Origin: Rhodospirillales bacterium
GTDB taxonomy: Bacteria; Pseudomonadota; Alphaproteobacteria; Bin95
DNA length: 64,000 bases
Assembly: GCA_038143065.1 (NCBI GenBank)
Contig: JAYQLI010000035.1
Location: forward strand, 64,001-128,000
Direction: 5' to 3'
Shown: piece by piece, positions 1 through 64,000 of the stretch
Layout of the letters: each line of letters begins with the position of its first letter
Position numbering within the stretch: position 1 is the first letter of the stretch
Notes under the pieces: generated by a model
Seen by the model: only the letters and a program-made list of their open reading frames with translations
Database searches by the model: none
Told to the model about the DNA's origin: nothing
Made by a program: the position numbers and the translations under genes

Positions 1-1731
1 TCACTCCAGATTCCCCTGAGGCACTTGAGCTGTTTCGTCACGATTGTGCTCACGTTCTTGCGGAAGCAGTACAAGAACTTTTCCAGGGACCCAGGTTACA
101 ATTGGTCCAGCAATTGAGAATGGTTTCTATTACGATTTCGCCAGAGAACAGCCATTTACCCCAGATGATCTTGAAACAATTCAGGCAAAGATGAGGAAAT
201 CATCAATCGCGATGAACCATTTATCCGAGAGGAATGGGATCGTGATGTTGCTATAGAATTCTTTGAGAACAAAGGAGAGGCTTATAAAGCGGAGTTGATC
301 CGCGATTTACCCGAAAGCGAGACAATTTCTATCTATCGTCAGGGAGACTGGCTTGACCTGTGTCGGGGGCCACATATGCCTTCCACTGGCAGAATTGGGA
401 CTGCTTTCAAGCTTATGAGTGTCGCTGGCGCTTATTGGCGAGGTGATCATAGAAATGCCATGCTTCAGCGGATCTATGGGACAGTTTGGCGTTCGGAAAA
501 AGAACTTACATCCCATTTGACTATGTTGGAGGAGGCAGAGAGACGTGACCATCGCCGTCTTGGCCGGGAAATGGATCTTTTCCATCTGCAAGAAGAAGCT
601 GCAGGTTCAATTTTTTGGCATGCGAAGGGATGGACTCTTTATCGCCAAATAGAGACGTACATGCGACAGCGTCTAGAGAATGCAGGGTACTTCGAGGTTA
701 AGACCCCTCAGCTTGTCGACCGTGCTTTGTGGGAAGCCTCGGGGCATTGGGATAAATTTCGAGAAAACATGTTCACAGCTGAGACAGAGGATGACCGAGT
801 TCTGGCGCTGAAGCCTATGAACTGCCCTTGCCATGTCCAAATTTTTAGGCAGGGACTAAAGTCTTATCGTGATCTTCCTATGCGCATGGCTGAGTTTGGC
901 TCTTGCCATAGGAATGAACCATCAGGGTCTTTGCATGGGATCATGCGGGTAAGGGCTTTCACTCAGGATGACGCCCATATTTTTGCAACCGAAGATCAAA
1001 TTACTAGTGAATGCAAAGAGTTCTGCGATCTTCTTCTGTCAATTTATAAGGATTTTGGTTTTACAGAAGTACGCGTAAAATTCTCTGATCGACCAGAAGT
1101 TCGCGCAGGTGAAGATGCGGTTTGGGACAAGGCCGAAACTGCTTTAATGGACGCAGTTAAAGCGTCCGGACTTGAATTTGAGCTCAATCCTGGCGAAGGG
1201 GCCTTTTACGGACCAAAACTAGAGTTTGTACTTCGTGACGCAATTGGACGTGATTGGCAGTGTGGTACGTTCCAGGTTGATTTTGTGCTGCCAGAACGCC
1301 TGGGAGCAAATTATATTGGAGAAGATAGTCAACGTCATGTCCCAGTGATGCTTCATCGTGCTATCCTTGGATCCTTCGAGCGTTTTATTGGAATTCTGAT
1401 CGAAAACTATGCGGGTAAGCTTCCATTGTGGCTTGCTCCAGTGCAGGCTACGGTGGCTACGATTGTCTCTGATGCAGATGATTATGCAAAGAGGGTTTTT
1501 GAACAGCTAAAAGCATCAGGCATTCGGGCTGAAATTGATCTTCGAAATGAAAAGATTAACTACAAAGTGCGGGAGCATAGTCTCTCCAAGACCCCCATTC
1601 TTCTGGTTGTCGGACGTCGTGAGGCAGAAGAGGGAACTGTTGCCATTAGAAGGCTGGGTGTAAAAGAGCAAGAAACTCTTACTCTAGGTGAAGCAGTTAA
1701 AAAGCTTACAGAAGAAGCAGCATCTCACTAG
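1..1731 (+). CDS. thrS: Threonine--tRNA ligase (5'-partial; 2 apparent frameshifts near 80 and 200)
   Basis: [70 protein letters not shown] motifs. Confidence 0.97.
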
Positions 1732-1841
1732 TCTTCGTAACATCCCAGATTGCGCAATTCTGTTGACGTCAAAGCACTTGAAAGCTATCAAATTTGGTGT
1801 TTTTTTAATATTTACTAACAAAGTTTAAAGGAGTTCGTTCC

Positions 1842-2377
1842 ATAGCGCGTCCTCATATGCAAGCGCCGCCATCAAAAGACGGCCCACGTATCAATGAAAT
1901 GATTGACGTTCGCCATGTTCGCCTCGTTGGCGCTGATGGTGAGATGATAGGTGTAGTAGAAATAAATGAAGCTCTTGAAGCGGCTGATGAAGCAGGGCTC
2001 GATCTTGTAGAGGTCTCCCCCAACGCTGATCCACCAGTGTGCAAACTTCTTGATTACGGTCGCTTTAAGTATGAGGCTCAGAAAAAGAAAATGAGGCTCG
2101 TAAAAAGCAAAAAGTCATTGAGGTCAAAGAAATTAAGCTAAGGCCTGGTATTGAGCAGCACGATTATTCAATCAAAATGAAAGCCGCTCGTAAGTTCTTG
2201 GACAATGGAGATAAGGTAAAGGTTACCATGCGTTTCCGTGGACGAGAGTTGGCCCACCAAGAAATCGGTGCAAAAGTTCTTGATAGAGTCAGGGAAGAGC
2301 TCGACGAAGCGGCGAAGATTGAGCAGCTGCCAAAGATGGAAGGCCGTCAGCTTGTGATGGTCGTATCTCCCCGCTGA
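1842..2377 (+). CDS. infC: Translation initiation factor IF-3 (probable ATA start; frameshift in A-run near 2085)
   Basis: [14 protein letters not shown]...[15 protein letters not shown] joins [12 protein letters not shown]...PKMEGRQ; follows thrS; SD AAGGAG 8 nt before in-frame ATA at 1842. Confidence 0.95.
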
Positions 2378-2416
2378 GATAAGAATCAATTGGGTATTAA
2401 GTTCCAGCTTGGCAGG

Positions 2417-3111
2417 CTAGTTCTGCCAAGCTCGGTGAAATCTGTGAGTCATGTAACTGGTTGCTAAAATTGGTGCCACCAGGTTAATGATTGGCATAGA
2501 AAATAAAAATGTAAGAAGAACTCCGTCTTGCAGGTTGGCGCGCTTATTACGCTTCCGCAGCAAGTTCGCATTGCTTGCTGTAAGGTGTCTGAAAGCGACC
2601 AGATCGAAATACTCCTTCCCAATAAATATCCATTGATTAGATAGAAAGGGATTGGTGCCAAGGGTGGGGCTAAAAACAGCAGGAATATTGAGATGATCAG
2701 CAGGCATAAGTTCAGAGCTATTGCTAATGATGCAAAGCGGAAACTCGCTGTTGCAATTTCGTGCCAGCGTTGATGATGACTTGATTTGTGTCCAGGATAA
2801 TGTCTCGCTTCAACTGCGTCGACGACATTGTCTAAGAAGAAGGCCTGCAGGAAGACTGCTACTGCGGGAAACAGAAAAAGAGCTACAACAATTGGAATAA
2901 TGTCAAAAAGAAGTTGAATGGCGTTATTCAGAAAAGACAGAAAAGTCCAACTTGGTGTCCATTCGCCTAAACCCGCACTTTTAATTAGCCAAATGCTAAG
3001 AATTACCATAGCGCTTAGCATCACCAATGCAGCTATCGCACTATAGAGAAGCGGCCTAATGATTTGTGGGTCCCGGAGCTGATCTAGTGCCTTTCTAAAA
3101 TCATTGATCAT
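2417..3111 (-). CDS. EI24/CysZ-like membrane protein (frameshift near 2615)
   Basis: Hydrophobic helices; FLDNVVDAVEARHYP, NGYLLG/EYFDLVAFRH, PIINLVAPILA motifs. Confidence 0.75.
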
Positions 3112-3242
3112 ATTTCAGGTGCCTTCGATCCTATTTTCAAAAAATACTTTTCAACGGAGTTCTTCAGCTGTTTTCGATCCCGTTGTGGTTTGTTACAACC
3201 ACCAAATAAGCAAAGGATTTAGTTTCAGAAGAGCCTTCTATC

Positions 3243-4232
3243 ATGGATATGAAAAGTTTTGATGTGGTCGCTATTGGAAATGCGATCGTTGATGTCATCG
3301 TGGCGGTTGATGATCCGTTTTTAGCTGACCAAGCAGTGCCCAAGGGTAGTATGACTCATTGATATGGATCAGGCAACATTGATCTATAAAAACTTGACAG
3401 ATAGTAGGCAAATTTCTGGTGGTTCAGCAGCGAATACTGCTGCTGGTATATCTTCCCTTGGCGGTACAGCTTCCTTCATCGGCCGAGTTCGTAATGATGA
3501 ACTTGGGGAACACTTTGCAAATGACATCAAATCTGTTGGCGTCGATTATCAAACACCCCGGCAACTGAGGGCAAGGGAACAGCGAGTTGCTATGTCTTTG
3601 TGGACTCCCGATGCACAAAGAACAATGATGACCTTTTTAGGAGCATCAACAGAAATTGGTCCTGACGATGTAGAAAACATTGGTTTAAAACCAGGAGGAA
3701 TTCTCTATATCGAGGGATATCTTTGGGACGCCGATCTAGCCAAGCAGGCAGTCCTTAAAGCAATCAGTTTTACCAAAATGATCGGCGGGCAGGTAGCCTT
3801 TTCCGCATCTGATAGTTTTTGTGTGGAGAGGCATCGCACCGAGTTTCGCGATCTTTTAAAAAGACACGTAGATATTCTTTTCGCGAATGAGGATGAGATC
3901 ATCTCTTTGTACGAGACTGATAATTTTGAAGATGCCGCTAAGGCTGTAGCATCAGATGTTAGCATTGCAGCATTAACGCGAAGTGAAAAAGGCTCAGTTA
4001 TCGTTAGTGGTTCAGATCAAGTGGTCTGCTCAAGTATTCCTGTAGACGATGTAATTGATACGACTGGTGCTGGGGATCTGTTTGCAGCTGGTTTTCTTTT
4101 GGTCTTGCAAATAAAAGATCTCTGGCTGACTGTGCAGGCCTTGGGGGAATTGCGGCAGCTGAGGTAATTTCACATTATGGTGCACGTCCAGAACAGTCGC
4201 TTACAGAACTCGTCAAACGCCACGGTTTCTAG
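3243..4232 (+). CDS. PfkB-family carbohydrate/adenosine kinase (frameshifted)
   Basis: DVVAIGNAIVDV N-terminus, GGSAANTA, DTTGAGDLFAAGF; C-terminus AEVISHYGARP in another frame ending TAG 4230-4232. Confidence 0.9.
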
Positions 4233-5932
4233 CCGAAAGCCGCTGGGGACCGGTCCACGGGCAACACGTCTACGTCTTTATTCTGGTTTTTTTCTCTTCA
4301 GTTTTGTTTTTACGCATTATTTAAATCATATGCTTGGGTTGCACTCGCTTGAGCTAATGGAGGCAGGTCGGGCACTGTTCAACGTTTTTTGGCGTTTCTT
4401 ACCTGTCGAAATCCTTTTGGCGTTATCTTTGTTATCTCACGCGCTTCTTGCTTTATTGAAGATAGCACAGTCGCGAACTTCGTCACTTTCCTTTTGGGAT
4501 GGAGCTCAGATTATTTTAGGTGTGGCAATACCTTTCCTTATTGCTGATCATATCTTTGGAACTCGAGGCTTATCGCTCAGAGATGGTCTTGATGATACAT
4601 ATACTTGGACCGTGTGGGCCCTTTGGCCAACTTCGGCTTTGATGCAGTCAATTGCCCTTTTTGTTGTATGGGTACACGGCGTTATAGGTCTTCACTTCTG
4701 GTTTCGGTTACGGAGCTGGTACTCAGCCTTTTTGCCTTACATGTTTGTGATTGCTGTGCTTTGGCCTGTAATGGCGCTTCTGGGTTTCGCCTCCGCTGGT
4801 AAAGAATTAAATTTGCTTAAGGATCAAGATGGGGTCATAGACCAAATGTTGGCCGATGTGGGTTTCCTTGGCGGAGATGCAGTAGACTGGGTTTCCTCTA
4901 TGGAACAAAACGTGATGTCCGTTGCTGCATTTTTGGTAGTGACTGTATTTTTTTGGCGGGTCTATTCTTTAAGGGCTTCAAAACAAACTTCTGGACCAGT
5001 TGTTACTTATCCCAGTGGCGAGCACATCCATATAGCTAAAGGCCTGTCTGTCCTTGAGGCCAGTCAGTTGGCCGGCATTCCACATGCCTCAGTTTGCGGG
5101 GGGGCGGGGGAGATGTTCCACTTGCAGAGTGCGCGTTTCTGCTCGAAGCGATCAACTACCATTGCCGGATGAAAGTGAGCTAAAGGTTCTAGACCGCATC
5201 AAAGCACCATCTGGTGTGCGTTTAGCTTGTCAGCTTCGCCCAACAGAAAATATCACAGTAGTTCCTCTGTTGCCTGCTAATGCATCATCCAGGGATGGGC
5301 GTGCTCGAACAGGTCTTGCTGCAGGAGCAGAGCGCGAAATAGTAATTTTATTTGCTGATATTCGCGCTTTTACAAAGCTCTCAGAAGATAAATTGCCCTT
5401 TGATGTAGTATTCCTTCTAAACCAATATTTTCGGGCTATGGGACAAGCAATCGATGATAACGGAGGCCAAGTCGATAAATTTATAGGTGATGGGATTATG
5501 GCTCTGTTTGGAATGAGGACAGACATAAGCACCGGATGCCGAGATGCTCTGGCCGCTGTCGCAGAAATGTCTAAAGTTCTTGATGGCCTGAACGAAGTCT
5601 TGGAAAATGATTTGCCAGAGCCTTTGAGGATTGGAATAGGCGTTCACGTTGGAAGCGTTATTGTAGGTGAGATGGGTTATGAAGCGACCTCGTCTATCAC
5701 AGCCATCGGAGATGCCGTCAATGTAGCCAGCCGACTCGAAACGATGAGTAAAGATTTTGAGGCAGAAGTTGTGATGTCGGCCGAAGTTATAGAAATTGCA
5801 GGTATTATTAGCGATGACCTTCGTCTCGAGAGTATTTCTGTTCGAGGCCGAGAGCAAAGTTTACAAGCAGTGGTATTCAAAAAAGGTTTTGAACTACAGC
5901 CATACTTGGAGGCATTAGACGTAAACAAGTGA
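4177..5932 (+). CDS. Membrane heme/2Fe-2S-linked class III adenylate cyclase, CyaC-type (start uncertain; frameshift in G-run near 5100)
   Basis: TM region with THYLNH, SHALL, DHIFGTR, WVHG; ferredoxin HASVCGG-GRCSTC...RLACQ; cyclase FADIRAFT, DKFIGDG, GDAVNVASRLE. Confidence 0.88.
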
Positions 5933-7268
5933 ATACCTCGATCACAGCAATTAATTTGAGCAAGCTTTACCTTCGGCCGCGGCTGCTACTGGTCTTAGTT
6001 CTAGGTTTTGCGAGTGGCCTGCCTCTATTACTTACAGGTTCTACTCTAACGATCCGATTACGAGAATCTGGTATTGACCTAGCTGCGATCGGTTTGTTTT
6101 CGTTGGTTGGAATCCCGTACTCTCTAAAGTTCTTATGGGCCCCTTTGATCGATCGATTGCCTTTACCTATTTTATCTCGAATGCTTGGCCGCCGCCGCGC
6201 ATGGATGTTGACTATCCATATTGTTCTGATTTTAGCCATAGCAATTCTTGGTTTGATACGGCCAACCGATACGTCGATTTGGATCATTGCTTTTGTTGCC
6301 CTCTCAGTCGCGTTTTTATCTGCCACACAAGACATAGCGATAGATGCCTATCGAATAGAAATTCTTACAGAAGAAGAATATGGCGCAGGGGCAGCCATGG
6401 CGGTGTATGGATTTCGTGGTGGGATGCTCATGTCCACAGTCGGCACACTTTATTTGGCAGAATATCTAGACTGGCAATTGGCGTATGTTGTTACATCATT
6501 GACTTTATTTGTCGGTGTATTTGCCATTCTACTAGCTCCCCGACCGAAGGATGAGCCAACAGTTGAACTGCCAAGTTCTCTTTTGTCGCTATTTGGTGAG
6601 ACTTACTGGAAGCCGTTGGTGGAGTTTAGCCAACGGGACGGATGGATAATCCTTTTACTTTTCGTTCTTTTTTTAAGTTTGGTGATGCTTTATTAAGTCA
6701 AATGACGGGAGCACTGTTTGTAGACCTTAATTATGACAAGTCTACGATAGCCAATGTAGGTAAGCTTTTCGGTTTTTGGGCGATGATGATAGGCATATTC
6801 ATCGGTGGGCTCTTAGTCGCTATTCTCGGGCTCGGCAAAACGCTTTTAGTTTCTGGCCTACTGCAAGGTTTTTCAAATATAGCTTTCTGGCGCTTAGCAG
6901 TCATTGGAGAACAACAGCTTTCAACAGGGGATGATGCGAATGTTAGCCTTCTCGCCTGGGTTGTAGGTATTGAGGCTTTTACTGGGGGCCTTGGACAAAC
7001 AGCTTTTATTGCATTCCTTATGATACTTTGTGATCGGCGCTATACTGCTGCTCAATTTGCTCTGCTTACGTCGATTATGGCGTTTTCGCCTAAAGTCTTA
7101 GTAGCACCAGCCGGATATTTGGCAGATGGACTTGGTTGGCCAAATTTCACATTGTTTACAGCGGCAGCAGCAATTCCTGGAATGCTATTTCTTCTGTGGC
7201 TCATAGTTTCATATCCCAGTACTTGGCGTACTCGTGAGGGTTTGAAAATCAACGCAACCAATCATTAA
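5929..7268 (+). CDS. ampG: AmpG-family muropeptide MFS permease (frameshift in T-run near 6670)
   Basis: LGFASGLPLLL, KFLWAPLID, GRRRAW, SATQDIAIDAYRIE, YTAAQFALLTS. Confidence 0.92.
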
Positions 7269-7344
7269 AAGTTGATTCAGTGCTAATTTACACTGAATAA
7301 GAAAAATAGTTGTCAGATAAATTCCAAGATCCAGTCGACATTGG

Positions 7345-8226
7345 TTACAAATTGGCAACTATATTTTCGTAAGCAGTATCGGTTTCAATAAACCCACCTG
7401 AAATCAGTGAAGATTTGAGTCGCACAAAGCCATCCGCTGTTATGTCTGTATCTAATGGCCACAGGTTGAGATGTTGATACCGTCCAATAGCAGCTGTCAG
7501 CAATGATTCATCAAAATTATCGAACCAGGGTTTGATTTTTGTAGCGGCCTCAGCTGGGTCAATGGAATTTATCCGTAAGAGAGACTTTTGCAGACCATCC
7601 ATTAATGCAAGGGCAGCGGTTTGACGGTTTGTTAAAAAATCTCGGGGTCCATAGAAACTTGTGAAAGCTAAAGGGCCGCGGCGAGCTCCGGCATATAGTA
7701 CAAAACCACTTTTCTCTAGCTCTGCTTTGGAGCCCCATGGTTCAAATGCAAGAACATAATCAAAACGAGAATTAAGTCCTTCGAGTGCCTCTTGTGGGTC
7801 AACAGGGTCTGTCAGCTCTATGGCCGAAGGATCAAAACCCAGGCGACGGAGATCTTCTTGCAACAGTAGCCAGGGCGTTGGTGCTGTAGTCGCAACGGCC
7901 AGTCGTTTAGTCAGGAGGTTAGCTGGTGTGAATTCAGTGTTTGCTTTTGCGCCGATTATGAGAAATGGGTCCTTTTGTACTGCTAGACCAAAGCATACGA
8001 GTTGACTTGAGGGGTCTTTGTCATGTTCTCGCATTACTCTCATAGGACCACCCCATGAGACCTCAACGCGGCCAGCAATGGCACCCGCAACAGTTTCTTC
8101 TCCAGCGGGAGATAATTTTGCGGTTAGCTCTACACCAGCTTCCTTAAAGAGGCCCTCGGCTAGTCCTATGTAAAAAGGGGAATAAACCAGGCCACGTAGG
8201 TTCTCATAGGCAGTCACGTACTCCAA
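7345..8226 (-). CDS. NMT1/THI5-like ABC substrate-binding protein
   Basis: YSPFYIGLAEGLFKEAGVEL, GGPMRVM; no permease adjacent. Confidence 0.75.
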   Translation of the reverse strand: MEYVTAYENLRGLVYSPFYIGLAEGLFKEAGVELTAKLSPAGEETVAGAIAGRVEVSWGGPMRVMREHDKDPSSQLVCFGLAVQKDPFLIIGAKANTEFTPANLLTKRLAVATTAPTPWLLLQEDLRRLGFDPSAIELTDPVDPQEALEGLNSRFDYVLAFEPWGSKAELEKSGFVLYAGARRGPLAFTSFYGPRDFLTNRQTAALALMDGLQKSLLRINSIDPAEAATKIKPWFDNFDESLLTAAIGRYQHLNLWPLDTDITADGFVRLKSSLISGGFIETDTAYENIVANL

Positions 8227-8281
8227 ATTATTCTCCTCGATGATCTTTTAAAAAGTACCGCACGCTTGTTCAGTACCTCTG

Positions 8282-9058
8282 TTATTCCCCTCGGAAGTTG
8301 GGCTTTCTTTTTTCCAGAAATGCGCGCTGTCCCTCAGCATAGTCAGCGGAGTCTGCTGCTGTATCGCGGAGACGTTCATATTCATCTTCGACACTTTCCA
8401 TGTTGCCTGAAGCTATTGCATTGATGGCTAACTTGGCGCCTCTAACTGACAGTGGTGCTCTTTCTGCTATGTGACTGGCGTAATCGATTGCACTTTGCAA
8501 AGGATCTTCAACTACTTCATCCAGCAGCCCCAATTGAACTGACCCCTCTGCATCAAAGTAGTCACCAGAAAATAGGATGCGCTTTGCATTTTTAGCTCCT
8601 ACTACTTCTGATAATACCTGTGTCTCTTTCAACGAATAAACAACAGAAAGTCGTGCCGCTGGAATTCCCATTCGAGTTTTGTCATCGCCAATTCTAAAAT
8701 CACAGGCAACTGCGAGACCACATCCACCACCGATGGCTGATCCGCGTATGGCGGCAATTACAGGCATAGGGGCATGGTGAATCGCCGTTTCCGCATTATC
8801 CACATGCTGGGAGTAAATTGCTGCGGCTTTTGAATCATTTCTTGCTTTAGCAAATTCGCTGATATCTGCTCCTGCACAAAAATGTTCCCCCTCGCCAGTT
8901 AATATTATTGCCCGGACTTTTGGATTTTTTGGGAGTCCCGTGAATACTTCGCCCAATGCCTCCCACATCCCTTGTGTACAGGCATTTCTTCGCTCTGGAT
9001 GATGGATGGTTACTATGGCTACGCCATCTTCACGGATATTAGTTTTGATCTCAGGCAT
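8282..9058 (-). CDS. Enoyl-CoA hydratase/isomerase (crotonase) family
   Basis: FCAGADISEF, IGGGCGLAVACDFR, EGQRAFLEKRKPNFRG. Confidence 0.92.
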   Translation of the reverse strand: MPEIKTNIREDGVAIVTIHHPERRNACTQGMWEALGEVFTGLPKNPKVRAIILTGEGEHFCAGADISEFAKARNDSKAAAIYSQHVDNAETAIHHAPMPVIAAIRGSAIGGGCGLAVACDFRIGDDKTRMGIPAARLSVVYSLKETQVLSEVVGAKNAKRILFSGDYFDAEGSVQLGLLDEVVEDPLQSAIDYASHIAERAPLSVRGAKLAINAIASGNMESVEDEYERLRDTAADSADYAEGQRAFLEKRKPNFRGE

Positions 9059-9139
9059 TAGGTTTTCCGGTTCATAAGTTTGTTACATTCGAATAATCTA
9101 AGACTCTAGCATAGCGACTTTATTAAGGAGGCTCTATTG

Positions 9140-10303
9140 ATGGTTCGTGCCCTCGACAAACTTGTTGTGATTGACTTTACAAATCACCTTTCTGGTCCTT
9201 ACTGCGCCATGATTCTGGCCGATCAAGGAGCAGATGTTATCAAGGTGGAGCGGCCTGGAAAGGGCGATGACCTCAGGCAAAGTCCACCGCATGTTAATGG
9301 AGAGGGTGCTCCGTTCATGCTCTGGAATCGTAATAAGCGATCTATCGAGCTGGATCTAAAAAATCCAGATGATCTTAAAATAGCAAAGGAGCTTGTTAAA
9401 ACTGCAGATGTACTGATCGAGAATTTTCGTCCAGGTGTAGCAGAACGGATAGGCATTGGATACGAGATGATGGCAGAGCTTAATCCGTCACTGATATATT
9501 GTTCCATTTCTGGATTTGGCCAAACTGGACCATACAGCTCCAGAGGAGGGTTTGATCTCGTAGCACAAGCGATGTCTGGCCTAATGACCATTAACGGTCC
9601 TCCAGAAGGCGGGCCGTACCGAATACCCATTGCAATTTCTGACGTGGCTGCAGGAATGAACGGGGCTATCGGCATTTTGACTGCTCTGCAGCATCGAAAT
9701 AAGACAGGTGAGGGGCAGCAAGTAGACGTGAGTTTATTGGACTCAGCTCTGTCAATGTGCGTCTATGAGGCGGCTAACGTCTTTGCTACTGGCCAGAAGC
9801 CAGAGAGATTAGGGCAAGGCCACAGGGGGTCTGCGCCTTATCAAATTTTTCCAACCAAGGATGGCTGGCTAGCCTTGGGCGCATCCCAACAAAAATTTTG
9901 GGAGCAGACCTGCGAAATCATAGGAGCGGATAATCTTATTTCTGACCCCCGGTTCCTCGAAAAGAAGGATCGTGTTGCTCGTCAGCAAGAGTTGGCAACC
10001 ATTCTCGCGCCATACTTTCAGAGGGAAAACACAAAGCACTGGTTTGAAAAATTAGATGCCCTTGGTATCCCTTGTGGTCCTGTAATGGATCACCTTGAGA
10101 CCTTATCAGACCCGCATATTATAGCTCGGGAAATGATTGCTAAAGTTCATCACCCTAAGGCCGGCTCTGGTCGCACTTTAGGCACTCCAATTAAATTATC
10201 AAAAACACCAGGGGGCGTTTGCCGAGCGGCACCAACGCTTGGAGAGCACAATGACGAGGTTCGGGCTCAAGTAAAATCTAATGCTAAAGGTAACGCTGAA
10301 TGA
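9140..10303 (+). CDS. CaiB/BaiF class III CoA transferase
   Basis: GPYCAMILADQGADVIKVE, NRNKRSI, ENFRPG, ISGFGQTGP; SD AAGGAGG. Confidence 0.93.
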   Translation: MVRALDKLVVIDFTNHLSGPYCAMILADQGADVIKVERPGKGDDLRQSPPHVNGEGAPFMLWNRNKRSIELDLKNPDDLKIAKELVKTADVLIENFRPGVAERIGIGYEMMAELNPSLIYCSISGFGQTGPYSSRGGFDLVAQAMSGLMTINGPPEGGPYRIPIAISDVAAGMNGAIGILTALQHRNKTGEGQQVDVSLLDSALSMCVYEAANVFATGQKPERLGQGHRGSAPYQIFPTKDGWLALGASQQKFWEQTCEIIGADNLISDPRFLEKKDRVARQQELATILAPYFQRENTKHWFEKLDALGIPCGPVMDHLETLSDPHIIAREMIAKVHHPKAGSGRTLGTPIKLSKTPGGVCRAAPTLGEHNDEVRAQVKSNAKGNAE

Positions 10304-11412
10304 ATTTCATGAATAGCATTTTTGAACTTGAAACACCCTGCTTAATTCTTGATTTAGACAGGCTAGAGAGAAATATTGCTCGCTTCGCAGCCATTGCTAC
10401 TCAACATGGAGTGATCCTGCGTCCTCACCTTAAAACATTAAAATCAATAGAGGCTGCTCTTCTCAGCGTTGGGAAGGATGGGCCAATTACGGTCTCTACT
10501 CTAGCGGAGGCCGAATATTTTTCTGCAGCTGGTTTTCGTGACATTGTGTATGCCGTTGGTATTGCACCTGGAAAACTATCCAGAGCGAAGCGGCTTGTCT
10601 CCTCAGGCGTGGATTTAAAATTGTTGACAGACTCGACGGCCGTCGCCCGTGCGGCATCTGGTCTTGGAATGAAATTTTTGCTCGAGGTTGATTGTGGAGA
10701 TGAAAGGGGAGGTTTGCCAATGGATAGTCCTCACCTTTTAGCTGTTGCAAAGGAAATTTCTGAGGGCGGTAATATCGTTGAGGGGGTCCTGACTCATGCA
10801 GGTCACAGTTACAGCACAAATGATTTGAATGAGGTGAAGAAAATAGCAGAGGAAGAGAGAAGGTCTGCAGTAGGTGCCGCTGCTCTTTTGCGATCTGCTG
10901 GATACCCTGCGCCCATTGTCAGTATAGGTTCAACGCCCACGGTCGCTTTTGGCGAGAACTTTGATGGAGTTACTGAGCTTAGGGCTGGTGTATTTATGCC
11001 ATTTGATCTCGATCAAATGTCTCGAGGTGTGTGTGAATCCGATGACTTGGCGTTATCAGTATTAACTACTGTCATTGGCCATAACAGAGAAGCCGGACGC
11101 ATCTTAGTTGATGCTGGAGGTCTTGCTCTTTCAAAAGATGTAAGCGCCAGTGGATTTCTAGTCGGGGCAGGTTACGGCCACGTGGTTGATGCTAAGAGTG
11201 CTATTTCTCTTGGGCTTGTGATCGATGGAGTTAGTCAAGAACACGGTAAAATTAATCTTACGGATCCAACTTGGTTTGAGCGTTTACCAGTTGGTTCACA
11301 GGTTCGTGTATTTCCTAATCACGCCTGTTTTACTGCTGCAGCTTATCCCGGTTATCATCTTATAAAGAATGGTGATCTGGCTGGGCAGTGGAATCGCGTG
11401 AATGGGTGGTAG
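10300..11412 (+). CDS. Fold-type III PLP enzyme, DSD1/D-threonine aldolase/D-hydroxyaspartate dehydratase family
   Basis: RPHLKT (PLP Lys), HAGHSY, GSTPT, PNHAC metal ligands. Confidence 0.85.
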   Translation: MNFMNSIFELETPCLILDLDRLERNIARFAAIATQHGVILRPHLKTLKSIEAALLSVGKDGPITVSTLAEAEYFSAAGFRDIVYAVGIAPGKLSRAKRLVSSGVDLKLLTDSTAVARAASGLGMKFLLEVDCGDERGGLPMDSPHLLAVAKEISEGGNIVEGVLTHAGHSYSTNDLNEVKKIAEEERRSAVGAAALLRSAGYPAPIVSIGSTPTVAFGENFDGVTELRAGVFMPFDLDQMSRGVCESDDLALSVLTTVIGHNREAGRILVDAGGLALSKDVSASGFLVGAGYGHVVDAKSAISLGLVIDGVSQEHGKINLTDPTWFERLPVGSQVRVFPNHACFTAAAYPGYHLIKNGDLAGQWNRVNGW

Positions 11413-11460
11413 TGCATTGCTCTTCTGAAATTGGATGGAACACAAAAATCTATCCTATTT

Positions 11461-11871
11461 TTATAAAAGATCACGCAGCATTGCGATAAGAGGTTTGTCT
11501 GCTGGCGGCATTGGATAGTTTTTCATTTCATTTGGTCTAACCCAAGCTAGGCGCTGACCTTCTCTACCTTCCGGAATTCCCTTCCAAACTCGGCATACAT
11601 ATAGTGGCATTAGAAGATGAAATTTGTCGTATGTATGGCTTGCAAAAGTGAAGGGAGCTAGGCACGAGGCTTCTATATCTACTCCTAGTTCTTCCTGAAG
11701 TTCACGGATGAGTGCAGTTTCTGGGGACTCACCCGCATCTACCTTGCCTCCTGGAAACTCCCATAATCCTTCCATGTTCTTACCTTTGGGACGCTCTGCC
11801 AATAACACCCGGCCGTCCCTATCAATTAGCGCAACTGCTACAACAAGAAGTATTGGGAAGCCCTGTGTCAT
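11461..11871 (-). CDS. mutT: 8-oxo-dGTP diphosphatase MutT (Nudix)
   Basis: WEFPGGKVDAGESPETALIRELQEELG Nudix box; argJ-mutT synteny. Confidence 0.92.
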   Translation of the reverse strand: MTQGFPILLVVAVALIDRDGRVLLAERPKGKNMEGLWEFPGGKVDAGESPETALIRELQEELGVDIEASCLAPFTFASHTYDKFHLLMPLYVCRVWKGIPEGREGQRLAWVRPNEMKNYPMPPADKPLIAMLRDLL

Positions 11872-13103
11872 TAGCTCCGATAATCCGCATTTATCTCGAT
11901 GTAGCCATGGGTGAGATCACAGGTCCAAACAGTTGAAGACCCTCGACCAAGGCCGATATCAACCTTAATGTCGATTTCTCGGCCTTGCATATGTTTTGCA
12001 ACAGGTGCTTCGTCATAGTCTTTTACAACCATGCCTTTAGCAGTGATTTCCACGCCGCCAATCCAGATACGCAAGCGATCCCTTTCTGCTCTTGCACCAG
12101 ATTTACCTACAGCCATTACTATTCGACCCCAGTTGGCATCTTCTCCGGCAATTGCGGTCTTTACTAAGGGAGAATTAGCAATGGCGAGGCCGATTGTTTT
12201 TGCAGCTCCTGAGGAGGTTGCGCCAGTTACCTGCACGGTAATGAATTTGGTGGCGCCTTCTCCATCCCTTACGACTTGCTGAGCAAGATCATGACAAATT
12301 TCTAAGAGAGCGTTTTTGAAGTCTCTGAGAACAGGATCATTAGCTGATTTTGGTAAAACATTTCCAGCTTTGCTAGTCGCAGCAAGAAGAACGGTATCTG
12401 AAGTTGAAGTGTCGCTATCAACAGTTATGCAGTTGAAACTTTTATCAACTGCCCGGGAAAGAAGTGACTGCAAAATCGACTGGGGGATAGCTGCATCAGT
12501 GGCAATGTAACCCAGCATTGTTGCCATATCAGGGGCAATCATTCCTGAACCTTTGACAATCCCGTTAATAATGACTGATTTGCCGCCGATGGTCGTGGTT
12601 GCTGTTGCCACCTTTACAAAGGTGTCGGTAGTCATGATTGCTGCGGCGGCCTTATCCCAACCTGTGGGTTTCAATTTTTTTACAAGTTTAGTTACACAGC
12701 TTGGAATTGCCCCTGGTCTGATCGGTTCTCCAATCACACCAGTGGATGATACATAAACATCTTTTTGGCGGCATCCAATTGCTGCAGTCGCAGCTTTCAC
12801 TGTCTCCTTCACGACTAAATCGCCTGCTCGGCCAGTAAAAGCATTTGCGTTGCCAGCATTTACAATTAGTGCACGTGCGTGTCCTCCGCCCTTTAATGCG
12901 CTCACACAATGTTCCACGGGAGCTGACCGAGTCTTTGATTTGGTCACAACGCCAGCCATGACCGTTCCCTTATCGAATACCATCAACATAACGTCATCAC
13001 GACCTTTGTAGCGAATGCCGCTATTCATAGTTGCAATGCTTACTCCGTTGACTGGAGCGAGCTTTGGGGCGTTTTCTGGAGCTAGAGGAGATTGTTTAAG
13101 CAT
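11871..13103 (-). CDS. argJ: Bifunctional ornithine/glutamate N-acetyltransferase
   Basis: NAGNANAFTG, KGSGMIAPDMAT, DTSTSDT, DGEGATK, YIEINADYRS. Confidence 0.97.
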   Translation of the reverse strand: MLKQSPLAPENAPKLAPVNGVSIATMNSGIRYKGRDDVMLMVFDKGTVMAGVVTKSKTRSAPVEHCVSALKGGGHARALIVNAGNANAFTGRAGDLVVKETVKAATAAIGCRQKDVYVSSTGVIGEPIRPGAIPSCVTKLVKKLKPTGWDKAAAAIMTTDTFVKVATATTTIGGKSVIINGIVKGSGMIAPDMATMLGYIATDAAIPQSILQSLLSRAVDKSFNCITVDSDTSTSDTVLLAATSKAGNVLPKSANDPVLRDFKNALLEICHDLAQQVVRDGEGATKFITVQVTGATSSGAAKTIGLAIANSPLVKTAIAGEDANWGRIVMAVGKSGARAERDRLRIWIGGVEITAKGMVVKDYDEAPVAKHMQGREIDIKVDIGLGRGSSTVWTCDLTHGYIEINADYRS

Positions 13104-13117
13104 TATGTTTCTCTAAT

Positions 13118-13975
13118 TTAGCGTGGCTTTTTTTGTGTTGGTTTGACTTCAGAACCATCGGGAGAGAACAGCTGTATTTTAGCTTCCGAATGCAGACGTT
13201 CTAGTTCTTTAATCATTGCTTTTGTTCGCGCTTCCTGCGACAGCTTTTGTTTTGCTTGCTCGAAAGGTGGTGGGGGCTCAGAGCGTATATCTTCGACTTT
13301 GATAACATGGAAGCCAAAACGTGTTTTCACTGGGGTCTTTGTATGAGTTCCAACTTCGAGAGCAAATGCAGCTTCTTGAAACGGCTGTACCATTTGCCCA
13401 GGTCCAAAATAACCTAAGTCTCCGCCACGTGGCCCTGATGGACCTACCGAAAAGGCTTTTGCTAACTCTTCGAAAGCCGCGCCTTCCTCAAGTTTTTGAA
13501 TTATATCTTCTGCTTCTTTCTCTGTTTTCACCAGAATATGGCGAGCAGATACTGACTTAACGCCAACTTTTTTCAAAGCTTCATAGCGTCTAAGTAATTC
13601 AGTTTCACTGCTTGCCTCTGAAGCAATTTTTGTAAGGTAAGCACTTGCAAGAACAGTAGATCGTGCTTGGTCCAGTTCAGCTTTTACTCTGGGATCATCG
13701 GCAACACCCGCTCTCACTGCGGCCTGAGCTGCCAATTCCTGATCAATGATGCGTTCCAAGACGGAAAAATAAAAAGACTTTGGGTCAAGTTGGCCCAAAT
13801 CATTAGCGTATGCATCTAGTGCCTGATCAACGCGAGACATGTTAATCTCGAAGCCATTAATCTTCGCAGCTATATTGTTTGGGTTATCTGAAATACCTAG
13901 GCTCTTTGTCTGTGCTGAAGCGCTATGTTGAAAAATCAATCCAGCAAAAGCGCCAGCTAAAAGAATTAAACGCAT
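13118..13975 (-). CDS. PpiC/PrsA-type peptidyl-prolyl isomerase, exported
   Basis: Signal peptide; ARHILV, GGDLGYF, FGFHVIKV. Confidence 0.92.
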   Translation of the reverse strand: MRLILLAGAFAGLIFQHSASAQTKSLGISDNPNNIAAKINGFEINMSRVDQALDAYANDLGQLDPKSFYFSVLERIIDQELAAQAAVRAGVADDPRVKAELDQARSTVLASAYLTKIASEASSETELLRRYEALKKVGVKSVSARHILVKTEKEAEDIIQKLEEGAAFEELAKAFSVGPSGPRGGDLGYFGPGQMVQPFQEAAFALEVGTHTKTPVKTRFGFHVIKVEDIRSEPPPPFEQAKQKLSQEARTKAMIKELERLHSEAKIQLFSPDGSEVKPTQKKPR

Positions 13976-14133
13976 TATAGAAATCTCCAAAGAAATACCT
14001 TGTTACTATTCTTAAACTTCATTTCGTTGACAGGGCACGAACCGGAGCTTATCTGTCAACCCTAACGTTTCCATGGGAGTCTTTGACTCCATCTTACAGA
14101 TGAGTAGCAGAGGCTCCAGTACTTGAGGCAATC

Positions 14134-16880
14134 ATGATAGGCGCAATCGTAAAGCGCGTGTTCGGCACCGCGAACGACCGCTATGTGAAATCACTACGCA
14201 GCCTTGTAGCTAAGGTTAATGAACTCGAACAGAGTTTTGAGGCACTTTCAGACGAAGAAATTCGTGGTCTGACGCAGAAATTTCGAGAACGGTTAAACGA
14301 AGGCGAAACTCTCGATCAAATAATGCCCGAAGCTTTCGCCGCAGTTCGAGAAGCCGCAAAGCGTACTTTAGGTCAACGTCATTTCGACGTGCAGCTTATG
14401 GGTGGGGCCGTTCTTCATGGTGGAATGATCACCGAAATGAAGACGGGCGAAGGTAAAACTCTCGTTGCTACTTTGGCAGTTTATTTGAATGCTATTCAGG
14501 GTAAGGGCGTCCACGTAGTAACAGTGAATGACTACCTTGCTCAACGTGATGCCAGCTGGATGGGAGCGGTATATAATTTTCTTGGTCTAACAGTTGGATG
14601 CATCATCCACGGTCTTATGGATGATGAGCGGCGCCGTCAGTACGCGGCAGATGTTACCTACGGTACAAACAACGAATTTGGTTTTGATTATCTAAGAGAT
14701 AATATGAAATTTCGTCTCGATGATATGGTTCAAAGACCTTTTAACTTTGCAATTGTAGATGAAGTGGACTCCATCCTTATTGATGAAGCCCGAACACCTC
14801 TAATTATTTCGGGAGCAGCAGAGCAGTCCTCTGAGTTGTATCGCTCGGTCGACAGTTTAATGCAGGGAATACAGCCTGAAGATTATGAGAAAGACGAGAA
14901 GTCAAAAGCGGTTGGCCTAACAGACATTGGTACTGAAAAAATAGAGGCAAAGCTGCAAGAAGCCGGCCTTCTTCCCGAAGGTGGCCTGTATGATGTTGCG
15001 AACATTTCTCTTGTGCATCACGTAAATCAAGCGCTTAAGGCACATACTCTTTTTGAGCGTGATACTGATTATATGGTTAAGGACGGTAAGGTTGTCATAA
15101 TCGACGAATTTACTGGTCGCGCAATGGAAGGTCGTCGTTATTCAGAGGGCCTTCATCAAGCTCTTGAAGCCAAGGAAAGCGTTGAGGTTCAGCTAGAAAA
15201 TCAGACCCTTGCTTCAATTACTTTCCAGAACTATTTCCGCCTTTATCCCAAGTTATCAGGCATGACCGGTACAGCAATGACCGAGGCGGGAGAATTTGAT
15301 GAAATCTATAAGCTTCGCGTCATAGAAATGCCAACCAATGTTTCGGTAGCTAGAGAAGATTTTGATGATGAAGTTTATCGGTCTTTGAAGGAAAAAAACA
15401 AAGCAATCGTTGATGAAATTCGCAATCGAAATGGTAATAAACAACCAATTTTGGTTGGAACGGTTTCAATCGAAAAATCCGAAGCTTTGTCGCAAGAATT
15501 AAAGAAAGCAAATATTCCTCATCAGGTATTAAATGCTCGTTATCATGAGCAAGAGGCTGGAATAATCGCGTTGGCAGGCAAGCCAGGAGCCGTGACAATT
15601 GCAACTAATATGGCTGGTCGAGGGACCGATATACAGCTAGGTGGCAATAGGGAAATGATGCTTGCCTCGGCACTTGCGAATATTTCTGATGAAGCTGAGC
15701 AACTCCGCGTTACAGAAGAAATAGATGCAGAAATTGCTAGAGATAAAAAAATTGCTCTCGAGGCTGGGGGCTTTTTGTTCTAGCAACGGAGCGTCACGAA
15801 AGCCGCCGCATAGACAATCAGCTCCGTGGCCGTTCTGGACGTCAAGGTGATCCAGGTGCTTCAAAGTTCTTCATAAGCCTTCAAGACGACCTTATGCGCA
15901 TTTTTGGCTCAGAGCGGATGGATAATGTTCTGCGGCGACTTGGGCTTAAAGAGGATGAGGCAATAGTTCATCCTTGGATCAACAGGGCATTAGAAAAGGC
16001 CCAAGGCAAAGTCGAGGCGCGTAATTTCGAAATTCGAAAAAACCTCCTGCGCTTCGATGATGTGATGAATGATCAGCGCAAAGTAATTTACGAACAGCGT
16101 CGTGAGATTATGGACGCTGATGATGTGAGAGCTGATATTGAGGATATGCGGAGGCAGGTTGTTGAAGAGTTAGTAGCTTCGCACATTCCTGCTAACGCGT
16201 TGGCAGAACAGTGGGATAGTGAAGGCCTTCAGGCAGCATTTGTCGCTAATCTTGGCCTAGAATATCCCATAGTTGAGTGGGCCAAAGAAGAGGGTATTGC
16301 TGATGAGGAGATCGTCGAGCGAGTGCTTTCCGATATGGATAGGCGGTTAGCTGAGAAGGCGGCTAACTTTGGCCCAGACATGATGCGTTTTGCTGAAAAA
16401 AGTATTCTGCTCCAACTTTTAGACCAGGTGTGGAAAGAGCATTTGTTAGCGTTAGATCATCTCAGACAAGGTATTGGTCTTCGGGCATATGCTCAGCGTG
16501 ATCCTTTAAATGAGTACAAGCATGAAGCTTTTGAGCTTTTTGAAGGAATGTTAGGCCGGCTTCGTACGGTAGTTTCTGGGGCGCTTTTACATCTTCAAAT
16601 TCAAGCACCAATCCCCGAAATGGGTAGTGCTATGCAAGTCGGCGACATGGTCGCGGAACATCCCGATGCGGTCGGTATGTCAGACGAATTAAGTAACGAA
16701 CCTTCTGCAGGTGCAGTTCAGCAAGAGTCCAGACCTGCAGCAGTTCCTCGCCAAACTAGGTTAGCTTCAGCTGGTACAATTGATCCGAGTGATCCCTCAA
16801 CATGGGGGCGGGTGTCACGTAATGATCGATGTCCTTGTGGATCAGGTCTTAAGTACAAGCATTGTCACGGAAAAGTTTAG
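14134..16880 (+). CDS. secA: Preprotein translocase SecA (frameshift near 15770)
   Basis: [54 protein letters not shown]-terminal [18 protein letters not shown]. Confidence 0.98.
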
Positions 16881-16895
16881 GTTAGCTTTAAAAGA

Positions 16896-17738
16896 CTATT
16901 TTAGTTCGAATTTTCTGAACTTTTCACTCCAGTCTGGATGCCATCTTGAGAGTGCTGGGCGGTTTTCCGTAACGTCTTGGGCTGACCATAGGATCCGCTT
17001 AGCATCCATTTCGCGACTAACTTCACCATCTGGACAGACGATGTAAAAATCTCCTGAACCCACTCTCGAGAGCATTTCGTCTATTACTTGCTCTGGCATC
17101 CACGCACCTTGTTTATGTTGGTTTTTTCCTGTGGTTGTCCATCCAGGAATCAGCAGATGAGCAGTTGTTTGACAATTGGGCGTGGAACGGAGGTCATATG
17201 CCAGTCCTTCAGTAAGGTTACGAACAGCCGCTTTGCAAAGATTATATACAGGATGTCCCGGTGGATTGGTTATTCCCTGCTTCGATCCGGCATTTATGAC
17301 CCGAGAGGGCATGCCTTTTTCTATCATTGCAGGCACAAAACATCGAACGCCATTTATTACGCCCCAAAGATTTACATCTACAGCGCGTTTCCAGTCTTCA
17401 ATATCTGCCCACATTCCTCGCCCAACACGGGTGACAGCATTATTAAATAGGATAGAGGGTGTTCCAAACTTTTTGCAGATGTCGTCGCGGAAGTTTTCCA
17501 TCGCAGTGACGTCAGAGACATCGCAAACTTGTGTTAAAACATTGTCCTGTCCGACAATTTCAGTGATCTCTTTGTGAACTGAATTTAGATCATCACTTGG
17601 TAAATCTGCAATTGCTACCCGCATTCCTAGATGGGCAAAACGAAGAGCACTGGCTCGGCCAATGCCGAGTGCAGCGCCAGTTACGACCGCAATATTTCCA
17701 ACATCAAATGCTGGATCAGTACTCTTAGTTTCCGACAC
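16896..17738 (-). CDS. Short-chain dehydrogenase/reductase
   Basis: TGAALGIG, NNA, YNLCK; GTG start next to the CDGSH stop. Confidence 0.88.
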   Translation of the reverse strand: MSETKSTDPAFDVGNIAVVTGAALGIGRASALRFAHLGMRVAIADLPSDDLNSVHKEITEIVGQDNVLTQVCDVSDVTAMENFRDDICKKFGTPSILFNNAVTRVGRGMWADIEDWKRAVDVNLWGVINGVRCFVPAMIEKGMPSRVINAGSKQGITNPPGHPVYNLCKAAVRNLTEGLAYDLRSTPNCQTTAHLLIPGWTTTGKNQHKQGAWMPEQVIDEMLSRVGSGDFYIVCPDGEVSREMDAKRILWSAQDVTENRPALSRWHPDWSEKFRKFELK

Positions 17739-17739
17739 C

Positions 17740-17979
17740 TTAGATCGCGTTGTGGGAGCCGTCGCAGTATGGACCTTTTTGCGTCTTTTTACATTGGCAA
17801 AGCCATGCTTCGCCTGCATTTTCAGAGGTAAAACGCTGAGGTCTAAAGTCTGTACCTTTGTGAGCGCCGTCGCAAAACGGCTGCTTTAAAGACTTACCGC
17901 AAGTGCACCAAAAATACTTTTTTCCTGCTTCGAGTTTAACAGCGGCTGGTTCTTTCGCGGCAATTTCAGGATCACTCAT
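17740..17979 (-). CDS. Tandem CDGSH 2Fe-2S protein (MiNT/CISD3-like)
   Basis: WCTCGKSLKQPFCDGAH and LCQCKKTQKGPYCDGSH. Confidence 0.93.
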   Translation of the reverse strand: MSDPEIAAKEPAAVKLEAGKKYFWCTCGKSLKQPFCDGAHKGTDFRPQRFTSENAGEAWLCQCKKTQKGPYCDGSHNAI

Positions 17980-18114
17980 CGATTTCAATACTCCAGAAAC
18001 AATTGTCTGTTTAGATTGCCGTTTAATAATCATTTCATCAAGCTAAACTAAACATGCATATTCTATAACTTAGAGTTATTATGGTCGATCGGTTCAAGAG
18101 TTGTTGGAGCAGTC

Positions 18115-18792
18115 ATGATTGATAAACGCGTCAATAGTGTGGAGGAGGCGATCCATGGTCTATTTGATGGGGCCACGTTGATGGTTTCCGGCTTCGGCGG
18201 TGCTGGCGTACCAGTAGAATTAATCAAGGCTTTAGATCGCTCTCAAATTACCGACCTAAATATTGTAATAAATGCTGTGCGCTTTCTAGAGATGCATGCA
18301 CCAGGTCTTTTCCAAGATCATCGTGTTAAAAGTCTTGTGTGTAGTGCGTTCCGCGGACGCGACCGTGACCCCAGCCATTACGAGCGTCAATGGCAAGCTG
18401 GAGAACTGGCTATCGATTTATCTCCTCAAGGGAGTTTTTCAGAGCGAATACGCGCGGGAGGGGCAGGGATTCCGGCTTTCTTTACTCCGACAGCAGCTGG
18501 TACTCAGCTAGCTGAAGGTAAAGAGGTCCGCGAATTTGATGGGCGTCAATGCATTTTAGAAACAGCAATAAAAGGCGATTTTGCTTTCCTTCGAGCTGCT
18601 GAAGCTGATCGTTTTGGTAATCTTCGCTTTAGGGGAACCCAATCAAATTTTGGCCCAATTATGGCTATGGCGTCGAAGGTCGCCATCGCCGAAGTTGTAT
18701 CCTTTTCTGACAAACCTTTGGAAGCAGATCAAATTCACCTTTCCGGTGTATTTATCGATCGCATTTTAGTTGCTTCTGAGACTGGAGTTTAA
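18115..18792 (+). CDS. 3-oxoacid CoA-transferase subunit A (PcaI/ScoA-like)
   Basis: DGATLMVSGFGGAGVP, PQGSFSERIRAGGAGIPAFFTPT. Confidence 0.9.
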   Translation: MIDKRVNSVEEAIHGLFDGATLMVSGFGGAGVPVELIKALDRSQITDLNIVINAVRFLEMHAPGLFQDHRVKSLVCSAFRGRDRDPSHYERQWQAGELAIDLSPQGSFSERIRAGGAGIPAFFTPTAAGTQLAEGKEVREFDGRQCILETAIKGDFAFLRAAEADRFGNLRFRGTQSNFGPIMAMASKVAIAEVVSFSDKPLEADQIHLSGVFIDRILVASETGV

Positions 18793-18795
18793 AAC

Positions 18796-19470
18796 ATGGT
18801 TAAGCCTCTCAGTCGAAATCAAATGGCTTGGCGAGCTGCTCAGGACCTGGAAGAAGGTATGGTGGTAAATCTTGGTATGGGTATGCCTGTACTGGCAGCC
18901 AGTTACGCCCCCGAGGGACGAGAAATAATCTTTCAGTCGGAGAATGGTATTGTTGGCGCTGGACCTGAAGCAACTGAAGAACAGCGTGACCCAGATTTGG
19001 TTGATGCTAGCAGTCGATTTGTGACGCTTGCAGCAGGAGCCTCTCTCATCGAGTCTGCGGCATCTTTCGCTATGATCAGGGGAGGTCATATTGATGTTAC
19101 GATGCTTGGTGGCTTTGAAGTTGCATCAAACGGTGACCTCGCTAACTGGGACATGCAGGTGCCAAATAAAGGTCAACTTGTCGGTGGTGCTATGGATCTA
19201 GCAGTTGGTGCCGGTGAGGTAAGAGTGATAATGCAGCACCAAACTAAAGACGGAAGTCCGCGGCTTTTGAATGTTTGCAGATTACCTTTGACTGCTCCTG
19301 CATGCGTTACTCGAATTTATACTGACCTTGCTGTAGTAGACGTGAAAGAAAGTGGATTTTTGGTTCAAGAAATGTTGCACGGAATGACGGAGGAAGAGCT
19401 TCAGGCTCGTTCGGAGGCTCCACTTTCTTTTGCCGCCAATCTTAAACCTCTAGCTACTCCAGATATTTAA
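18796..19470 (+). CDS. 3-oxoacid CoA-transferase subunit B (PcaJ/ScoB-like)
   Basis: VNLGMGMP, SENG catalytic motif, GGAMDLA. Confidence 0.9.
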   Translation: MVKPLSRNQMAWRAAQDLEEGMVVNLGMGMPVLAASYAPEGREIIFQSENGIVGAGPEATEEQRDPDLVDASSRFVTLAAGASLIESAASFAMIRGGHIDVTMLGGFEVASNGDLANWDMQVPNKGQLVGGAMDLAVGAGEVRVIMQHQTKDGSPRLLNVCRLPLTAPACVTRIYTDLAVVDVKESGFLVQEMLHGMTEEELQARSEAPLSFAANLKPLATPDI

Positions 19471-19549
19471 CGGTCAAAAACGTCTATTCAAAAGTTAGTT
19501 GGGTTGGTCCTAACAAGCTTTAGTCACAGGGCTTTCGAAAGGATATAAC

Positions 19550-19945
19550 ATGAAAATTCATCGCGCTGCTGCAAGACCAACAAAGACTGCCCCAACAGAC
19601 AAATTTACCGGCCAGGTATTTCAGGACGAGGTATTGGTTGGTCAGTCACCATCCAGGATGCGGGCTACCAATGTAACATTTAATCCAGGCGCACGAACAG
19701 CTTGGCATCAGCATCCTGTTGGACAAACTCTATTAGCCATTTCGGGTATAGGCCGAGTTCAAGTAGAGGGAGGGGCGGTAGAGGAATTGTTCCCTGGCGA
19801 TACAGCGATAATACCTCCGAACACGAGGCATTGGCATGGGGCTGCGCCAAATCGTATTTTCACTCATCTTGCCATGTCGGAGACTGGAGATAATGGGGCA
19901 GGGACAGAGTGGTTCGAAAAAGTTTCAGATGATCAGTATAAATAG
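19550..19945 (+). CDS. Cupin, hydroxynitrile-lyase-like family
   Basis: VTFNPGARTAWHQHPVGQTL...HWHGAAP...THLA. Confidence 0.8.
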   Translation: MKIHRAAARPTKTAPTDKFTGQVFQDEVLVGQSPSRMRATNVTFNPGARTAWHQHPVGQTLLAISGIGRVQVEGGAVEELFPGDTAIIPPNTRHWHGAAPNRIFTHLAMSETGDNGAGTEWFEKVSDDQYK

Positions 19946-19951
19946 GCCTCC

Positions 19952-20635
19952 TCATGGACTGGAGGCTAAGGCTGCATCTATTGCGGTGTTAATTGCGGCC
20001 ACTCCAGCTGCAGGCCCTTTACTGTGAGCCCATATGCCTCCTGCAACTGCTAAGAAGTCTGCTCCTGCCGAAACAATGGGTCCGCAATTTAGTTCGGTGA
20101 TGCCGCCAATCGCAACAGATGGGACGGTTGTCGCATCCTGCCACCAGGATAAGATTTCTGTATCGGCCGGAGTAGTTACACTTTTGGTGCTGCTCTCAAA
20201 GAATGCGCCAAACGCTACGTAATCCGCTCCTGCCTCTGCAGCGTCTACCGCGAGATCGCGGCTTGACTTACATGTGACGCCAATAGCTCGGTCGGGACCA
20301 AGAAGACGTCTTGCTTCTTGATATGGGAGATCCTCCTGTCCAATGTGAACGCCATCAGCGCCAGTTGCGGTCACTAGGTCAACTCGATCATTCAGTATAA
20401 ACGCCACGTCGCGGGACTGCACAACGGGAGCCAGAATTTCAGCAGCTCTTTTCCAGTCGTCATCGGAAACTTGTTTTAGTCTTAATTGCACGCAGGCAAC
20501 ATCGCCAGCATCCAAGGCTGATTCTAAATCGGCACTAAATTTTGAAAGCGAGCCCGCGTCACATAAAAGTGATGCTGGAGTAATGAGATAAAGGCGGCAG
20601 CGGGGCCGTACATCGTCTGCTACCGCCTCAACCAT
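19952..20635 (-). CDS. thiE: Thiamine phosphate synthase
   Basis: [29 protein letters not shown]. Confidence 0.88.
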
Positions 20636-20638
20636 TAT

Positions 20639-21559
20639 TTAAGCTTTCCCTTGGTAAATTTTCACAATTGTGTCTAGAAGAGCTAATGCATCCTTCTTGT
20701 CTCTCTGGAAGCTGTTGCGACCAATAATTGAACCATTAGCTCCTCCAGCCGCGATCTCACGAATTTCGTCGAGTACTGCTTCAGTCCCCTTAGCTGAGCC
20801 GCCAGAAAACACAACGATACGCCGTCCGTTAAAGGCAGACTGCATCACATGTTCAATCCTCTGGGAAAGTGACTTGGAAGGAACATTTGCTTTTGTAAGC
20901 GCGTCGGCAGCCTCTTTTTGTTCCACATGGTCTGTAGGAGGCTTAACTTTAATTATGTGAGCGCCAAGGAGGGCCGCGAGATGTGCCGCATAGGCTGTTA
21001 CATCTAGGGCGGTTTCTCCATCTTTAGAGAGAGCACCGCCTCTGGGGTACGACCATAGTACCACAGCTAATCCCACAGCTTTCGCTTCAGCGGCCAACTC
21101 TCGAAACTCTTCCATCATTTCAAATTGATCATCTGCGCCAGGATAAATTGTAAAACCTATCGCAGAGCAACCAAGACGCAGGGCATCGTCCACTGATCCA
21201 TAGACCGCTTGATCCTTGGATGTCGCATGGCTATTCGAGCTATTCATTTTCAGAATAGTGGGGATCTGACCCGCAAAGGTATCTGCGCCTGCTTCGATCA
21301 TTCCAAGGGGAGCAGCATATGCGTTCAGCCCCGCGTCCACTGCTAGTTGAAAGTGATAATGAGGATCGTATCCGGGAGGGTTGGGTGCAAAGCTGCGATC
21401 GGGTCCATGTTCGAAACCCTGATCGACAGGCAGAATAACCATTTTGCCAGTCCCGGCTAATTTTCCATGCATTAAAATGCGTGCAATGTTTCCTTTTGTG
21501 CCGGGGTTATCGCTTTCGTACCACGACAGAATTTCTTTAACTTTGCGGGTTACTCGCAT
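20639..21559 (-). CDS. fbaB: Class I (DhnA-type) fructose-bisphosphate aldolase
   Basis: LPVDQGFEHGP, WSYPRG, IIKVKPP, GSIIGRNSFQR. Confidence 0.95.
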   Translation of the reverse strand: MRVTRKVKEILSWYESDNPGTKGNIARILMHGKLAGTGKMVILPVDQGFEHGPDRSFAPNPPGYDPHYHFQLAVDAGLNAYAAPLGMIEAGADTFAGQIPTILKMNSSNSHATSKDQAVYGSVDDALRLGCSAIGFTIYPGADDQFEMMEEFRELAAEAKAVGLAVVLWSYPRGGALSKDGETALDVTAYAAHLAALLGAHIIKVKPPTDHVEQKEAADALTKANVPSKSLSQRIEHVMQSAFNGRRIVVFSGGSAKGTEAVLDEIREIAAGGANGSIIGRNSFQRDKKDALALLDTIVKIYQGKA

Positions 21560-21567
21560 GATTTTTC

Positions 21568-21969
21568 CTATATCGAGTTTGTTTTAAGTAAATTTTGGCA
21601 AGCAATTTTGGGTTCCGGTTGGAAGGCAAGGTCGATGTCAGCTGGCTGATCATCTATCAACACTCCTCGTTCGTCTGCTAATTTTCGCAATCGAGAGAAG
21701 GCAGGTGTGTCATCCATTGCGATTTGATCGACACCCTCGGCAATTGCGGCGTATGCATCTCCGGGCCAAATTCCAGAGTCAAAAGTGAATTTGATATTGG
21801 CTTTAGGCGCAGCTTGTTGCGTTAATTTGACGAGGGCAAGCCATCCACCAATACCAAGACTCCTTCCAATTCCAGGCGTAGATCTAATAGTAATCCTTTG
21901 CCCAGTCGAAGCAGCAGCTTTTGCCGCTGCCAGTGATTGGGCTAAGTTATGGACTACCACTGATACCAC
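21568..21969 (-). CDS. Conserved hypothetical protein (partial TIM-barrel/aldolase-like) in gap-fba operon
   Basis: 133-aa ORF co-oriented and tightly spaced between gap and fbaB. Confidence 0.6.
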   Translation of the reverse strand: MVSVVVHNLAQSLAAAKAAASTGQRITIRSTPGIGRSLGIGGWLALVKLTQQAAPKANIKFTFDSGIWPGDAYAAIAEGVDQIAMDDTPAFSRLRKLADERGVLIDDQPADIDLAFQPEPKIACQNLLKTNSI

Positions 21970-21978
21970 GAGCGCGGC

Positions 21979-22989
21979 TTAGATTTTTGCCGCTAGGGCA
22001 GTTGCTGTATCAGACATCCGGTTGGAGAAGCCCCATTCGTTGTCGTACCAGGAAAGCACCCGAACGAGACCGCCTTCAACCACCTGCGTTTGCGTAGCAT
22101 CGAATGTGGAAGAGAAGTTGCTGTGGTTAAAGTCCACAGAGACCAACGCTTCCTCATTATATCCGAGTATCCCTTTAAGTTTGCCGCGCGCAGCTTTTTT
22201 GATTGCAGCATTTACCTCATCAACTGAGGTTTTCTTTTTAGGGATAAACTTAAAATCTATGACAGAGACATTCGACGTTGGTACGCGAATTGCTGTTCCG
22301 TCTAGTTTTCCTTTTAATTCTGGAAGAACTAGCCCAACAGCCCGAGCTGCTCCTGTAGAGGTAGGGATCATAGATAATGCCCCGCCGCGGGCGCGGCGAA
22401 TATCAGAATGATAAGTATCATGGAGTACTTGGTCGCCTGTGTAGGCGTGGATAGTTGTCATGTAACCTGACTTAATCCCAAAAGTATCATTCAGAACAGA
22501 AGCTACTGGTGCTAAGCAGTTCGTAGTGCATGAAGCATTTGAAATAATATCATGTTTTTTTGTTATTTTTCTGTGATTGACCCCGTAGACAACAGTCAAA
22601 TCTACTCCAGAGGCTGGCGCTGAAATTAGCACCTTTTTTGCTCCTGCAGTTAGATGGGCACTTGCCTTCTCCTTATCGGCAAAGATCCCTGTGCATTCCA
22701 TCACAACGTCTATATCAAGATCACCCCAAGGTAGATCAGCTGGGTTACGCTCTGCAAACGACTTGATGACTGGGCCACCGTTTACTGAAATCCCGTCCTT
22801 TTTGGCCTTTACCTCTCCTGGGAAACGACCATGCACTGAATCATATTGGAGCAGATGAGCATTTATGTCTGCTGCACCCAGATCATTGATTGCAACGAAC
22901 TCTATGTCATCACGGCCACTTTCTAGTGCTGCCCGCTTTGCCAGTCGTCCAATGCGTCCAAATCCATTGATCGCGACCCGAACTGCCAT
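21979..22989 (-). CDS. gap: Glyceraldehyde-3-phosphate dehydrogenase
   Basis: [30 protein letters not shown]. Confidence 0.98.
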
Positions 22990-23019
22990 GTGTTTCTCTC
23001 CCTCGTGAGGTTATTAACT

Positions 23020-25011
23020 TTATGCCTTGGTATTCAGACGCACTTCGACATTCTCGACAAGTGCATCGGCGGTTATCCCAAAATGATCGTATAGGTCATT
23101 GGCCGGTGCAGACGCGCCAAAAGTTGTCATGCCCACAATTGGCCCACCATCCACGTAGCGCTCCCATCCATAGATAGAACCTGCCTCTATGGCAGCCTTT
23201 AATATGCCCTTTGGCAGAATTTCTTCTCTGTAAGCGCTGGGTTGCTCGTCGAATAACTCTGTGCATGGCATTGAAACTACTCGCGTTCCGATTCCTTTGC
23301 CTTGCAAAATTTCTCTGGCGTTTAGTGCCAGCGGTACCTCGGTTCCTGTAGCAATCAGAATGGCTTTTAATTCGCCTTCGGCTTCAGAGATGACATACGC
23401 TCCCTTGGAGGATCTGTTTTGATTACCACCAGGTGATACCGTTGGTGTCCCTTGGCGGGAGAGAGCTATCACGGAAGGGCGAGACTTTTGCATCAATGCT
23501 ATTTCCCAGCATTCTGCAGTCTCGATTGCATCAGCGGGACGCATGGTTAGCAAGTTAGGCATGGCTCTGAGACTAGCTAGGTGCTCAACTGGCTGGTGAG
23601 TTGGACCGTCTTCGCCTAGGCCAATAGAGTCGTGTGTCATAACAAAAACTTGTCGTTGACCCATCAGTGCTGCGAGTCTGATTGCTGGACGACAATAGTC
23701 CGTGAAAATTAGGAATGTAGCTGTATACGGAATCAGTCCACCATGCAGCGCGATGCCATTTGCTGCCGCCGCCATTCCATGCTCACGAATGCCCCAATAT
23801 ACATACCGACCAGATCTATTTTGCTCAGAAAATCCTCCCAGTCCTTCTGTGATTGTGAGGTTAGAACCTGTAAGATCCGCAGAACCTCCAATCGTCTCGG
23901 GAACTACGGCATTAATAACTTCTAGCGCCTTCTGGGATGCTTGACGTGTAGCTATTTTGGGCTGATCGCTAACTAGATGCTCTTTATATTTAGCAATTTT
24001 CTGTTCAAGGCCTTTTGGCAGGTCACCTGACATCCTTCGATTGAATTCATCTTGAATGACCTTCGCAGCTCTCTCGAACCTAGCTTCCCAAGCCTCTCGT
24101 TCACTCGCTCCAGCAGACCCAGCAGCTTTCCACATAGATTGAATTTCAGATGGAATTTCAAAAGGTGCATAGGGCCAATTAAGATTTTCGCGAGCGCCGG
24201 CAATTTCCTCTGGGCCTAGAGGAGCGCCATGTGAGGAAGCTTTTCCTGCCTTTGTTGGAGCTCCAAACCCAATGGTTGTGCGGCAAGCTATAAGTGAGGG
24301 ACGTGAGATATCAGAAGCAGCTGATAGCAGGGCAGCGTTCACAGCTTCACAGTCATGACCGTCCACGCGTGCCGTTGACCAACCATAGCTTTCAAAGCGT
24401 TTCAGCACGTCGTCTGATGCCGAAAGGTCGATAGAACCATCGATAGAAATAGAGTTGTCATCCCATAGCACGTTGAGCTTACCAAGGCTTAGATGTCCCG
24501 CGAGAGCGCCTGCTTCGTGGCTCACTCCTTCCATCAGGTCACCATCTGAAGCTATCACCCAAGTCTTGTGATTAACCAAATCTGATCCAAATTCAGCTTG
24601 AAGTTTTGCCTCGGCAATTGCCATACCAACGGCAGTTGCAATTCCTTGGCCGAGGGGACCGGTTGTAGTCTCTACACCAAGCGGGTGCCCTACCTCTGGG
24701 TGACCAGCAGTGAGTGAACCTAATTGACGAAAGTTTTTAATCTGCTCCAACGATAGAGAGGGATTGCCGGAGAGGTGCAAGAGACCATACAGCAACATGG
24801 ATCCATGACCCGCTGAGAGCACGAAGCGATCCCGGTCTGGCCAAGAAGGGTTGGCAGCGTCATATTTCATTGGTCCGGTGAATAAGGCCGTTGCTACGTC
24901 GGCCATTCCCATAGGCATTCCTGGGTGACCAGACTTCGCTTTCTCGACGGCATCCATTGCAAGAGCACGGAGGGCGTTCGCCATCAGTGTTCGATCCTGT
25001 GACGATGTCAT
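23020..25011 (-). CDS. tkt: Transketolase
   Basis: SGHPGMPMG, DRDRFVLSAGHGS, THDSIGLGEDGPTHQP. Confidence 0.98.
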   Translation of the reverse strand: MTSSQDRTLMANALRALAMDAVEKAKSGHPGMPMGMADVATALFTGPMKYDAANPSWPDRDRFVLSAGHGSMLLYGLLHLSGNPSLSLEQIKNFRQLGSLTAGHPEVGHPLGVETTTGPLGQGIATAVGMAIAEAKLQAEFGSDLVNHKTWVIASDGDLMEGVSHEAGALAGHLSLGKLNVLWDDNSISIDGSIDLSASDDVLKRFESYGWSTARVDGHDCEAVNAALLSAASDISRPSLIACRTTIGFGAPTKAGKASSHGAPLGPEEIAGARENLNWPYAPFEIPSEIQSMWKAAGSAGASEREAWEARFERAAKVIQDEFNRRMSGDLPKGLEQKIAKYKEHLVSDQPKIATRQASQKALEVINAVVPETIGGSADLTGSNLTITEGLGGFSEQNRSGRYVYWGIREHGMAAAANGIALHGGLIPYTATFLIFTDYCRPAIRLAALMGQRQVFVMTHDSIGLGEDGPTHQPVEHLASLRAMPNLLTMRPADAIETAECWEIALMQKSRPSVIALSRQGTPTVSPGGNQNRSSKGAYVISEAEGELKAILIATGTEVPLALNAREILQGKGIGTRVVSMPCTELFDEQPSAYREEILPKGILKAAIEAGSIYGWERYVDGGPIVGMTTFGASAPANDLYDHFGITADALVENVEVRLNTKA

Positions 25012-25237
25012 TTCAATTTAACCCCTCAAAATTCCATGCGTCGCAAAGATCGCGGAATCGGTAATTAGAAACGATTGGTAAATATTGTTCATGCGGGATG
25101 GTCTGGGGTGACGTCAACCCGTTGTACTGTCAGTATTTTAAGTCAGTTGACGGATAGTGGGTGGCATCTTATCGTCATCTTGAAGATTTAGCTTTAAGAT
25201 ATTCCATTAGTGCTTATTTTTGTAGGGATTTTTTGCC

Positions 25238-25483
25238 ATGGCTTTGGCTCAACCTTTGTCCACAGCTCTCGATGAATTGGCAAGTGCTATCTCCCAGGCA
25301 GAGGCGGCTGCAGGCGCTAGTGCAGTTTCACAAAAGGGAAATGATCAGGTTGTCGAGCTCGAAGCCGCTTTGGCAGAACTGCGAAAAGAGCATATGAGCC
25401 TAAAAAACGTCTCTGGCGATATAGCTGGGCGGCTTGAGGGTGCAATAGTTTTAATTGAAGCGATATTGTCTGGTCGCTCCTGA
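25238..25483 (+). CDS. Coiled-coil protein upstream of zapA (DUF4164-like)
   Basis: 81-aa helical ORF in the usual position between divergent tkt and zapA. Confidence 0.6.
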   Translation: MALAQPLSTALDELASAISQAEAAAGASAVSQKGNDQVVELEAALAELRKEHMSLKNVSGDIAGRLEGAIVLIEAILSGRS

Positions 25484-25517
25484 AAACCAGGATACCTAAC
25501 TTTGGGAAAGTCTATCG

Positions 25518-25916
25518 ATGGGCGAAGTCACTGTGACCGTAAATAGCCGTCCTTATCGGATGGCATGTGAGGATGGTCAGGAAGGTCATCTGAAAGAGCT
25601 AGGCCTAGAGCTGTCACAAAGGGTAGATGAACTATCCAAACAAGTTGGGCAGGTAGGTGATGGCCAATTATTAGTAATGGCAGCACTGATAACTGCTGAC
25701 GAGCTTTCGGTGGTTGAACAGAACAGAAATGGAGATGGCACTTCGGTAATTGAGGCGGAGAGAGATAAGTTAGCTTCAGAATTAGCGGCGCTGCAGTCAG
25801 AATATCAAGTTCTGCAGGAGACATTAAAACGCAGTCAAACCGAGGCTGCCGAAGCAGCAAAAATAATTTCCTCGTTAACTGAACGGGTTATTAGATTAAA
25901 CCAGACAATGGTTTGA
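25518..25916 (+). CDS. zapA: Cell division protein ZapA
   Basis: VTVTVNSRPYRMACEDGQEGHL...LLVMAALITADEL. Confidence 0.92.
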   Translation: MGEVTVTVNSRPYRMACEDGQEGHLKELGLELSQRVDELSKQVGQVGDGQLLVMAALITADELSVVEQNRNGDGTSVIEAERDKLASELAALQSEYQVLQETLKRSQTEAAEAAKIISSLTERVIRLNQTMV

Positions 25917-25924
25917 GCTTTGTA

Positions 25925-26722
25925 TTAACTTAAAGAGATGAACTGGCGAACTGCTGTGATGAAAGATCGGGGCTGATCCGCATGCAGCCAATGACCGGCT
26001 GCTTTTAAACTCGCAAATCTAGCTGTTGGGAATGTTTTACGAATTATAGGGCGATGTTCTGATTTTACATAATCAGAAAATTCGCCAGTCAGGAACAGAA
26101 CCGGTCCTCGAGAGTAAGTTTTTTCCAAAAGCGTTTTTGGAAAACCAATGATATCTTCCATCCCATTCGCAAGGGCAGTTAAATTACATCTCCATCGAAA
26201 GCCGTTATCATCTGGAATCAGATTTTGAAGTAAAAAGCCTCTGATTTCTCTCTCTGGTATTGCTGCCGTTAATAGTTTATCGGCATCGGCCCTCCTCGAA
26301 ACATCCGCTAAATCGAGAGCTGACATACTTTCGATGTAGTCCAAAAAACTTGATCTATTGCTGCGTTCGTATCTTACCGGAGCAATATCTGCCACAAGCA
26401 GGCGGCCTACTTTATCAGGGTTAGTCAGGGCTAGAGCCATTGCTGCTTTACCACCCATGCTGTGCCCTACCACTGTTGGATTGATTAGTCCTTTACAGGA
26501 AATATATTCAGCAACGTCCTCAGCAATAACATTGTATTCCATGCCCTCGATCCAAGGTGATCGACCGTGGTTTCTTAGGTCAAGGACATGCACTTCATGC
26601 TCTTCGCTTAAACGCTTAGCGATTGCCATCCAATTTCTAGCAGCGCCTAAAAGACCATGAAGTATTATTACGGGTTTCCCGCCATCATTATAGATATCGC
26701 TTTGCAAAGTGATGGTTTTCAT
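25925..26722 (-). CDS. YbfF/ABHD11-like esterase
   Basis: LHGLLG, DLRNHGRS, GHSMGGK, AGHWLHA. Confidence 0.88.
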   Translation of the reverse strand: MKTITLQSDIYNDGGKPVIILHGLLGAARNWMAIAKRLSEEHEVHVLDLRNHGRSPWIEGMEYNVIAEDVAEYISCKGLINPTVVGHSMGGKAAMALALTNPDKVGRLLVADIAPVRYERSNRSSFLDYIESMSALDLADVSRRADADKLLTAAIPEREIRGFLLQNLIPDDNGFRWRCNLTALANGMEDIIGFPKTLLEKTYSRGPVLFLTGEFSDYVKSEHRPIIRKTFPTARFASLKAAGHWLHADQPRSFITAVRQFISLS

Positions 26723-26862
26723 TATTTGGTGAATGCCCGTTTCTCAGCGGATAGCAAAAGATGCTTGTTTAGCTTGTTAAATCTTCGTTCTTCTATGGAT
26801 TAATTTAGTTTGAATTAATCTGGATTTTTTCAAAAGTTTAAATTTTAATCCCTGAAGTTTAT

Positions 26863-27032
26863 CTAGGTATTTTTTGTTTCTCTTGTATCCATACTTCGCG
26901 CTTTAGCTTGAGCTTTCCGTCGAGCGATATTGCTTTTCAAGGAAGCTGCAAGTCTTGCTGCGCGGTCATTGTTGGTCACTTGTGTTTTCTGATTTAAATT
27001 TTGAGGGACCATTCCTTTTTTTGTTTATTCAT
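26863..27032 (-). CDS. Small basic hypothetical protein (49 aa from ATG 27012; about 56 aa if one A is missing in the 7-A run)
   Basis: MVPQNLNQKTQVTNNDRAARLAASLKSNIARRKAQAKARSMDTRETKNT*; ATG at 27032 overlaps the panE-like stop (ATGA). Confidence 0.6.
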
Positions 27033-28012
27033 GCTGGATATAAACCTGCGTTTCTTGCTTTTAATTGGATAAGTGCCAAGACTGCATCGAGCATAGGCGT
27101 GCTTACATTTACGATGTCGCCCAGCTCTGTTACGGCAGTTACCAATGCGTCTATTTCAAGTGGTCTGCCTCGTTCCAAATCCTGGAGCATTGACGTTTTA
27201 TGTTCTCCAACCCCAAACGCTGCTGTAAATCGTCGGTCTGCGGTGAATCTAAATCTTGCGCCCAGAGCTTCTCCCACAGCACGGCCTTCAGCAGCTAGCT
27301 TGAAAACAAGATCCCGAACGCTTTCATCTCTACCAATCCCAGCAAGGGTGGTGTCTGTAAGCGCTGAAATTGGGTTAAGGCAAAGATTTCCCCATAATTT
27401 TACCCAAATGTCATCCCGTATCTTGGAACTGACTGGAGCACGAAGGCCTGCCTTCGTTAATGCAGTAGAGAGTAGCATAACCCTTTCTGTTTTTTCTCCA
27501 GAGGGTTCGCCAATTTGATAGGCGTTTCCTTCTACATGCTGCATTACGCCTGGCGCGGTAATTTCAACTGCAGGATGAACTACCATTCCAATTGCTCGCT
27601 CCGGTCCTAACCCATCCCATTGAGTGCGCCCAGGATCTACGCTTTCTAGAGTTCTTCCTTCATGATCTCCCCCGTAGCGATGAAAATACCACCACGGTAC
27701 TCCGTTCATCGCTGTGACTACAGCTGTGTTAGGGCCTAAGAGTGGTTGCATTAAATCTACGACATTTGGGCTTTGATGGGCTTTTAAGGTAACAATGACA
27801 AAATCCTGAGGTCCCAGACTTGCAGGGTCGTCCGTCGCCTTTGGATGAACAAGGATGTCCTTCTCATCCCTAAACTTCATCAGTAAGCCATTCTTTTGAA
27901 TGGCTTGGAGGTGGGGGCCGCGTGCTATTAGTGAGACATCAACCCCACTTTCAGCCAACATGCCACCTAAATGAGCTCCAATTGCTCCCGCACCGTAAAT
28001 TGCAACTTTCAT
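27029..28012 (-). CDS. 2-dehydropantoate 2-reductase family (PanE2-like)
   Basis: GAGAIG, NGVPWWYFH, WVKLWGN, KTSMLQDLERGRPLEID. Confidence 0.88.
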   Translation of the reverse strand: MKVAIYGAGAIGAHLGGMLAESGVDVSLIARGPHLQAIQKNGLLMKFRDEKDILVHPKATDDPASLGPQDFVIVTLKAHQSPNVVDLMQPLLGPNTAVVTAMNGVPWWYFHRYGGDHEGRTLESVDPGRTQWDGLGPERAIGMVVHPAVEITAPGVMQHVEGNAYQIGEPSGEKTERVMLLSTALTKAGLRAPVSSKIRDDIWVKLWGNLCLNPISALTDTTLAGIGRDESVRDLVFKLAAEGRAVGEALGARFRFTADRRFTAAFGVGEHKTSMLQDLERGRPLEIDALVTAVTELGDIVNVSTPMLDAVLALIQLKARNAGLYPA

Positions 28013-29424
28013 AAAGGTGCTACTTTGCCGGGGTTTAAAATGTTTTTTGGATCTAAAGCAACTTTAATTGCGTGCATTGTGTTTATTGCCTCAGGTCCAA
28101 GTTCTTTGGCTACGAACTCAATCTTACCCATCCCGACACCATGTTCCCCAGTGCAGGTTCCTCCCATTGCCAGTGCACGATCTACAAGTCTGTCATTAAA
28201 AGCGGTGGCACGAGACATTTCATCATCGTCATCAAGGTCTACCATGATGCAACAGTGAAAATTGCCATCACCTACGTGTCCGCAAATTGGAGAATATAAA
28301 CCGCTCTCTCCTATGTCTCGTTTTGTGCTCATTATACATTCTGCAAGATTTGAAATTGGTACGGCTACGTCCGTTGCCCAACCCTTTTTACCTGGCGCTT
28401 TTGCCAAGGCAGCATAGTATGCGTCGTGTCTCGCTTGCCATAACTTGGAGCGTTCTTCAGCTTTGGCTGTCCATTGAAGCCTCCACCATTATTTTCCGAA
28501 GCTAACATCTGCACGATATCCGCTTGTTCAGCTACACTTGCTTCGGTTCCATGGAATTCAAAAAAGTGTGTGAGCAGCTTTCAATCCATCAAGATTCGAA
28601 AAATCAATGCACGCTTGCATTTGAACGTCATCCAGCAGTTCCATTCTAGCAATGGGTACCCCCATCTGGATTGTTTGCTGGACAGTTTCGACGGCACTTG
28701 CGAGGTCATCAAACTGACAAATCGCAGCGGCAATTTTTTCTGGGACACCGAATAGGCGCAGTCGGACCTCAGTAATTACTCCTAGAGTTCCTTCAGAGCC
28801 GACGATGAGGTGAGTAAGATCATACCCAGCTGATGTTTTGCGAGCACGACCACCGGTTTTCATAATTGTGCCGTCGGCCAACACAACTGTTAGGCCAATA
28901 ACATTTTCCTTCATAGTGCCATATCGAACAGCGTTGGTGCCCGAAGCGCCTGTTGCAGCCATACCACCCAAACTCGCATCAGCACCTGGGTCAACGGGGA
29001 AAAAGTACCCAGTGTCTCGCAAATGTTCGTTTACTGCCTTCCGGGTTACGCCAGCTTGAACCAGGCAGTCTCCGTCAGCTGCATTGACCTCTAAGACTTT
29101 ATTCATATTTGAAAGGTCGATAGTGATCCCACCGTGAATAGCTTGAACATTGCCTTCAAGAGATGTTCCCGTCCCCCAAGCGATAACGGGAAATTCGTGT
29201 GAATTGCAGACTTTGAGAATAGCTGCAACTTCCTCAGTTGTTTCTGCAAAAGCTACAGCGTCTGGTGGAGCGGGGCGAAAATGATCTTCACCCTGAGAAT
29301 GTTGATCTCGTACCGCTAACGCAGTGGATAAACGGTCTCCAAGAATTGAGCTTAATTCAGATAGGACGGCATCCAGGCGCGCCGCATTATTTCGGTCGCC
29401 TGCAAGAGGAGTGGGAGTGCTCAT
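28009..29424 (-). CDS. FAD-linked D-2-hydroxyacid (D-lactate) dehydrogenase (2 frameshifts)
   Basis: GTGTSLEG, DPGADASLGGMAAT, GSEGTLG, GHVGDGNFH, GEHGVG, DPKNILNPGK. Confidence 0.9.
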
Positions 29425-29453
29425 TAATCTCTCCAAAACATTGAAAGCTTAAA

Positions 29454-30677
29454 TTACTGTCCTTCGACATTTTTATCATCGTTAAGCCAAGAAAAAATAA
29501 ATCGGCTACATATTCCGATAAAAGCTACATGTAGGAAACCCAACCCCCAGGCAAGATCGGTGTAACCGTTCGCCTCACTAAAAATAGCTAGAATGAGCCC
29601 CATAACCATAGGGCCGGCAGCCCCACCTGCGTAACCTAAAGTTGTGTGGAGGGCTAGTGTTTGCCCACGCCGACCTATTTCTGCTGAGTCTGAAGTGCCA
29701 CCAGTCAAGGTTGAGCTATCCAGCCAGATCAAAGCACCACAAATTATCGCAATTGATACTGAAAGCCAGTATGAATGTGGTCCTAGAAAACCCAGCGCAA
29801 TTGCAGCCACGGCTGAAAGACTAGTAGCAAGTTTGACGACTATGGGACGTCCAAGTTTAACAGAAAGTGCATTGCCGTAAACGCTCGTGGCTGTTCCAAC
29901 CAACGCTACCAGTGTTGCAATCAAGGCAGGGGAGAACCATGTGGATGAAATATCAGGAGTTTTAGCCGCTACGTAGACAAGAAATGCAACTCCCCAGCCG
30001 CGCAGAACACTCATCTCATAAGTATGGATACAATACGTTACCGCGTATGCCATAGCTGAACGATTTTTGAGGACCGGTCTGAAGTCTAGAAGAGCGCCTG
30101 ATACATTTGGGTTTTGTGGCGGAGGAACAGATGGGGCAGCAGTTACTACAAGTGCACAAGCAGCCACCGAGAGCCAACCAGCCCATGCAAAGGCGGTGTT
30201 CCAGCCAAAAAGATTTGAAATTAGATCTCCATAAATAAAAGAAATTGCACCTGCAGCCCCAATACCTGCTGCATGCCAGGCAACAGCTCGGCGCATCAAA
30301 TCTGCATCGACACGATCGGCAAGAAGCTTAAGGCCGGTCATGTAAACTCCCGCCCAGCCCAAACCTGCAATGGCTCGCGCTGCAATGGCTGTCCATAAAC
30401 CCTCAGCAATATAAGCAAAACCAAAATGTCCGGCAGCGATGGATGTTGCGCCAAACAGATAAATCCACTTTGGATCTATTCTATCTGTTAAAGACACCAA
30501 AACAGGTGCGGAAATCATGTAGGCTAAATAGAAAGCCCCAGTTATTAATCCTGCTTCCGCAGGGCTAATGCCCCAAGCTTGTCTGAGCTCTGGCAGTAAT
30601 GCGGCCCATACATAGGCACCCAGTTGGGCAGCAACCTGCGCCACACAAACGACCAAAACTAGGTGACGACCATTCAT
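29454..30677 (-). CDS. MFS transporter
   Basis: About 12 hydrophobic helices; motif-A-like LTDRIDPK. Confidence 0.88.
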   Translation of the reverse strand: MNGRHLVLVVCVAQVAAQLGAYVWAALLPELRQAWGISPAEAGLITGAFYLAYMISAPVLVSLTDRIDPKWIYLFGATSIAAGHFGFAYIAEGLWTAIAARAIAGLGWAGVYMTGLKLLADRVDADLMRRAVAWHAAGIGAAGAISFIYGDLISNLFGWNTAFAWAGWLSVAACALVVTAAPSVPPPQNPNVSGALLDFRPVLKNRSAMAYAVTYCIHTYEMSVLRGWGVAFLVYVAAKTPDISSTWFSPALIATLVALVGTATSVYGNALSVKLGRPIVVKLATSLSAVAAIALGFLGPHSYWLSVSIAIICGALIWLDSSTLTGGTSDSAEIGRRGQTLALHTTLGYAGGAAGPMVMGLILAIFSEANGYTDLAWGLGFLHVAFIGICSRFIFSWLNDDKNVEGQ

Positions 30678-30786
30678 TGGGTGGTTATGCTGCCCACACA
30701 GCGTCTCCTTCTATAAATAATTCCTTATTATATGATAGTTTGCTTAACGCTTGGTAAGAGAATTCTGGCCTGGGACGAAGATAACT

Positions 30787-31467
30787 ATGACAAAAGATAT
30801 TCTGATTGCGCCATCCATTCTCGCCGCGGATTTTGCTCGGCTTGGTGAATGTATAGAAGCCGTTGACCACGCTGGCGCTGATTGGATCCATCTTGACGTA
30901 ATGGATGGTAACTTTGTTCCCAATATCAGTTTTGGGCCGTCAGTGATTCACGCTTTACGTGGACTTACACAAAAAACATTTGACGCACACCTGATGATAG
31001 AGCCCGTAGATGCCTTTTTGCCAGAATTCAAGAAGGCGGGCTGTGATCGAATAACCATCCATCCAGAGGCGGGTCCACACGTACATCGTTCAATAGGGTT
31101 GATTAATAGTCTTGGTATGAAATCTGGAATCGCATTGAACCCTGGCACACCTGTTGAAGCTATCGATAACCTCATTGATATCGTGGATCTTGTTCTCGTG
31201 ATGAGCGTCAATCCTGGTTTTGGCGGTCAGTCGTTTATTGAGAGTCAGCTAGAAAAAATCAGTTCTGTTCGAAGTCGTATCAATTCATCAGGCCGCGATA
31301 TAAGGCTCCAGGTTGATGGAGGTGTTACGCCGGAAACTGCGAGAAGGGTTGTCGAGGCAGGAGCAGATGTGTTGGTTGCTGGCACAGCAGTATTTAAGGG
31401 TGGTGCGCCAGCCTATGCAGGTAACATTCAGGCCATTCGTGATTCAGCTGCACTTGATCTTAATTGA
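30787..31467 (+). CDS. rpe: Ribulose-phosphate 3-epimerase
   Basis: IAPSILAADF, HLDVMDG, MSVNPGFGGQ, VDGG. Confidence 0.97.
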   Translation: MTKDILIAPSILAADFARLGECIEAVDHAGADWIHLDVMDGNFVPNISFGPSVIHALRGLTQKTFDAHLMIEPVDAFLPEFKKAGCDRITIHPEAGPHVHRSIGLINSLGMKSGIALNPGTPVEAIDNLIDIVDLVLVMSVNPGFGGQSFIESQLEKISSVRSRINSSGRDIRLQVDGGVTPETARRVVEAGADVLVAGTAVFKGGAPAYAGNIQAIRDSAALDLN

Positions 31468-31475
31468 ATTAAGGA

Positions 31476-32982
31476 ATGTCAATGCGTTCGGGTGGCCGTT
31501 ACCTCCGCATCCCATGGCTTGAAAATATTTTCGATGGTTTCCGGGCGGTGCCCGAAACTCCATCGGATCCGGTATTTCGTTTCAAAGACCCGTGGCCTGG
31601 TAGTGCGCAACGCGGTGAGATTTTGGTAGCTAATGAAGCGGACCTTTTAGCTTCTATTAGTCCTCAGTCACGTGACCGTGAATTAACTCAAGATGATGCT
31701 CGACGAATTCGCGCTCATAGTTTTGTTTGGCTTCGAGATTTACGTTCTTTAGGTGGAGAAGCTGCAAGACGAACAGCCCGCAAATTGGTGGCAGCTTGGT
31801 TTGATACCGATCTCAGAGGAGATCCTATCGCTTGGAGACCAGACATAGTTGGTCAACGACTAACGGCATGGATTGGGTCATATGATTTCTTTGCTTCCAG
31901 CGCTGGCCCCTCTATCCGATCCGACTTAATGGAACAAATCGCGTCACAAACTTTTTGGTTGAAGAAGCGAATTGGGCAAGTCCCTTCGGGACCTGCAAGA
32001 TTCTCAGCTTTGGCAGGCCTAGCTGCTGGTGCCGCGGCTGTTGGGGAGAGAGAAAGTTTTTTTCGACTGTAGACCGTGTGTTTTCCATAGCAAAGGATAA
32101 TGACATTGGGAGAGATGGATGGATTAGAAGTGCCTCTCCAATCAGTCAACTGGATAGCTTAATGCGGTTGTTGGACCTGCGTACGGCAGCCAATGCAGTT
32201 GGTAGAGTGCCGCCAGAAGGAATTTCCGAAATTATCACCTTGGTGGCGGGAACATTAGCTACGATGCGTGCGGGTGACGGTGGGCTCTCAGTATTTAACG
32301 GTGGAGAGGGTGACTCCTGGGCAATTGATCTCGCTCTTGCGGCCTCTGGATGGAGGAGGCGTGCTGCTTTGGATCTCCCGATGCTGGATACTCCCGTGCT
32401 CTTGCAGGGCGTTCATTACTTTTAATAGGCGCCCAAAATGGCGCCATAGAATTTGGACATGGGAATGATCGTATTTTTGTGAGCACCGGCTCTATTTCAG
32501 ATGCACCAGCTCCTCGCTTTCAAAGAGATCATGGCTCCGCCTTTTGTGCACCAATGTTTAAGGGAGCACGACCTCTAGATTTCAACGCAATAGAGCGCGA
32601 TAGCGAAGAGGGTGCCACGTTATTAACAGCTTCATTTCAACAGTCACGGCCAGAAATAAACTGGAGGCGCCGAATTTTTTTGGCTGCTGACGGTTTTGAT
32701 CTTCGAGGTGAAGATCTTATGGAAACTAGCTCTAAGCAAGCTGGGATTATTCCTTTTCACTTACATCCAAGCGCCGATGCGATTCAGGTCGATGAAACCT
32801 CAGCGCTCATAAGAACTGCATCAGGAAATGGTTGGCGCTTGCGTGCTAACCAGGCAATAAATCTATCACCAGAACCTTATCGAGGTTTACCTGGGGTTCC
32901 ATCTGCAGCAGTGCGGATAGAATTGCCAATATATCCTGGCCGATCTGGGCGGTGGGCGATCAGAAAAGAAAGCAATACTTAA
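31476..32982 (+). CDS. Heparinase II/III-like protein (2 frameshifts)
   Basis: DPWPG, HSFVWLRDLR, WRPDIVGQRL, FHLHP, GNGWRL; rpe-X-purH synteny. Confidence 0.75.
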
Positions 32983-33073
32983 TTTTCCACTGGTGCTGAG
33001 TTTGACTTTATGGAGCCTGATCCGCAAAAACGCGGTTCCTCATTTCATTCTCAAGTAGGAGTCGCTAAGAGCG

Positions 33074-34691
33074 ATGGCCGTTTCTATAAATCTACCTCCC
33101 TCGCCGGATCTTGTGAAAATTACTCGGGCATTGATTTCTGTCTCGGATAAGACTGGATTAGTTGAATTTGGAAAGTTCTTGGCTTCTTCTGGTGTCGAGA
33201 TTTTATCGACAGGAGGAACACGAAAAGCTCTGGTTGATGCAGGGATACCTGCAATTGAGGTTGCTGAGGTAACTGGCTTCCCTGAAATCCTTGATGGCAG
33301 AGTAAAAACACTTCACCCGAAGGTTCACGGAGGACTTCTCGCAGTACGAGGCCTTCAAGATCATAAGGCGGCTCTGGAAAGCCATGATTTGCCAGAAATA
33401 GATTTATTGGTTGTGAATTTATATCCCTTTGAGTCCACTGTTGCAGGCGGAGCTGATGCTGCCACTTGTATTGAAAATATAGATATCGGTGGCCCAGCCA
33501 TGATTCGGGCGGCGGCTAAAAATCATGGTTATGTAACGGTTTCTACCCATCCTGAACAACTTGCAGCGATAAGGGCGGAAATGGAAGAAAATGAGGGGAG
33601 TACATCTCTTAAATTACGCCGACGTTTGGCAGGAGAAGCTTATTCAAGAACTGCTGCCTATGATTCTCGAATTGCGAACTGGTTTGCTGCAGAGCGAGAG
33701 GAGGTTTTGCCTGCCACGTTGCCTGTTTCTGGCACAGAGGGTCAGACCTTGCGTTATGGAGAAAACCCTCACCAACAAGCAGCTTTTTATCAAATGCCTG
33801 ATGCTCGAGGGTACGTTCGACCAGGCGTGGCAACTGCTGAACAACTCCAAGGCAAAGAACTTTCCTATAACAATCTTAATGATACTGACGCTGCATTTGA
33901 GCTTGCTGCTGAATTTGAGCAGCCCGCGGTTGCCATCATAAAACACGCAAATCCATGTGGTGTAGCGACCGCATCTACCTTGTTGGAAGCTTGAAACAGG
34001 CTCTCAGATGCGATCCTGTGAGTGCTTTTGGTGGCGTGATCGCTGTGAACCGTCCATTAGATGCATCAACAGCTGAGGAGATAGGTAAGCTGTTTGTTGA
34101 AGTCATTATTGCACCTCAGGTTTCTGAAGGTGCTAAGTCTGTTCTCTCCAGTAAAAAAATCTGAGACTCCTCCAGACAGGAGCAATGCCCGATCCGGCTG
34201 CGCTTGGATTGGCATTTAAAAATCTTTCCGGAGGGCTATTAGTACAAACACGAGATAATGGTCGCATTGGTGTTCAAGATTTAAAAGTTGTGACCAAGCG
34301 AGCCCCCACCGAGCAGGAGATGAACGACCTCCTTTTTGCCTTCCGCGTGGGCAAGCATGTGAAATCTAATGCTATTGTTTACGTTAAAAATGGTGCTACT
34401 GTTGGGGTAGGTGCTGGGCAAATGAGTCGAGTTGACTCAGCTCGTATCGCAGCACGTAAAGCAGCAGATGCAGCAGAGGCTTCGGGCCAGTCTGAAGCAC
34501 TAACTAAGGGATCTTTAGTTGCTTCTGATGCATTTTTCCCATTTGCCGATGGTCTAATGGCGGCGGTGGAAGCTGGGGCAACGGCCGTGATACAGCCCGG
34601 TGGATCGATCCGAGATGATGAGGTGATTGCTGCTGCTGATGAAGCTGGACTCGCAATGGTATTTACAGGGATGCGCCATTTCAGGCACTAA
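33074..34691 (+). CDS. purH: AICAR transformylase/IMP cyclohydrolase (2 frameshifts)
   Basis: [49 protein letters not shown]. Confidence 0.97.
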
Positions 34692-34718
34692 ACGAATGAG
34701 TTTTTTGGCTGAGTTTGG

Positions 34719-35262
34719 TCAATGTTTTTGAAGATTTTTGAACCATGCGACAAACTCAGGACTATCCCACTCAGCAAATCCCTCTGCTGAGGCTATAACC
34801 TCTCCTGCGGTATTAAATACAAACGTAGTCGGCATTCCGCGTGCCCCAAGTTCGCGTGCGAGTTTCGAGCGCGGATCTAAATCGGCATCGAGGTTTTTCA
34901 ATCCTAATTTTTCCATGAAAGGGCGAGCTTTTTCTTTGCCACGAGCATCTATTGAAAGCACTAAGACTGTAAAAAGATCTGGTGATAATTTTGACTTCAA
35001 TGAGTCCAAATGTGGCATTTCTCTAACACAGGGCGCACACCATGTGGCCCAGAAATTTAATATAACAATTTTACCGTGGTGGTCCGTTATCTGCGCCTTT
35101 TCTCCATTTTCTTTAATAAAAAATTGCTCTGGAACAGGTAGAGGGGGGAGTGTAATAAGATAGCTTCAGGAGTTGGGGTGGTGCAGCGATGGACGTATGA
35201 CCATGGATGCTCCATAACGCCGCTACAAGACTAATAATCAGTAACTTCAGGGATTGGCGCAT
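34719..35262 (-). CDS. tlpA: TlpA-family thiol:disulfide oxidoreductase (frameshift near 35145)
   Basis: Signal/[19 protein letters not shown]; [16 protein letters not shown]; GMPTT. Confidence 0.85.
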
Positions 35263-36667
35263 GTCCAGCTCCAGTGATAAGTCAGCGAACGCAATGTGGG
35301 GCGGCCGCTTTAAGGGTGGTTCCTCTGATATAATGTCAGAAATCAATGTTTCCATTGGCTTCGACAAACGTCTGGCAGTCCAAGATATTTTAGGCTCTAA
35401 GGCGCATGTCACAATGTTGGCTGCTCAGGGTATTGTTTCAAATTCCGATGCCGCCGAAATTTGTTCTGGGCTTGAACAAGTATTAGCCGAAATTGAGGCC
35501 GGAAACTTTGAATTTAAGACTGATCTTGAAGACATACATATGAATGTTGAATCAAGATTGAGTGAATTAATTGGTCCTGCAGCAGGTCGATTGCATACAG
35601 CACGGTCTCGCAATGACCAGGTAGCAACGGATTTCCGTCTTTGGCTCAGAGACGAAATTGATGCTGTGGTTCCAGCTATTAAAGATCTTCAATTGGCGTT
35701 GATTGATCAGGCCGATGGGGCAGCGGATTATGTAATGCCTGGATTTACCCATTTGCAAAATGCTCAACCTATAACCTTCGGTCACCACCTGATGGCTTAT
35801 GTTGAGATGTTTCAAAGAGATCGAGATCGGTTTCGCGATTGCCGTAAACGCCTAAACGAAAGTCCTTTGGGGTCGGCAGCTTTAGCCGGTACGCCTTACC
35901 CTATTGACAGGGATCATACAGCAAAAGCTCTCGGTTTTGATCGCCCTACTGCCAACTCTATGGACGCTGTTGCATCAAGGGATTTTGCTCTTGAATTTCT
36001 TGGTGCAGCATCAATCCATGCGATGCATCTTTCTCGTTTGGCCGATGAAATCGTGCTTTGGATGAGTGCTCAGTTCAGATTTGTTAAACTCTCGGACGCC
36101 TTTACCACTGGCAGTTCAATTATGCCCCAAAAGCGAAACCCTGACGCTGCGGAGTTGGTTAGGGCGAAGATTGGTCGTATCGCTGGAGCGTTTCAGTCCC
36201 TCATAATGGTAATGAAGGGGCTTCCGCTCACCTATTCAAAGGATATGCAGGAAGATAAAGAGCCAGTATTTCAAGCCGTAGATGCTTTGATGCTTTCAAT
36301 TGCGGCTACGTCAGGAATGATGCGCGACCTTGTACCACAAAAAGACAATATGCTTGCTGCTGCGAAGCTGGGCTTTACTACAGCTACAGATCTTGCTGAT
36401 TGGCTTGTCCAGAAAAAGGGAATGCCCTTTAGAGAGGCGCATCACATTGCCGGAGCTCTAGTTTCTGAAGCAGAAAAAAAAGGCTGTGGCTTAGAAGATT
36501 TGTCGCTGGAAGAAATGCGCTTAATTTCCTCAGAAATAGATGAAAGTGTTTATGAGGTTTTAAGCGTTGAAGCGTCTGCGGCTGCACGCAAAAGTTTTGG
36601 TGGTACGGCTCCTGAGTGTGTGCGAAAAGCGATTGCTGCCGCCCGCACTGAACTTTTGGCAGAATAA
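35261..36667 (+). CDS. argH: Argininosuccinate lyase
   Basis: [27 protein letters not shown]. Confidence 0.98.
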
Positions 36668-36672
36668 ACCTC

Positions 36673-36795
36673 ATGTGTCGTCTTTTTATAATCGCGTTAG
36701 TTTTGGTTGCAGTTTCCGCTTGTGGAAAAAAGGGAGACTTAAAGCACCCAGAAAATTCAAATGCCACCTACCCCAGAACATACCCAAGCCGGTAA
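36673..36795 (+). CDS. Small lipoprotein, LptM/YifL-like (40 aa; missed by ORF track)
   Basis: MCRLFIIALVLVAVSA-CGKKGDLKHP...YPRTYPSR; lipobox plus CGxKGxL motif; between argH and lysA. Confidence 0.85.
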   Translation: MCRLFIIALVLVAVSACGKKGDLKHPENSNATYPRTYPSR

Positions 36796-36804
36796 TCCAA
36801 ACCT

Positions 36805-38091
36805 ATGAATTTTAAAGATCAACTCGCATCCATCGCCCCGGCGTTTTCCTATAATAATGGGCACCTTGAGGCTGGGGGAGTAAACCTTTCAGAAGTGATT
36901 GAAGCAGCGAAGGGTCCTGTTTACGTCTATGCACTTGATTCGGTGTTAGAGAATTTTCTAGGTTTTAAAGAAGCCTTTTCCGGCCAGCCAACGCGGATTT
37001 GTTACGCTATGAAAGCGAATGATTGTGTGGCTATTTTAAAACTATTGTCGGATATGGGTTCAGGTGTCGATGTCGTATCAGGAGGTGAACTCGCTCTTGC
37101 GATGTCTGCGGGAGTTCCAGCAGATAAGATAGTCTTTTCCGGTGTAGGAAAGTCAGACAGTGAGTTGGCGCAGGCGGTGAATGCAGGCGTTATGCAAATC
37201 AACGTAGAAACTCCTTATGAACTAGGCCAACTTGCTAAGATTGCAAACTCAATGGGTAAAGAGGCACCGATTGCTCTACGGGTGAACCCAGATGTTGAAG
37301 CGGGAACACTGGACCAGATTTCAACCGGGCGAGCTACCGACAAGTTTGGGGTAGCTTATCGGGATGCTGCTCGCCTTTATATGGAGGCAGAAAAAACTTC
37401 GGGTCTGGCTCCTAAAGGTATTGCCATGCACATTGGATCACAAATTGGTGATACAGATTTTCTGGCAGCGGCTTGTGCAAAACTAAGGTCTTTGTGGGAA
37501 AGCTTGGCAACCTCTGGCGTAAAACTTGAGCGCTTCGATGTTGGCGGTGGATTAGGTATCCGATACAAAAATGAAGACCCTCCACTAGTGCAGGCTTATG
37601 CCGATACTATAAAAAAAGCCGTATCAGGATTGAACGCCGAAGTTGTTCTGGAGCCTGGACGTCGGATTGTTGGCCCGGCAGGGGTATTGCTCTCTACGGT
37701 AATATCTGTGAAGGAGGCCGCTGGTCGTCGTTTTGTCATTCTTGATGCAGCAATGAATGACTTAATTAGGCCTGCTTTGTACAAGGCCTGGCATGAGATT
37801 GTTCCGCTTACTGATCCTGGGGAAGTACAATGGACGCCAGCTGATGTTGTTGGCCCAGTCTGTGAATCTACTGATAAATTTGCCGATCAGCGTCCGCTGC
37901 CTCCATTGCTACCTGGAGACAAGGTGGCCTTTCTGGCAGCAGGCGCCTATGGGGCGGTTATGGGATCAGAATACAACAGTAGACCTAGAGCTGCCGAGGC
38001 AGTGGTTCGTGGGGGAAATTGGTCCTTCACTCGTAACCCTCGCACCTATGATGATATTATTCAGGAGCAGCATGCTCCATCTTGGCTGTGA
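36805..38091 (+). CDS. lysA: Diaminopimelate decarboxylase
   Basis: YAMKAN, DVVSGGE, HIGSQI, EPGR, GPVCES, AGAYG. Confidence 0.96.
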   Translation: MNFKDQLASIAPAFSYNNGHLEAGGVNLSEVIEAAKGPVYVYALDSVLENFLGFKEAFSGQPTRICYAMKANDCVAILKLLSDMGSGVDVVSGGELALAMSAGVPADKIVFSGVGKSDSELAQAVNAGVMQINVETPYELGQLAKIANSMGKEAPIALRVNPDVEAGTLDQISTGRATDKFGVAYRDAARLYMEAEKTSGLAPKGIAMHIGSQIGDTDFLAAACAKLRSLWESLATSGVKLERFDVGGGLGIRYKNEDPPLVQAYADTIKKAVSGLNAEVVLEPGRRIVGPAGVLLSTVISVKEAAGRRFVILDAAMNDLIRPALYKAWHEIVPLTDPGEVQWTPADVVGPVCESTDKFADQRPLPPLLPGDKVAFLAAGAYGAVMGSEYNSRPRAAEAVVRGGNWSFTRNPRTYDDIIQEQHAPSWL

Positions 38092-38108
38092 GAAATTTGG
38101 AGAGAGTT

Positions 38109-38889
38109 ATGGAAGATCGCATTTATCCCGAGCGTGTACTTGAAAGTGATACTACTCGAACCTTCGCAAATCGGGTGTCTGTGCGCTCCTACACCGATGA
38201 GCCTGTTACTGATGAGCAAGTTGATGCGGTATTGCAGGCAGCATTTCGAGCACCAACTTCCTCTAACATTCAGTCTTATAGCGTTATTGTTGTCCGAGAC
38301 CAGGAGGCGTTAGACCAACTCGCAGTAGTGACCTCCGGTCAAAAGCACGTTGCAAATGCCCCAGTTTTTCTCGCTTTCTGTGCAGACCTGACCCGTATTG
38401 ATAAAGCCATGCGAGACAGAGGCGGGAATATGGAGACAAATAATCTCGAAACAGGTTTAGTCTCCTCGATCGATGCAGCTCTTGTTGGAATGTCAGCCTA
38501 CATAGCTGCTGACCCTTGGTATGAAGGGTGTTATGATTGGCGCTGTCCGCAATAATGCCGCTGAAACTGCAAAAATTTTAGGTTTGCCCAAACGGGTCTA
38601 CTGCGTCTTTGGGATGGTACTAGGTTGGCCCGATAGCATTCCAAAGCAGAAGCCGCGAATGGAGCAGGACGCCGTGGTGCACTATGAGCAATACGGAAAG
38701 ACTATTGCTGGCGAAAAACTTGATCCAAAAGTAGATTCTTATGACAAGGCTCTGGCGGCTCACTACCGAAGTGTTGGAATGACAACCACAGATGATAGTT
38801 GGTCCCATGATGTTGCATAAAAGTTCATGCCTGAACCACGTGAAAACTTGCGAGCTGAATTAAAAAACCTTGGTTTTGATTTTCGTTAG
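38109..38889 (+). CDS. NfsA/FRP-family nitroreductase (frameshift near 38515; in-frame TAA 38818-38820)
   Basis: RVSVRSY, APTSSNIQSYS, IDAAL, IGAVRN, KPR; NfsA-like tail RENLRAELKNLGFDFR after the TAA. Confidence 0.85.
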
Positions 38890-39000
38890 ATTAGAAATCA
38901 ATAAAGTTTTTTAGACTAAAAATAGCTCCACAGTTTATCTGAAGAAATCTACTCATAGCGTCCAAAGAAGTTTGGTTTTTTTGGTCATGAAAGCGGGTGC

Positions 39001-39855
39001 ATGGCGAACAGCTCTTTCCTAGGTGCATTTTGGATGTTAGGGGCGGTTGCCAGCTTTGCTTGCATGCAGATAGCTGGCCGTGAATTGTCTGGATCATACG
39101 ACGCATTCGACATTTTATTAATTCGTAGTGTGAGTGGAATTATCCTAATCACACCTATTGCGTTTGTTTTTGGAGGCGTCACAAATTTTTCGACCAAGCG
39201 TCCAATCGGTCACTGCATTAGGAACGGGATCCATTTCATTGGTCAATTTGGTTGGTTCTATGGAATTGCATTCCTTCCAATGGCCGATGTAACAGCATTA
39301 ACTGCGTCAACACCATTATTCGGAGTTGCTCTGGCTATTATCTTTATGGGAGAGCTTTTCTCGTTTCGCCGTATTGCTATTGTCTTGGCAGGTTTTGTTG
39401 GGGTTCTGATAGTGGTGCGACCTGGTGTAGTTCCGTTAGAACTGGCAACAGGTGTCACTGTACTTGGAGCATTTTGTTACGCAGTCTCAATCATAATGGT
39501 GAAGTCTTTAACTCGAACGGAACCGCCTCTGCGCATCGTCTTTTATATGATGTTGCTCCAGCTCGTGTTTGCGTGTGTATGCACTAGTCTAAATATTTCC
39601 TGGCCTCTCGGGGTAGATTGGCCCTTTGTTATCTTAGTGGGCATAGGTGGACTGACGGCTCATTATTGCATGGCAAGATCAGTTCAGTTGGCAGATGCTA
39701 GTGTTGTAATGCCTGTAAATTTTCTGCAACTGCCTTTGATGGCTTTGGCTGGATTTGTTTTATATGGCGAAAATGTGGACCCTTATACTCTGGGTGGAGG
39801 GGTCCTCATTCTAGGCGCCACCTATTTGAATATTACCCTCTCAAAACAAAGATAG
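39001..39855 (+). CDS. EamA/DMT transporter
   Basis: About 10 TM helices; GFVGVLIVVRPG. Confidence 0.9.
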   Translation: MANSSFLGAFWMLGAVASFACMQIAGRELSGSYDAFDILLIRSVSGIILITPIAFVFGGVTNFSTKRPIGHCIRNGIHFIGQFGWFYGIAFLPMADVTALTASTPLFGVALAIIFMGELFSFRRIAIVLAGFVGVLIVVRPGVVPLELATGVTVLGAFCYAVSIIMVKSLTRTEPPLRIVFYMMLLQLVFACVCTSLNISWPLGVDWPFVILVGIGGLTAHYCMARSVQLADASVVMPVNFLQLPLMALAGFVLYGENVDPYTLGGGVLILGATYLNITLSKQR

Positions 39856-40147
39856 TTAAGATTGTCCGGTGGAACGTTGAAATTCTTTGAAATTGGAAAA
39901 TAAAGATCAAGGAATGAGACTAATTTCCACGGAACTACTCGAGACTTGTATCTCATCCCTTTTTTCGGGTGAAATGACAAAGCGATAGAAATTACATCAA
40001 TGGTCTTAAAAAATGGTTTAAAGGCTATCTAGGTTGATACTTTGGTTTGACATTTATGCATGGGATCGGGTAACTACTCTCGAAATCAATGATCTGATTA
40101 GATCGTTGCAACTCTTTTATAATTTGTTTGTTTTGAGGGCTGGTCCC

Positions 40148-40273
40148 ATGAAAGTCGTTCGTTCGCTTAAGACTCTTAAGAGCCGTCATCGTCAATGCCA
40201 AGTGGTACGGCGGCGCGGGCGGATTTATGTAATCAATAAACAGGTTCGGAAATTCAAAGCCCGGCAGGGTTAA
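40148..40273 (+). CDS. rpmJ: 50S ribosomal protein L36, type B (no zinc ribbon)
   Basis: [41 protein letters not shown]. Confidence 0.96.
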
Positions 40274-40295
40274 GACCTCTCATTATTTCTGTTCG

Positions 40296-40320
40296 GGGGA
40301 TAGTTTAGTTCATCCCCTTT
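40296..40320 (+). terminator. Possible weak terminator after rpmJ
   Basis: GGGGAT-N10-ATCCCC-TTT. Confidence 0.4.
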
Positions 40321-40375
40321 ACGATTGGTTTTGGATCTCGGTGGTCGGTTTTTTGTCCTTCCTATGGCGTGATCT

Positions 40376-41664
40376 ATGCAGACAAATTTTTCTATAGCGC
40401 AGCTTTCCGACCCTGATATGGCCGCTTCGGAGTCGATTCTGAGGTCGTGTGTTCACTGTGGGTTTTGCACTGCTACTTGCCCCACATACCTCCTTCTTGG
40501 CGATGAATTAGACAGCCCTAGAGGACGCATATATCAAATAAAAGATATGTTGGAGTCTGGTCTTCCAGCCCCAAAAACGGTCGTGAAGCACATTGATCGC
40601 TGTCTTTCATGCCTCTCATGTATGACGACATGCCCTTCAGGCGTTCATTATCAGCACTTAGTGGATCATGGCAGGGCGTACGTTAATAAGACCTTCCAGC
40701 GACCATTCTTTGATAGAGCCTTCCGTTCAATCCTTTCATGGGTTTTACCTTACCCAGATCGTTTTCGAGCAGCTTTAGTGCTTGCTTGGCTACTTCGTCC
40801 TTTTGGATCATTAGTTTCTGGGCGTGTAGGTGCGATGCTGCGCCTAGTGCCTAAACGGATTCCACCTCGCTCACCGATCGAAGGCCCCAAAGTCCACAAA
40901 ACAGAAGGTGCCACAGTTAAACGTGTGGCTCTGCTTGCGGGCTGTGCTCAACAGGTGCTTAGTCCTTCCATCAATGAATCTACAATTCGTCTACTCAATC
41001 GTCATGGAGTAGAGGTCGTTACAGCTAAAGGAGCAGGTTGCTGCGGTGCTCTTGTCCATCACATGGGCCGGGCAGAGGAGGGACACGAAGCTGCGCGTCG
41101 TAATGTTGATGCGTGGACGCGGGAAATCGAGGCTGACGGCTTAGATGCAATTATAATCAACGCCTCGGGTTGTGGCACAAGCGTGAAAGATTATGGTTTT
41201 ATGCTGCGGAATGACCCAGCGTATGCCAGCAATGCTGAGCGGGTTTCGGCAATAACTAGAGATATCGTTGAATTTATGTCGGACCTAGGTCTGCAAAATT
41301 CCAAGCCCCTAAGCCATTGAAATTGGCTTATCATTCAGCTTGCTCCATGCAGCACGGTCAGCAATTAAAAGATGAGCCTAAAGCGCTTCTAGAGGATGCA
41401 GGATTTCAGGTAGATACACCAGCAGAGTCTCATATCTGCTGCGGGTCAGCTGGGGTTTATAATATTATGCAACCCCAGTTTGCTGAGCAGTTAAAAGCCA
41501 GAAAAGCGGGTAACCTCTCACGTCTCAAACCTGATGTTGTAGTAGCAGGAAATATTGGTTGTATTAGCCAGTTGCAGGGAGCGATTGATGCGCCAGTGCT
41601 CCATACTGTTGAGTTGTTGGACTGGGCAACTGGTGGGCCAAAACCGGAAAAACTTGATTATTAA
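40376..41664 (+). CDS. glcF: Glycolate oxidase Fe-S subunit (frameshift near 41310)
   Basis: MQTNF, CVHCGFCTATCPTY, CLSCLSCMTTCPSGV, CCGA and CCGSAG cysteine-rich domains. Confidence 0.93.
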
Positions 41665-43211
41665 TCAGCGAGTTTTCGTACCCCTCCCCATAATGTATGA
41701 GGGGATTAAAGCCAGCGCCGCTACTACGGCCGTTAACATAAATGTGTCTTGGAAACCTTGTGTTTGTGCTTGCAGAAATACTGTTTGCCCAAGATAACTA
41801 ATTGCACCAGCTGATGACTCAATTGCGGACACACCGGACGCCTGCATTATGTTTACAATGTTAGACAAAGGTCTTGTGCAACTGCATTGTCTGGGGTTTG
41901 GCTCATTGTGATGGTTTGCGCATGATCAGCTGTTCGGCTTTCTAAAAATACCACCATTAGATTAACACCAGTCGCTCCGCCAAAAGTCCTTGCAAAATTT
42001 ATCAAACCTGCTCCCTGGCTTACTTGTTCTGGGCCAAGTGAACGCAGAGCCCCGGTATTTAATGAAGGAATTATCAATGACAAACCAAACCGGTTTACCA
42101 GCGTAAATAAGACAAAGATCCAGTATGGCGTGTTTGTATCTGCCACAGACATCAGAAGGAAGCCGAAGCCAAACCAAAATAAACCGGCCATGATAAGCAG
42201 ATGCGCTGGAAATCTATCTACAAGTCGGCCTGCAGTTGGGAACATGATTACCATCAATATCCCTGCTGGAATTAGAGCAACTCCTGCTTTTGTGGCTGAA
42301 AAGCCCTGGATGTCCTGCATAAAAACAGCAATGGCATAAATTGAGCCAAACATGCCAAAACCAAAAATAATCCCCACCAAAATTGCAGATGCAAATTGAG
42401 GATTTGTAAAAAGGCGGAGGTCTAGCATTGGCCACTTCGCAGTGAGCTGTCTGGCGATGAAAGCCAGCGTTGCTAAAGTACCAATAAAAAGCTCCAAAAT
42501 AATTCTATCGGAAGTCCACCCAAATCGCCTGCCGCTTGCGAGGCCATCAAGAACAAAGCCAAGGGCAAGAGCCATTAGGATCAGGCCAGTCCAGTCAAAA
42601 GGACGTGATGTGCCAGATCGACCAGCTGGCATGAAAGCTCCCCCAGCTACCATTGCGGCAAAGGCAAGAGGCAGAGGTATTAAAAAAACAAACCGCCAGC
42701 TAAGTTCGTCCTTCACAAATCCACCGATGGCAGGTCCAAGTCCCGGGGCCAAAACCACTCCGAGACTAAAAAGCCCCATGGCTGCTCCTCGTCGTTCCGG
42801 TGGAAAGACAGTAAAAATAATTGCCATAGTAAAGGGCTGCATTAATCCTGCACAAAATCCTTGAATGACGCGAGCCAGAATTACGGTTGAGTAATCGACT
42901 GCGGAAAATGCTAGGAATGAGCCTCCTACAAAAATTGCCATTGTTGCGAGAAATACTGTCCTCTGGCCAAAACGCTGTTGTAGCCAAGATGTGAGAAGCA
43001 TAGCTCCAGTCATTGAAGCGAAATATGCAGTTGAAAGCCATTGGGCTTTGTCTTGGCCAATACCAAAGGCCCCCATTACTGCAGGTACAGCTGTATTGAC
43101 GCTGGTAGACGAGAGCACCATACCGATCATTCCAATCAGTCCAGAGCCTGTCATGAGCCATCGCTCGGTCTCGGTAAATGCGGACCAACCTTGGTTTGCC
43201 GTAATAGCCAT
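41665..43211 (-). CDS. DHA2/EmrB-family efflux MFS (frameshift near 41865)
   Basis: RVIQGF, FPPERRGAAMG, APGLGPAIGG, FDWTG; many TM helices. Confidence 0.9.
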
Positions 43212-43252
43212 TAAATTAGAATGAGGGATAGTTGCGTTGCTTGAAGTAACTT

Positions 43253-44449
43253 TTAATTTCTGACGTCAATTTCTACTTCAACCATCATACCAGGAGAGAG
43301 ACGCTTTGGTTGTTTAGTGAACGCAATTTTGACTGGGATCCTTTGAGTGACCTTTGTAAAATTGCCACTTGGGTTTGGGGTTGGTAGAAGTGCAAATCTT
43401 GAAGTTGCCGCAGTTCCTATCTTCTCCACTTTCCCCATGAAGTTGTCGTCTGGATAGGCATCGACAGTAATATGGACAATCTGGTCAACGCTTAGACGGC
43501 GAACTTGTGTCTCTTTAATATTGGCTTCTACCCATACATTCTCAGGATTATGAAGCATTAGCACGCGCCGGCCTGGGCCTACGAATTCACCGTTTTCTAC
43601 GAAAACACGATCTATAATTCCGGGGATTGGTGCCCGAATAGAACGCTGGGCAATAAGTGCTTCTTGCCGAGCCATTCTAGCCATAAGCTCCGCTTCCTTA
43701 TGATCAAGAATAGCCAATTCGCTTTCTATGACCGACAACTCCCCTTTGTCAGCTTCTGCCTCTGCTGCTTCGCCACGTGAAGAGGCAATGTCTGCATCAG
43801 CGCGGCGAAGTTCACTTTCTAGTCGTGAAACTTCTGCCTCAGCTCGGTCTAGGCGAGAACGCGAAATAACGCGTCGATTAAAAAGACTTTGAAATCGATC
43901 AAACTCTTGTTTTGCAAGCTTTAATTCTGCAGCAAGGGCACTTCGCCGAGCTTGTTGTGCCTGAACTTCTGTTGCTCTTGTTTGTACTCTACTGTTTGTT
44001 TGTCGGGTAACCATGTCTGTTCGGGCTGCATACTCGGCCCTCTCGGCCTGAACGCCAGCGAGGGAGGCTTTCAGAGCGTCTAGCTCTAAGGCTTGGACTT
44101 TATTATCCACTTGAGCAAGGAGGGTGCCGGCCTCCACGGTGTCGCCGGACTCTACATTGAGTGCAACTAATAATCCTTCAACACGGCTGCCAACAGTAAT
44201 GTGATCAGTAGTAACTCGAGCGTCGTACTCATAAACGTGAGTCATTCGGCTCATTACCTCACGACCTGCAAAAATCATTGCTGCTACGGCGACAAGTCCA
44301 ATCGCAAAGTAACGCAAAGTTCTTTTTGGTCGGTGTCGTTGTGTTTTATTTGGGGTTGCCGATAGTGTACTTGAGTTAGCGTTATCCGCTGAACTTTGAG
44401 AGCTTGATAACGCATTTGTTTCTGAACCTTTTTCAGTGTCTTGTGCCAT
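43253..44449 (-). CDS. EmrA/HlyD membrane fusion protein
   Basis: IRAPIPG, WVEANIKET, SGNFTKVTQRIPVKI. Confidence 0.93.
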   Translation of the reverse strand: MAQDTEKGSETNALSSSQSSADNANSSTLSATPNKTQRHRPKRTLRYFAIGLVAVAAMIFAGREVMSRMTHVYEYDARVTTDHITVGSRVEGLLVALNVESGDTVEAGTLLAQVDNKVQALELDALKASLAGVQAERAEYAARTDMVTRQTNSRVQTRATEVQAQQARRSALAAELKLAKQEFDRFQSLFNRRVISRSRLDRAEAEVSRLESELRRADADIASSRGEAAEAEADKGELSVIESELAILDHKEAELMARMARQEALIAQRSIRAPIPGIIDRVFVENGEFVGPGRRVLMLHNPENVWVEANIKETQVRRLSVDQIVHITVDAYPDDNFMGKVEKIGTAATSRFALLPTPNPSGNFTKVTQRIPVKIAFTKQPKRLSPGMMVEVEIDVRN

Positions 44450-44909
44450 CAAGCATCTCCTTTGAGGTGGGGTGTAGAGAGACTTTCAAATCGACTTATC
44501 AATTGTGTAGTGAATTCAATCATTGCATTAACCTGCGCTGGGTCGAGGTCGCCGAGCACTTCTTGCCGAAGTTCAGCCGCAATAGTATCTACTTCTTGGA
44601 ATCGAGCCCGTCCGTGTTTGGTAAGGTGTATTAGGTTGGCTCGGCGGTCATCTGGATTTGGGTTGCGATCAACCAGGCCAGCTTCCTCTAACTGGTCAAT
44701 TTGGCGTACAAGTGTTGCACCTGAAATTCCCGCCCGCGCTGCAAGATCAAGCTGAGTTATTCCATCAACCTTGTCATTTAGGTGCATGAGCAAAATCCAA
44801 CGGGCTTGTGAGAGCCCAAGGGGCGCAATCTGTTGTCTAGTTCAGTCCGCCAGAGTCTTGCGAGAAGTCCAGTTTGTCTGCCCAAATTTGTTGGAGGATT
44901 GCGGGCCAT
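44449..44909 (-). CDS. MarR/SlyA-family regulator (frameshift near 44815)
   Basis: LARLWRTELDNRLRPLG/LSQARW, DQLEEAGLV, DDRRAN. Confidence 0.9.
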
Positions 44910-44929
44910 TACAGTTACTCTTTTATGAT

Positions 44930-44972
44930 CCTAATTATTAGCTACCTATATGTTAGTATCCTAATAATTAGG
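44930..44972. promoter_or_regulatory. Putative MarR/SlyA operator region
   Basis: Perfect 12-bp inverted repeat CCTAATTATTAG-N19-CTAATAATTAGG overlapping TTAG-N4-CTAA-type sites, 21 nt upstream of the MarR ATG. Confidence 0.65.
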
Positions 44973-45053
44973 GTGCAATTCAAGGAGGTCAACTCTCGCA
45001 AGCTTATTGTAGCCACTTAGTCGTTAATATGACCGCATCCTGATGCCGAGAAG

Positions 45054-45078
45054 TTTGTATGGCAGCTGCCATCACAAG
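45054..45078 (-). terminator. Hairpin downstream of the selenoprotein gene
   Basis: Perfect palindrome ATGGCAGCTGCCAT (45059-45072) with TTGT/ACAA extension; poor U-tract. Confidence 0.35.
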
Positions 45079-45098
45079 CATTCCGGGAAAAAATTATT

Positions 45099-45623
45099 TC
45101 ATTTATTCCCCGCCTGAATCCTCTCAAGAATTTTTGGCGCTGCTTCGAATGCAAGGGTCTTAAGCTCATCAGCAGTCTTATTTTGGATTGGGTGTGGCGT
45201 CCAAACAATTGCTGGAGCAAAACCCAATGCCTTACCTTGGGCTTCCGCTGCTTGTTGAAACTCCACTGTTGCTGTCGCACAGCCAGGGATCCCACGAACG
45301 TCGAGTTGGTGAATGTCATGCAAACTGCACGACGTACACGATCCTCAATCTGCTAAGGCTTCGACGACAATGTCACAACTTTCAACAATATCTTGCAGTA
45401 TAGATTCTGGTGCCGGTTTAGTATGCGTTGGCTTTTTAAATCTTATTGTTTTAACGCCTGCAGCCTGAATCAAGGGCTCTAGAGCGTCCATAAATTCATC
45501 AGAACGCTCTTTTGAGATAGATAAGAGACCGACAGTTTTTCCTGATATGTCGGGAGGAGGAGGGCGTCTTTCTCTGAGCGAAGAAGCGCTCTCTGCTGTA
45601 GGGTCTCGCATAGCATATGTCAT
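45099..45623 (-). CDS. UGSC-family selenoprotein, 174 aa, Sec at codon 93 (TGA 45347-45345)
   Basis: Two same-frame ORFs joined across one TGA: ...VVEALAD-U-GSCTSCSLHDIHQLDVRGIP...; SECIS-like hairpin follows. Confidence 0.9.
45307..45344 (-). promoter_or_regulatory. Bacterial SECIS-like hairpin
   Basis: UGA-11 nt-GUCGUGCA[GUU]UGCAUGAC; 8-bp stem with one G-U pair; G first in apical loop. Confidence 0.75.
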
Positions 45624-45627
45624 AGGT

Positions 45628-47069
45628 TCAATACTCCTCTAATGCTTGAGTTACCGGTCGAACTTCTGCATTGTTTCGTCCGCCGGTCCAACCACCAATA
45701 ATTGCTGACATCAAAGCTCCAGGCCCCCTGCTCTAACAACCAAAAGTCCGCCTGGATGAAATTTGTCGATCATCCCATTAGAGTCAGAGTACTTTTCTGC
45801 CTGAGCAGGCGTAATTCCAAGAGGGTGACCCGCACCTTCTAATATTTCTGATGTGGGACGCTTGAGAGCCTTATAAAGCCCATCTTCAATCTCTGCTCGG
45901 CCCCAACCATCTTTTCTGAAGATTTCATAGTGGTTAGGAGAAATGACTAGGATTGCATTGCCCCATCGTGCAAGTCGTGGGTGGTTAACGCTCCATAACT
46001 GCATTGCCATAGACTCACAGAGTTCTTCAGCTGTTCTACTTTTCTGGTCAACGAAGCCAGTTACGCCATCAGCATGGAATAGAGTGACCGCTGAAGCACC
46101 ACTGCTAACACCTCTTGCCTGAGCTAGTGGGATCCAATCCTCATCGCCTTCATCCTCCGCAAAGCAAAAAGTATATTTGCCAGGTTGTCCGAGGCACGCT
46201 CTGTCAATTTCTTGCGGACGACCGCCACCAACATTTCTGATAATCAATTGGAATGCACGCCCAATAGTGGCATTTGCTCGATTACCCTGGCCAAGAGCAT
46301 TTCCACCAGAATTCATGCCGATACGGCGTGAAATAGGGCCATTCACCAAGATAAGTGGGCCAGAGAATGCAAGGGTGCAAAGAAGTCCATGCATTGCAAA
46401 CTCTGGCTCAAGCGCTGCTTTCATGGCTCCAAGTAGCACAGGGAAGTATTCGGGGCGGCAGCCTGCCATAACGGCATTAACAGCAGCCTTTTCAACAGTG
46501 CAAGGAACAAGGTTTGGGGGAATTAATCCTATAATCTCGTCAGCTTTTCGGGTTGTACCCGCTAACATTCTTGCCACCCTTAAATCGGTGGGAGGTGTTA
46601 CTGGAAGGCCATCAGTCCAGCCTCGATCGAACGCTACCTCCATGGGATCATTGTCGTCATCGACTTCTATCGCGCGCGAATTAAGTACTATTTCACCTGC
46701 CTTAAGGGCTAGTCTTTCTACTGCTCCAGGGGCAACATTTAGAGCTCCGCAGCCTGGCATATTTTCAGGCATTGAAGCCCCAAGATTATCTATCCCAGTA
46801 ATTTCTCTCCAGTCGTTCTTATTCCAGCCATAGACGCGTGAAGTCTCTGTTGTTTGGTTGAATGCAATAACGGTTGGAACTATTTCAATTCTAAGCCTAT
46901 GACTTTCCAGCAATTCATCATCGTGGCGAGGGTTTAGGCCACGTGGAAACTCCGGTATGTCCTGAGTAATAACTTCAAGATCCAATCCTGCTGCACGCAT
47001 TTCCGCTAATGCAGGGACTGCTAGGCGGCACGTTGGACAATCTTCTTTAACAACCGCGACAAAACGCAT
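45628..47069 (-). CDS. Thioredoxin-like CxxC domain fused to uncharacterised domain; partner of the UGSC protein (frameshift near 45725)
   Basis: VKEDCPTC, EIVPT, PGCG linker, GWTDGLPVTPPT, NAVMAGC, GNRANATIGRA; tail GGPGALMSAIIGGW...EEY* ends 4 nt before the UGSC ATG. Confidence 0.8.
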
Positions 47070-47158
47070 TAGCTGTCCTCCTCCAGGCAACGATAGCCCC
47101 AGACGAAATGGAGCGCTACATTGTTAATGTTAACTATCAAGCGAAGCGGATAAGAAAA

Positions 47159-48427
47159 ATGGATTTTGGCTATTCAGATAAGGTGAAGCAGCTACAAGAG
47201 CGTGTTTCGGACTTTATGGCGAGGGAGATTGTTCCTCGCGATAAGGAGTGGCACGAGCTAACTGAATCCGGTGTTTTCCCTCCTGCTTTTTGTGAAGATA
47301 TTAAATCAAAAGCTAAAGCAGAGGGACTTTGGAATTTCTTCTTACCAAATCTTCCCGAAGAAGCTCCAGGTCAAGGCCTTAGCAATCTCGAGTATGCCCC
47401 GCTTGCTGAAATAATGGGTCGTATTTACTGGTCGCCCGAGATGTTCAACTGCAATGCACCGGACACGGGAAATATGGAAGTATTTCACATGTTCGGTACG
47501 CCTGAGCAGAAAGATACCTATCTGAAGCCCCTTTTAGAGGGCGAAATCCGCTCGGCTTTTTGTATGACGGAGCCTGAAGTGGCTTCCTCCGATGCCACGA
47601 ACGTCCAAACGAGAATTGAAAAGGATGGGAATGAATATGTCATAAATGGGCGTAAGTGGTTCATTACTAATGCTGAGCATCCCAACCTTGGCGTGATGAT
47701 AGTTATGGGTAAGACCGATCCGAGTGCAGAGACCCACCGTCAACAGTCACAGGTCATTGTGGATCCCAATACACCAGGTGTTTCTATCCGCAGAAATTTG
47801 CCTGTAATGCATCACATTAGCCCTGAGGGACACTGCGAGGTCGTCTTCGATAATGTCAGAGTACCGACAACTAACATCATTGCCGAAGAGGGTGATGGAT
47901 TCATGATTGCCCAGGCACGCCTAGGTCCGGGGCGGATCCACCACTGCATGCGTACCATAGGTCAGTGTGAGGTGGCTTTGGAGCTTATGATAGAACGTGG
48001 GTTGAACCGGAATACCTTCGGCAAAAGAACTATTGATCACGATACTGTAAGAGAGGCTGTAGCACTGTCGCGCCAAGAGATAGATATGGCTCGGCTCTTG
48101 GTTCTTCGTGCAGCTTGGATGATCGACACAGAAGGGCCGCGTGCCGCTCGCATGGAAGTGTCAAAGATTAAGGTAGTTGCCGCGAGACTTCAGACGACGG
48201 TCGTCAACCGCGCCATGCAAGTATTTGGTGCTATGGGCCTAACGCCTGATACTCCACTTTCATACCTTTGGACTTGGGGTAGGGCACTTCAGTTTATTGA
48301 TGGACCAGACGAAGTGCACTTGCGTACAATTGCTCGTAGCCTTGTCCGAAATCATGAAAAGAATGGTATGAGCGAGGTGATGCCTCACTTCTATCGTGTT
48401 TCAAAGGACTTCGACGAAAGTCGTTAA
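47159..48427 (+). CDS. Acyl-CoA dehydrogenase (FadE2/ACAD11-like)
   Basis: NCNAPDTGNME, MTEPEVASSDA, GRKWF, RLGPGRIHHCMR, DGPDEVH. Confidence 0.93.
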   Translation: MDFGYSDKVKQLQERVSDFMAREIVPRDKEWHELTESGVFPPAFCEDIKSKAKAEGLWNFFLPNLPEEAPGQGLSNLEYAPLAEIMGRIYWSPEMFNCNAPDTGNMEVFHMFGTPEQKDTYLKPLLEGEIRSAFCMTEPEVASSDATNVQTRIEKDGNEYVINGRKWFITNAEHPNLGVMIVMGKTDPSAETHRQQSQVIVDPNTPGVSIRRNLPVMHHISPEGHCEVVFDNVRVPTTNIIAEEGDGFMIAQARLGPGRIHHCMRTIGQCEVALELMIERGLNRNTFGKRTIDHDTVREAVALSRQEIDMARLLVLRAAWMIDTEGPRAARMEVSKIKVVAARLQTTVVNRAMQVFGAMGLTPDTPLSYLWTWGRALQFIDGPDEVHLRTIARSLVRNHEKNGMSEVMPHFYRVSKDFDESR

Positions 48428-48442
48428 TTCTGCTTTGGTGTT

Positions 48443-49081
48443 TTAACCCAAGCCTTGCTCAATCATCATCTGGGCAAGGCTTGTTGCGTTTGGTTGTTTG
48501 GAATTTTGTAAGCCTGCAATAACGCCTGCTTGGTCAAGTGCAGATCGGTTTTGGCTTAGTTTAGACTTTGCTTCGATTTTGGTTATTTTGATAGAAAATG
48601 CGACGATTCCATGAAGCATTTTTTGGATGTAGTCTTCTGGTTCGTCACTAAGCTTCCAAGATTTTGGCTGGTCTCCTTCGAATATCTTCGAAAGTTCATT
48701 AACGCATCGCAGCTTTTCAGTATTTTCGATCAACGGAAAAGTTTGGCCGGTTAATTCAACTGATACGTAATTCCAGGTTGGCACCACTCCTTTGCCCTTG
48801 CTTTTGGATTCATACCAGCTGGGCGATATATAGGCATTCGGTCCTGCAAATAACGCTAAAACCTCCCCTGGCTTAGAAAGTGCTCTGGCTTGCGGGTTAC
48901 TGCGAGCCAGATGGCCTATAAGTCGACGATTTTCCGACTGTTGATCAAAAATCAATGGTACCTGGGTAATCAACGGCAGAGCATTATCTTCTGACGGGGT
49001 TATTAGCGTTGCGAAGGGGTGTCTTGTGATTACGTTTATCGCCTCGTCCCGTGAGGCAGCAAAATGGGTTGGGGCATACAA
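48443..49081 (-). CDS. PaiB-family FMN/heme-binding split-barrel protein
   Basis: HPFATL, GHLARSNPQ, GPNAYISPSWY, VPTWNY, KLSQNR. Confidence 0.92.
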   Translation of the reverse strand: MYAPTHFAASRDEAINVITRHPFATLITPSEDNALPLITQVPLIFDQQSENRRLIGHLARSNPQARALSKPGEVLALFAGPNAYISPSWYESKSKGKGVVPTWNYVSVELTGQTFPLIENTEKLRCVNELSKIFEGDQPKSWKLSDEPEDYIQKMLHGIVAFSIKITKIEAKSKLSQNRSALDQAGVIAGLQNSKQPNATSLAQMMIEQGLG

Positions 49082-49240
49082 AATTTCTACTCTTTCGCAA
49101 CAGAAGATGAACGTTAAAGAAGGGAGACGTTATGCAAGACACATATCAGAAGTGGAGACAAACTTAATTAATGTTAGGACCATTGCTGATATTTTTTGGG
49201 CGCTCTGGCTGAATAACGGTCCTTCTAAAGACCTAAACCC

Positions 49241-49912
49241 TTATCCAATATGCTTGCCAAAGAATTCGAGAGTGCGTGAGCGAGCGAGTTTAGCGCAGTC
49301 ATCGTTGAAATCTCCACGATGATCACAGTTGAAGCCGTGTCCTGCAGGGTAAACAAATATATCTGAATCGCTGTGTGCAGCTCGAATTTTGTCTACGTCA
49401 GCCATAGGGATGCCGTGATCATTTTCTCCAAAGTGCATCATCACAGGGTTCTTGGGGGCCTCGTCGTTGAACATTGCAATCTGGCCTCCATAGTAACAGA
49501 CGGAAGCATCTATGCCGACGCGGGTTGCCGTGAGCCATGACATCGATCCGCCCCAGCAGTAGCCTACGCTGCCTATCTTGCCAACATTAGCTGCCCTCAA
49601 GGCGGCAACAGTCGAAGCAACATCTTTAACAGCATCATTCCAGTCGACCTTGGCGCGCGTGTCTCGCCCTTTGGCTATATCGTCGGGCGTATAGCCAACC
49701 TCAAAATTTTTCTCGGCTCTGTCAAATAGTGCTGGTGCTAATACTGCATAACCATCCGCAGCGTAGCCATCAGCTACTTCCCGGATGTGTTTGTTAACGC
49801 CAAAAATTTCTTGAATAACAACTATTCCACCTTTAGGTGTCCCAGATGGATCCGCTTTGTAGCAGTCAAACTCGTGACCATCTTCAGCTTTCAGCGAAAT
49901 TAACGAACCCAT
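49241..49912 (-). CDS. Dienelactone hydrolase family
   Basis: QEIFGVN, GYCWGG, AGHGFNCD. Confidence 0.93.
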   Translation of the reverse strand: MGSLISLKAEDGHEFDCYKADPSGTPKGGIVVIQEIFGVNKHIREVADGYAADGYAVLAPALFDRAEKNFEVGYTPDDIAKGRDTRAKVDWNDAVKDVASTVAALRAANVGKIGSVGYCWGGSMSWLTATRVGIDASVCYYGGQIAMFNDEAPKNPVMMHFGENDHGIPMADVDKIRAAHSDSDIFVYPAGHGFNCDHRGDFNDDCAKLARSRTLEFFGKHIG

Positions 49913-49965
49913 ACTCATTCCTCCTGAGAAGTTGCTTCGATAACAAAGCATATATTACCGAATAA

Positions 49966-50373
49966 TCAAACGTAAATTAGTTGGCCATCCTTTGCATTCG
50001 TAAGGGCTGTTGTGAGGCCAGAAGTTTGTATTTTTAAACCTTTCTTAATGCTGCCAGCAGTCATACCAGCCACGGTTAGTGCTGTATCGCAGGCTGATAT
50101 AACAACATCTAACTCACAGAGAGCGTTGAGGAGTTCGTCTGGATGAGCTGCGCCAGCCTTTTTCAATTTCAATAAATAATTTTCGCCATGTTCACCTGCA
50201 ACGGTCTGCAGGTTCTCCCAATTATCAGACTTTAAAGTTTCTACGCCTTCCATTCCAAAAAAAATGTGAACGCGGCCGTCTAGAGCGGCGTGCGAGGCTG
50301 CAAGCATTAACGCATAGTGAACCCTGTCTAGGGCCTTTGTTTGGATGACTATGGTGAGGTGGCCAAGTGGCAT
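49966..50373 (-). CDS. DsrE/DsrF-like protein
   Basis: RVHYALMLAASHAA, IFFGMEG, ISACD (Cys in the expected position). Confidence 0.75.
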   Translation of the reverse strand: MPLGHLTIVIQTKALDRVHYALMLAASHAALDGRVHIFFGMEGVETLKSDNWENLQTVAGEHGENYLLKLKKAGAAHPDELLNALCELDVVISACDTALTVAGMTAGSIKKGLKIQTSGLTTALTNAKDGQLIYV

Positions 50374-50379
50374 TAATTT

Positions 50380-50562
50380 TTAGTCTGATCTTAATTGTAG
50401 GGACGAATATTTGCTTAGTATTTGCCGCACTCGGGGCACACATTGGCCACAGGTCGGAGCACATTCATTATCTCTGTATATTTCTGATACCTTTGAGGCT
50501 CCTCTTTCTAAAGCTGCCTGGATAGCCTCTTCCTTGATGCCGTTACATATGCAAATTCGCAT
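50380..50562 (-). CDS. bfd: BFD-like [2Fe-2S] ferredoxin
   Basis: MRICICNGI...CGQC. Confidence 0.85.
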   Translation of the reverse strand: MRICICNGIKEEAIQAALERGASKVSEIYRDNECAPTCGQCVPRVRQILSKYSSLQLRSD

Positions 50563-50650
50563 TAGAAAACAGATGTCCTAAATGAATATTTCATAACGCT
50601 TACGTTCTTTGAGAATAGAGTCAATTGTCGAGCATCCATTCTAACGTTTC

Positions 50651-51814
50651 TCAAAGATAGCGAGCAATCAACTCTTTCATAATTTCATTCGTGCCCCCGT
50701 ATATTTTTTGTACTCTCGCGTCAGTCCACATTCTAGCAATTGGGTACTCTGACATGTAACCATATCCGCCATGGAGCTGAACACATAAATCAAGAACTTC
50801 GTTTTGTTTCTGGCTAGCCCACCACTTAGCCATTGAGGCAACTTTTGAATCCAGATTGCCTGCTAAAAGACGTTCTACGCAATCATCTATGAATACTCTT
50901 GCTACACGCGCTTCCGTCACAGCTTCAGCAAGCCTGTGTTTTGTATTTTGAAAATCAAATATGGCTTGTCCAAAGGCGCGCCTCGACTTCACATATTGTA
51001 AAGTAAGGTCGAGCCCAGTCTCCATAGATGCCACAGCCCCGACTGCTATTAGGAGCCGTTCCTGCGGTAATTGGTTCATGAGTTGGTAAAACCCTTGGCC
51101 TTCCTCTCCTCCAAGAATTGCATCTGAATTGACAAGAACATCTTCGAAGAACAACTCAGACGTATCTGCCGCATGCATTCCTATTTTCTCTAGGTTTCTG
51201 CCACGGGAAACTCCGGGCAGGGTCATATCTACGAGTATTAGGGAAATTCCTTTACCCCGTGCCTCTGGATCTGTTTTCGCCACCAGAATTATTAGATCTG
51301 CATTTTGACCGTTCGTGATAAAAGTTTTTTGGCCATTTATGAGAAATCCATTTTCTTGTTTTACCGCCCGAGTTTTGACTGACTGCAAGTCAGACCCAGT
51401 TCCCGGTTCCGTCATCCCTATAGCGCAGATTACTTCACCGGATACTAATTTGGGGAGCCATAAACGCTTTTGATCTTCAGTCCCAAACTCCAAGAGGTAG
51501 TGGGCACAAATGCCCGAGTGGACTGCATCGCCAAATGCAGCCCCTAAAGTAATTCGCTCTAATTCTTCTAACCACGCAAAATGGTGAGCAAGCGATCCTC
51601 CACCTCCGCCATACTCTTCTGGAACTGACGGACAAAGAAACCCAGCTGATCCTGCGGCACGCCAAGCGGCCTTGTCTATAAAACCCTGACTAGTCCAACG
51701 CTCAATATGTGGTTGAAATTCCGACTCTAAAAATTTCCTAGCAACGTTTCGAAAAATGCTGACGTCGTCTATTTCCCAACTCGGTTGATAATCACTAGTA
51801 AAATCAAAATTCAT
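50651..51814 (-). CDS. Long-chain-type acyl-CoA dehydrogenase
   Basis: MTEPGTGSDL, GQKTFITNG, LPQERL, QLHGGYGY, IYGGTNEIM. Confidence 0.93.
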   Translation of the reverse strand: MNFDFTSDYQPSWEIDDVSIFRNVARKFLESEFQPHIERWTSQGFIDKAAWRAAGSAGFLCPSVPEEYGGGGGSLAHHFAWLEELERITLGAAFGDAVHSGICAHYLLEFGTEDQKRLWLPKLVSGEVICAIGMTEPGTGSDLQSVKTRAVKQENGFLINGQKTFITNGQNADLIILVAKTDPEARGKGISLILVDMTLPGVSRGRNLEKIGMHAADTSELFFEDVLVNSDAILGGEEGQGFYQLMNQLPQERLLIAVGAVASMETGLDLTLQYVKSRRAFGQAIFDFQNTKHRLAEAVTEARVARVFIDDCVERLLAGNLDSKVASMAKWWASQKQNEVLDLCVQLHGGYGYMSEYPIARMWTDARVQKIYGGTNEIMKELIARYL

Positions 51815-51901
51815 CCCACCGCCACCTTGCGTGTCACTGTCGCGCATGTTGACGCCTCCTAGCGTATGCTTTCATCTAAGGTAGTTCCTGGAGCATAACT
51901 C

Positions 51902-53102
51902 ATGAAGATATCTGCCGTCGAAACTATTCTCTCAGATACCTACCCAAATGGTATTTGGGTCCGATTAGAAACTGATGAAGGTCTAGTAGGAGTTGGAGAG
52001 ACATTCCGAAATCCTAAAGCCACAGAAGCGTACATCCATGAAACTCTTGCTCCTTACTTACTTGGGCAAGATCCCTGTCAGCCCGAGTTACATCGCACAG
52101 CTTTCAATCGCCTACTTGGTAACCGGTTTCAGGGCTTCCCAACCCGCTCGATAGAACTACGAGGTAATTCTGCGGTTGATATAGCTCTTTGGGATTTAAT
52201 GGCCAAATCACTGGATGCCCCACTTTACAAGGTTTTAGGGGGTCCAGCTCATCAAACGCTTCCAGTTTATAATACCTGTGCAAGTGATGGTTATAATCTT
52301 GCTGCAAAGGTTATAGGTGACAGTCGCGCAGCAGGAGAAGGCGAGGACGACCTCGCTCTCCAAGTGAGTGATCCAGGACGTCTTGCCAGGTCACTTTTGG
52401 ATGACGGTATCACGGGCATGAAAATATGGCCCTACGATCGATTTGCTGCCAAGCATGATGGCTGGCACATAGATCGTGCAGATTTGGAAGAAGCAACTGA
52501 TGTTATTGCACAGATCCGAGATGCGGTTGGTGATAAAATTGAAATTATGCTTGAGTATCATGGGCTTTGGAGGTTGCCTGCAGCATTAGATATTGCCGAA
52601 GCTCTTGGCCAGTATCGAGTTTATTGGCATGAGGACCCAATTGATCTTTCTAACATCGCAGACCTGCGTCGCTACCGTGATGAAACAGGCGGCCGTGTAG
52701 CGGCTAGTGAAAATCTTGGGACAACTCGTTGGCTGCGTGACGCTTTAGTTGCCGGAGCTGTGGATGTAGTTCAGTTTGACATGGGCTGGGTTGGGGGCAT
52801 TTCCGAGGGTAAACGTATCCAAGCACTAGCCGAGGCCTTTGATCGTCCTATCGCCCCCTCATGATTGCGTCGGTCCCATCCTGTTTGCGGCTGACTGTCA
52901 TTTAGCCTTTGCGAGCCCCAATACTTTAACACAAGAGATTGTTCGCGCTTACCTGTCCGGCTGGTACCGTGACGTTGCCAGTGGTTTGCCAGAGGTGAAA
53001 TCAGGCCAATTACAGCTTCCTAAAGGTCCTGGCCATGGGGCGGATTTTGCTCCGGGATTTCTTGACGGAGATGGAATTAAAAGGAAGAAAAGCTGCATGT
53101 AA
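51902..53102 (+). CDS. Mandelate racemase/enolase-superfamily acid-sugar dehydratase (frameshift near 52858)
   Basis: GVGET, SAVDIALWD, MKIWP, EYH, EDP, ASE, HDC.GP. Confidence 0.88.
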
Positions 53103-53273
53103 ATTTTTTAGCAGCTTGCCTAATTCAAAGTCGATTTATTCAACAATATCGATACGGTGCTATTTTTGTTTTAAAGACAGCTGCGGATATATTACCTCAA
53201 AAAATTTAAAATCAGGCTACTTAACTGTCTTCAACGAGTTAAAAAATGTGCAGCAGATTAAAGTCCTCGTATT

Positions 53274-53969
53274 ATGCCAAGTAAGGAAAATACTTTGTTA
53301 GATCTGTCTGATCGCGTTTTATATAAAGACCCAATGGTCTTAGTGATTAATAAGCCCGCAGGAATACCAGTGCATGCGGGTCCTAGTGGTCAAGAAAATA
53401 TTGAGGCTGCTTTGGACCTGCTCCGGTTTGAGGGCAAAGATTTACCGAAGCTGGCTCATCGTTTGGACCGAGATACGTCAGGTTGTCTTGTTTTAGGTCG
53501 TGGTCCAAATGGGCTTAAACGGCTACATCGGCTCTTCCGGGAAGGTATCGTCAGCAAATATTATTGGGCTTTAACTGCAGGGGCGCCGGCTAAGGACGAG
53601 GGCCTTATTGATTCTCCTTTAACAAAACTAAACACAAGGCAGGGATGGCGTATTGTTGTTGATCCAGCTGGGAAGGCATCACAAACCCACTGGCGTGTAC
53701 TCGCGCGAGGTAAAGACATTGCCTGGCTTGAATTCCGACCGAAAACGGGTCGTACCCACCAAGTTCGTGTGCATGCTGCAAGTCTTGGTTTTCCAATTTT
53801 GGGTGACTCGCAATATGGTGGAGGGGTTGGAGATTTAATGCTCCATGCTAATCAAATAGATCTCCCGATATACCAAAACCGACCATCGGTTGTGGTAAAA
53901 GCAGAACCTGCGTCACAGTTTATTTCAAAGCTCGAATCTTTCGCGCCAGATTGGCGCAACATAAGCTAG
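53274..53969 (+). CDS. RluA-family pseudouridine synthase
   Basis: NKPAG, HRLDRDTSG, TGRTHQVRVH. Confidence 0.93.
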   Translation: MPSKENTLLDLSDRVLYKDPMVLVINKPAGIPVHAGPSGQENIEAALDLLRFEGKDLPKLAHRLDRDTSGCLVLGRGPNGLKRLHRLFREGIVSKYYWALTAGAPAKDEGLIDSPLTKLNTRQGWRIVVDPAGKASQTHWRVLARGKDIAWLEFRPKTGRTHQVRVHAASLGFPILGDSQYGGGVGDLMLHANQIDLPIYQNRPSVVVKAEPASQFISKLESFAPDWRNIS

Positions 53970-53992
53970 GTGCTGTTAATTAGGAGGAACCG

Positions 53993-54871
53993 ATGGGTTG
54001 GTTTATTCATCACGTAAATGTTCAGGCATTTGACGTTCAGGAAAGCGCCAAATTTTATCGGGATATTATTGGTTTGAAGGAAGGTGTTCGCACTTATCCC
54101 GAAACTGTTGGCGCAATGAGCAGTGGACCCGATCGTATTGCTGCATTTGGACGTGACAACCGCGGCATCCACGTAGTTAAGGCAAATCCAAGCTTCCCCA
54201 TCCAGAATAAGCTTTTTCACAACCCAACTATTGGTGGTCATTTCGCAATTACCGTGACCAACCTCGAAATCGTGAAGGCTAGGTTGGAGGAAGCTGGACA
54301 TATTGTTTCTGATGCGGGCGTATACGCTATGGCTGGGATGCGGCAAATCTATGTTTTTGATCCGTGCCAACGAGTGATGGAGATCAATCAAGCTATTGAC
54401 GATTCAGCTGGCCGTTCTCCTCGCCAAGGCGAAGCACACGATCTTGAGATGCAAGAAGGTGGATGGACCCTGCATCACGTCAATTTGCCCGCTCACAGTG
54501 TTCCAGCAACTGTAGCATATCTTCGAGATCTCATTGGGTTAGAAGAAAGTCAATGGATTCCTGCTGAGAGCTCTTCAATTAGCGAATTTATAGTTGATCC
54601 AGAAATGCTCGCTGTTTTTGGAGATGACAATCGAGGAATCCATGTCGTTAAGCCAACGGCTGAATTTGCAGCGAAAAACGGCTTTAAACACAACCCCACA
54701 ATTGGGGGGCATTTTGCTGTCACAGTGCCTGACCTAGAAGCCGTGAAGTCACGCCTTTCTGCTTCAGATATTCAATTCACCGACGCAGGATCCTATGCCA
54801 TGGCGGGGATGGCACAAGTTTATGCGTATGACCCGTCTATGAACCTAGTAGAAATAAATCAGGTGATGTGA
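53993..54871 (+). CDS. VOC/glyoxalase protein with tandem-duplicated halves
   Basis: Two copies of GW-x2-HHVN...DNRGIHVVK...HNPTIGGHFA...YAMAGM...DP...EINQ. Confidence 0.85.
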   Translation: MGWFIHHVNVQAFDVQESAKFYRDIIGLKEGVRTYPETVGAMSSGPDRIAAFGRDNRGIHVVKANPSFPIQNKLFHNPTIGGHFAITVTNLEIVKARLEEAGHIVSDAGVYAMAGMRQIYVFDPCQRVMEINQAIDDSAGRSPRQGEAHDLEMQEGGWTLHHVNLPAHSVPATVAYLRDLIGLEESQWIPAESSSISEFIVDPEMLAVFGDDNRGIHVVKPTAEFAAKNGFKHNPTIGGHFAVTVPDLEAVKSRLSASDIQFTDAGSYAMAGMAQVYAYDPSMNLVEINQVM

Positions 54872-54924
54872 GTTTTGGAAGACGGAAACAGTTCCTAAAT
54901 ACCGTGTTAAGAGGATGTTCCGTT

Positions 54925-55566
54925 TTAAGCTTCCGGAGTTTCGGCTGGTTCTGTGGCACACATGCTGGGCCTCAGTCGAAAATTTTCATACCAGCGTGTT
55001 AAGGCAGGTCTGCCGTGACGAAAGTTTCCAAGCCAATCGCGCCAATCTTGGTAACTCGCTGCAATCCCAACGGTAATCTCTGCAAGATTGGGAGAATTTG
55101 TGTCACTGCTAGTTTGGAGTTCTTCGGCGCGTAATTCTATAGCATCAAAGCAGCGATCAATGCGGTCTCTTTGCTTTTGTAAAAAACTCTCCATCCGATA
55201 TTCAGAAGGCCGAAGGTGTTCAGCGCGCATCAGGATTTGAGCCTCAATTAGACCATCAGCAATTGCATAAAGAGACAACATTCTATCAGGTTCTGGACCT
55301 GTCAGCTTACCGCCAGATAAGCGATCCAGATGCTGACATGCAAGTGTTGAGCATCCTAGCGCATGGCCTGCGTCAGTGACGAGTGTTGGGATCCGAGCTA
55401 CGGGGTTATTCTCTGCTAGGCCAGGAGTAAAAGGTACCGTTTCAAACCCCCATGATAGAGGCCAAGTTGTTTGAATTATCTCTATCTTATCCCAGAGGCC
55501 AATCTCTCGTGCAGCTACTGAGACTTTTCGTGTGAAGGGTGATGCTGGTGTCCAGAAAAGTTTCAT
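54925..55566 (-). CDS. Glutathione S-transferase-like protein
   Basis: SPFTRKV, NPVARIPTL. Confidence 0.85.
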   Translation of the reverse strand: MKLFWTPASPFTRKVSVAAREIGLWDKIEIIQTTWPLSWGFETVPFTPGLAENNPVARIPTLVTDAGHALGCSTLACQHLDRLSGGKLTGPEPDRMLSLYAIADGLIEAQILMRAEHLRPSEYRMESFLQKQRDRIDRCFDAIELRAEELQTSSDTNSPNLAEITVGIAASYQDWRDWLGNFRHGRPALTRWYENFRLRPSMCATEPAETPEA

Positions 55567-55626
55567 AAAATATTTCCTGTAGTTCAGAAAAGTAACCTTG
55601 CTACTTAATTTGCTTCGATATGTTCT

Positions 55627-55668
55627 AAATAAAAATACACCGCCCACAAAATTAGCAGGCGGCGTATT
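55627..55668 (-). terminator. Intrinsic terminator after the MaoC pair
   Basis: Minus strand: AATACGCCGCCTGC-TAATTTT-GTGGGCGGTGTATT-TTTATTT. Confidence 0.7.
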
Positions 55669-55690
55669 GAATCAAAAAATAAACGCTATT

Positions 55691-56098
55691 CTAGTCTACG
55701 CGAGCCGTAGCTGAGCCGGTGACCACGGTCTTTCCATCCTGATTTGTTGTGGCTAGCTCTAGCTCAATCTCACCTTCTCCAATCGCAACAACTGTTGCTT
55801 TCGAAGTAAGTGTATCACCAGGCCAGACCTGGTTTGTGAAACGTACCCCGAATTTTTTAAGACGGCCGTCTCCCACGAAATTAGTCAGCATTTTTCCTGT
55901 AAGACCCATTGTAAGCATGCCATGGGCGAAAACACTTGGGTAACCAGCTGCTTGAGTGGTGTATACCTCATCCGTATGTAGCGGATTATAGTCACCTGAT
56001 GTTCCTGCATACATGACTAGTAGTCCCCTAGAGAGGTTTTCGACTACTATTTCCTCGTGAACATCACCAACTTTTAGATCAGTTGCTTTTAAAGCCAT
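55691..56098 (-). CDS. MaoC-like (R)-hydratase
   Basis: YAGTSGDYNPLH, AHGMLTMG hydratase-2 motif. Confidence 0.9.
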   Translation of the reverse strand: MALKATDLKVGDVHEEIVVENLSRGLLVMYAGTSGDYNPLHTDEVYTTQAAGYPSVFAHGMLTMGLTGKMLTNFVGDGRLKKFGVRFTNQVWPGDTLTSKATVVAIGEGEIELELATTNQDGKTVVTGSATARVD

Positions 56099-56112
56099 CT
56101 CTCAGTTCCCCC

Positions 56113-56598
56113 TCAACCTTGGTCGACAGGGCGTTCGGTTTTTACGCCTACACCCCGAGATGTGACAACGAGCTCGCCGTTCTGATTCCGATACTCAAGG
56201 ATAGTCTCAGTGAAAGTTAACTTTCCCGCTCGTTTGCTTTCTTTCTCCCATACTTTTCCAGGCTTTGTTGTTACGGTTAGGACATCGCCAGGTTGTACAG
56301 GGAGATGATATTCAAAGTGCTGCTCCGCATGAAGGCCGCCGGAGCTTGCAGGTTTGCCTTCTATGCCCGAAGGACCTTTTGCTGATCCAAACCACTTCTC
56401 ACCGACTTTAGGTCTAAGGAAGTAGTCGGGGTCGAATTGTGCAACGGACCTATAGAATGTTGGTGGTGGTACCACGTGTCCAACTTCATTATTCTTTGCT
56501 TATTCGGCATCATAGTAAATTTGATTGTCATCATTGACCGAGCGCGCAAACATCATGATGTGCGTTGCTTCGATCGGCATTGTGACTTTATCAGCCAT
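56113..56598 (-). CDS. MaoC N-terminal-type hot-dog partner subunit (in-frame TAA at 56502-56500)
   Basis: MADKVTMPIEATHIMMFARSVNDDNQIYYDAE*AKNNEVGHVVPPPTF...LHAEQHFEY. Confidence 0.78.
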
Positions 56599-56671
56599 TG
56601 TAAGACCTCCTTTTACGATCTTTAAGAAAACTATGTACGGGTTGGTAAAGAAGTCGCAACCAGAAAAGAGT

Positions 56672-57301
56672 TCAGACTACCGATGGAACTTTTACCCCTA
56701 TCATTGCATCTCTAGTAATGAGGGCTTCGAGCTGTTCAGCGCTCCAGTTATCGGTGCCGGCAGGCCGCATGGGTAACACCAGATATCGCATGTCTGCCGT
56801 TGAGTCGTGAACTTCAATTTTGGTTAGATCAGGCAATTCTGTGCCAAATTCTGACAGTACCTTGCGCGGTTCTTTAACAACTCGCGAGCGATAAGCCCGT
56901 TTTTTGTACCAGGCTGGAGGCATCCCAAGTAATACGCGTGGGTAACAGGAACACAGGGTGCACACGATGACGTTATGCCGTTCCGGTGTATTTTCGACGA
57001 CAACGACCTCTGGGTTTTCGTCTAGTCTCGTTACTCCCATTTCAGCAAAGGCTGATTTGGGGTCAGAAATAAGTCTTTCCCGATAGGCAGAATCAGTCCA
57101 GGCACGAGCGATGATCTTTTGTCCCATAACGGGTGTGCGACTATCCATGTCATCAATTTGGGCTTGAATTTGACTGGCCGAAAGGATGCCTTTTTCTACC
57201 AGAAGCTCACGGATGGCTTGCTCCATCACTTCAAACTCTGTGATGTCATCAAGGTCTTCGATTGCTTCATGATCGTCGTGATGGTGTCCGTCGTGGGGCA
57301 T
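56672..57301 (-). CDS. Co-type nitrile hydratase alpha / thiocyanate hydrolase gamma-like subunit
   Basis: VCTLCSCYPR metal-binding motif; RYLVLPMRPAGT; His-rich N-terminus; SD AGGAG. Confidence 0.92.
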   Translation of the reverse strand: MPHDGHHHDDHEAIEDLDDITEFEVMEQAIRELLVEKGILSASQIQAQIDDMDSRTPVMGQKIIARAWTDSAYRERLISDPKSAFAEMGVTRLDENPEVVVVENTPERHNVIVCTLCSCYPRVLLGMPPAWYKKRAYRSRVVKEPRKVLSEFGTELPDLTKIEVHDSTADMRYLVLPMRPAGTDNWSAEQLEALITRDAMIGVKVPSVV

Positions 57302-57303
57302 AT

Positions 57304-57582
57304 CTATTCTCCTATTGGCTGCAACCAATGTTCATATATATCTGCGGCAAGTTCATCCTTACTGTCTTCTCCCCAGACCTCTTTCCATTCAAAAACAATG
57401 TCGTATAGCGGTTGCTCTTCCGCATCCTTGTAATAAGCCAACTCTTCTGGATTTTTATATATTCCAATTAGCTTGCGCACTTGGCCAGTCTTACCACGCA
57501 AATACATTGGAGTTCGACAGTGGCCCTCATGGTCACGAGCGTCGACTAAAACTCTGTCCCCAGCCTTAAAACGAGGCATCAT
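57304..57582 (-). CDS. Nitrile hydratase beta C-terminal (SH3-like) / ScnA-like subunit
   Basis: FKAGDRV, GHCRTPMYLRGKTG, LYDIVF...VWG, DIYEHWLQP. Confidence 0.88.
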   Translation of the reverse strand: MMPRFKAGDRVLVDARDHEGHCRTPMYLRGKTGQVRKLIGIYKNPEELAYYKDAEEQPLYDIVFEWKEVWGEDSKDELAADIYEHWLQPIGE

Positions 57583-57848
57583 TCTGCTGTCCCCCAATGA
57601 TTTAATTTATCACGAGCTTCAGATATCCGGACGGCTAGATCTTCCGCAGAGATAACACCGTCAGAAACCAGGTTAGCTCCTAACGCCTCAATCCATCGGT
57701 CGAAATACGCTGAATCATCAGGCGCTGTCTTTAATGACTTTTGTGTGCGCAAAAATGTTTCTCGCACTTGGCCTCCTGCCTTTGGCAAAAGCTGTAGCAA
57801 TGCATCAACGCGCTTTTCATAAAGCGTAAGGTCACGGTCTGCGGCCAT
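57579..57848 (-). CDS. Nitrile hydratase beta N-terminal-like / ScnB-like or accessory subunit
   Basis: YEKRVDALLQLL, YFDRWIEAL...GVISAEDL; ATGA overlap with the next gene. Confidence 0.72.
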   Translation of the reverse strand: MAADRDLTLYEKRVDALLQLLPKAGGQVRETFLRTQKSLKTAPDDSAYFDRWIEALGANLVSDGVISAEDLAVRISEARDKLNHWGTAE

Positions 57849-57942
57849 AGGTCTTCCATCAGTTACCTAAATGAGAGGCTATGGGTCTTGAGGGATCGGC
57901 GCAAGTCGTCATGATCAATAATAGTTAATTGGAGTTTTTACC

Positions 57943-58836
57943 ATGACTGACCGTGTCACCACTAAACTCAAGAAAATGATAGCTGGACCTGAATTGGCTG
58001 TACTTCCTGGTGTAGCGGATGCACTTAACGCCCGCCTGGTTGCTGCTGAAGGGTTCAATGGAATTTATATGACTGGAGCTGGCACATCAGCTAATCGTCT
58101 TGGTATGCCAGATGTTGGATTACTTACCATGAATGAGATGGCGGATAACGCTTCGCGCATTGCTGACGCTTCGGGACTGCCATTGTTAGCGGATGCTGAT
58201 ACCGGATGGGGTGGACCTCTTAATGTACGTCGGACCGTGCAGCTGTATGAAAGGTCTGGGGTGGCAGGTCTACACGTTGAGGATCAAGAGTGGCCAAAAC
58301 GGTGTGGTCATCTTGCTGGTAAAGCCGTCATTTCCACCGAAGATATGGTGCAAAAAATCAAGGCTGCTGTTGATGCTCGCATCGACCAAGATTTTCAAAT
58401 TGTTGCAAGGACTGACGCTCTGGCGGTTGAAGGATGGAACGCCATGCTAGACCGGGCTCACGCTTTTGAGGAGGCAGGAGCAGATGTGCTCTTTCTAGAG
58501 GCTATGACAACGATGGAGCAGCTAACAGAAGCCCCAAAACTTTTTTCCAAGCCGCTACTATATAATATGGCTTCAAGTGGTAAGACACCATTTTTGGCAA
58601 CCGATGAAATACAGAATCTGGGCTTTGGCGTAGTCATATATCCAAATTTTGTTGTTCTTGCGGCTATTCCCGCTATTCGAAGAATTTTGAAACACCTTAA
58701 AGAAACTGGAGATGTAAAAAATCTTGCTAACGAAATCGTTAGTTTTAAGGAATTTTTTGATTTAATGGGTATGGATGATGTTAAGGCATTAGAGGAGCGC
58801 TATGTGACTGACGAAACCCGCCGAGCTGATTACTGA
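57943..58836 (+). CDS. Isocitrate lyase/PEP mutase family (PrpB/2,3-dimethylmalate lyase-like)
   Basis: DADTGWG, EDQEWPKRCGH, ARTDA. Confidence 0.9.
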   Translation: MTDRVTTKLKKMIAGPELAVLPGVADALNARLVAAEGFNGIYMTGAGTSANRLGMPDVGLLTMNEMADNASRIADASGLPLLADADTGWGGPLNVRRTVQLYERSGVAGLHVEDQEWPKRCGHLAGKAVISTEDMVQKIKAAVDARIDQDFQIVARTDALAVEGWNAMLDRAHAFEEAGADVLFLEAMTTMEQLTEAPKLFSKPLLYNMASSGKTPFLATDEIQNLGFGVVIYPNFVVLAAIPAIRRILKHLKETGDVKNLANEIVSFKEFFDLMGMDDVKALEERYVTDETRRADY

Positions 58837-59942
58837 TGGAAGAGTTAAATCCTCTGCCTCTACCAGATGGCGTAACATCTCGAATGGTCAGCAAGGTAAA
58901 TGGACTCAACATTCATGTTCTTGAAGCTGGAGATCCAACCAGACCCGCTATTCTCTTACTCCATGGTTTTCCAGAACTAGCTTGCTCTTGGCGGAAAATT
59001 ATGTTGCCGCTGGCAGATCTTGGGTACCATGTAATTGCCCCAGACCAGCGCGGTTATGGCCGAACCACAGGTTGGGCGTCGGGTTTTGATGAAGATCTAT
59101 TTACATCGCGAATGCCCAATCTCGTTAGAGATGCGATGGGGTTGTTGTTCCGCATGGGGCATGACCATGCTGAGCATGTTCTTGGTCACGATTTTGGAGC
59201 GTCAGTTGCGGGATGGGCCGGTGTTTTGAGGCCGGATATCTTCAGGTCTATTACAGTAATGAGTGCGCCCTTTGCGACGCCGGTAGCACCAGTAATTGGC
59301 GCAGGAGATTATCCAGAGGACCGGATTGACGAGGAGCTTGCCGCTCTTGCGCGTCCTCGAAAGCACTACCAGCACTATTATTCAACCCGAGAAGCAAATT
59401 CTGACATGTTAAATGCACCAAGTGGCTTGAAGGAATTTCTTCGCGCTTATTTTCATATGAAAGGTGCTGGTTGGAATGAAAATACACCTTTTAAATTGCA
59501 GGGTTGGAATGGGGAAGCACTCGCTCAAATGCCGACCTATTACATAATGGACCGTGATCATACGATGCCTCAGGCAGTCCTCGCTGCATCCTCCGCTTCA
59601 GAAGATGATTGGATGAGTGATAAGGCTCTAAATGTTTATTCAGCAGAGTATGCGCGAACTGGTTTTCAGGGTGCGCTAAATTGGTATCGCTGTCGTTTTG
59701 TTACGGAATATATGCGAGAGCTTGGGCTTGCAGCTGGAATACAGATAAAGGCACCAATGACTTTTATAGCAGGAGCCCAAGATTGGGGCGTTCGGCAAAC
59801 CCCTGGTGCGCTTGAAGGTATGGAGGCCCGTGCCTCTGAGGATTGGCGTGGAACCTACCTTATTGATCAGGCCGGTCATTGGGTTCAGCAAGAACAGTCG
59901 GCGGAAGTAGTAAATGCTTGGCGGCAAGCTATGAAAGTTTAA
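58836..59942 (+). CDS. Epoxide hydrolase-like alpha/beta hydrolase
   Basis: HGFPE, PDQRGYG, GHDFGA, LNWYR, GHWVQQEQ. Confidence 0.9.
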   Translation: MEELNPLPLPDGVTSRMVSKVNGLNIHVLEAGDPTRPAILLLHGFPELACSWRKIMLPLADLGYHVIAPDQRGYGRTTGWASGFDEDLFTSRMPNLVRDAMGLLFRMGHDHAEHVLGHDFGASVAGWAGVLRPDIFRSITVMSAPFATPVAPVIGAGDYPEDRIDEELAALARPRKHYQHYYSTREANSDMLNAPSGLKEFLRAYFHMKGAGWNENTPFKLQGWNGEALAQMPTYYIMDRDHTMPQAVLAASSASEDDWMSDKALNVYSAEYARTGFQGALNWYRCRFVTEYMRELGLAAGIQIKAPMTFIAGAQDWGVRQTPGALEGMEARASEDWRGTYLIDQAGHWVQQEQSAEVVNAWRQAMKV

Positions 59943-62900
59943 AGCCTGATAATATTAACCCCAGGCACTGCTTCGGTTGCGATGTCGAGAAGATGTTGGT
60001 GATGGGTGAGATAGAGGACCTGTCCACGTTTCCCCATTCCAGCTAAAAGATCAAAAGCTTCTCTTGCCCGATTGTCATCAAAGGTTTCAAAAATGTCATC
60101 TGCTATGAAAGGTGGTGGGGAATTTTCGTCGGCAAAAGTATGAAATCCAGCAACTCTGAGCGCTAGGTATAATTGCGCGCGCGTTCCTGCAGACATTTGC
60201 CCATCTTCTATGCGTGATGCACCATTAGAGTCGATTGCGATTAACTCTTTCCCTTACTACCTGCCTGCGTACGAAGGCCTTTATAAGCACCACAGGTAAT
60301 TTTTGCGAAAGCTTCTGAAGCAACTCTCAGCATGTCGCTCTGCTGCTCAGACCGGAAGGATTCGATAGCTGTTTTCGCAGCGAGTGCTCCTAGACGGAGG
60401 CGAAGAGCTTTTTTGGTCCCATCTATAATTTCTTCCAGAACAGTCTGTTTTCTAGTTTGTAGGGCCGCAGCAACACTATCACCGCCGATTGCGTCTATTG
60501 CATTTTGTGCTTCTCGCAGATCGGCATGTCGCTCACGCGTGGCCTCGGCAAGAGCTGTGATTTTTGAATCAAGCGTCGCAATTTCTGCCTCAAGAGATGA
60601 ACTATCTAAACTTTGAAGTAGTTCCAGTGCTTCATCAGAATTTTCAGTGCCTGCTGCCTGAAGTATTTCGCGCTCTAGATTGGCCACAGTTTCTGCTGAT
60701 TTTTTGACTTGAGTGATTTCTTCCAAAATCTGGCTGGCATCAGATAGGCTTTTAACACCAAGAGATTTGAGAAATAGTTCCTTGACGACATTGTGCTCTG
60801 CAATTTCTTTTTGGATCGCAGAAGCGGTATCAAATTCGGATGCTAGAGAGTGTTCTAATGTTTCAACTTGATCTGCCGATTTTTGTTCTTCAATGAGGCG
60901 TGCTTTTAAAAGCTCAAATCCAATTTCAGGATCACTTTGATCAATGGTTAGGCTTAGCTCGTTTAAAATTCCTCGCACTTTCGCAACGAAGGTGTCTTTG
61001 TCATCGGTCATGTGACGGATGCGTGTTTCAAGATCTTCTTGTTTTGCAATCAAATTTTCTAACTCGCGTAGTTCTGATAACGCGTCTGGAATTAACTGAG
61101 GTGCTTTAGAAAAACTACCAATCCATGAAGTGCCCAGTGCTTCTGCCCATCTGGTAGTCCAAACTTCTAAATCTTCCTCTGCTTTGAGCAGCAAAGTCTT
61201 TCGGGTGCGGAGTACGTCTCGACCCTCGCGAGCAATTTCAGCTTCGCGCAATCGAGTGTCAGCGGCATCTACAAGAGTAGCTAAGTCTTCTTCAATATTA
61301 AGAATTTTTGAGAGTGTTTGAACGTGGTTTTTGATTTCGCGTTCTGCTGCTGCACGCAACGATAAAGCCTCATTTTTTTCGGTTGATGGCTAGTGCGTCT
61401 TCTCGGTTCTCTGTCCATTGGATTAGGGCCTCAGGGGCTGTGTTGGGGTCTAAACCTAGTTTTTCTGATACCTCTGCTAGAGTAGTATTTATCTTTCTTA
61501 TATTATTTTGGCACTCCTTAAGAGATACTTTTAGGTCGGATATTTTTGCTTTTTCTTCTGTAGCAACCTTCTTGGCGAGATCTAGGTCCGCTAGTTTAGA
61601 CATGTTTGCTATCTGAGTATCAATTGCTTGATCAAATGCGCGCATTTCCGTTGCGAATATGTCAGCCGTTTCTGCTGTTAATGTATCCCGGTGATGTCCC
61701 CAGGCTTCATCACGCCTAAATTTTAATTTGATTAAAGCGTTCTGATCTAAAATTGCTGCTAAATCTCTATTGGCGTCCAGGTTTGCCTTTGCGACGGTAT
61801 ACCTCGAACGCGCTGAGTCCATCAGGTCTTGAATATTTGCTTTTCTCAGCCGCAGAGAAACAAGATCATTTTTCCAAGTCTCGAGAACACTCCTTGCAGG
61901 TAGCTTTAATGATTTGAGGTCTTCTCCATTTCCTTCCCATGGCGCTAGGCGATCGAAAGCAGAGATAACTTCTATTTCAAGAACTCTCTCTTCATTTAGA
62001 GCTTGTTGATAGCGATTAAGTAGTTCAGTCGATCTAATGGAATAGAGGATAGTTTTTAGCCTCGCATGCTCGGCGTCAGACAATGGACAATCTTGTTTGT
62101 TTGCTTCTGCGCGGGTTACCTCTAGTTGCGCTTGTTTCACTCTTTCGCAGAGCACAGGCCAATCTCGTGCGAGCTCCAGTATTTTTGCTGTTTGCTCAAT
62201 TTCGAGGAAGAGAGTGGGGCTCCGCTTCTTTTCCGTTAGATAATTTTCGTGTCCGGGCCTTAATTTGGGCTACTGTCTCGTCCAGTGTGCGCTGACGCTT
62301 TGGGATATCTTGAGTTGCTGTTCTGTAGCGGCTGGCAAGATCTGTTATTGTCTGAATTTGATGACTAGCGGCAACTATGGTTGCATTAATTTCGATTGAG
62401 GCCAGTTTCTCTTTTTGGGCTGCTATGCGTCGTTCAGTTTCTGTATGTCGAGTTTTTAGGGTGCTTTCATTATCGCGTAATAATTCGAGTTGTGTTCTTG
62501 CGTCCGGAGGTGGCTTGGGTAAATCTTGTAAACGCTCCACAGCAGCTATAGCAGTTCGGTAGTCTTCCAATTTTGAGCACACATTTAACCTACGCTTAAG
62601 AATAGCCTGTTTTTCTCGTGTGGTCTTTTCCTCTTCCTCAGCTTCTTGTCTGGAAATTGTAGCAATTTCGCGTGTCTCTATTAGCCGGTCGAAATTGGCG
62701 GCATTAATATCATGAGTTTCTTGGTCTTTCTTTAGGGTATCAAGTGTTTCCAACAGACTGCGAAGCTTATTTTGTCGCCCACTCCGTCGGTAGAAGGCAT
62801 CTGCTTCAGCATCCATTTGTATTAGGCGATCGCTCAGGTCTGATAAACCGGAGCTGGCTGAAAAGAGAATGCGTCCGAAGTCACCGTTGGCTTTGAGTAA

Positions 62901-63314
62901 CTCTCTACCACCCGCCTCTAAAGACATTTCATCAAGTGAAAACATCGCACGATACTCTGCGCGATCAAGTCCCCCTAGCATCCCTATTAGTGGATCATGG
63001 TTCAGTGGCCTATCGTCAATGCCGACTAGATCGGCATGTCTACGTTTGACCCTGGCTAGTTCTATTTTGTCTTTTTTATGAAGGAAGCCTCCTTCTATCC
63101 TCATTACAGAATAATCATGCATAAACCCGTACGGACTTCGGTCTGGAATCCCAAACATCAAATCTAAGATTGCAGCAAATAGAGTGGATTTTCCTGCTTC
63201 ATTTGGGCCGTATATAAGATGAACGTCGGATCCCTTGTTTTTGGGATCTGGAAATTCCAGTTCGTAATCGGTGAACTTTCCAAAACGGACAAGATTAAGC
63301 CGTTCAATCCTCAT
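59939..63314 (-). CDS. YhaN-family (AAA_27) Rad50/SbcC-like coiled-coil ATPase, about 1125 aa (3 frameshifts)
   Basis: Walker A GPNEAGKST; long coiled coil; signature MSAGT, Walker B FIADD, D-loop ETFDD, LTHH. Confidence 0.9.
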
Positions 63315-64000
63315 TGCCTATCCTCATCCATGGTGGAGAGGCGCGCTAAAGCGTCCGCAATGCCGTCGAAAGCTAACTCCTCAGCTAGTTTCATTTGTTC
63401 CGTTTCTGAATCTCCAAGAGCGTCTCTTGCCTGAGGGGGGAGTAGCCTTACAAGATCATTAAGCATGTTGATTGCCTCCGCCTTCAGAGCAATCTCCGCA
63501 TTTTTCTGCTGCATTAGTTCGGCTATTCGAGAAATAGGACCTGATGGCGTTGAGGTGCTTTTGGAGATATCAATTTTCTCAATCCAAGCAACACTGCCAG
63601 AAGCTGAATTCAATTCCTCCAGAAAAAGGTCACTGTCGCGTCGAAGTTGCCAGGAAAGATTGTCGTTGGCTTCGATGTGAAGCCGGGCAATTAGGCGCTC
63701 TGAACAACACCCTTCCGCAGCATTTTTGAGAGCACTTTCAGCAGCTACACGGGCATCACTCCAACTTCCTGAGACAGTGATGTGAATTGGCATAAATGCA
63801 GTAGTAGCTAGAAACCGCTCTTCGATAGTTAAAGACTTATCGTTACCAACAGTGATGAGTGTTACAGATTTAGGGCCAGCTTCATTAATATGCCTGCCCT
63901 GAGGGATGCCTGGCATCACAACAAAGGGTTTCTCGGAATGAACTTGGCGCTTATGGATATGACCAAGAGCCCAATAATCGTAACCATGATCTATTAGTTC
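63311..64000 (-). CDS. YhaO-family Mre11/SbcD-like metallophosphoesterase (5'-partial)
   Basis: DYWALGHIH...MPGIPQGRHINEAG; ATGA overlap with the YhaN-like gene. Confidence 0.9.
   Translation of the reverse strand, partial: ELIDHGYDYWALGHIHKRQVHSEKPFVVMPGIPQGRHINEAGPKSVTLITVGNDKSLTIEERFLATTAFMPIHITVSGSWSDARVAAESALKNAAEGCCSERLIARLHIEANDNLSWQLRRDSDLFLEELNSASGSVAWIEKIDISKSTSTPSGPISRIAELMQQKNAEIALKAEAINMLNDLVRLLPPQARDALGDSETEQMKLAEELAFDGIADALARLSTMDEDRQ

Follow-up and report, generated by a model that had tools for sequence, protein, structure and literature searches.

The UGSC gene and its upstream partner

The window analyzed here is a stretch of 64,000 nucleotides (nt) from a Rhodospirillales bacterium (GenBank assembly GCA_038143065.1, contig JAYQLI010000035.1, positions 64,001 to 128,000 of the forward strand). 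On its minus strand, a 92-amino-acid (aa) open reading frame (ORF; 45623..45345) starts with the ATG at 45623 and ends in GCC TTA GCA GAT TGA; downstream of this TGA (45347-45345), the same frame continues with GGA TCG TGT ACG TCG TGC AGT TTG CAT and runs for 81 codons until it is closed by a terminal TGA at 45101-45099. Readthrough of the first TGA gives a product of 174 aa with the motif D-U-G-S-C-T-S-C (Table 1). A first-pass annotation, made from the letters of the DNA, had joined the two ORFs into one gene read through UGA and had set this interruption apart from the other breaks, which it took for indels. Both points are borne out: the letters and coordinates of the two ORFs are correct, a single match to the Pfam family PF24696 spans the TGA, and the UGA lies in frame, whereas the neighboring gene is broken by a 1-base indel that is absent from other contigs.

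That neighbor, the partner gene, lies immediately upstream on the same strand and, when intact, encodes a thioredoxin-like module followed by a large unannotated domain. The called ORF (47090..45711) ends early, with one base missing at 45723 in a run of G/C. The intact homolog P0002 (97% identical; 480 aa; ending in LEEY) makes 47069 the most probable start of the partner. Contigs of two DNA runs from two studies (X1 and X5) and of an RNA-library run (X15) have an extra base behind 45723, which makes an error of assembly or a strain-specific change the probable cause of the break. The TGA stop of the partner (45630-45628) falls 4 nt before the ATG of the UGSC gene, and a GAGGAG, which may serve as the ribosome-binding site of the latter, sits inside the 3' end of the former.

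Beyond the UGSC stop, 27 nt downstream, we observed a perfect 14-nt palindrome (ATGGCAGCTGCCAT, 45059-45072) without a following T run, which may act as the stem of a terminator or as an operator of the MarR-type gene that follows (44449-44793). The latter belongs to an efflux-type operon (41853-44793, minus strand) comprising a MarR regulator, an HlyD-type membrane-fusion protein, and an MFS transporter, of which the MarR and HlyD-type genes are supported by Pfam matches. On the other side, the partner gene and a plus-strand acyl-CoA dehydrogenase gene (47108-48427) point away from each other.

Table 1. Features of the UGSC locus, with related genes elsewhere in the same genome (G000); positions without a prefix are those of the window
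Feature	Position	Strand	Basis
UGSC-family selenoprotein gene (174 aa and terminal TGA)	45099..45623	minus	PF24696 match, AF2 model, fold matches
Sec codon UGA (residue 93, motif D-U-G-S-C)	45345..45347	minus	same column in 30/30 loci; Cys in homologs
SECIS-like element (UGA, 11-nt spacer partly paired in a lower stem, apical hairpin)	45298..45347	minus	folding, codon freeze, published model
Partner gene (~480 aa when intact; thioredoxin-like module and ~345-aa unannotated domain)	45628..47069	minus	homolog P0002, contigs, adjacency, AF2 model
Thioredoxin-fold module of partner (C-P-T-C)	46785..47069	minus	structure match to 6z7o, thioredoxin profiles, conserved CxxC
C-terminal domain of partner ("Unknown_1" type)	45628..46667	minus	no family; conservation; weak Foldseek matches
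GAGGAG, ribosome-binding-like site 10 nt 5' of the UGSC ATG	45634..45639	minus	read from sequence; function inferred
Further UGSC domains	G000:C35:915353-915850; C35:1743585-1744094; C35:2125540-2126064; C36:12485-12991		
PrdB-like genes with in-frame TGA	G000:C35:1680936-1681865; C35:2092632-2093246 (ORF L080:724-1950); C35:2334982-2335521		

Membership in the UGSC family

With Cys substituted for Sec, the 174-aa product matched PF24696 ("UGSC") with 124.5 bits against a gathering score of 25 (residues 5-169, profile positions 2-170 of 172), and NF041046 ("UGSC family (seleno)protein") with 124.1 bits (E = 4.6e-36), which is 0.9 bit below the cut-off of 125, the first 27 residues being unaligned. 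The gene is a member of a family that has been in print since 2005-2008, and, since UGSC is curated and published, the selenoprotein call as such is ordinary. Zhang and Gladyshev (2008; PMC2398784) count 255 Sec forms in the GOS data versus 21 Cys forms, find the family to be used more in non-marine aquatic samples, describe it as "likely" to have a thioredoxin (Trx) fold, and give one fusion with a domain termed "Unknown_1" (Fig. S1A of that work); in a 2026 review (PMC13188914), UGSC is still listed among the uncharacterized selenoproteins. The first-pass annotation had spoken of a predicted family from marine metagenomes with no assigned function; going by the treatment of UGSC in these two papers, the family and its lack of a function stand, and its confinement to marine samples does not. 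The gene described here shares with the UGSC of Zhang and Gladyshev the motif D-[U/C]-G-S-C, a length of ~175 aa, the occurrence of Sec/Cys pairs, and an aquatic origin, but differs in a predicted fold that is flavodoxin-like rather than Trx-like (see below) and in a third Cys that is specific to a subfamily. This last point also narrows the UxxCxxC pattern noted at first: it is present in the gene at hand, but across an alignment of 83 sequences, conservation reaches at least 90% at D92, C93, G94, and C96 and stays below that level at C99, so that UxxCxxC describes only the subfamily of this gene and the family-wide motif is U-x-x-C.

An exhaustive search of 1.84 billion representative sequences recovered 751 matches at E values of up to 0.001, of which we classified the best 150. 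Among these, 91 span the Sec column, with Cys in 83, Ser in 2, Leu, Gly, and Ala in 1 each, and a gap in 3. Fragments make up another 50, of which 40 are N-terminal and stop precisely at residue 92 and 10 are C-terminal and begin past the Sec column, which is the pattern expected if gene callers stop at Sec codons; the remainder are 8 N-terminal matches within longer proteins and 1 other. A natural Cys form also adjoins a homolog of the partner gene (in the genome G270).

Probable recoding of the UGA as selenocysteine

An in-frame TGA was found in all 115 matches recovered by a six-frame search, in 29 of 41 related genomes. Across the 30 loci that we fetched, it occupies the identical column within D-U-G-S-C at protein identities down to 30%. 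Together with the prevalence of Cys at this column among the representatives, this agrees with the expectation, set out beforehand, that homologs would show either Cys or UGA there. Conservation of this kind, extending at the protein level over both halves, which are matched by one profile, and accompanied by the SECIS-like element and Sec machinery described below, leaves very little room for a true stop that ends a broken gene or separates two independent small ORFs, even though translation table 11 yields two ORFs and genuine frame breaks occur nearby in the assembly (in the partner gene and the Ndh-SelD fusion gene). Nor does the codon appear to be a misread TGC or TGT, a point that had been marked for checking, as public contigs keep the TGA: contigs from DNA runs of two studies cover it, none of the differences listed for them falls on the codon, and for the spanning contig of run X1 both differences are listed and neither is at the UGA. 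Contigs from RNA libraries of two studies likewise cover the locus and bridge both the UGA and the junction between the partner and UGSC genes; because contigs can show neither transcription nor a single transcript, we do not take them as expression.

Starting 11 nt past the UGA, an apical hairpin at 45333-45315 (minus strand; GUCGUGCA-GUU-UGCAUGAC) folds with -9.1 kcal/mol, a stability reached by 0 of 200 shuffled sequences, and the 50-nt element that contains it folds with -16.5 kcal/mol, reached by 10 of 200. The fold of a 71-nt stretch is not unusually stable (z = -0.39), and, its energy alone not being significant, we rely on the hairpin, its conservation, and codon usage. The bacterial SECIS model as given in PMC13188914 has a loop of 3 to 9 nt with a G in its first two positions, a stem of 4 to 16 bp, a distance of 16 to 37 nt from the UGA, and an energy of at most -7.5 kcal/mol; the present hairpin, with its 3-nt GUU loop, 8-bp stem, and 19 nt between UGA and loop, agrees with the model on every count. 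The apical helix persists across all 30 loci (paired in 96.3% of cells), with one compensatory CG>GC change (locus L048); for the lower stem, of which the UGA itself forms part, the paired share is 74.8%. The hairpin varies so little that covariation is thin: four of its eight apical pairs are invariant, and a slid-partner control gives a similar value (0.086 at -1 versus 0.080). The stronger signal is the freezing of synonymous sites rather than covariation. Codons +4 to +10 after the UGA use a single codon in 97 to 100% of sequences; the mean share of the top codon is 0.90 for the 8 conserved codons within +1 to +11 versus 0.64 for 52 conserved codons elsewhere; and His +9 is CAT in 30/30, whereas His +52 is CAC in 83%. 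Public metagenome contigs of other organisms align only to 45313-45347, a 35-nt segment that takes in the UGA and the hairpin, and contig depth doubles in the bin that holds this segment. A scan of 44900-45800 against Rfam at E values of up to 10 returned no SECIS family and two matches at chance level.

The first-pass annotation had further surmised that the host uses selenocysteine, and all four genes that it named were located on the window's own contig, each above its cut-off: selD (280 bits), selA (496 bits), the adjoining selB (435 bits), and selC, a tRNA-Sec with the anticodon TCA (UCA) (71.5 bits). The selA profile match extends 18 codons beyond the TAA that ends a 429-aa ORF (L005 3423-3477, G000:C35), so that SelA is either slightly short or interrupted by a further small break. 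As assembled, the Ndh-SelD fusion gene changes frame (L001, G000:C35:516288-520172, at about 2844-3053), with frame -3 matching residues 21-188 of a 727-aa homolog and frame -1 matching residues 248-719; its SelD part is intact, with a Cys-type active site (C-G-G-C-G-A-K). Should the breaks in selA, Ndh-SelD, and the partner gene be real and not artifacts of assembly, the strain may be losing the system.

A tRNA-Sec with a UCA anticodon, a selB gene, and a model-conforming SECIS after the codon are out of keeping with readthrough by some other route (a reassigned code or decoding by near-cognate Trp or Cys), a reading that retains hardly any plausibility given that TGA is an ordinary stop in the window, where it ends 15 of the 38 open frames of at least 250 codons as well as the UGSC and partner genes. 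Judged from sequence comparison, the locus is thus almost certainly one intact UGSC-family selenoprotein gene in which a SECIS directs the reading of UGA as Sec.

The partner protein

Homologs of the partner number at least 7,992 in the database searched and, if named at all, are called "thioredoxin family protein" or "hypothetical." Its large domain matched no Pfam or NCBIfam family, sequence and profile searches of the PDB returned no relative of either this domain or UGSC, and the ESM Atlas returned only unnamed clusters. The AF2 model of the partner (pLDDT 91.7) shows an N-terminal module with the thioredoxin fold (6z7o_A; Z = 10.2, rmsd 1.6 over 84 aligned residues), which is also matched by thioredoxin profiles (E = 4.8e-4); both VIA-align lists for the partner are filled by thioredoxins that match residues 1-93. 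A CxxC is present in all 56 sequences that have the module. In P0002 numbering, the linker motif P-G-C107-G retains its Cys in 57/57 homologs, C204 (64/66), H227 (62/66), and C302 (65/66) are nearly invariant, and D153, R271, D289, and E305 are invariant. For the large domain, Foldseek gave only weak matches, to class I fumarate hydratase alpha (7xky_A; E = 5.4e-4, TMq 0.24, TMt 0.35, rmsd 11.8) and to cyclic amide hydrolases.

Pairing, domain fusions, and gene neighborhoods

A homolog of the partner flanks UGSC in all 30 fetched loci: it lies immediately upstream in 28, is cut by the locus edge in L044, and is fused in frame in L048. The same holds, beside or within UGSC, in 11 of 12 further loci, including distant paralogs and two fused copies from the present genome, the exception (L056) being a sub-threshold UGSC match. 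Of 401 genomes sampled from the phylum, 5 have UGSC above the cut-off, these same 5 have the partner domain, and the remaining 396 have neither. No other conserved neighbor was found in the neighborhoods annotated. From these genomic associations, UGSC and its partner very likely form an obligate functional pair.

The genome itself contains four more UGSC domains, i.e., five in total (Table 1), three of the four with an in-frame TGA and one without. All four have a homolog of the partner domain beside or within them; in two the domains are fused (open frames of 578 and 566 aa), and one locus carries two tandem copies of the partner. In L048, L061, and L062, UGSC is fused to the domain that the upstream gene described here encodes at its C-terminal end, and we take this domain to be the Unknown_1 of the single fusion given in PMC2398784. 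Unlike in that fusion, the present locus has two separate, translationally coupled genes, and the partner has an N-terminal thioredoxin module; the regular neighborhood and the fusions with thioredoxin-reductase (TrxR) and Redoxin domains find no mention in the text on UGSC of that paper. These fusions emerged from a census of the best 120 homologs of the partner large domain with a length of at least 570 aa, in which 49 carry UGSC (PF24696), 27 carry TrxR-type domains (PF07992), 9 carry an AhpC/Redoxin thioredoxin-fold domain, 1 an AhpD-like domain, and 11 assorted other domains, with none in 23. Genes for TrxR-like proteins also adjoin the pair in L074 and L076.

Acyl-CoA dehydrogenase-type genes are found in 4 of 18 neighborhoods of the pair, and CoA-transferase III, AMP-binding, alpha/beta-hydrolase, and TrxR-like genes each recur two to three times; these recurrences are too weak for us to name a substrate. 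In another member of the class (G244), we observed the pair directly between selA-selB and the Ndh-SelD fusion gene (L073, G244:C1:1388085-1402588).

Predicted fold of UGSC

The AF2 model of UGSC, built from the 83-sequence alignment (pLDDT 91.6), is a five-strand beta-alpha-beta sandwich in which Sec93 follows strand 3 (residues 85-91) and stands at the start of a helix (residues 94-109). Its structural neighbors are flavodoxin, WrbA, and SsuE (TM 0.4-0.5). The best match, 8s7v_H (Z = 12.4, rmsd 3.2, 132 aligned residues), is only ~1 Z above a designed protein and generic Rossmann/CheY-like folds (Z ~10), and hence we draw no functional inference from it. No thioredoxin is among the structural matches listed for the model. 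The fold is thus predicted to be flavodoxin-like and not, as was proposed in 2008, thioredoxin-like. This bears on the default of the literature, under which UGSC would be a free-standing thioredoxin-like thiol/selenol oxidoreductase and the upstream gene a mere neighbor: the UxxC redox motif suits such a protein well enough, but with a model that matches flavodoxin-like proteins and with adjacency or fusion universal in the loci examined and the co-occurrence in the 401-genome sample, we judge it decidedly improbable.

Possible relationship to protein B

Comparison of the UGSC profile with a profile of PrdB-like proteins (27 genes read through UGA) in hhalign gave a probability of 85.4% (E = 5.8e-6) over 68 columns, with Sec aligned on Sec and the flanking strand, the helix, and a "GIP" strand in register; controls gave 0.95% and 0.25%, and comparisons with single sequences gave 64% and 9%. 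When the 83 UGSC sequences were compared with Pfam at E values of up to 1, the family of protein B (PF07355) was not among the 25 families listed, and 14 unlisted families each matched at most one UGSC member. The genome also has three PrdB-like (PF07355) genes of its own with in-frame TGA and U-P-x-C motifs, which makes it rich in selenoproteins; the Pfam GRDB match in these stops just short of the Sec codon.

Protein B of the Grd/Prd systems works with thiol or thioredoxin reductants. Like protein B (GrdB/PrdB and the marine PrdB-like proteins), UGSC has its Sec in a U-x-x-C right after a beta strand and before a helix, and protein B works with a second protein, as we propose for UGSC. Unlike protein B, UGSC lacks the long N-terminal region, to which the partner shows no relation either (hhalign, 0.95%), and the similarity is confined to ~68 residues. 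The profile alignment points to a Sec core that UGSC and PrdB-like proteins may share. That UGSC also performs reductive cleavage of the GrdB/PrdB type, as the analogy might suggest, is a possibility to which we would attach only a rather low likelihood.

A proposed two-part selenoenzyme

Taken as a whole, the evidence lets us hold with good confidence that UGSC is a Sec protein that would form, with its partner, a two-part enzyme. UGSC would be the selenol-bearing subunit, and the large domain encoded immediately upstream would be the other part. Sec93, at the helix N terminus of the flavodoxin-like fold, would react with a substrate that the partner domain holds in place and would next be trapped as a selenenylsulfide with Cys96 of the UxxC. 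The partner's own CPTC module would then re-reduce UGSC, possibly via the conserved linker Cys107, and the electrons would ultimately come from NAD(P)H through a flavoprotein of the TrxR type. The electron route inferred on this basis would run from NAD(P)H via a TrxR-type flavoprotein and a thioredoxin-type CxxC to U93/C96 with the partner large domain. The redox drive is suggested by the fusions with thioredoxin, TrxR, and Redoxin domains, the adjoining TrxR-like genes, and the conserved cysteines of the partner. As in known thioredoxin/TrxR systems, the partner module has the thioredoxin fold with a CxxC, and the partner domain is elsewhere fused to TrxR-type flavoproteins; in contrast to them, the module shares one polypeptide with a single dedicated client domain and would not be a general reductant. 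As to function, we lean, with moderate confidence, toward UGSC being the Sec subunit of a reductase driven by the thioredoxin system.

The seven Cys/Sec positions conserved across the two proteins, and the location of the pair among sel genes in G244, would also fit a pair that does not reduce an organic substrate at all and instead carries or relays selenide or persulfide to SelD or another acceptor. That arrangement is seen in only 1 of 15 annotated neighborhoods, however, and selenoprotein genes frequently adjoin sel genes anyway; the other neighbors are mostly acyl-CoA and hydrolase genes, and several diverged copies of the pair in one genome, as in the five UGSC domains here, fit enzymes diversified by substrate better than a housekeeping carrier. 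We therefore regard such a carrier as improbable and retain the thioredoxin-driven two-part enzyme as the preferred reading.

Implications for the UGSC family

According to PMC2398784, UGSC was among the most abundant selenoprotein families of ocean and freshwater metagenomes. Gene callers still frequently split its genes, as the 50 fragments among the best 150 representatives show. The tie to a partner and the thioredoxin/TrxR fusions go beyond what the published accounts say in their passages on UGSC, as do the predicted flavodoxin-like fold and a possible PrdB/GrdB kinship. We suggest, tentatively and at somewhat less than even likelihood, that the pair may represent a widespread, undescribed two-component selenoenzyme that would be fed by NAD(P)H via TrxR/thioredoxin-type modules, with a Sec core that shares its ancestry with protein B and with several paralogous pairs per genome that would have diversified to use different small organic compounds, perhaps acyl-CoA-linked. 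For a family long without a function, the fixed partner, its thioredoxin/TrxR fusions, the fold, and the possible PrdB/GrdB kinship open the way to concrete experiments toward what UGSC does.

Follow-up and report, generated by a model that had tools for sequence, protein, structure and literature searches.

What does a selenoprotein of the UGSC family do, and does the long gene directly upstream of it belong to the answer? This question is raised by two adjacent genes on the minus strand of the window (the whole stretch of DNA that was analysed, 64,000 nucleotides from a Rhodospirillales bacterium). Zhang and Gladyshev published the 'UGSC-containing protein' in 2007-2008 (PMC1976440, PMC2398784), and the family, with 255 Sec forms in GOS, ranks among the most numerous selenoprotein families of ocean and freshwater metagenomes (PMC2398784, Table 2). 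Also printed in 2008 is a protein in which UGSC is joined to an unknown domain, 'UGSC/Unknown_1' (PMC2398784, Fig. S1A). The word 'undescribed', used for the pair in a preliminary description of this locus, was thus too strong, since UGSC is a named family (PF24696, NF041046) and its fusion was already in print. As to a function, the parts of the literature at hand assign none to UGSC and mention no partner beyond the 'UGSC/Unknown_1' fusion; in the available sections of the 2022 and 2026 reviews (PMC9312934, PMC13188914) the family still stands without one. The features of the locus are the following:

45099-45623, minus strand: UGSC-family selenoprotein gene, 174 aa, matched by PF24696; Sec93 is encoded by TGA 45345-45347
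45315-45333, minus strand: SECIS-like hairpin, GUCGUGCA-GUU-UGCAUGAC; it begins 14 nt downstream of the UGA
45628-47069, minus strand: large gene for a thioredoxin-fold domain, a Cys-bearing linker and a partner domain of ~350 aa; 480 aa after one base is restored
45631-46697, minus strand: partner domain, residues ~125-480, ~350 aa (alignments A2 and A3)
45634-45639, minus strand: GAGGAG, a Shine-Dalgarno-like hexamer lying in the final codons of the large gene (frame restored)
45724-45728, minus strand: 5 consecutive C (G on the coding strand), one base too few, so that the final 28 codons are frameshifted
46749-46751, minus strand: C107, the linker cysteine, part of a P-G-C-G motif that is present in 77/80 loci
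46785-47069, minus strand: N-terminal thioredoxin-fold domain, residues 1-95 (model pLDDT 95.9)

The small gene runs from an ATG at 45623 to a stop codon at 45099-45101, and its translation contains an in-frame TGA at codon 93 (45345-45347), read as Sec in U-G-S-C-T-S-C (context ADUGSCTSC). PF24696 matches the protein with 124.5 bits (cut-off 25) over profile positions 2-170 of 172, and NF041046 reaches 124.1 bits with U read as C, just below its cut-off of 125. By its sequence, the small gene is a member of the UGSC (seleno)protein family (PF24696 / NF041046). The first motif position in 76 orthologous UGSC neighbours is TGA in 71 cases and TGC in 3, with 2 unclear, and a search of the genome found the Sec machinery (selA with 496 bits, selB with 435 bits and tRNA-Sec with 71.5 bits). 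The third Cys of UxxCxxC is absent from 2 of the 5 UGSC paralogs of this genome. A search of the PDB by sequence gave no relative of UGSC, and the ESM Atlas, with PF24696 excluded, returned nothing for it.

The SECIS-like hairpin downstream of the UGA is paired in 94.5% of 600 cells (75 sequences), with changes on both sides at 2 pairs, and its wobble bases are not retained in the three Cys-form genes. A search of 44800-47300 against Rfam with E up to 1 gave no family, including no SECIS family, and the folding energy of the 71 nt after the UGA is not significant taken alone (z -0.39).

Both genes lie on the minus strand at the coordinates first given for them, and all the motifs that had been quoted are present in the translation of the large gene (CPTC at 11-14, PGCG at 105-108, GWTDGLPVTPPT, NAVMAGC, GNRANATIGRA and FCFAED). 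What had been overlooked is a frameshift in this gene. As assembled, the large ORF starts at 47069 and encodes 452 aa, and its stop codon, TGA 45711-45713, precedes the ATG of the selenoprotein by 87 nt; the length of ~480 aa and the stop 4 nt before the ATG, as reported at the outset, apply only when one base is added to the C-run at 45724-45728. The gene then reads ...GGPGALMSAIIGGWTGGRNNAEVRPVTQALEEY and ends at 45628-45630, a reading shared by homologs of 474-482 aa, and a protein of 480 aa (P0002) is 97% identical to it. In fact, an extra C behind 45723 is found in one contig each from three DNA runs of three metagenome studies (X1, X5 and X6, with depths of 7.5, 8.9 and 4.3), and these contigs are at least 99% alike on long pieces. 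The frameshift is most likely an assembly error. If it were a true feature of the genome, the local copy would be a decaying pseudogene and another genomic pair would be the functional one; indeed, the window shows 5 C instead of the required 6, and the lost tail of 28 residues is conserved in homologs and contacts UGSC in the model. We nevertheless regard such decay as quite improbable, given the extra C in the contigs of all three runs and the 1.4 kb of sequence that show no further damage. Also, other genes of the assembly are split (the L002 partner, UbiD, Ldh_2 and GHMP-kinase pieces), a pattern that points to indel errors of the assembly.

With the frame restored, the large protein begins with a domain that is predicted to adopt a thioredoxin fold. 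Residues 1-93 of the model superpose on thioredoxins with Z of about 9-10 and rmsd of 1.6-2.4 Å (e.g. thioredoxin 6z7o_A: VIA Z 10.2, rmsd 1.6 Å, 84 residues aligned), and Foldseek assigned a probability of 1.0 to several thioredoxins. AhpC-TSA/Redoxin matches remoter members of the large-protein family. The cysteines of the relay that had been proposed are conserved: the CxxC (C11-P-T-C14, codons 47028-47039) is kept in 72/72 orthologs covering this region, and the position of C107 holds a Cys codon in 73 and a TGA in 4 of the 77 loci with the linker motif. These four loci (L037, L039, L040 and L041) carry an identical hairpin-forming element downstream of the linker TGA; they are kin, and one single event may account for them. 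The likeness of the large protein to TlpA/ResA/CcmG-type thioredoxin-fold fusions lies in the N-terminal fold and the CxxC. Unlike these, it is matched by no thioredoxin or redoxin model of Pfam at E up to 0.01 and has an additional conserved redox residue, C107 or Sec, after the domain, a position that is not part of classical thioredoxin.

The partner domain that follows the linker has no Pfam or NCBIfam match and no relative in the PDB by sequence, and the ESM Atlas returned nothing beyond the family's own unnamed clusters. Near-invariant in its alignments (A2 and A3) are D153-G-L-P-x-x-P-P-T, C204, R264/N266/R271, C302 and E305; C204 (46458-46460) is kept in 77/80 loci and C302 (46164-46166) in 78/80. 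A structure search with the full large-protein model retrieved thioredoxins only. HypA was considered as a fold relative of the stand-alone partner model and dropped (best VIA Z 5.9, rmsd 2.5 Å, 84 residues; below the tool's noise level), and the same applies to class I fumarate hydratase and Toblerone-fold amidohydrolases (best Foldseek E 1.2e-3, TM 0.2; again below the noise level). As far as predicted models can tell, the structure searches do not establish a known fold for this domain, nor a new one.

The genetic linkage of the two families is very strong. UGSC lies directly downstream of the large gene and on the same strand in 76/80 orthologous loci (2 of the 4 others end at a contig edge), and of 61 related genomes, 41 contain UGSC and the same 41 contain the partner; as related genomes are not independent, these linkage and co-occurrence counts overstate the support. 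When loci were chosen through UGSC instead, a partner match was found within 1.5 kb in 29 of 30. All 5 UGSC copies of the genome adjoin, or are fused with, a partner-domain gene, and a paralogous operon consists of UGSC, partner, partner and a thioredoxin-reductase-like flavoprotein. UGSC is part of the same chain in 24 of the 57 long partner-family representatives. In an even phylum sample UGSC stayed below the cut-off in all 200 other genomes (0/200), and that sample has no bearing on co-occurrence. Taken together, UGSC and its partner form a genuine gene pair that is widely conserved, in line with the co-occurrence and fusions that had been anticipated.

The two proteins are also predicted to bind each other. 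The model of the complex of UGSC with the large protein has an ipSAE of 0.76 (best control 0.00), a mark that is attained by 58/80 solved complexes and 2/110 mismatched pairs; as our own alignments were used, these counts apply only roughly. At least 96% of contacts are shared between the runs, and the partner pLDDT is at least 86. On the UGSC side, the predicted interface comprises residues 1-12, 65-70, 93-95 and 97-99. As to the Cys/Sec proximity that the preliminary description had proposed to look for, the model places the Sec loop at the interface, but neither the thioredoxin domain nor C107 is among the named interface residues.

The surroundings of the pair give no hint of its substrate. 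Acyl-CoA dehydrogenase, MarR, HlyD-type and MFS genes are located around it as described before, but as a hint at function they are a local feature: the acyl-CoA dehydrogenase, MarR and the pump are found in 2/80, in 0/80 and not at all in the orthologous loci. An acyl-CoA-type neighbour is present in 23/80 loci, which we judged to be near background, and no neighbour other than UGSC is found in more than 12/80. There is a palindrome at 47118-47130, but its occurrence does not exceed chance (match in 10/100 shuffles with up to 1 mismatch), and a promoter and terminator scan gave sites no more numerous than in shuffles. RNA contigs (X15) cover most of both genes except 45689-45759.

GrdB also carries a UxxCxxC motif, and it depends on thiol or thioredoxin reduction. 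Comparing UGSC (alignment A8) with GrdB/PrdB-type proteins (A7) by hhalign, we obtained E 1.8e-5 and a probability of 77.9% over 101 columns, with Sec on Sec and DCGSC opposite NCPVC; the alignment involves the C-terminal half of UGSC only. Unrelated comparisons gave E 0.32 and 0.26. The comparison of A8 with A3 (E 4.5e-4) was dropped as a control because three of the A3 partner proteins end in a UGSC piece, and A5 was used instead. Single-sequence tests of UGSC against GrdB/PrdB-type proteins gave E 0.052 and 0.25, PF07355 (GRDB) did not match any of the 5 UGSC paralogs at E up to 10, and a search of the PDB by sequence gave nothing for the GrdB/PrdB-like set. The true PF07355 matches of the genome lie elsewhere. 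Judging from the profile comparison, UGSC appears in its C-terminal half to be distantly like the region around Sec in GrdB/PrdB reductases.

UGSC shares with GrdB/GrdF/GrdH and PrdB (PF07355) a Sec in U-x-x-C where a helix begins, with a G-I-P-T strand coming next. In contrast to these proteins, UGSC has only 174 aa, without their N-terminal half and without a direct Pfam match, and its partner is an unrelated domain of 350 aa, not a pyruvoyl proenzyme. The hosts differ as well: the UGSC pair is found in aerobic aquatic Proteobacteria and Actinomycetota, whereas GrdB/PrdB belong to amino-acid-fermenting clostridia. We found no match in the genome to PF09338 (GrdE/PrdA pyruvoyl proenzyme) or to PF04723 (GrdA), and both searches were silent in the control genomes too; the partner domain shows no likeness to GrdB/PrdB. 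With no pyruvoyl proenzyme found and a partner of this kind, a Grd-like mechanism would have to proceed without the usual carbonyl cofactor. The early proposal of a compact, thioredoxin-fed Grd analogue appears reasonable in view of the profile match in the Sec region, together with the linkage, the conserved cysteines and the interface; the GrdA and GrdE/PrdA counterparts that would complete the analogy were not found, in searches whose controls were equally silent.

The reading we favour, with somewhat better than even confidence, is that the pair forms two parts of one thioredoxin-linked, GrdB/PrdB-like selenoenzyme. UGSC would contribute the reactive selenocysteine of U93-G-S-C96-T-S-C99, in a domain distantly like the Sec region of 'selenoprotein B' reductases, and would dock on the partner domain via its invariant N-terminal R-D-P-T strand and the Sec loop. 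We infer that there is a small-molecule substrate, which would be bound in a pocket of the partner (D153-G-L-P..P-P-T, C204, R264/N266/R271, C302 and E305), attacked there by Sec93 and presumably cleaved reductively, as by GrdB/PrdB. Sec93 would then be left as a selenenyl-sulfide with C96, C99 or a partner Cys, to be re-reduced by the built-in relay, i.e. by linker Cys107 (Sec in some orthologs) and then by the CPTC motif in the fused domain of thioredoxin fold. Electrons would probably enter this domain from cellular thioredoxin reductase.

The same proteins could also act as a general antioxidant or thiol-disulfide oxidoreductase (a peroxidase, protein-disulfide reductase or sulfoxide reductase), with Sec meeting the oxidant directly, the partner as a scaffold or tuning element and no cleavage of C-N, C-S or C-O bonds in metabolites. 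This would fit the domains fused to the partner, which are all of the thiol-redox type (the thioredoxin fold here, AhpC/Redoxin in 8/57 and the ferredoxin-thioredoxin-reductase beta domain, FeThRed_B, in 1/57 of the long partner-family representatives), and the available parts of reviews that place UGSC among redox selenoproteins of Trx-like fold without known function (PMC2398784, PMC13188914). However, a domain of 350 aa that has invariant residues (Asp, Arg, Glu and Cys) and an obligate 1:1 linkage exceeds the needs of a scaffold, and UGSC aligns with GrdB/PrdB, not with peroxiredoxins. Moreover, the genomes contain 2-8 paralogous pairs in different, catabolic-looking contexts, which fit diverse substrates better than one housekeeping role, so that we consider the antioxidant function unlikely.

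Still less credible, and in our estimate very improbable, is a role of the pair in the trafficking, salvage or detoxification of selenium, sulfur or soft metals or metalloids, in place of metabolic reduction. The selA and/or selB genes that adjoin the pair in 10/80 loci would suit such a role but are restricted to a few lineages. The weak echoes of a PurM-type fold (ThiL with Z 4.6 and HypE with Z 3.1 in VIA, SelD with E 0.015 in Foldseek) all score below the stated noise level of the tools. Several conserved Cys/Sec residues do lie close together in sequence, yet no metal-binding family of Pfam or NCBIfam was matched, and Cys replaces Sec in three orthologs.

For the favoured thioredoxin-linked selenoenzyme, three results make a defined system of two proteins out of UGSC, an orphan for 20 years: UGSC has an obligate partner, to which it is often fused; a putative thioredoxin relay is built into this partner, with a linker residue that is exchangeable between Sec and Cys; and the Sec domain of UGSC seems distantly like that of GrdB/PrdB. 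A more far-reaching view seems possible to us, though hardly probable. UGSC and its partner may represent a new and very widespread class of thioredoxin-driven selenoenzymes of aerobic aquatic bacteria, a pared-down relative of the selenoprotein-B reductases of clostridia, in which a catalytic subunit without a solved relative replaces the pyruvoyl proenzyme. Its paralogs might then reductively cleave different abundant small molecules (osmolytes, methylated amines, organosulfur compounds), and the C/U-G-S arm of the linker might serve as a second built-in selenol/thiol shuttle. An all-Cys version of the pair occurs naturally in the cultured Elioraea rosea PF-30 (locus L050), which makes the pair directly expressible and assayable.

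The gene pair of the preliminary description is real, but a frameshift in the larger gene had gone unnoticed. The pair and a SECIS-like hairpin lie as follows:

47069 (start ATG, MRFVAVVKEDCPTC...), minus strand, translation: large gene (thioredoxin fold, Cys linker and partner domain)
45623 (ATG) to 45099–45101 (stop), minus strand, open reading frame with in-frame TGA: small gene, UGSC
45333–45315, minus strand, 14 bases past the UGA: SECIS-like hairpin GUCGUGCA-GUU-UGCAUGAC

When the in-frame TGA of the small gene (45345–45347) is read as Sec, the product has 174 aa and contains A-D-U-G-S-C-T-S-C as its motif; it scores 124.5 bits against Pfam PF24696 (UGSC family; cut-off 25) and 124.1 bits against NCBIfam NF041046 ‘UGSC family (seleno)protein’ (cut-off 125). 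Sec is decodable by this genome, since selA (496 bits), an adjoining selB (435 bits) and a tRNA-Sec (71.5 bits; gathering score 47) are present. In an alignment of 75 sequences (71 orthologs in Sec form and 3 in Cys form, besides the window itself) the hairpin arms pair in 94.5% of 600 cells, with both-side changes at two pairs; when the 3′ arm is shifted by 1–3 columns, pairing falls to 4–54%. None of the three Cys-form genes retains the wobble bases on which the stem depends, as predicted by an RNA-level constraint tied to Sec. Rfam gave no match for the hairpin region, and its fold energy by itself is unremarkable. Contigs of other organisms in the public sequencing runs X1 and X6 match the window solely over the 36 bases from the Sec codon through the hairpin (45312–45347) and diverge on either side; this stretch is the most conserved nucleotide piece of the locus. 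At the protein level only U-x-x-C is general to the wider UGSC family: the third Cys of U-x-x-C-x-x-C is absent from two of the five UGSC paralogs of this genome and invariant in the subfamily downstream of thioredoxin-fused partners.

All motifs that had been quoted for the large gene are found in its translation. As sequenced, its frame runs for 452 codons to a TGA at 45711–45713; more than 8000 database homologs have 474–482 aa. The closest of them, P0002 (97% identical), ends in ...VVRAGGPGALMSAIIGGWTGGRNNAEVRPVTRALEEY, and the window encodes this tail in the next frame, with one Q for R. One added base in the C-run at 45724–45728 restores the tail and places the stop at 45628–45630, 4 nt ahead of the ATG of UGSC. 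We aligned contigs of four public runs, three of them DNA runs, to the region: in all three DNA runs, which stem from different studies (estuary, sediment, marine), a C is inserted behind 45723 in contigs otherwise at least 99% alike to the window. The assembly contains further split genes (a second partner paralog, UbiD, Ldh_2 and GHMP-kinase pieces), seen as adjacent or overlapping reading frames at L105/L112, L145 (11119–12107), L146 (5547–6469) and L147 (3820–4731), which suggests single-base indel errors at several places. Because of the extra C in three DNA runs and these other split genes, the frameshift is most probably an artefact of assembly, and the intact natural product has 480 aa. 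The earlier statement that the gene spans about 480 aa and ends 4 nt before the ATG thus applies to the natural gene, whereas the window as sequenced departs from it.

The genetic linkage of UGSC and the partner domain is unambiguous. Five UGSC copies, four of them with TGA, are found in the genome of the window; all five adjoin or are fused to a gene for the same partner domain of ~350 aa (motifs GW[TS]DGLPxxPPT, NAVMAGC and GNRANA..GRA), two of them as single-chain UGSC-partner fusions. An ortholog scan with one genome per species yielded 80 loci with thioredoxin-fused orthologs in Alpha-, Beta- and Gammaproteobacteria, Actinomycetota, Chloroflexota, Acidobacteriota and others. UGSC follows immediately downstream on the same strand in 76 of them (71 with TGA, 3 with TGC, 2 unclear); of the remaining four loci, L080 and L087 are at a contig edge and L039 and L049 have other genes there. 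Co-occurrence and fusion of the two families, expected if they form one system, were both borne out. UGSC occurs in 41 of 61 related genomes and the partner domain in the identical 41, among them each of the 36 further genomes from the window's family, and 29 of 30 loci picked via UGSC alone have a partner-domain match inside their 1.5-kb flanks; these linkage counts include kin and are not independent, so that their statistical weight is overstated. In an even sample of the phylum none of 200 other genomes had UGSC above the cut-off; the distribution of the system is therefore patchy. The partner family is extensive: an exhaustive phmmer search returned 5426 cluster representatives at E ≤1e-3, of which 1215 remained at E ≤1e-30. 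Among 57 long representatives scanned with Pfam, 24 also contain UGSC within the chain: 5 at full length, 16 with only the post-Sec half at the N-terminus and 3 with only the pre-Sec half at the C-terminus, the halves arising because gene callers stop at the Sec codon. Eight carry an AhpC/Redoxin domain, one a ferredoxin-thioredoxin-reductase beta domain, and 24 have no Pfam match. A seventh partner-domain gene of the genome (L148 6466–7644; G000:C35:2590465–2591643; 393 aa) has no adjoining UGSC; efflux genes of HlyD and AcrB type follow downstream, and Rieske dioxygenase genes are transcribed divergently from it. A fused UGSC-partner paralog (L147 6352–7998; G000:C36), directly followed by a putative cyclase gene (PF04199), lacks U/C-x-x-C (it has G-I-C-D-G-G-T-A-A-S) and may be a redox-dead variant.

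The cysteines of the large protein are conserved among the 80 orthologs: C11 and C14 in all 72 that cover them, C204 in 77 and C302 in 78. The linker motif P-G-C-G-[S/A] is present at 77 of the 80 loci, with a Cys codon in 73 and TGA in four betaproteobacterial MAGs (L037, L039, L040 and L041; TGA at about 4316–4318 in each, P-G-U-G-S), which are kin and may represent one event. These four share an identical element, CUCGAGCC-CGGGGU-GGCCGAG, with the potential to fold into a hairpin 15 nt past the TGA; it is absent from the Cys-linker forms. Judged by sequence, their large proteins would be selenoproteins themselves. Exchange of Sec and Cys at one position is a classic mark of a redox-active residue, and because of this exchange at the linker position we read C107 as a probable working member of a relay. 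Electrons would flow from NAD(P)H or ferredoxin through the thioredoxin-type module to Sec. A paralogous operon (L145 5573–9095; G000:C35:1740572–1744094) comprises UGSC, two partner genes and a 300-aa Pyr_redox_2 flavoprotein of thioredoxin-reductase size, with CofC-like and luciferase-like monooxygenase genes coming after it; this flavoprotein and the thioredoxin, AhpC/Redoxin and FeThRed_B fusions support the proposed flow.

The complex was predicted for the pair of Elioraea rosea (L050), a natural Cys form, and an alignment was supplied for each chain. The ipSAE was 0.76 (0.76, 0.77 and 0.75 in three runs) versus 0.00 for the best of three controls; in the calibration of the tool, 58 of 80 solved complexes and 2 of 110 mismatched pairs attained such a score, rates that apply here only roughly, since our own alignments were used. 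The runs share at least 96% of contacts, with a partner pLDDT of at least 86. As a sequence search of the PDB yielded no relative for either protein, the score is unlikely to reflect a memorised solved complex. In the model, UGSC contributes its invariant N-terminal R-D-P-T stretch (1–12), residues 65–70, the Sec-equivalent loop (93–95 and 97–99) and H102; the large protein contributes the D-G-L-P..P-P-T region, residues 180–198 just before C204, 219–230, 272–287 and the C-terminal tail, the very piece that the frameshift would remove. This supports, but does not prove, binding of UGSC to the large protein. The relay from thioredoxin CxxC over the linker Cys to UxxCxxC, as first proposed, is thus supported by the comparative evidence and by the predicted placement of the Sec-equivalent loop in the interface. 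In the AlphaFold model of P0002 (pLDDT 95.9, pTM 0.91) residues 1–93 adopt a thioredoxin fold (VIA Z 10.2 and rmsd 1.6 Å over 84 residues to 6z7o_A; Foldseek probability 1.0 to several thioredoxins). The partner domain was folded alone from a stand-alone paralog in L001 (pLDDT 86.5). Its best matches were below the noise level given for the tools, both with VIA against 48,161 representative chains (HypA, Z 5.9, rmsd 2.5 Å, 84 residues) and with Foldseek (class I fumarate hydratase and Toblerone-fold cyclic amidohydrolases, E 1.2e-3, TM about 0.2), and the ESM Atlas returned only the family's own unnamed clusters; we assign no known fold and postulate no new one.

The proposed analogy to Trx-GrdA-GrdB has moderate support for the Sec domain, but nothing beyond it. 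Comparing the profile of diverse UGSC proteins (A8) with that of GrdB/PrdB-type proteins (A7) gave E 1.8e-5 and a probability of 77.9% over 101 columns, with Sec on Sec and the subsequent G-I-P-T strand in register, versus E 0.32 and E 0.26 in two comparisons of unrelated profiles (A8 against A5, and the partner proteins, A3, against A7). The comparison lends moderate support to a reading of UGSC as a minimal relative of that part of selenoprotein B which bears the Sec. UGSC is not a member of the GrdB/PrdB family: searches with an E limit as loose as 10 gave no match of its proteins to the GRDB Pfam model, the N-terminal half is missing from it, and its partner is unrelated to GrdB/PrdB in the A3 versus A7 comparison. 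Having no Pfam match, the partner is not recognised as GrdE/PrdA; searches of the genome for GrdE/PrdA and GrdA gave no match and were silent in every control genome as well. Elsewhere the genome encodes two PF07355-type (GrdB/PrdB-type) selenoproteins, each with an in-frame TGA, L103 (G000:C35:2091375–2094773; ..V-U-P-N-C..) and L104 (G000:C35:1679835–1683230; ..N-U-P-V-C..), whose database homologs are named ‘D-proline reductase PrdB’ or ‘selenoprotein B’.

The system had been called undescribed, which is correct only in part. UGSC is an already named selenoprotein family: it was reported as a selenoprotein of unknown function in 2007 (PMC1976440), with 255 Sec and 21 Cys forms in the GOS data in 2008, when a Trx-like fold was suggested and a fusion to a conserved domain ‘Unknown_1’ was reported (PMC2398784, Fig. 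S1A), and reviews from 2022 and 2026 give it without a function (PMC9312934, PMC13188914). The two-part enzyme, the partner domain and the chemistry are described in none of the papers searched, unless ‘Unknown_1’ should be the partner domain.

The local gene context of the window is irrelevant to the pair. The acyl-CoA dehydrogenase and the MarR-EmrAB pump had been taken as hints at catabolism or detoxification; an acyl-CoA dehydrogenase context like that of the window recurs in 2 of the 80 loci and the MarR context in none, a counterpart of the window's PaiB-like gene is likewise found in none, and the palindrome at 47118–47130 is at chance level. The only recurrent neighbours are selA and/or selB (4-kb flanks of 10 loci: L043, L045, L047, L051, L053, L055, L059, L084, L088 and L098), flavin reductase (9, all Actinomycetota), thiolase (8) and family III CoA-transferase (6). 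A gene of some acyl-CoA type is in the neighbourhood at 23 of 80 loci, in our judgement near the background level of such organisms; the substrate is not readable from gene context. Genomes of the window's family carry 2–8 UGSC-partner pairs each, and the neighbours of the window genome's own pairs are varied (MFS transporters, a LysR regulator, Rieske dioxygenases, a cyclase); this would fit a set of enzymes with different substrates better than one housekeeping antioxidant. In the window itself, a DsrE/DsrF-like protein (135 aa) adjoins a 60-aa Cys-rich reading frame (C-x-C...C-x-x-C-x-x-C) at 49966–50562, the latter presumably resembling a small iron-sulfur or Bfd-type protein.

Follow-up and report, generated by a model that had tools for sequence, protein, structure and literature searches.

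A UGSC-family selenoprotein of an aerobic alphaproteobacterium, its thioredoxin-bearing partner and a probable link to the Grd/Prd selenocysteine subunits

A 64,000-nucleotide stretch of a Rhodospirillales bacterium genome (contig JAYQLI010000035.1), referred to here as the window, was found to encode a selenoprotein of the UGSC family whose selenocysteine (Sec) module is, from sequence comparison, very probably homologous to that of the Grd/Prd Sec subunits. The gene is typical of the UGSC family, and the points that go beyond the published record are the Grd/Prd link, the fold and the near-constant partner. The reading we favor, and hold to be somewhat better than an even bet, is that the window protein is the catalytic Sec subunit of a two-part, thioredoxin-fed selenium reductase, that it shares ancestry with the Grd/Prd Sec subunits, and that the second subunit differs from that of Grd/Prd. 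Such a two-subunit reductase is suggested by the homologous motif, the constant second protein and the thioredoxin fused to that protein here. The locus contains the following features:

45099..45623, minus strand: UGSC-family selenoprotein gene, 174 aa with Sec93, read with UGA as Sec
45099-45101, minus strand: TGA stop ending the UGSC gene
45102..45407, minus strand: residues about 73-169, with very probable homology to the Sec module at the C-terminal end of GrdB/F/H and PrdB
45315..45333, minus strand: SECIS-like hairpin with an 8-pair stem and a GUU loop that starts 19 bases past the UGA
45345..45347, minus strand: in-frame TGA, Sec93
45632..45638, minus strand: ribosome-binding site AGAGGAG, overlapping the last partner-gene codons, 9 bases upstream of the UGSC start
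45628..47069, minus strand: partner gene, about 480 aa, with a thioredoxin-like domain (CPTC) and an Unknown_1 domain with two conserved cysteines
46791..47069, minus strand: thioredoxin-like domain of the partner, residues 1-93, found by TIGR01068 and by a structural match

The active-site motif of the protein is D-U93-G-S-C96-T-S-C99-S-L-H102-D103. The peptide that the sequence-only reading had quoted is present as written on the minus strand, with the TGA at residue 93, and its opening DIVVEALAD begins at 45374. The range flagged in that reading, 45099-45360, lies on the minus strand and holds only the C-terminal half, from residue 88; the gene really runs from 45623 to 45099. Rfam, promoter and terminator scans of the window found nothing above chance.

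Residue 93 is almost certainly Sec. The earlier claim of a selenoprotein was borne out by a conserved TGA, a hairpin, Cys homologues and the Sec machinery. TGA was kept at the Sec codon in all 18 related loci of the genome collection, and in each of them the frame stayed open for 78-88 codons past it. Cys occupied the site in 37 of 120 homologues listed (from 227 found), and the remaining 83 stopped just before it, as expected since gene callers stop at UGA. The hairpin showed a compensatory change, from a C-G pair to G-C, in one paralogue. Under a SECIS rule set beforehand (a loop beginning with G, 14-26 bases past the codon), such a loop was present in 28 of the 42 TGA copies versus 2 of the 8 others among 50 copies; with a looser loop rule, picked once the output was known and with the copies counted by eye, the figures were 41/42 and 1/8. 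The host genome encodes selA, selB, tRNA-Sec and selD, each above its model cut-off. A near-identical public contig differed by 2 letters over 44900-46412, neither of them in the Sec codon, and the TGA is therefore not a sequencing error. A reading in which the TGA either ends the protein or stems from an assembly error, with no selenoprotein made, could draw on the indel errors of this assembly, one of which lies within the partner gene. We consider this explanation scarcely credible given the 18 conserved TGA codons with their long open frames, the Cys homologues, the conserved hairpin, the full Sec machinery and the unchanged codon in the near-identical contig. The 35 bases from 45313 to 45347, which hold the UGA and the hairpin, were matched by otherwise unlike contigs in 4 of 4 sequencing runs. 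This indicates conservation at the DNA level among distant UGSC genes and makes the segment usable as a search probe.

Membership in the catalogued UGSC family follows from a full-length match to Pfam PF24696 (124.5 bits versus a gathering score of 25, E 6.5e-36), in which residues 5-169 aligned with model positions 2-170 of 172. NCBIfam NF041046 was spanned in full with 124.1 bits against a cut-off of 125 (E 4.5e-36), with Sec scored as Cys. The U-G-S-C motif, the UGA-encoded Sec, the SECIS-like hairpin and the Sec machinery were all computed from the DNA, and the gene also has the Unknown_1 association that belongs to the family. It shares with other UGSC genes the motif, the occurrence of Sec/Cys pairs, the aquatic hosts and the Unknown_1 partner, and nothing distinguishes it from them. 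Any newness of the protein that the sequence-only reading may have implied has to be given up, as the family was already described in 2007-2008. In the available portions of the papers cited here and below, UGSC is a selenoprotein without known function (PMC1976440), is placed among redox proteins lacking an assigned function (PMC2398784; PMC13188914) and is still uncharacterised in a 2026 review (PMC13188914). The 2008 survey counted 255 UGSC sequences (PMC2398784), and in ocean survey data UGSC accounted for 8.2% of selenoprotein genes (PMC9402790). The available UGSC literature held no statement of a link to Grd/Prd, and subscription journals or the texts of the PF24696 and NF041046 entries may hold one. 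UGSC is not mentioned in the main text, as available, of a paper on new selenoprotein families (bioRxiv 10.1101/2022.07.06.499078).

The homology to Grd/Prd became visible when many UGSC proteins were compared. By itself, the window protein gave GrdB (E 0.085) and GrdF (E 0.15) as its sole non-self rows against NCBIfam. Its scores of 11.7 bits for TIGR01917 and 10.6 bits for NF040794 lie far below the cut-offs of 602 and 800, and TIGR04483 (PrdB) gave no match at E<=1. A 52-sequence UGSC alignment was then used, made of the window protein, 4 homologues and 47 near-full-length single-domain matches chosen from 150 listed. When these 52 proteins were scanned singly against 18,950 NCBIfam models at E<=1, the non-self matches were GrdB in 35, GrdF in 22, the general Grd/Prd model TIGR01918 in 17, GrdH in 14 and PrdB in 4, with a best E of 2.9e-10 for the GrdB model; every other family had at most 2 matches.

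True Grd/Prd genes were taken from Peptoclostridium acidaminophilum, Photobacterium, Acetoanaerobium and Enterococcus records. Against three GrdB-type sequences, hhalign gave the UGSC family a score of 53.5 (E 8e-8, probability 94.5) over 92 columns in which the Sec residues coincide, and against three PrdB sequences a probability of 71.7 over 46 columns. As controls, the reversed six-sequence Grd/Prd alignment scored 21.1, and 30 shuffles of its columns scored no more than 21.3. Masking residues 92-99 left a score of 34-43 and a probability of 53-84, and masking both the motif and GIP left a score of 23-30 and a probability of 4-19; the latter counts against the reading we favor. In the reverse direction, a profile of the six true Grd/Prd sequences was searched against 41,867 host reading frames, where PrdB-like genes ranked 1-3 and UGSC paralogues ranked 4th, 5th (the window gene, E 0.07), 6th and 9th. 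Single-sequence scores were weak throughout (E 0.085 in one direction, E 0.07-0.19 in the other), which also counts against that reading. The N-terminal 70 residues gave no significant alignment to Grd/Prd (probability 0.2-1.2); a forced global alignment placed strand 1 on strand 1 and needed an insertion of about 50 residues in Grd/Prd. UGSC lacks this insertion, so part of the Grd/Prd substrate site may be missing from it. UxxC was present in all 42 TGA copies and UxxCxxC in 31 of them, the same split as that between GrdB and PrdB. Taken together, these comparisons argue strongly for homologous Sec modules, and homology over the whole domain is plausible.

The sequence-only reading had likened the protein to a minimal GrdB. 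What stands is that the Sec-bearing half appears to share homology with GrdB/GrdF/GrdH/PrdB in their C-terminal part, U aligning to U; the relationship is remote, and the protein is not a Grd member. The GrdB motif had been given correctly, as the Peptoclostridium acidaminophilum genes read ILTST-U-GTCTRC, 11 residues, GIP, 5 residues, T and later PYP/PHP-LG. The gap-free spacing past Sec held for two of three GrdB-type genes and failed for the Photobacterium gene, which is one residue shorter. The proposed check against Pfam GRDB (PF07355) gave a match for none of the 52 UGSC proteins, but PF07355 matches end at model position 344-345 of 347. The model thus appears to stop at Sec, which makes it blind to the common part and the check uninformative.

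Comparison with the known systems shows both likeness and difference. With GrdB/F/H (TIGR01917, NF040794, NF040795), UGSC shares UxxCxxC, the 11 residues, GIP, a later PHP-type motif and about 90 columns that appear homologous. GrdB, however, has about 436 residues compared to the 174 of UGSC, which lacks the N-terminal domain as well as the 50-residue insertion. GrdB systems also have a GrdE-type proprotein and GrdA, neither of which was found in the aerobic UGSC host, and the UGSC partner is unrelated to GrdE. The likeness to PrdB/PrdA (TIGR04483) lies in a small Sec subunit that works with a larger second subunit. In contrast to PrdB, no PrdA/pyruvoyl subunit was found in the UGSC host, electrons apparently arrive via the thioredoxin domain and not via PrdC, and the motif of the window protein is UxxCxxC whereas that of PrdB is UxxC only.

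The host itself carries three PrdB-like selenoprotein genes, all on the minus strand (G000:C35:2092095-2093420, C35:1680933-1682081 and C35:2334955-2335846). Each has an in-frame TGA and a UxxC motif in an aerobic genome where no PrdA was found, and two of the three have a hairpin with a GU-containing loop past the TGA. A CoA-transferase-like gene comes after one of them, an arrangement that recurs in other alphaproteobacteria, some with Cys for Sec. These proteins resemble UGSC in being Sec-encoded and in their hhalign probability of 90 to UGSC. Unlike UGSC, they have kept the insertion of Grd/Prd, are matched by Pfam GRDB or TIGR01917 and lack an adjoining Unknown_1. In Peptoclostridium acidaminophilum (L064:142-2196, plus strand), a PrdA/PrdE-like region and a PrdB-like selenoprotein seem to share a single open frame, of which only the PrdB portion is annotated in the record.

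The fold was examined with a predicted model (pLDDT 90.9, pTM 0.85), which consists of five strands alternating with five helices and places Sec where strand 3 ends and helix 3 starts. The model suggests a doubly wound alpha/beta, flavodoxin-like fold. A thioredoxin would carry CxxC past strand 1 and end in a beta-beta-alpha unit; in the model the motif lies past strand 3. The sequence-only reading had named a plain thioredoxin fold as the outcome that would speak against its comparison with GrdB, and the predicted order of elements does not fit thioredoxin. The matches listed in fold searches were flavodoxins, receiver domains and other doubly wound domains, with no thioredoxin and no Grd/Prd chain among them. 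The top match was chain H of 8s7v, a methyl-CoM reductase activation complex (Z 12.4, rmsd 3.2, 132 aligned); a de novo designed protein came within 1 of it at Z 11.5, and many common alpha/beta domains reached Z 9-10. By sequence, the PDB gave chance matches only for the window protein, the 52-sequence profile and a PrdB-like query, with no solved Grd/Prd chain, and a language-model atlas searched with a natural Cys homologue gave nothing usable beyond UGSC clusters. The UGSC literature terms the fold 'likely Trx-like' and gives the partner merely as an occasional fusion (PMC1976440; PMC2398784), in contrast to the flavodoxin-like prediction and the near-constant partner reported here.

The partner argues against calling the protein stand-alone, as the sequence-only reading had done. 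The intact partner gene ends 4 bases ahead of the UGSC start, and a partner is beside or fused to UGSC nearly everywhere. It was upstream of UGSC in all 18 close loci; 59 of 62 short loci had it on the strand of UGSC, and 39 of 40 wider loci had it within 2.5 kb of UGSC or fused to it, the remaining one lacking it. The short and wider loci are overlapping sets that include kin. Among the five host paralogues, two are UGSC-partner fusions. The window copy has a one-base assembly deletion near 45723, where three of four sequencing runs have the extra base and the fourth has no coverage; an intact homologue of 98% identity has 480 aa. Contigs from two metatranscriptomes cover UGSC and the partner, though contigs prove neither transcription nor a single transcript. 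Adjacency and fusion suggest that the two proteins may be in physical contact.

TIGR01068 matched 27 of 41 partner homologues (best E 1e-5), and the predicted thioredoxin domain had a structural match at Z 10.2 (rmsd 1.6, 84 aligned). The remainder was identified as Unknown_1 by its A-V-N-x-V-M-A-G-C-x-P motif, which is that of the Figure S1A alignment in PMC2398784. Among the 41 homologues, no Pfam or NCBIfam model matched the Unknown_1 part. C204 and C302 were each kept in 53 of 55 partner domains, and N198, R271, N279 and E305 were invariant. A relationship of the partner to GrdE/PrdA or to the N-terminal domain of GrdB was considered and rejected, since profile comparison gave a probability of at most 0.3. 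Thioredoxin-domain matches filled the partner fold lists; a Foldseek match to class I fumarate hydratase, at E 4e-4 and TM 0.21, is too weak to use. A search for longer fused forms found 1 match in 8,000 candidates and was crowded out by chance words.

Some copies depart from the usual arrangement. A seventh host gene with the partner domain (G000:C35:2590465-2591643, minus strand) has no UGSC match beside it and is divergent from a ring-hydroxylating dioxygenase-like pair. The UGSC-partner fusions at G000:C36:11348-12997 (minus strand) and L147 have Sec and both Cys replaced (D-G-G-T-A-A) and are possibly a non-redox or inactive branch; the host one adjoins UbiD-like and cyclase-like genes. 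At G000:C35:1740569-1744100 (minus strand), a paralogous UGSC with UxxC only and two tandem partner genes lie near F420-related genes and a pyridine-nucleotide disulfide reductase-like gene. The labels of the genes that adjoin this fusion and this locus were assigned by sequence reading.

The host is aerobic, as had been supposed, and its genome encodes an aa3-type cytochrome c oxidase subunit I. In line with the statement that the window has no other grd genes, PF09338 (GrdE/PrdA) and PF04723 (GrdA) gave no match in the whole genome, which is 97.6% complete, and each was detected in both of two control records. In the closest locus the UGSC protein was 97% identical, and the best DNA matches to the window came from estuary and marine metagenomes. 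UGSC was present in 43 of 401 sampled alphaproteobacterial genomes. All 24 genomes of the host family had it, at 2-6 copies each, nearly all with TGA. Cultured hosts include Paracoccus, Acidovorax, Arthrobacter and haloarchaea, some with natural Cys forms.

In an Arthrobacter plasmid, trxB, trxA, the partner and UGSC stand in one row. Among 44 diverse loci, the raw counts of recurring neighbors were 11 for short-chain dehydrogenases, 10 for luciferase-like oxygenases, 7 each for selA and selB, 6 each for CoA-transferases and TrxB-like genes and 5 for enoyl-CoA hydratases; these labels were given mostly by sequence reading and confirmed in part by a Pfam scan of 150 of 157 candidate neighbors. 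Three of the six TrxB-like genes were scanned and matched Pyr_redox_2. No recurring neighbor points to a single substrate. In L058 (Paracoccus), L121, L125, L126, L132, L155 and L156, UGSC and its partner lie among or near selA, selB and sometimes selD, and L126 has a GRDB-domain gene directly 3' of UGSC. Downstream in the window, on the same strand, are a MarR regulator, an EmrA-type adaptor and an EmrB-type MFS pump (41665-44941, minus strand). These were rejected as part of the UGSC system because they recur in only 3-4 of 59 loci. Window genes in overlapping frames at 38082-38820, 40376-41664, 41665-43211 and 51902-53102 appear split (nitroreductase-like, glycolate oxidase Fe-S subunit-like, EmrB and mandelate racemase-like), and the host selA match is interrupted by one TAA. 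All of these are probably assembly indel errors like that near 45723.

By analogy with the mechanism proposed for PrdB, the partner in the favored two-part reductase would bind and activate a small substrate at the subunit interface, replacing the pyruvoyl subunit. The selenolate of Sec93, where helix 3 begins, would attack the substrate and displace a leaving group, Cys96 would free the product and form a Se-S bond, and electrons would come back from thioredoxin reductase by way of the CPTC domain and either Cys99 or partner cysteines. Overall this would be a two-electron reductive cleavage. GrdA is the substrate donor of the acetyl-phosphate-forming GrdC/GrdD. Since GrdA was not found in the host, no acetyl phosphate would be expected. 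In the cycle proposed for PrdB, the selenolate attacks a substrate held by the second subunit, the selenoether is cleaved by a PrdB Cys and the Se-S bond is re-reduced (PMC3091704), without a GrdA step (PMC3091704; PMC11229817). PrdB activity needs both the second subunit and Sec (PMC11229817), and a review describes these steps as partly hypothetical (PMC10298544). Several divergent UGSC paralogues per genome point to several substrates. If the two-part reductase is correct, the chances seem about equal that it cleaves at carbon as Grd does (C-N+, C-S+ or C-halogen) and that it attacks S, O or N (sulfoxide, N-oxide or disulfide).

Further observations count against a two-part reductase. The partner has no similarity to GrdE/PrdA, which leaves substrate activation without an explanation. 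One of the seven host partner copies has no adjoining UGSC, Sec and both Cys are lost in 2 of 50 UGSC copies, 38 of the 44 diverse loci have no TrxB-like neighbor, and the commonest third gene occurs in at most 11 of the 44.

One alternative is that UGSC is a general thiol-type antioxidant or redox relay (a peroxide, disulfide or sulfoxide reductase), in which a Grd-derived module was reused and the partner serves as a relay or scaffold. The host is aerobic and no substrate-specific neighbor is conserved, reviews place UGSC with redox proteins (PMC2398784; PMC13188914), and a paper referenced by PMC3091704 names a GrdB peroxidase activity in its title. However, the 330-residue partner domain with its many invariant Asp, Asn, Arg, Lys and Glu goes beyond what a relay needs, and 2-6 divergent copies in every one of the 24 host-family genomes fit substrate specialization better. 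We regard this alternative as unlikely, though it carries more weight than the two that follow. It has also to be asked whether U93, C96, C99, H102 and D103 could be ligands in a metal, metalloid or iron-sulfur cluster subunit instead of supplying a redox nucleophile. The best fold match of the predicted model, 8s7v chain H, is probably Mmp7, judged by its length, and in Mmp7 the McrC-like domain ligates an Fe-S cluster via C143 and H84 (PMC12176620); D103 is kept in 46 of 50 copies. Yet the Z score of that match is tied within 1 by a designed protein and followed by common alpha/beta domains, no McrC/Mmp7 model was among the 25 families listed in Pfam and NCBIfam scans of the 52 members, and the third Cys is missing in 11 of 42 Sec copies, so that we find a cluster subunit improbable.

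Even less probable, in our view, is the idea that the protein is a minimal GrdB acting alone, which would cleave glycine, sarcosine or betaine at the C-N bond unaided. The homology and the motif spacing agree with it, and GrdB-like proteins can accept other substrates such as fluoroacetate (PMC10838667). The window protein nevertheless lacks the 200 N-terminal residues of GrdB as well as the insertion, it travels with a different partner, and GrdE/PrdA and GrdA were not found in the nearly complete genome. A bolder version of the favored two-part reductase can be stated as well, although we think it doubtful as a whole: UGSC and Unknown_1 could form a third, oxygen-tolerant branch of Grd/Prd, which would cleave organic compounds of sea or soil at a carbon-heteroatom bond (C-N+, C-S+ or C-halogen) via a selenoether, with a substrate-activating subunit of an undescribed type, no pyruvoyl group and thioredoxin as the donor.

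Grd/Prd chemistry, in which selenium attacks carbon, is known in anaerobic organisms. UGSC ranks among the most common selenoproteins of aquatic environments, and the 2026 review still gives it no function (PMC13188914). The link to Grd/Prd, the corrected fold and the near-constant, thioredoxin-bearing partner together give a testable lead on the role of this orphan family, and the natural Cys forms from cultured hosts should be easier to express. If the third-branch version were true, it would mean a catabolic role for a family that makes up about a twelfth of the selenoprotein genes in the ocean survey (PMC9402790).
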